Assembly (NCBI GenBank): GCA_003345555.1
Contig: PRDJ01000015.1
Location: 1 to 6,752 of the forward strand
Direction of reading: 5' to 3'
DNA: 6,752 bases
Source of the DNA: Candidatus Thorarchaeota archaeon
GTDB lineage: Archaea > Asgardarchaeota > Thorarchaeia > Thorarchaeales > Thorarchaeaceae
Numbering within the stretch: position 1 is the stretch's first letter; each line of letters opens with the position of its first letter. The notes beneath the pieces were generated by a model. That model made no database searches, was not told the origin of the DNA, and was given only the letters and a program-made list of their open reading frames with translations. A program made the position numbers and the translations under genes. Shown in pieces: positions 1-6,752 of the stretch.

Positions 1-330
1 ACATGGTTCGGGGACACAGTCCGGGGCGAGTTCAGGTTGGCGCTTTCGCTATTGCACCGCATGGTTTCACTGACCGACAGACAAATCCTGATTTCCCGAC
101 ATGCGGCAGAAGCTTTTACCTACGGCAGGAGTATTCTCAAGGAGTCTGTAATGAAGATTGAACCGGGCCTGCAGAGGGGGCAGCAGGTCCTTGTTTTGAA
201 TATGGATGGAGACTGCTTGGGACTGGCAGAACTCTCGGTGGATTCGGGGAAGCTTCACGCTCTGTCTCCGCACGAGCTTGTGGCGAAGAATCAGATGGAT
301 ATTGGCTGGTACCTTCGTCGTTTCAGCTAG
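1..330 (+). CDS. nip7: NIP7/UPF0113-family PUA-domain RNA-binding protein (ribosome biogenesis), 5'-truncated by the window edge
   Basis: Frame 1 is open from base 1 (TWFGDTVRGEFRLALSLL...), so TTG37 is probably not the start. PUA-like segment ISRHAAEAFTYGRSILKESV...RGQQVLVLNMDGDCLGLA, then C-terminal KNQMDIGWYLRR, typical of archaeal NIP7 homologs. Stop TAG at 328-330. Confidence 0.8.
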   Translation, partial: TWFGDTVRGEFRLALSLLHRMVSLTDRQILISRHAAEAFTYGRSILKESVMKIEPGLQRGQQVLVLNMDGDCLGLAELSVDSGKLHALSPHELVAKNQMDIGWYLRRFS

Positions 331-1076
331 ACAAACATGTCAGATGATCTATCGTCAGACTCGATGCTCTTCCGCATCTTTTCCAGTCGTTCGATCTCTT
401 TGCTCTCTTCAAGCAGCTGATCTACGTCTGCTTTGATGCCATATACCTGGTTTATCTTCTCCAGCATCACAGCTGCAGACCTAGGATCAGGACGACCACG
501 TGTGGCATATGTCAGAAGACCAATTGCCGGTATATCACGCATCTCAAGTTCGGCAAGAAGAAGTGCCAAGGGACCAGCGACAAACAGACCCTCTTCAAGC
601 AATGGCACAGACCACTTGCTGAGATTCTCTTTGTATGCAGTCGTCGGCACGCAACGCATATCATCGTCTTCTTCTTTGAAGCTCGAATCCAAGCCGCCAA
701 GGAGAAGCACTTCAGAGAACCTGCACTCTACGATCCACTTTGCCAGATGGTCTATCCATGACCACTGCTCAGATTGATGAGGCTGAAACCGCGGAACTAG
801 GAAAATCATGTCACCTTCTTTGTAATAGTATATCTCGAATGGCAGAATCAGTCGCTCGTTTTCCATGGATACAAACAGTGGTAGCATGTCGCTCTTGATG
901 AAGCCCACTCGTTCGGCGTTGAGGGTCCGAGTTAGGTGGGCTGTGCTTAGGAAACCCACTTCACCAAGCCCATGAAAGCCGCAGACGAATGTCGACCCGG
1001 GCTTTATTTCAAAGCCATCTTTCAGTATTATGTCGAAAACTGAGTCTCTGGTTGCTACGAATGCCATTGATTCCAT
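327..1076 (-). CDS. PAC2-family (PbaA/PbaB-like) proteasome assembly chaperone/activator
   Basis: Family motifs: GFHGLGEVGFLSTAHL (GFPGxGxVG-like), VLLLGGL, GLFVAGPLALLL, and RPDPRSAA before a C-terminal helix. C-terminus is DMFV. SD-like GAGGT (1081-1077, minus) abuts ATG1076 but lies 9 nt from ATG1067, so the true start may be 1067. Confidence 0.85.
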   Translation of the reverse strand: MESMAFVATRDSVFDIILKDGFEIKPGSTFVCGFHGLGEVGFLSTAHLTRTLNAERVGFIKSDMLPLFVSMENERLILPFEIYYYKEGDMIFLVPRFQPHQSEQWSWIDHLAKWIVECRFSEVLLLGGLDSSFKEEDDDMRCVPTTAYKENLSKWSVPLLEEGLFVAGPLALLLAELEMRDIPAIGLLTYATRGRPDPRSAAVMLEKINQVYGIKADVDQLLEESKEIERLEKMRKSIESDDRSSDMFV

Positions 1077-1285
1077 ACCTCATCTATCAAGGGGCGAGTA
1101 GTGGAAGCCTCTTATGGTTGGGTTTCGCGAAGGTTGACGGTCTTGATTATTCTACCTATGTGTTATCGCTATGTGGTTTCTCAATATGACTTGCGGAATG
1201 TCCTACCTCCAACGATTGGCGACTTGCGAAGCATTCACCTAAATCGTACCGTCCGAAGTGGCTTGAGACACCCGGAATCGCTGAT

Positions 1286-1933
1286 CTAGGAGGGTCGTTG
1301 CGAGAACAGCCGAGTCTTCGCCAAGTCCCGCTTAAGTTCCTTCGCTTCCTTCGCCTTCTTGACTTCCGGCTCTTTCCTCTTCAGGGCATCACTGACGGTC
1401 TTGCCAAGAACCTCTTTTGAGACCAGCAAAGTCACCTTGTCGCCTATCGATGCAATGGTAGTGGCGGGCACGATTACGTCGATATCCCTCTTAATGCCTG
1501 CTGACTCTAGGTGCTCTTCGATGAAACTACCGCCCACAATCAATGAAGCAGAACCATCCATGTCAAAATGAATATCCACAGTGTGACCTACCTTTGCTCC
1601 GTCCTTGTCAACGATTTCCAGCTTCTGAATCTTGGATAGGCGAATCTCATTGTTCTTGATAGAGCCTTTGTCCAAAGTCGTCTTTAGGCTGTTTGCAGTT
1701 GTGTCCAGATACACTTTGTCGCCCATTTTCTTGATGAGACTAGCAGTGAAGACAGGGTCACGGTCAGGTCGTATCTTCACTGATTCAAGGAACTCTTCCC
1801 ATGAAGGGCCAGCGAGGACGAATTGTGATAACTTGAGGGACTTGTCAAATGTGAATGTCAAGTCGCCTATGTGGCCGATCTTGCGACCTGTTGAATCTAC
1901 AACATCTTTCTTTTTCAGTTCACTGCATTTCAT
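1286..1933 (-). CDS. Tandem (two-domain) PRC-barrel protein with a basic C-terminal tail
   Basis: Two alignable repeats: MKCSELKKKDVVDSTGRKIGHIGDLTF...IKKMGDKVYL and IRLSKIQKLEIVDKDGAKVGHTVDIHF...IASIGDKVTL. Both match the PRC-barrel pattern (S-x-L-x-x-x-x-V-x-D-x-x-G-x-x-I-G-x-V-x-D; end I-x-x-I-G-D-x-V). ATG1933 is chosen because homology begins there; ATG1951 and GTG1969 are alternatives. Confidence 0.8.
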   Translation of the reverse strand: MKCSELKKKDVVDSTGRKIGHIGDLTFTFDKSLKLSQFVLAGPSWEEFLESVKIRPDRDPVFTASLIKKMGDKVYLDTTANSLKTTLDKGSIKNNEIRLSKIQKLEIVDKDGAKVGHTVDIHFDMDGSASLIVGGSFIEEHLESAGIKRDIDVIVPATTIASIGDKVTLLVSKEVLGKTVSDALKRKEPEVKKAKEAKELKRDLAKTRLFSQRPS

Positions 1934-1987
1934 TGACCCTGAGATTTCCATACAGACCACTAAGCGCACTGCAGGAACAGAGAGGAC

Positions 1988-2001
1988 ATTAAACCTTTCC
2001 C
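1988..2001 (-). promoter_or_regulatory. Putative archaeal BRE+TATA promoter of the PRC-barrel gene
   Basis: Minus strand reads GGGAAAGG-TTTAAT: a purine-rich BRE-like block directly before a TATA-like box. Implied TSS is near 1964, upstream of ATG1951 and ATG1933. Confidence 0.5.
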
Positions 2002-2086
2002 ACCCTCATGTAAATGATCAGCAGCATACGAGATTCGTACCAGCGTGCCTCCTTGAGCAAGGAATCGCTGCAACTGCCCTCGGCTC

Positions 2087-2099
2087 CAAAAACATAATA
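2087..2099 (+). promoter_or_regulatory. Possible BRE/TATA-like element for the helicase-like gene
   Basis: CAAAAAC-ATAATA is the most AT-rich block upstream of TTG2156, but it is an imperfect TATA consensus. Confidence 0.3.
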
Positions 2100-2155
2100 G
2101 CATATGATAACCTCAGGTCCCTGATGCGCAATCGGCCGCAAGGGGCTGACAGTGG

Positions 2156-4375
2156 TTGAGTACGCTGAGGGAACTGGAACTTGAGCGGGTATCTCCGCTC
2201 TTGTTGGAAGTTCTGCGAAAGCAAGGTCTTGCTTCTCTATCGGCTTTTCAAACCGCGGCCCTAAATGGTGGTATTCTCAGAGGCACTAGTCAGCTCCTTG
2301 TGTCCTATGATTATGATGAAGCCTACCAAATCGCCGAGATAGGCCTGCTCAATAGACTCCTCGCAGACTATAGGGCAAAGGCCTTGGTTTTGTGTCCAAA
2401 CCCCAACCAAGCTGAGAGAAGGTTCTCTCTGCTAAACCAGAAGTGTAGGCAACTTGGTATCGAAGCATCGGAAGTTATACGCAGGCGTACTGCGATCGGA
2501 CATGACTGGACAAAGGGACGGGTTATCGTTGGTACCTATGGGTCGATGAATATCGCATTGAATACCCACACCGAGATACTGAAGGATGTGCAGCTCGTAC
2601 TAATCGAGCGTCTAGACCTCATCGGCCTGCCGGAAACCGGTGCTGTGCTCGAGGCCGCACTCGTGAATACAATGAGCCACAATCAAGTCGTGCAATACAT
2701 AGGGGTGCTGCCTCCGGTTGCGGATTTGAAGGATTTGAGCGTCTGGCTTCATTCGGATATAGTAGAAGATACAAAGCCAGAAGTGAAACGTATCTTCAGC
2801 GTGAAGGCATTCAGCAGCGTGAAGGAATCCCTAGCGGATCTGACTGAGTTCATTCACTATCGTCGCGGCCAGACGATGATACTCTGTTCAACCATAGGCA
2901 CATGCCAAGAACTTGCGTCTCAGCTAGCGAGTCCACAGGACGAGAGCACTTCCTCATTCCTCGACCTCAAGCTGACGCCAGCTCAGCGTGATGACTTGAA
3001 CCAGCTCGCGAGACTAGTCTTGGAGAGATATTCTGGTTGTGAGATGACTCGTAGACTAGCAGCCATAATCCCGAAAGGCGTTGCATTTTTGCATGAAGGA
3101 GTGTCGAGAGTCCACAGGCGAGCGATTTCGGCATCCTGGAACGAGGATGTGCTTCCAGTAGTCGTCATGCCTACGAGGTTTGCCATTGCCAGCGGGCTGA
3201 GAGCAACGGTCATCTTCCTCATTGGTATCTTCATGCGCGACCTTAGCATGGATATCGTTGGAGAAGAGAACCCGACTATGTTCTCAGAGTGGCAGTTCAA
3301 TGATGTGATGCAATCAGGAGGCAGACCGGGAAAAGATAACGAGGCATTTGCGATTGTAGTGGTTGAAAACGAATCCGAAAGGAAAATGGTACTAAGCAAG
3401 TACTTCGTAACGGATTCGGAGGGAGACATACGACCGCGACTTGGAGAAGTCGACAGCTCAATGGACAATCCAGAGAACATACAGGATCTCGTAATCAGGC
3501 AGCTCTGTGCAGAAAGGAATACAACGGAGGACCCTCTTGAAATCATAAGCCGAACATATTGGGCTGCTAAGAACCGGGCCAAAGGAATAGCCCGGGACAC
3601 AGGAACACTCGTCGGCGATTCATCCATCGAGGATCTTGTCGCACTCCGCGCCACGAAGTCGACTTTTAAGCGTGCTGACGAAATACCTGATTCGAGTGTC
3701 AGGGTCGTATCCATGACACCTACAAAGATAGAAGGGCTCATACATAGCGGCACTAGGGAAATGTGGCACTATGTGACCCTGAAATCAGACGAAGGAGTGT
3801 CTTGCTCCTGTGAGTCTTGGAAGTACCAAGGGATTAGGGACCATAGACTATGCAAGCATTTGGCCAAGTTCTGCACGTTCGCTCTCAGAGATGATGAAAC
3901 CAAGCCATACGCGAGGCCAATCATAGGTCAGGCCCTCCGTGGGCTTAGCATAGTTGATAAGATGGAACGAGAGGGTCTGGTAGCAAGAGATGCAAAGGGC
4001 CTGAAGTGCACAAGCCTTGGTGAGGGTCTGGCGGCTCTCGGGGTTCCAGTTCGAGATGCCGAGAAAGTCATGAGATCTCTCTCGAAGAAATCGAGCAGAC
4101 TCAGGGACCTCCTCCCCAGTGTGACAGCAGCGAGGACAGGACTGCCCGAGGATTTAGTAAAACGATGTTATGACTCGATTCCATCAAAGGATATTGAACA
4201 TGCAATCAAATGCGAGACAGATATGCCGGGAATCGTCGAGAACGTCTTTGAAGAACTTCACTATGTTAACTCGATTGTGTTGAGACTCACCACGAGCGAT
4301 ACACGGCGAGGACTCAACAAGGAAAGCTTCGAACTACAGAAGCATCTATCATCAATGCTGACAGAAATCAGCTAA
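2156..4375 (+). CDS. Hel308/Ski2-like SF2 helicase-fold protein with degenerate ATPase motifs (predicted inactive) and an inserted SWIM zinc finger
   Basis: Collinear with Hel308 by eye: GLASLSAFQ (Q motif), KALVLCP (Ia), RVIVGTY (Ib), DVQLVLIERLDLIG (II), YIGVLPPVADLKDLSVWL (III), GQTMILCS (IV), KGVAFLHEGV, VVVMPTRFA (V), GGRPGKD (VI), and winged-helix segments IISRTYWA and EGLV...KCTSLG. SWIM motif C550-x-C552-x13-C566-x-H568. TTG start with SD-like AGGGGCTGA (2141-2149); an in-frame TGA at 2147 bounds the ORF. Confidence 0.85.
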   Translation: MSTLRELELERVSPLLLEVLRKQGLASLSAFQTAALNGGILRGTSQLLVSYDYDEAYQIAEIGLLNRLLADYRAKALVLCPNPNQAERRFSLLNQKCRQLGIEASEVIRRRTAIGHDWTKGRVIVGTYGSMNIALNTHTEILKDVQLVLIERLDLIGLPETGAVLEAALVNTMSHNQVVQYIGVLPPVADLKDLSVWLHSDIVEDTKPEVKRIFSVKAFSSVKESLADLTEFIHYRRGQTMILCSTIGTCQELASQLASPQDESTSSFLDLKLTPAQRDDLNQLARLVLERYSGCEMTRRLAAIIPKGVAFLHEGVSRVHRRAISASWNEDVLPVVVMPTRFAIASGLRATVIFLIGIFMRDLSMDIVGEENPTMFSEWQFNDVMQSGGRPGKDNEAFAIVVVENESERKMVLSKYFVTDSEGDIRPRLGEVDSSMDNPENIQDLVIRQLCAERNTTEDPLEIISRTYWAAKNRAKGIARDTGTLVGDSSIEDLVALRATKSTFKRADEIPDSSVRVVSMTPTKIEGLIHSGTREMWHYVTLKSDEGVSCSCESWKYQGIRDHRLCKHLAKFCTFALRDDETKPYARPIIGQALRGLSIVDKMEREGLVARDAKGLKCTSLGEGLAALGVPVRDAEKVMRSLSKKSSRLRDLLPSVTAARTGLPEDLVKRCYDSIPSKDIEHAIKCETDMPGIVENVFEELHYVNSIVLRLTTSDTRRGLNKESFELQKHLSSMLTEIS
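3803..3859 (+). other. SWIM zinc-finger motif (CxC-x13-CxH) within the helicase-like CDS
   Basis: CSCESWKYQGIRDHRLCKH, preceded by predicted beta-strands IEGLIHSG and WHYVTL, as in SWIM domains. Confidence 0.85.
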
Positions 4376-4376
4376 G

Positions 4377-4383
4377 TTTTTTT
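4377..4383 (+). terminator. Putative archaeal oligo-T terminator
   Basis: T7 tract begins 1 nt after the TAA stop (4373-4375). Oligo-U tracts are established archaeal terminators. Confidence 0.5.
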
Positions 4384-4450
4384 ACTCCGGAGAATCCGCC
4401 CCCTCTCCAAGAACACCAGTGCTCCTTCCCGTCAGAAGGTGGTGGAATCC

Positions 4451-5596
4451 ATGAAGCTCTACGAAATGGAGGCAAAGGAGATCTTCCGCTCGTTCAATAT
4501 AACGACACCAGCAGGATACGCGGCCAAGACTCCTGAAGAAGCGAGAAAACGGGCGACCGAGATTGGAAAGCCGGTTGCTGTCAAGGCACAGGTCTTGGCT
4601 GGAAAGAGAGGAAAGGCAGGAGGAATCAAGTTCGCTGATACTCCGGACCAAGCAGAAGCGGCTGCAAGAGACATACTTGGGATGAGAATCAGCGACCTGC
4701 CTGTGGAGGCAGTCCTTGTCGAAGAAAAGCTGGACATTCAGCAAGAGATCTATATTGGAATCACTGTCGACCGAAACGAACGCAAGTATGTCGTAATAGG
4801 GAGTGCCGCCGGGGGGATGTCAATAGAAGAACTCGCGGTAAAGAGCCCCGAGAAGATAGTGAAGATGTACGTTGATCCTATGCTGGGATTCCAATCATAC
4901 GAAGCACAGGAAATGGCTGTAGCGATGGGCTTTCCCAGCAAGATGGTCCGTTCTGTGGCGGGATTCATACTAGGATTGTGGAACGTAGCAGATGCCTACG
5001 ATGCTGAACTCACTGAGATAAATCCACTAATCCTCACTAAGGACGGACGGCTCCTAGCTGCAGATGCGCGCCTCAATATTGATGACAGCGCACTTTACAG
5101 ACACAAGAAGCTAATAGACGGAATAAAGCGCAAACCAGCTGAGCAAAACGAAAGAGAGAGGCTCGCGGCCGAGCATGATATGGCATACGTGGAACTTGAT
5201 GGCAACATTGCATGTATCTGCAATGGAGCAGGTCTGACCATGGCAACACTTGATGCGGTGGCACTTCATGGTGGAAATGCAAGCACATTCCTAGACCTAG
5301 GCGGCGGAGCTGACGCGGAAAGGGTCAAGAAAGGTATCGAGATAGCTCTGATGTATCCAAACGTGAGAGCTATTCTTGTCAATATCATGGGGGGCATAAC
5401 AAGGTGCGACGAGGTTGCAAAGGGTGTGGTCGCAGCTCGCCAAGAGAGGGGAGTCAGTATTCCGATGGTCATACGGATGGTTGGCACCAACGAAAAACAG
5501 GGCCAAGAGATACTCAGCAGTGCCGGGATTCCCTTTCTCAAGACCATGGAAGAAGCTGCTGAGCGCGTAGTGCAACTAACCAAGGAGGTCGCGTAA
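4451..5596 (+). CDS. sucC: Succinyl-CoA synthetase (succinate--CoA ligase, ADP-forming) beta subunit
   Basis: MKLYEMEAKE start; ATP-grasp motifs KAQVLAGKRGKAGGIK, EINPL and DARLNIDDSALYRH; ligase domain GNIACICNGAGLTMATLD, FLDLGGGA, NIMGGITRCD, RMVGTN. ATG4451 follows SD-like AGGTGGTGG (4437-4445). Confidence 0.93.
   Translation: MKLYEMEAKEIFRSFNITTPAGYAAKTPEEARKRATEIGKPVAVKAQVLAGKRGKAGGIKFADTPDQAEAAARDILGMRISDLPVEAVLVEEKLDIQQEIYIGITVDRNERKYVVIGSAAGGMSIEELAVKSPEKIVKMYVDPMLGFQSYEAQEMAVAMGFPSKMVRSVAGFILGLWNVADAYDAELTEINPLILTKDGRLLAADARLNIDDSALYRHKKLIDGIKRKPAEQNERERLAAEHDMAYVELDGNIACICNGAGLTMATLDAVALHGGNASTFLDLGGGADAERVKKGIEIALMYPNVRAILVNIMGGITRCDEVAKGVVAARQERGVSIPMVIRMVGTNEKQGQEILSSAGIPFLKTMEEAAERVVQLTKEVA
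5582..5589 (+). promoter_or_regulatory. Shine-Dalgarno site of sucD, inside the end of sucC
   Basis: AAGGAGGT lies 7 nt upstream of ATG5597. sucC TAA and sucD ATG abut (TAAATG), indicating an operon with translational coupling. Confidence 0.75.
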
Positions 5597-6466
5597 ATGG
5601 CAGTGCTCGTTGATAAGAAAACGAGAGTCATCGTGCAAGGAATCACGGGTACGCAGGGCACTTTCCATGCGACTGCGATGCTCGACTATGGCACGAAAGT
5701 TGTTGCAGGCACGAGCCCGGGCAAGGGCGGCACAGACATCAAGGGTATACCTGTCTATGATACCGTTAAGGAAGCCAAGAAGGCACAAGATGCAACTGCG
5801 TCCATAATATTCGTGCCTGCCGCTTTCGCTGCAGACGCGGCCCTGGAAGCCATTTCCCAAGGCTTGAACCCCGTAGTAGTAATCACTGAGCATCTCCCTG
5901 TCAAGGATGAGATTCGTGTCATCCACGTAGCTTTCGAACGGGGAATCACCATAATCGGGCCTAATACTCCGGGCATAATCACTCCGAAAGCGAAACAGAA
6001 GGTTGGCATCATGCCGGGGCACGTGTTTGCGCCAGGCAACGTCGGCCTTATGTCACGCAGTGGTACACTAACATACGAGATTGCCGCTGGGATGACTCTG
6101 GCTGGCATCGGGATTTCGACTGCAATCGGATTGGGTGGAGACCCATGTGTCGGCCTGACACCGACAGAAGGATTGAAGCTCTTCAGGAAGGACAAGGAAA
6201 CAAAGGCAATCGTTCTCGTGGGAGAAATAGGAGGAGATGCAGAAGAGAGAGCGGCTGCATACATCAAAGAAGGCTTCGATCTGCCGGTCGTCGCATTCAT
6301 TGCTGGAAGAACAGCCCCTGCCGGCAAGAGAATGGGACATGCGGGAGCTATCATCAGCGGTAGTACCGGCACAGCAGAGGCGAAGATTAGGGCCCTTGAG
6401 GATGCCGGAGTCGCTGTTGCGAAAAGACCCAGTGAGGTGCCTCAGCTCCTGAAGAAGCTCATGTGA
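5597..6466 (+). CDS. sucD: Succinyl-CoA synthetase alpha subunit
   Basis: TRVIVQGITG..GTFH, PGKGG, IIGPNTPG, SRSGTLTYE, GLGGDP, GEIGG and the phospho-histidine motif RMGHAGA. Confidence 0.95.
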   Translation: MAVLVDKKTRVIVQGITGTQGTFHATAMLDYGTKVVAGTSPGKGGTDIKGIPVYDTVKEAKKAQDATASIIFVPAAFAADAALEAISQGLNPVVVITEHLPVKDEIRVIHVAFERGITIIGPNTPGIITPKAKQKVGIMPGHVFAPGNVGLMSRSGTLTYEIAAGMTLAGIGISTAIGLGGDPCVGLTPTEGLKLFRKDKETKAIVLVGEIGGDAEERAAAYIKEGFDLPVVAFIAGRTAPAGKRMGHAGAIISGSTGTAEAKIRALEDAGVAVAKRPSEVPQLLKKLM

Positions 6467-6502
6467 GGACATCCAGCTGTTGGCGTCAATCAATGTGGAA
6501 TG

Positions 6503-6518
6503 AACACAAGTTTTAAAA
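6503..6518 (+). promoter_or_regulatory. Putative BRE+TATA promoter of rpl40e
   Basis: AACACAAG followed by TTTTAAAA (6511-6518), about 70 nt upstream of ATG6589. Confidence 0.55.
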
Positions 6519-6588
6519 CACATCTAGGCTGGGAAGGCTGAGCGGGCTCACTGGAGACAGTCCGTCTGTTGTGCATGAGGTCACACAC

Positions 6589-6747
6589 ATGCCTATTGCT
6601 GACATCGAGAAACGCAGACTTGCTCAGCACTACTTGCTGTACAAGTCCATCTGCCGCTATTGTGGTGCGTCAAATCCCTTGGGAGCCAAGAAATGCAGAA
6701 AATGCCATGGAGATGACCTCAGGCCCAAGAGACGAGGAAAGAAGTAG
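6589..6747 (+). CDS. rpl40e: 50S ribosomal protein L40e (eL40), stand-alone archaeal form
   Basis: Manual translation: MPIADIEKRRLAQHYLLYKSICRYCGASNPLGAKKCRKCHGDDLRPKRRGKK*. It has the L40e zinc motif ICxxC-x-A-x-NP...KCRKC and LRPK. SD-like GAGGT (6577-6581) is 7 nt upstream. Absent from the supplied ORF track, presumably because it is only 52 aa. Confidence 0.95.
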   Translation: MPIADIEKRRLAQHYLLYKSICRYCGASNPLGAKKCRKCHGDDLRPKRRGKK

Positions 6748-6752
6748 GTTCT

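Follow-up and report, generated by a model that had tools for sequence, protein, structure and literature searches.

Hel308/HELQ proteins are central to the control of recombination from archaea to humans, and no known lineage stands closer to the eukaryotic host than the Asgard archaea. Both POLQ-helicase and HELQ form oligomers. Brr2 contains two joined cassettes, an inactive one that retains ATP binding and an active one that it modulates. Utp25 is a DEAD-box-like scaffold (PMC9539457), and the SWIM domain of ZSWIM8 organises a protein superdomain (PMC13083262). Here we describe a Hel308-like protein with a SWIM insert, encoded by a Thorarchaeota archaeon, that looks like an undescribed archaeal case of a helicase turned pseudoenzyme: the fold is kept, catalytic residues are lost and the gene is under purifying selection (omega 0.07–0.16). 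The initial annotation knew of no characterised archaeal family of this type, and our literature search likewise found no paper on a SWIM-bearing Hel308, active or dead, or on an archaeal pseudo-helicase of such kind. A 2024 survey of Ski2-like proteins in Archaea mentions neither SWIM nor degenerate forms, and an ESM Atlas search returned generic helicase clusters only.

The gene and its Hel308-type body

In the ORF listing of the window (the whole 6,752 nt stretch of DNA analysed), the pseudo-helicase is a single ORF of 739 aa at 2156–4375 on the plus strand, running from a TTG start codon to a TAA stop codon, matching the intact frame with normal start and termination signals of the initial annotation. 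Upstream of the TTG the frame stays open for just two codons. We take this start to be real because conservation across orthologs begins at codon 2, with S2, T3 and L4 invariant in the ortholog alignment; the start codon is TTG in 11 of 12 orthologs and GTG in the remaining one. A short hairpin (4357–4372) and the T run that follows it form a likely archaeal terminator ahead of sucC. The features of the locus are as follows.

2156–4375, plus strand: whole gene, encoding a 739-aa Hel308-like protein, ATPase-dead by sequence, with a SWIM insert (ORF, profiles, AF2, Foldseek)
2156–2770, plus strand: RecA1-like domain, aa 1–205; Q-motif F31-Q32 kept, motifs I, Ia, Ib, II and III replaced
2300–2326, plus strand: motif I, former Walker A, aa 49–57 (VSYDYDEAY); P-T-x-S-G-K-T replaced by Y51 D52 Y53 D54 E55 A56 Y57
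2606–2617, plus strand: motif II, former DExH box, aa 151–154; D-E-I-H replaced by E151 R152 L153 D154, most orthologs having DRLD
2708–2716, plus strand: motif III, former SAT, aa 185–187; now L185 P186 P187, xPP family-wide
2771–3451, plus strand: RecA2-like domain, aa 206–432; motif IVa (GVAF.HEG) kept, motifs IV, V and VI replaced
3167–3196, plus strand: motif V, aa 338–347 (MPTRFAIASG); ATPTLAAG replaced by M338 P339 T340 R341 F342 A343 I344 A345
3302–3325, plus strand: motif VI, aa 383–390; QMAGRAGR replaced by D383 V384 M385 Q386 S387 G388 G389 R390
3452–3580, plus strand: winged helix, N-terminal part, aa 433–475 (alignment and AF2)
3581–3955, plus strand: insert in the winged helix, aa 476–600; lowest dN/dS and most conserved block
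3803–3859, plus strand: predicted SWIM zinc ligands C550-x-C552-x13-C566-x-H568 (CSCESWKYQGIRDHRLCKH); CxCx13CxH in 119/119 orthologs
3956–4090, plus strand: winged helix, C-terminal part with wing hairpin, aa 601–645 (alignment and AF2)
4091–4372, plus strand: domain 4, ratchet-like helical bundle, aa 646–739; no HhH domain 5 after it
4377–4383, plus strand: run of seven T directly 3′ of the stop, after the short hairpin 4357–4372; pattern only

The adjoining genes are housekeeping genes, as first described, and encode a Nip7-like PUA protein, PAC2 and sucC/sucD. The gene order, with PAC2 divergent from the pseudo-helicase gene and sucC and sucD following the latter, is fixed across the family, being the same in 13 genomes of 12 other genera in addition to the window; these neighbours (PAC2 and sucCD) give the pseudo-helicase no functional link. 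A PRC-barrel gene nearby (1286–1969, minus strand) was considered as a linked partner and rejected, as it occurs only in genera g1, g6 and g10 and is frameshifted in genome G333 (tblastn). Neither an Rfam RNA gene nor a tRNA was found in the window, and PADLOC gave no significant match to a defence system. A Hachiman-like reading was also set aside: the HamB profile scores E 0.0096 (11.5 bits), and PAC2, the PRC-barrel protein and sucCD adjoin, with no HamA.

Retention of a Hel308 fold, as first proposed, was borne out by an AF2 model of the full protein (pLDDT 85.8, pTM 0.85), for which the best Foldseek match is Hjm 2zj5 (E 6.4e-27, TM 0.68/0.73), followed by Hel308 and the POLQ helicase domain, with top matches from E 6e-27 to 1e-20. 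A sequence search of the PDB returned 2va8 (E 1e-17) and 2zj2 (E 1.8e-17). The protein is collinear over its full length with archaeal Hel308/Hjm (2zj2/2zj5, 2va8, 2p6r; NF040935) and the helicase domains of HELQ and POLQ, which have the same RecA1-RecA2-winged helix-ratchet body, and like Hel308/Hjm it still has the Q-motif Gln and a Ski2-type motif IVa (GVAF.HxG). Several features set it apart from them: the ATPase motifs (I, II, III and VI) and the nucleic-acid motifs (Ia, Ib, IV and V) have been replaced, the winged helix holds a SWIM domain of ~125 aa, RecA2 is acidic (net charge approximately −7.6, where the other clades examined range from +1.6 to +5.1) and HhH domain 5 is missing, there being no Pfam HhH match and an AF2 model that stops after the domain 4 helices. 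On the ratchet helix, Y703 occupies the Trp position and N696 the Arg position. The NCBIfam Hel308 profile (NF040935) aligns to residues 15–432 only (E 1.5e-24, 86.2 bits) and below its curated cut-off of 1200 bits; the canonical Hel308 encoded elsewhere in the same genome scores 608 bits. Pfam detects no helicase domain in the pseudo-helicase.

Replaced motifs and selection

Comparison column by column against Hel308 sequences showed that the substitutions listed in the initial annotation for motifs I, II, III, IV, V and VI are exact, including the change of the motif I Lys to A56. The former P-loop is acidic-aromatic with no GK[ST]. D52 and E55 are invariant in a 19-sequence alignment, as is R152, which stands in place of the catalytic Glu. 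Motif IV has changed from S-R-R to T246 I247 G248, the sequence that replaces motif V is highly conserved in its own right, and motif VI has lost its first Arg and retained the second (R390). The structural residues beside the motifs that had been reported as kept (IAEI, LIG, WL, GVAF.HEG and GR.G.D) are all in place. Motif loss is common to the orthologs: GK[ST] at the P-loop position and DExH were each present in 0/119 full-length orthologs, in which the consensus is x[TS][YH]DY[DEN]EAY for motif I, [DE]R[LI]D for motif II and xPP for motif III. We infer that the pseudo-helicase would neither bind nor hydrolyse ATP in the canonical manner and hence would not translocate.

Even the dead clade has the Q-motif Gln, Q32, without exception, which could reflect a residual contact to an adenine nucleotide or merely a structural role. 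The invariance of F31-Q32 and the full or near invariance of D52, E55, R152 and R390 indicate that the cleft is under selection, as would be the case for a cryptic enzyme in which a remodelled cleft binds a nucleotide or other ligand non-canonically and some catalytic or switch activity is left. We regard such an enzyme as very improbable: the P-loop is wholly gone, acidic residues now sit where phosphate would bind, an Arg replaces the catalytic Glu, the first arginine finger is lost, and the E55/R152 pattern would fit a charge-swapped salt bridge filling an empty site.

Clear orthologs, defined by E below 1e-50, were found in approximately 82 of 85 genomes from a single family of Thorarchaeia (f1), spanning 16 genera, and none outside it, where the best match has 25% identity. 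Orthologs are 733–749 aa in length and nearly indel-free. Estimates of dN/dS (NG86, 22 unsaturated pairs) are 0.07–0.16, consistent with the earlier proposal of a fold under selection; by domain the values are 0.084 for RecA1, 0.116 for RecA2 and 0.072, the lowest, for the SWIM insert, so that the catalytically dead RecA1 ranks among the most constrained regions. Strong purifying selection has acted on the pseudo-helicase ever since the family arose. A decaying pseudogene or annotation artefact would account for the loss of all catalytic motifs and the silence of Pfam on any helicase domain, but is scarcely credible for a 739-codon frame that is unbroken in approximately 80 genomes, with dN/dS of about 0.1 and substituted motifs that are themselves conserved. 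A frame that is unbroken and has more than 100 full-length homologs cannot be put down to chance.

The SWIM insert, paralogs and origin

The initial annotation was right on fold and motif loss, but left out the SWIM insert, a block better conserved than any other in the protein. In the AF2 model the insert consists of a disordered linker, two helices, a four-stranded sheet and then the SWIM knuckle with its helices; modelled separately, the SWIM domain has a pLDDT of 91.8. The ligand residues are invariant in all 62 relatives of alignment A3, and the knuckle is basic (WKYQGIRRHRLCKH). Pfam SWIM (PF04434) scores 17.4 bits (E 0.0033) on the pseudo-helicase, compared with a gathering score of 19.6 bits that is exceeded by the homologous inserts of relatives P0140 (27.7 bits) and P0135 (21.5 bits). 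A VIA-align search with the SWIM domain ranked ZSWIM8 first of 48,161 chains (Z 7.8; 97 residues aligned at rmsd 3.4) and Shu2 second (Z 4.3), with rank 3 at Z 3.8; the matched Shu2 chain comes from the solved Shu1:Shu2 protein complex (6dex). Foldseek with the isolated insert gave no match with E below 0.001, ZSWIM8 being second with a probability of 0.80.

Second-tier relatives (20–27% identity) all carry a SWIM finger at the same site, and every one with a source name is from Asgard archaea. The SWIM clade is separated from canonical Hel308 with 100% SH-aLRT, and the insert is in register across alignments. Judged from these sequence comparisons, the pseudo-helicase branched, as a dead form, from a Hel308 clade that bears SWIM and that we recovered from Asgard archaea only; it does not descend from canonical Hel308. 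Active Asgard SWIM-Hel308 proteins share the insert position, the length of ~735 aa and the missing HhH domain with the dead form; unlike it, they retain SPTGSGKT, DEIQ/DEVH, SAT and QMLGRAGR. Identity between the two is 20–25%, and the stem branch of the dead form is approximately 2 substitutions per site. The dead form suggests that the SWIM insert is what matters functionally in the entire Asgard SWIM-Hel308 clade, as its core.

The nearest non-orthologs (22–25% identity over ~640 residues) are partly degenerate SWIM-Hel308 proteins labelled Hod/Prometh-, Odin- and Ranarchaeia (P0129, P0130, P0135 and P0145), in which motifs II, III and VI are eroded but, unlike in the dead clade, Walker A GK[ST] is kept. 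They may represent intermediate stages of motif erosion. Among the genomes checked, the Hod-like ones (G299/G300) and the Odin one (G304) have the degenerate form as their sole SWIM copy, and two SWIM copies occur only in family f1; metabolic genes adjoin the Hod and Odin relatives and offer no functional link. A quick IQ-TREE tree grouped the dead clade with these degenerate forms at 99% SH-aLRT. This grouping may be long-branch attraction, because an AU test did not reject a Thorarchaeia-internal origin, in which the dead clade joins the Thorarchaeia active SWIM copy (p 0.153). The shared WK[YF]xG...CKH pattern is undiagnostic of origin, being near the general SWIM consensus. The dead clade may thus have arisen either by duplication within the lineage or from an older or transferred paralog.

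Genomes of family f1 contain three paralogs, namely canonical Hel308, an active SWIM-type copy and the dead SWIM-type copy, the last being found in no fewer genomes than either of the active ones. The active SWIM-Hel308 was not found in the contigs of the present genome; we read its absence as an assembly gap and not as loss, because the syntenic operon stops approximately 200 nt short of where contig C37 ends. In relatives this active gene lies directly upstream of an operon encoding a RadB-like protein and an XPG/FEN-like nuclease. The coexistence of the three paralogs, and the equal length, domain plan and lack of HhH in the two SWIM forms, would suit the dominant regulator of the initial annotation, a regulatory partner of active SWIM-Hel308 or canonical Hel308 that acts like the inactive Brr2 cassette, but in trans, or competes for partners. 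This role seems rather improbable to us, as the gene has no operon link with either active paralog and the dead copy is present in genomes of genus g15 (96–99% complete) where the canonical copy was not found, as well as in G333, whose active SWIM copy looks broken.

Proposed role and known systems

We consider it probable that the pseudo-helicase is a non-catalytic, static adaptor built around the SWIM zinc module. In this proposal the Hel308-type scaffold (RecA1, RecA2, winged helix and ratchet) would serve as a rigid, non-motor body that presents to a binding partner both the invariant SWIM module and the surfaces that became fixed at the sites of the old ATP cleft and motif V. The partner would most likely be a protein of the recombination and repair network in which the active paralogs act. 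We favour an adaptor because the motifs that bind nucleic acid are replaced too and RecA2 has shifted to an acidic charge, which speaks against a motor core that has simply kept its ability to bind DNA or RNA.

The same evidence bears on a static nucleic-acid clamp or sensor, in which ssDNA, branched DNA or RNA would be held by the winged helix, SWIM knuckle and ratchet, and which might cap, protect or anneal strands with no movement. The winged helix and ratchet domain are still present, an aromatic residue, Y703, takes the place of the ratchet Trp, and a basic charge is found on the SWIM knuckle and, strongly so (+8.1), on the insert of the nearest partly degenerate relatives; moreover, ATPase-null HELQ still anneals naked DNA (review PMC13623763). 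Nevertheless, a clamp appears unlikely, as the motifs with which SF2 motors grip the nucleic-acid backbone (Ia, Ib, IV and V) are all replaced, RecA2 is approximately 12 charges more acidic, the ratchet Arg has become Asn, HhH domain 5, which is tied to annealing (same review), is missing, and both solved SWIM look-alikes work in protein assemblies.

A narrower form of the adaptor proposal would make the protein a non-catalytic recombination regulator whose SWIM domain docks on a RadA paralog or on the active SWIM-Hel308/RadB-like/XPG-like machinery. We hold this specific assignment to be a long shot. If true, it would be an archaeal counterpart of the eukaryotic HELQ-RAD51 paralog and Shu2/SWS1-RAD51 paralog pairings, merged in one polypeptide. 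Complex prediction that paired the full dead protein (A3) with the divergent RadB-like protein encoded in the active-paralog operon (A5) scored 0.00, which speaks neither for nor against binding.

With ZSWIM8 (9rwz) and Shu2/SWS1 (6dex) the pseudo-helicase shares the CxCxnCxH zinc knuckle, the preceding sheet and the following helices, although its SWIM domain sits inside a helicase winged helix and identity is just 16–18%. The SWIM domains of ZSWIM8 and Shu2 both act within protein assemblies. The Hel308-like C-terminal cassette of Brr2 and Utp25 are eukaryotic, are without SWIM and share with it no specific sequence kinship beyond the Ski2-like superfamily. As a Hel308 body without its motor, the thorarchaeal protein would be a natural "separation-of-function" protein, and as in Brr2 and Utp25 a helicase fold would serve as a non-motor interaction platform.

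An intact gene in a conserved neighbourhood

The gene at 2156-4375 encodes a Hel308-shaped body that lacks ATP-hydrolysis chemistry, is under strong selection, and is constrained most tightly in its SWIM module. It lies on a 6,752-bp contig, all of which is covered by the window, from a 2.28-Mb, 93%-complete genome.

Features of the window
1-330, +, C-terminal part of a Nip7-like UPF0113/PUA protein (truncated by the contig end)
327-1076, -, PAC2-family gene (proteasome assembly chaperone-like)
1286-1969, -, ORF of 227 aa with two PRC-barrel repeats, between the PAC2 gene and the dead gene and divergent to the latter
1632-2159, +, overlapping ORF of 175 aa without a Pfam match
2156-4375, +, dead Hel308-like gene, a single 739-codon ORF with TTG start and TAA stop
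2983-3753, -, antisense ORF of 256 aa without a Pfam match
4439-5596, +, sucC (succinyl-CoA ligase beta)
5597-6466, +, sucD (succinyl-CoA ligase alpha)

Upstream of the TTG at 2156-2158 the frame stays open for only two codons before a stop, and family conservation starts at codon 2 in the ortholog alignment. Of 12 orthologs (including loci L009-L019), which come from three genera, 11 use TTG as start codon and one uses GTG; such consistent use of a weak start codon may reflect deliberately low expression. The ORFs at 1632-2159 and 2983-3753 are most likely shadow frames of real genes. Between the stop codon and sucC lie a short hairpin and seven consecutive T, and because of this T run the dead gene and sucCD are probably separate transcripts.

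About 82 of the 85 genomes in one Thorarchaeia family (f1) have a clear ortholog (44-75% identity), and these genomes span 16 genera; the f1 genomes in which no ortholog was found are 92%, 85% and 65% complete. Among the 400 genomes of the phylum that were searched none was found beyond f1, where the next best match had 25% identity (E 1e-61). The window and 13 genomes of 12 other genera share one gene order, which runs from an RsmB-like methyltransferase through the Nip7-like PUA protein, PAC2 (opposite strand), the dead gene, sucC and sucD to ribosomal and RNA-processing genes; sucC and sucD are downstream of and co-directional with the dead gene in all of these genomes. The PRC-barrel ORF was found only in three genera (g1, g6 and g10), and in G333, the closest relative, it seems to carry a frameshift. 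Neither mobile-element nor defence signatures were seen around the gene, and its neighbours bear out the housekeeping setting proposed in the initial annotation.

A Hel308 fold with replaced motifs and a SWIM insert

Pfam identified no helicase domain in the protein, and its SWIM match (residues 545-570) was sub-threshold at E 0.0033. The NCBIfam Hel308 model matched residues 15-432 at E 1.5e-24 (86 bits against a 1200-bit cut-off), and a PDB sequence search returned Hel308 2va8 (E 1e-17) and Hjm 2zj2 (E 1.8e-17). An AlphaFold2 model built from 62 relatives (pLDDT 85.8, pTM 0.85) had Hjm 2zj5 as its best Foldseek match (E 6.4e-27, TM 0.68/0.73), followed by Hel308 and the POLQ helicase domain. 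By these comparisons, which are more sensitive than Pfam, the Hel308-type kinship is unambiguous.

Column-by-column alignment reproduced every motif substitution listed in the initial annotation.

Helicase motifs, canonical form and window protein
Motif I: PTxSGKT; Y51-D-Y-D-E-A56-Y57
Motif II: DEIH; E151-R-L-D154
Motif III: SAT; L185-P-P
Motif IV: SRR; T246-I-G
Motif V: ATPTLAAG; M338-PTRFAIA
Motif VI: QMAGRAGR; D383-VMQSGGR390

The loss is common to the orthologs, a point that the same annotation had proposed to test: DExH, and GK[ST] where the P-loop should be, are missing from all 119 full-length sequences (51-75% identity). The substituted motifs are conserved in their own right, as x[TS][YH]DY[DEN]EAY, [DE]R[LI]D, xPP and MP[TIM]RFA[IV]ASG. 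Motifs Ia, Ib, IV and V, through which SF2 motors contact the nucleic-acid backbone, are likewise replaced, and the mean net charge of RecA2 is -7.6 in the dead clade versus +1.6 to +5.1 in the other clades compared. Some features are retained: the Q-motif F31-Q32 is invariant, the Ski2-type motif IVa (GVAF.HEG) persists, R390 still provides the second Arg of motif VI, and the ratchet Trp is replaced by another aromatic residue, Y703. The acidic former P-loop (D52, E55) would face R152, which replaces the catalytic Glu, an arrangement that would fit a putative salt bridge of swapped charge in the vacated site.

Selection also proved purifying, with NG86 dN/dS of 0.07-0.16 across 22 pairs with unsaturated dS, well below the value of 1 proposed as the yardstick; for the gene in the window against its closest ortholog (75% identity) the ratio was 0.087, with dS near saturation. 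By domain, the ratios were 0.084 (RecA1), 0.116 (RecA2), 0.072 (SWIM insert) and 0.177 (domain 4), and the "dead" ATPase domain is constrained as much as anything else in the protein.

The insert (aa 476-600, about 125 residues) separates the N- and C-terminal winged-helix halves. Its ligand pattern, C550-x-C552-x13-C566-x-H568, is present in 119/119 orthologs and lies in residues 541-570, where the protein is most conserved (mean column identity 0.90). Modelled alone (pLDDT 91.8) and compared with 48,161 PDB representatives, it matched two SWIM proteins best, ZSWIM8 at Z 7.8 and, from the Shu1:Shu2 complex, Shu2 at Z 4.3; the third-ranked chain scored Z 3.8.

Active paralogs and origin

As the initial annotation had suggested checking, the genome also encodes a canonical SWIM-less Hel308 (contig C30, 735 aa, 608 bits) with PTSSGKT, DEIH, SAT, ATPTLAAG, QMAGRAGR and an HhH domain. 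A third f1 paralog, about 735 aa long, is an active Hel308 with a SWIM finger (SPTGSGKT, DEIQ/DEVH, QMLGRAGR); it was not found in the 93%-complete genome of the window. An assembly gap is the likely explanation, since the operon that in relatives lies directly downstream of this gene (contig C37, L057:3102-8227, minus strand) stops about 200 nt from the contig end. This operon encodes proteins of 594 aa (function unassigned), 288 aa (PhoH-like, with a P-loop), 323 aa (function unassigned), 243 aa (RadB-like, very divergent) and 328 aa (XPG/FEN-like nuclease).

Within f1 the dead copy is found at least as widely as either active paralog. In G333 it is intact, and the active SWIM-Hel308 is apparently split into frames of 316 and 480 aa within a 916-kb contig (L041, G333:C3:597336-608016), which may stem from a frameshift or a sequencing error or mean that this copy is a pseudogene. 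The initial annotation's suggestion that the dead protein acts in trans as a partner of an active paralog is, in our judgement, improbable. The C30 query found no canonical Hel308 in genus g15 (G387-G389, 96-99% complete), G336, G328, G342 or G351, matching only the active SWIM type (E ~1e-60 to 1e-70); the canonical enzyme may be dispensable where SWIM-Hel308 exists. The dead gene is present in the three g15 genomes.

A phmmer search, run exhaustively over 1.8 billion representatives, yielded a second tier of relatives (20-27% identity, 700-990 aa), 26 of 27 inspected having the SWIM finger at the same position. All those with a source name are Asgard (Hod/Prometh-, Ran-, Odin-, Jord-, Baldr-, Hermod-, Loki-, Heimdall- and Asgardarchaeia). 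Most have intact motifs; Hod-, Ran- and Odin-labelled proteins keep GK[ST] and have eroded DExH, SAT and motif VI. The Hod-like genomes G299/G300 and the Odin genome G304 (L043, L046, L062-L068) encode, beside a canonical Hel308, a single SWIM-Hel308 whose DExH box reads DETY or DEFQ and whose motif VI is eroded; this protein may be a nucleotide-binding, hydrolysis-impaired intermediate. Two SWIM copies occur in f1 only; the sister family has one active copy, and Hod-like and Odin genomes one degenerate copy.

In a PMSF IQ-TREE phylogeny (quick search) the SWIM proteins form one clade apart from canonical Hel308 (SH-aLRT 100%). A stem of about 2 substitutions per site leads to the dead clade, whose grouping with the degenerate forms from Hod, Ran and Odin (99%) may be long-branch attraction; the AU test did not reject a tree that joins the dead clade to the active SWIM copy of Thor (p 0.153).

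Function and comparison with known pseudo-helicases

Translocation would probably not be possible for such a protein. We consider it reasonably likely that it is a static adaptor, which would present the SWIM module, the remodelled cleft and the motif V surfaces to a partner. A protein partner is favoured because the motor's nucleic-acid contacts are lost and RecA2 is acidic, and because the two SWIM look-alikes of solved structure each function within a protein assembly, the SWIM domain of ZSWIM8 being the "central organizer" of a dimeric protein superdomain (PMC13083262). A static nucleic-acid clamp seems unlikely. In its favour, the dead protein retains the winged helix, the ratchet aromatic residue and a basic SWIM knuckle, and HELQ that lacks ATPase activity can still anneal naked DNA (PMC13623763); against it, the HhH domain, tied to annealing in the same review, is absent from the dead protein.

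No paper on Hel308 homologs that carry a SWIM finger or have lost the ATPase turned up in our literature search, and database entries for the family are mostly named "hypothetical protein". Pseudo-helicases are nevertheless an established concept, exemplified by Utp25 (PMC9539457) and by the inactive cassette of Brr2, so the novelty of the protein described here lies in the variant and not in the concept.

Follow-up and report, generated by a model that had tools for sequence, protein, structure and literature searches.

A Hel308-like protein of Thorarchaeota with a probably inactive motor and a predicted SWIM zinc-finger module in its winged helix

Within the 6,752-nt stretch of DNA analysed here (the window), one gene encodes a 739-aa Hel308-like protein (P0001) that is probably non-catalytic, judging by the loss of its motor motifs, and that is predicted to carry a SWIM zinc-finger module between helices 2 and 3 of its winged helix. 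Sequence comparison shows that the insert is shared with other proteins and marks an Asgard-wide clade of Hel308-like proteins, most with intact motors. The comparison indicates that the insertion is ancestral to this clade and that the motor disappeared later, in the lineage leading to the form found in the window, which we refer to as the dead form. We propose, at a probability of about one half, that the dead form is a non-catalytic scaffold, acting as an adaptor or regulator independently of ATP. A search of one literature library found no publication on the SWIM-bearing Hel308-like architecture or on its active Asgard members. The features of the gene are collected in Table 1.

Table 1. 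Features of the gene for the SWIM-bearing Hel308-like protein (positions in the window, nt)
Feature	Position	Strand	Basis and remarks
Whole gene, 739-aa Hel308-like pseudo-helicase	2156..4375	+	ORF list; TTG start, stop included
RecA1-like domain, probably dead motor	2156..2770	+	Alignments; Q-motif Gln kept
Motif I position, reads YDYDEAY	2306-2326	+	Alignments
Motif II position, reads IERLD	2603-2617	+	Alignments
RecA2-like domain, motif VI degenerate (QSGGRPG, first Arg gone)	2771..3451	+	Alignments
Winged-helix N-half, helices 1-2, aa 436-476	3461..3583	+	Model H439-450, H460-465, H468-475; aligns to Hjm 438-455
Variable, low-confidence linker, aa 477-489	3584..3622	+	pLDDT <50 at 479-488; majority frequency 0.38, least conserved stretch
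Predicted SWIM module, aa 490-582	3623..3901	+	Models (isolated module pLDDT 91.7), VIA wide search, Pfam SWIM
CxC-x13-CxH zinc-ligand motif (CSCESWKYQGIRDHRLCKH, aa 550-568: C550, C552, C566, H568)	3803..3859	+	Sequence position
Winged-helix C-half, helix 3 and beta-hairpin wing, aa 583-619	3902..4012	+	Model H583-605, E609-612, E615-618
Shortened domain 4, ratchet-like helices	4013..4372	+	Fold alignments, alignment A2
PGIVENVFEELHY, in domain 4	4226-4264	+	

In both sequence and fold, the closest enzymes to the 739-aa protein are the DNA helicases Hel308/Hjm and POLQ. Its sequence matches Hel308 in the PDB (2va8, E 1e-17) over aa 11-473, and the full predicted model (pLDDT 84, pTM 0.84) has the RecA1, RecA2, winged-helix and ratchet fold of Hel308/Hjm. 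VIA fold matches to this model include 9b15_B (Z 29.5) and 2zj2 (Z 29.0), with 571-579 residues aligned across the range 5..738, and Foldseek recovered the Hel308-type fold with an E value of 1.5e-25. The NCBIfam Hel308 profile (NF040935) scores 86.2 bits over profile positions 14-428, and 86.6 bits in the genome search, short of the curated cut-off of 1200; a separate canonical Hel308-like gene in the same genome (C30) scores 608 bits. An antisense ORF of 256 aa at 2983-3753 overlaps the gene and was regarded as a shadow frame. Neither the Rfam scan nor the tRNA scan of the window returned a match. In one metatranscriptome run (X11), a 237-nt contig lies at 2332-2569 with no differing letters and one base missing at 2543, and other contigs lie on the neighbouring genes. 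Because DNA carry-over is possible in this run, its contigs were not counted as expression of the dead gene.

In the dead form, all of the canonical motor motifs are replaced. Pfam DEAD has no match in the protein at E<=0.1. Neither GK[TS] at motif I nor DExH at motif II occurs in any orthologue (0/13 for each), and [ED]R[LI]D occupies the motif II position in 13/13; motif III has changed from SAT to xPP, the first Arg of motif VI is lost, and the Q-motif Gln is retained in all 13. In canonical Hel308, motifs I, II, III and VI are all kept (12/12). Without a P-loop lysine, the DExH carboxylate pair or the first motif-VI Arg, SF2-type ATP hydrolysis is very unlikely. The replacement residues D52, E55, R152 and D154 are invariant in the dead form, and the former P-loop, with its conserved acidic residues, may have become a new site for a ligand instead of standing empty.

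Substitution patterns indicate that the whole protein is under purifying selection, with the SWIM core constrained most strongly. For two unsaturated pairs, dN/dS is 0.069 and 0.123 over the whole gene and 0.079-0.12 over aa 1-432, compared with 0.016 and 0.058 in the SWIM core. Invariant columns make up 25/68 of the core vs 88/739 of the whole protein, and each of the eight 30-residue windows with the highest conservation begins within aa 540-548. The original prediction, made from the letters of the DNA, had suggested selection on the SWIM motif alongside loss of the ATPase motifs, and both suggestions hold. The dead form is present in 43/43 sampled genomes of the archaeal family to which the window belongs. 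At seven related loci the gene is full-length, with 54-75% identity, and, as in the window, its frame is intact and free of stops.

The same prediction had placed the SWIM module inside a split winged helix, a position now confirmed by the predicted structure, by alignment A2 and by the HTH_61 match of Hjm. In alignment A2, residues 482-595 of P0001 (114 aa) have no Hjm partner and are placed between Hjm residues 455 and 456, within the Pfam HTH_61 match of Hjm at 378-470, and the C-half of the winged helix aligns to Hjm IRNILYFLLENEFI and the residues that follow. The model runs from helices at 439-450 and 460-475 through disorder at 479-488 to the module at 491-578, a helix at 583-605 and a hairpin at 609-618. 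By structure, the insert would therefore span about 477-582, and the first proposal of nt 3566-3940, which is aa 471-595 of the ORF, appears slightly generous. The strings quoted with that proposal all lie at the residues given for them (DLVIRQL at 444-450, IISRTYWA at 463-470, DKMEREGLV at 601-609 and KCTSLGEGLAALGV at 617-630). From the secondary structure and the VIA alignment to Hel308, which covers 571 residues over 5..737 at Z 29.5, the two halves of the winged helix are expected to contact each other. Fold alignments stop at Hel308/Hjm residues 640-657, and alignment A2 ends before the helix-hairpin-helix domain 5; HHH_5, found at 648-699 in Hjm, has no match in the 739-aa protein. A 2026 review links domain 5 to DNA annealing (PMC13623763). 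The absence of this domain counts against reading the dead helicase as a scaffold that holds a single strand.

Taken together, the motif, the profile matches and the models indicate that the product of nt 3566-3940 includes a genuine SWIM zinc finger, a module of about 95-105 aa for which zinc binding is predicted. The modelled architecture consists of two short helices, a four-stranded sheet, a zinc knuckle and a helix. The CxC-x13-CxH motif is intact at the residues originally assigned to it, and its four ligands are invariant in 40/40 sequences, the sole invariant columns of the module in an alignment (A3) where identity falls to about 18%; invariance of four ligands at such divergence is far beyond chance. 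Pfam SWIM (PF04434) matches aa 545-570 with an E value of 0.0033 and 17.4 bits when run on the protein, 19.1 bits in the genome search and 19.9 bits with neighbours included, relative to a gathering cut-off of 19.6, which the relatives P0140 (27.7 bits) and P0135 (21.5 bits) exceed. In the VIA wide search, the isolated module matched ZSWIM8 (9rwz_M) with Z 7.9 and 92 residues aligned, followed by a next row at Z 4.7; the ZSWIM8 alignment places model residues 1..104 on chain residues 98..216 with 16% identity and an rmsd of 5.1 Å. A Foldseek search of the isolated module against the PDB gave no match at E<=0.001, with ZSWIM8 ranked second at E 0.22, and the ESM Atlas returned SWIM clusters for aa 486-585 at a score of 0.85, which is below the tool's reliable level and serves as a lead only. 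The phmmer matches of aa 471-595 among PDB sequences (ELYS, an uncharacterised protein and cgh-1, E 0.25-0.92) were taken as chance. Neither standalone relatives of the module at 58-186 aa nor longer or fused forms at 1295-3695 aa were found, the tool rating the latter kind of absence as weak.

The search for active helicases with the same insertion, which had been suggested as a way to order the events, was successful. Forty more distant relatives, from Loki, Heimdall, Odin, Baldr, Jord, Hod and other Asgard groups, have the SWIM motif at the same position in the winged helix. They carry DEAD, Helicase_C, domain 4 and sometimes HHH_5, and 34 of their 35 full-length members have a P-loop within the first 140 residues. 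Among the active SWIM helicases GK[TS] is present in 32/32, and DExH/Q is mostly kept; their identity to the dead form is about 24%. A single branch separates the SWIM clade from canonical Hel308, with an SH-aLRT of 100 in both trees, and nested in the SWIM clade is the dead clade, whose stem is 1.6-1.8 changes per column long. Since most members of the SWIM clade have intact motors, the insertion preceded the loss of the motor.

Within the SWIM clade, the dead form groups with partly degenerate Odin, Hod and Ran forms, not with the active Thor paralogue. An AU test rejects the dead and active Thor paralogues as sisters (p 0.014; 28 of 57 rows, LG+G4 without a mixture model, with the tested group chosen once the first tree had been seen), and long-branch attraction may have affected where the dead clade is placed. 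The SWIM sequences of the two also differ strongly, reading CSCESWKYQG..CKH in the dead form and CSCG..CPH in the active one. The active paralogue is present in 44/61 genomes of the family and in 20/23 high-quality genomes. Two queries did not find it in the window's genome, which is 93% complete and in which the contig bearing the RadA-like gene ends 1.5 kb past that gene.

The dead and active forms occupy different gene neighbourhoods. The dead gene sits between PAC2 and sucCD, its conserved upstream neighbours are an RsmB/NOP2-like methyltransferase and a Nip7-like PUA protein, and beta-CASP, Alba, TruD and PTH2 lie within 8 kb. These neighbours are housekeeping or RNA-related, with no repair genes among them. 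A neighbourhood of this kind counts against a DNA-repair setting for the dead form. No RadA paralogue was found within about 8 kb in the window or at the seven related loci, where neighbours were annotated with Pfam at five (L008, L012 and L013 in full; one gene each at L009 and L010) and judged by matching gene order and sizes at L011 and L014. The window's genome does encode RadA, one RadA-like and three RadB-like proteins, with all of the genes on other contigs. The active Thor paralogue belongs to an operon whose RadA-like, XPD-like, Rad51-like and XPG-like genes run in its own direction (3/3 loci annotated); this recombination operon also encodes uncharacterised proteins of about 758, 514 and 317 aa. 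The Hod and Odin forms, which are the nearest relatives of the dead form, are like it in standing outside recombination operons.

In the scaffold model that we favour, the dead protein would have lost ATP hydrolysis and translocation, and its four-domain Hel308 ring (RecA1, RecA2, winged helix and shortened ratchet) would hold single-stranded nucleic acid statically. The SWIM module, projecting from the winged helix, would offer a surface on which a partner could dock, and this partner is more likely to be a protein than DNA. SWIM proteins of solved structure do dock proteins, as described for Shu2 with Shu1 (PMC5727457) and as indicated for ZSWIM8 by the title of the structure entry, which names a CUL3-AGO2 complex. 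The adaptor or regulator role would most likely be exercised in the DNA recombination and repair setting of the active relatives.

The original prediction went further and read the gene as a HELQ/Shu 'Rosetta stone', in which the SWIM module corresponds to Shu2/SWS1 and serves to dock RadA or RadB-like paralogues, making the dead helicase a recombination mediator. Several observations fit this proposal: the SWIM domain of Shu2 binds the Rad51 paralogue Shu1 (PMC5727457), HELQ binds the RAD51-paralogue complex BCDX2 (PMC13623763), the window's genome has potential RadA and RadB-like partners, and Shu2 (6dex_B) is among the fold matches of the module with Z 4.5 over 87 residues. However, the Shu2/SWS1 signature is given as CxC..CxHxxA (PMC6316741), and its alanine is absent from 38/38 dead-clade sequences, where the residue three positions after the histidine is K in 31/38 and R in 7/38. 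The Shu2 match is also level with unrelated rows, including sulfatases, at Z 4.1-4.7 and below the Z 7.9 of ZSWIM8, no RadA paralogue adjoins the dead gene, and the forms with which the dead clade groups lie outside recombination operons. A complex prediction for the SWIM module with three RadB-like proteins scored 0.00 in two runs, a four-chain job unlike the tool's calibration that counts neither way. We consider this proposal unlikely for the dead form. Of the original interpretation, which is partly supported, the observation itself and the non-catalytic character stand, the latter through motif loss; the role as recombination mediator is weakened by the lack of an adjoining RadA paralogue, and the equation of the module with Shu2/SWS1 finds no direct support. 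For the family as a whole, SWIM helicases could plausibly be linked to recombination, as the active SWIM helicases lie in RadA-like operons and 6/8 of those from Thor have CxHxxA, but we do not carry this link over to the dead paralogue.

An alternative on the RNA side is that the winged-helix insert acts like the arch of Mtr4/Ski2, with the dead helicase holding RNA or recruiting RNA-processing factors. Mtr4 chains do appear among the Foldseek matches (E about 1e-20), and the neighbours include the RNA-related genes described above. This synteny is confined to a single archaeal family and brings together genes of unrelated function (PAC2, sucCD and a PLP enzyme), so that it may simply be inherited gene order; with DNA helicases as the closest enzymes and DNA-repair genes adjoining the active relatives, an RNA adaptor seems improbable. 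We give similarly little weight to a pseudo-enzyme partnership, in which the dead copy pairs with the active SWIM helicase or competes for its SWIM ligand in the manner of Brr2's inactive cassette. Both paralogues are common in the family, and the Brr2 C-terminal cassette matches the model with Z 27-28.4, compared with 29.5 for Hel308, but the paralogues differ strongly in SWIM sequence, are not sisters in the tree and yield no fused tandem form among longer proteins, although this last is weak evidence. A related and equally doubtful idea is that Thorarchaeia possess an undescribed two-protein system, in which an active SWIM Hel308-like motor, encoded in the operon with RadA paralogues and XPD- and XPG-like genes, is accompanied by a dead SWIM copy that regulates it or competes for the same ligand. 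If true, such a system would be a split archaeal counterpart of the active and inactive cassettes of Brr2, from which the connection of HELQ, RAD51 paralogues and SWIM proteins in eukaryotes may have arisen. There is only a very slight chance that the gene is decaying into a pseudogene or that its product remains an active enzyme using an unconventional site. The replacement of every canonical motor motif and the retained Q-motif Gln are the points in favour of such readings; yet the intact frame at all eight loci speaks against decay, which is ruled out by the dN/dS of 0.07-0.12 and the invariant replacement residues, and unconventional activity would have to manage without the catalytic residues listed above.

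The dead form is of interest beyond its own family. In eukaryotes, recombination is under the control of both Hel308/HELQ helicases and SWIM proteins (Shu2/SWS1), and the eukaryotic host has no closer known relatives than the Asgard archaea. The Asgard SWIM Hel308 clade contains one lineage encoded with RadA paralogues and another that appears motor-dead but has been retained in all sampled genomes of its family. This would be a natural separation of function, in which the dead copy reveals a SWIM-scaffold role without translocation, and as a stable inactive protein it is a bait that could fish out the SWIM ligand. The dead SWIM Hel308-like protein would also be a clean addition to the short list of conserved pseudo-helicases.

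Among known systems, the dead protein shares its four-domain ring with Hel308/Hjm (2p6r, 2va8, 2zj2/2zj5/2zj8 and 9b15) and with the helicase domain of POLQ. Unlike Hel308/Hjm, it has no P-loop, DExH, SAT or first motif-VI Arg, it has a winged-helix insert of about 105 aa, its domain 4 is shortened and its HhH domain 5 is absent. The active Asgard SWIM helicases (Promethearchaeum syntrophicum QEE16306.1, which is P0178, and Thor L022-L029) have the same insert in the same place with invariant ligands, and most of them also have no domain 5; they keep the motor motifs, and those from Thor lie in the RadA-like/XPD/XPG operon, whereas the dead form has neither. The C-terminal, inactive cassette of Brr2 (residues 1304-2059) is not known to show unwinding activity by itself and acts as a platform for regulation. 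It is of Hel308 type and matches the fold of the dead-protein model, but, in contrast to the dead protein, it is part of a tandem fusion with a full Sec63 unit and no SWIM module, in a eukaryotic, spliceosomal protein. The arch of Mtr4/Ski2 (stalk/KOW) is likewise described as an accessory module inserted in the winged helix of a Ski2-like helicase (PMC10946056), although its fold is different (a stalk and beta-barrel, with no zinc finger) and Mtr4/Ski2 are active RNA helicases. Shu2/SWS1 have a CxC..CxH SWIM zinc finger that matches the fold of the dead protein's module weakly, but they are small standalone proteins that bind Rad51 paralogues, and the SWIM of the dead protein sits in a helicase; the ligand pairs are separated by 59 residues in yeast Shu2, as given in PMC5727457, compared with 13 in the dead protein. 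Archaeal relatives of Shu2/SWS1 have been claimed by Godin et al, 2015, as cited in PMC5727457. The best fold match of the isolated module is the SWIM region of ZSWIM8, which, unlike the dead protein, is a eukaryotic substrate receptor of a cullin ligase with no helicase context.

The window comes from an Asgard (Thorarchaeota) contig, and its largest gene encodes a 739-aa protein in which every string quoted in the original prediction occurs at the residues it had assigned. The sole Pfam match on this protein is SWIM (PF04434, aa 545-570, E 0.0033), which scores 17.4 bits with a cut-off of 19.6, and neither DEAD nor Helicase_C matches it at E≤0.1. Its sequence matches Hel308 2va8 (E 1e-17, aa 14-431) and the archaeal Hel308 Hjm 2zj2 (E 1.8e-17, aa 11-473), and the NCBIfam Hel308 model gives 86 bits versus a 1200-bit cut-off. 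Judged by these sequence matches, the protein is a Hel308 relative despite the absent Pfam helicase matches. An AlphaFold2 model of the full protein, built on 38 orthologues (pLDDT 84, pTM 0.84), aligns in VIA-align with Hel308 9b15_B (Z 29.5, 571 residues aligned, range 5..737) and with Hjm 2zj2 (Z 29.0, 579 aligned), in accord with a Foldseek search of the same model (E 1.5e-25). The C terminus, aa 620-739, is a shortened domain 4, and the helix-hairpin-helix domain 5 of Hel308 and Hjm is missing. A 256-aa antisense open frame opposite the gene is taken as a shadow frame. A sole contig from RNA library X11 covers part of the gene, at a depth of 3.3; it lacks one base at window position 2543, probably an assembly error.

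When the protein is aligned by MAFFT to canonical Hel308 sequences, aa 482-595 have no counterpart in Hjm and fall in a gap between Hjm residues 455/456, a point enclosed by the match of the Pfam winged-helix model HTH_61 to Hjm 378-470. Therefore, together with the layout of the model, the alignment places the SWIM module between winged-helix helices 2 and 3, bearing out the proposal that a SWIM finger is inserted inside the winged helix, the two halves of which would pack against each other. Folded alone (aa 481-586, 40-sequence alignment), the module gives a pLDDT of 91.7, and its sole invariant columns across the 40 sequences are the four zinc ligands. Foldseek of the isolated module against the PDB returned nothing at E≤0.001, with ZSWIM8 at rank 2 (E 0.22), while in a broad VIA search over 48,161 chains a single row stood out, that of ZSWIM8 9rwz_M (Z 7.9, rmsd 5.1, 92 residues aligned), with the next at Z 4.7. 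No standalone relatives of the module of 58-186 aa were found, and a search of its own genome for SWIM gave no other match above E 0.02. The protein carries a genuine SWIM module within its winged helix.

Coordinates of the motor-dead gene, its modelled elements and the associated loci (window numbering unless a locus, contig or aa is given)
Feature	Location	Strand	Remarks
Largest gene of the window (dead gene)	2156-4375	+	TTG start, 739 aa
Insertion in the original prediction	3566-3940	+	aa 471-595 of the 739-aa ORF
CxC-x13-CxH CSCESWKYQGIRDHRLCKH	3803-3859	+	aa 550-568
Post-RecA2 helices	aa 439-450, 460-475		AlphaFold2 model
Disordered stretch	aa 479-488		AlphaFold2 model
Two short helices, four strands, helix	aa 491-578		AlphaFold2 model
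Long helix, then hairpin	aa 583-605, 609-618		AlphaFold2 model
Antisense open frame	2983-3753	-	256 aa
Contig from RNA library X11	2332-2569		
PRC-barrel protein	1286-1969	-	227 aa, two PRC-barrel matches
Nip7-like/RsmB-NOP2-like/PAC2 cluster	1-1076; L008:4699-6951		
sucC-sucD side region	4376-6466		
Odin relative, aconitase 30 nt downstream	L045:10374-12338		
Active-paralogue operon	L042:3426-17998 (G027:C9)	one strand	
Active-paralogue operon	L048:5391-17481 (G112:C1)	one strand	
Active-paralogue operon	L046:4221-14287 (G038:C1)	one strand	
Active SWIM helicase, two overlapping frames	G152:C3:602309-604436		316 and 480 aa
Second RadA-like gene, own genome	G000:C75:30457-33099 (L037, L055)		358 aa, 254 bits to RadA NF003301

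The predicted loss of the ATPase motifs holds in the dead orthologues compared, and the zinc ligands are intact in 40/40 sequences of the module alignment. We compared 13 dead orthologues, 8 Thor active paralogues, 24 other SWIM helicases and 12 canonical Hel308 proteins, among which GK[TS] of motif I is present in 0/13, 8/8, 24/24 and 12/12, respectively. Motif II reads [ED]R[LI]D in 13/13 dead orthologues, DExH/Q in 8/8 active paralogues and most other SWIM helicases, and DExH in 12/12 canonical proteins; in the dead gene itself the Walker A position is YDYDEAY and the DExH position IERLD. Motif III is xPP in the dead form and SAT in 8/8 active, 14/24 other SWIM and 12/12 canonical proteins. 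The first Arg of motif VI is lost from the dead form, with the motif intact in 8/8 active and 12/12 canonical proteins and mostly intact in the other SWIM helicases. The Q-motif Gln persists in 13/13 dead orthologues, and the replacement residues D52, E55, R152 and D154 are invariant in the dead clade. Among 201 sampled genomes of the phylum, with the dead form recognized by E below ~1e-150 for whole genes, it is present in 43/43 genomes of the window's family as well as in its own genome, and genomes beyond the family give matches of ~24% identity only. Selection on the gene is purifying: in two unsaturated pairs, dN/dS is 0.069 and 0.123 for the whole gene, 0.079 and 0.120 for the former motor domains, and 0.016 and 0.058 for the SWIM core (aa 513-580). 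Invariant columns make up 25/68 of the core versus 88/739 of the whole protein, and among 30-residue windows the eight with the strongest conservation each begin at aa 540-548, so the suggestion of selection on the SWIM is upheld. A motor-dead lineage is fixed, under strong constraint, in one archaeal family.

A word-indexed search gave 178 matches, of which the best 120 show 51-75% identity and have lengths of 654-783 aa, the named proteins among them being nearly all Thorarchaeota 'hypothetical protein' entries. Searching cluster representatives exhaustively yielded 419 matches at E≤0.001. Among the 149 listed after the first, P0002, CxC..CxH occurs in 46, comprising 6 Thor-type fragments and 40 distant relatives (~24% identity) in which the motif occupies the equivalent place; of the 35 full-length distant relatives among the matches listed, 34 retain a P-loop within their first 140 residues. 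These relatives come from Loki (including Promethearchaeum syntrophicum QEE16306.1), Heimdall, Odin, Baldr, Jord, Hod, Ran and 'Asgardarchaeia' and match DEAD, Helicase_C, archaeal domain 4 and sometimes HHH_5, with SWIM above the Pfam cut-off in P0140 and P0135. SWIM helicases form an Asgard-wide clade. The original prediction looked to active helicases with an equal insertion to order the events; since these distant SWIM-bearing relatives keep their P-loops, the insertion is older than the motor loss. One distant SWIM-bearing relative, the metagenome protein P0190 (1100 aa), has its CxC..CxH at residue 800 and SAP-domain matches N-terminal to the helicase.

A fast maximum-likelihood tree built from 57 rows places the SWIM clade on a single branch relative to canonical Hel308 (SH-aLRT 100). 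The dead clade, its stem 1.83 changes per column long, groups there with Hod, Ran and Odin forms (SH-aLRT 94) that carry partly degenerate motifs (DETY, DDAQ, EECD, DEFQ; GRAGN in motif VI). A reduced tree (28/57 rows, LG+G4) supports the latter group at 99, and an AU test on the same rows rejects a clade of dead and Thor active forms (p 0.014), for a group chosen after the first tree had been seen and with long branches involved.

The neighbour order of the dead gene is kept, by ORF layout, in the window and 7 related loci, with neighbours annotated by Pfam in full for L008, L012 and L013 and for a single upstream gene in both L009 and L010. Divergent PAC2 and sucC-sucD flank the gene, the latter starting 63 nt downstream in the window; sucC-sucD follows it in all 7 related loci by ORF layout and by Pfam in L008, L012 and L013. 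In the window, L009 and L010, PAC2 and the dead gene are separated by a PRC-barrel gene; L008, L012 and L013 gave no PRC match at that position. With sucCD after the dead gene and aconitase after its Odin relative, two lineages have tricarboxylic-acid-cycle enzymes downstream, which may be chance. The Nip7-like PUA protein (UPF0113) adjoins the RsmB/NOP2-like methyltransferase and the PAC2-family protein in three annotated loci; Nip7 and Nop2 are paired in eukaryotes, and the archaeal neighbours mirror that pairing.

The dead protein would keep the Hel308 ring as a static nucleic-acid holder and offer its SWIM module as a surface for docking; it would act without ATP, probably in the same repair context as its relatives. 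In 3/3 annotated loci (from a Thor genome, from a sister family and from a Jord-like genome), the active paralogue belongs to a co-directional operon. This operon includes a RadA-like gene (HHH_5 and Rad51), small proteins of no assigned family with an XPD-like helicase, a 758-790 aa protein without a Pfam match, the active SWIM helicase followed by a 503-514 aa protein of no assigned family, small ATPases (a KaiC/AAA_25-like ATPase and a Rad51-like protein) and an XPG-like (XPG_I) nuclease; the large proteins without an assigned family are candidate SWIM ligands. No such operon surrounds the Hod and Odin forms related to the dead clade. That the SWIM module docks RadA paralogues we regard as unlikely: the proposed link to recombinase paralogues finds no RadA-family gene near the dead gene in the window and 7 loci (Pfam on 5 loci, ORF layout for the rest), and the RadA, RadA-like and three RadB-like genes of its own genome are on other contigs. 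The second RadA-like gene there is 1.5 kb short of the contig end, where the recombination operon of relatives may be truncated.

An RNA adaptor resembling the Mtr4 arch (PMC10946056) is distinctly improbable. Upstream of the dead gene lie genes for a Nip7-like PUA protein, an RsmB/NOP2-like methyltransferase and a PLP enzyme, and beta-CASP, Alba, TruD and PTH2 lie downstream within 8 kb. Regulation of the active paralogue is similarly hard to credit. This second SWIM helicase, with SPTGSGKT and DE[IV][QH] in 8/8 fetched sequences from the same family, was found in 44/61 genomes searched and in 20/23 high-quality ones. Two queries did not find it in the dead gene's own genome, where the RadA-like contig ends 1.5 kb past the RadA-like gene; within the genus it is present in G155, in two frames in G152, and was searched for and not found in G120. 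A frameshift, a disrupted gene or faulty assembly could account for the G152 match, and the match in G143 has one in-frame TAA.

Full-text literature searches, with subscription journals largely outside their coverage, turned up no paper linking SWIM to Hel308 or to Ski2-like helicases in archaea. The accessible portion of a 2024 survey of archaeal Ski2-like helicases is silent on SWIM-bearing Hel308, and that of a 2026 HELQ/Hel308 review (PMC13623763) has no SWIM-bearing Hel308 and zero mentions of SWIM or zinc. The Shu2/SWS1 family is defined by CxC..CxHxxA (PMC6316741), and the suggested likeness of the dead protein to it finds no direct support: the alanine is found in 0/38 of the dead clade, which has K in 31/38 and R in 7/38 at that position, and Shu1:Shu2 6dex_B is a weak fold match (Z 4.5) amid unrelated sulfatases and polo boxes. 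The alanine is present in 6/8 Thor active paralogues and 6/24 other Asgard SWIM helicases. In yeast Shu2, according to PMC5727457, 59 residues separate the ligand pairs, whereas 13 do so in the dead protein.
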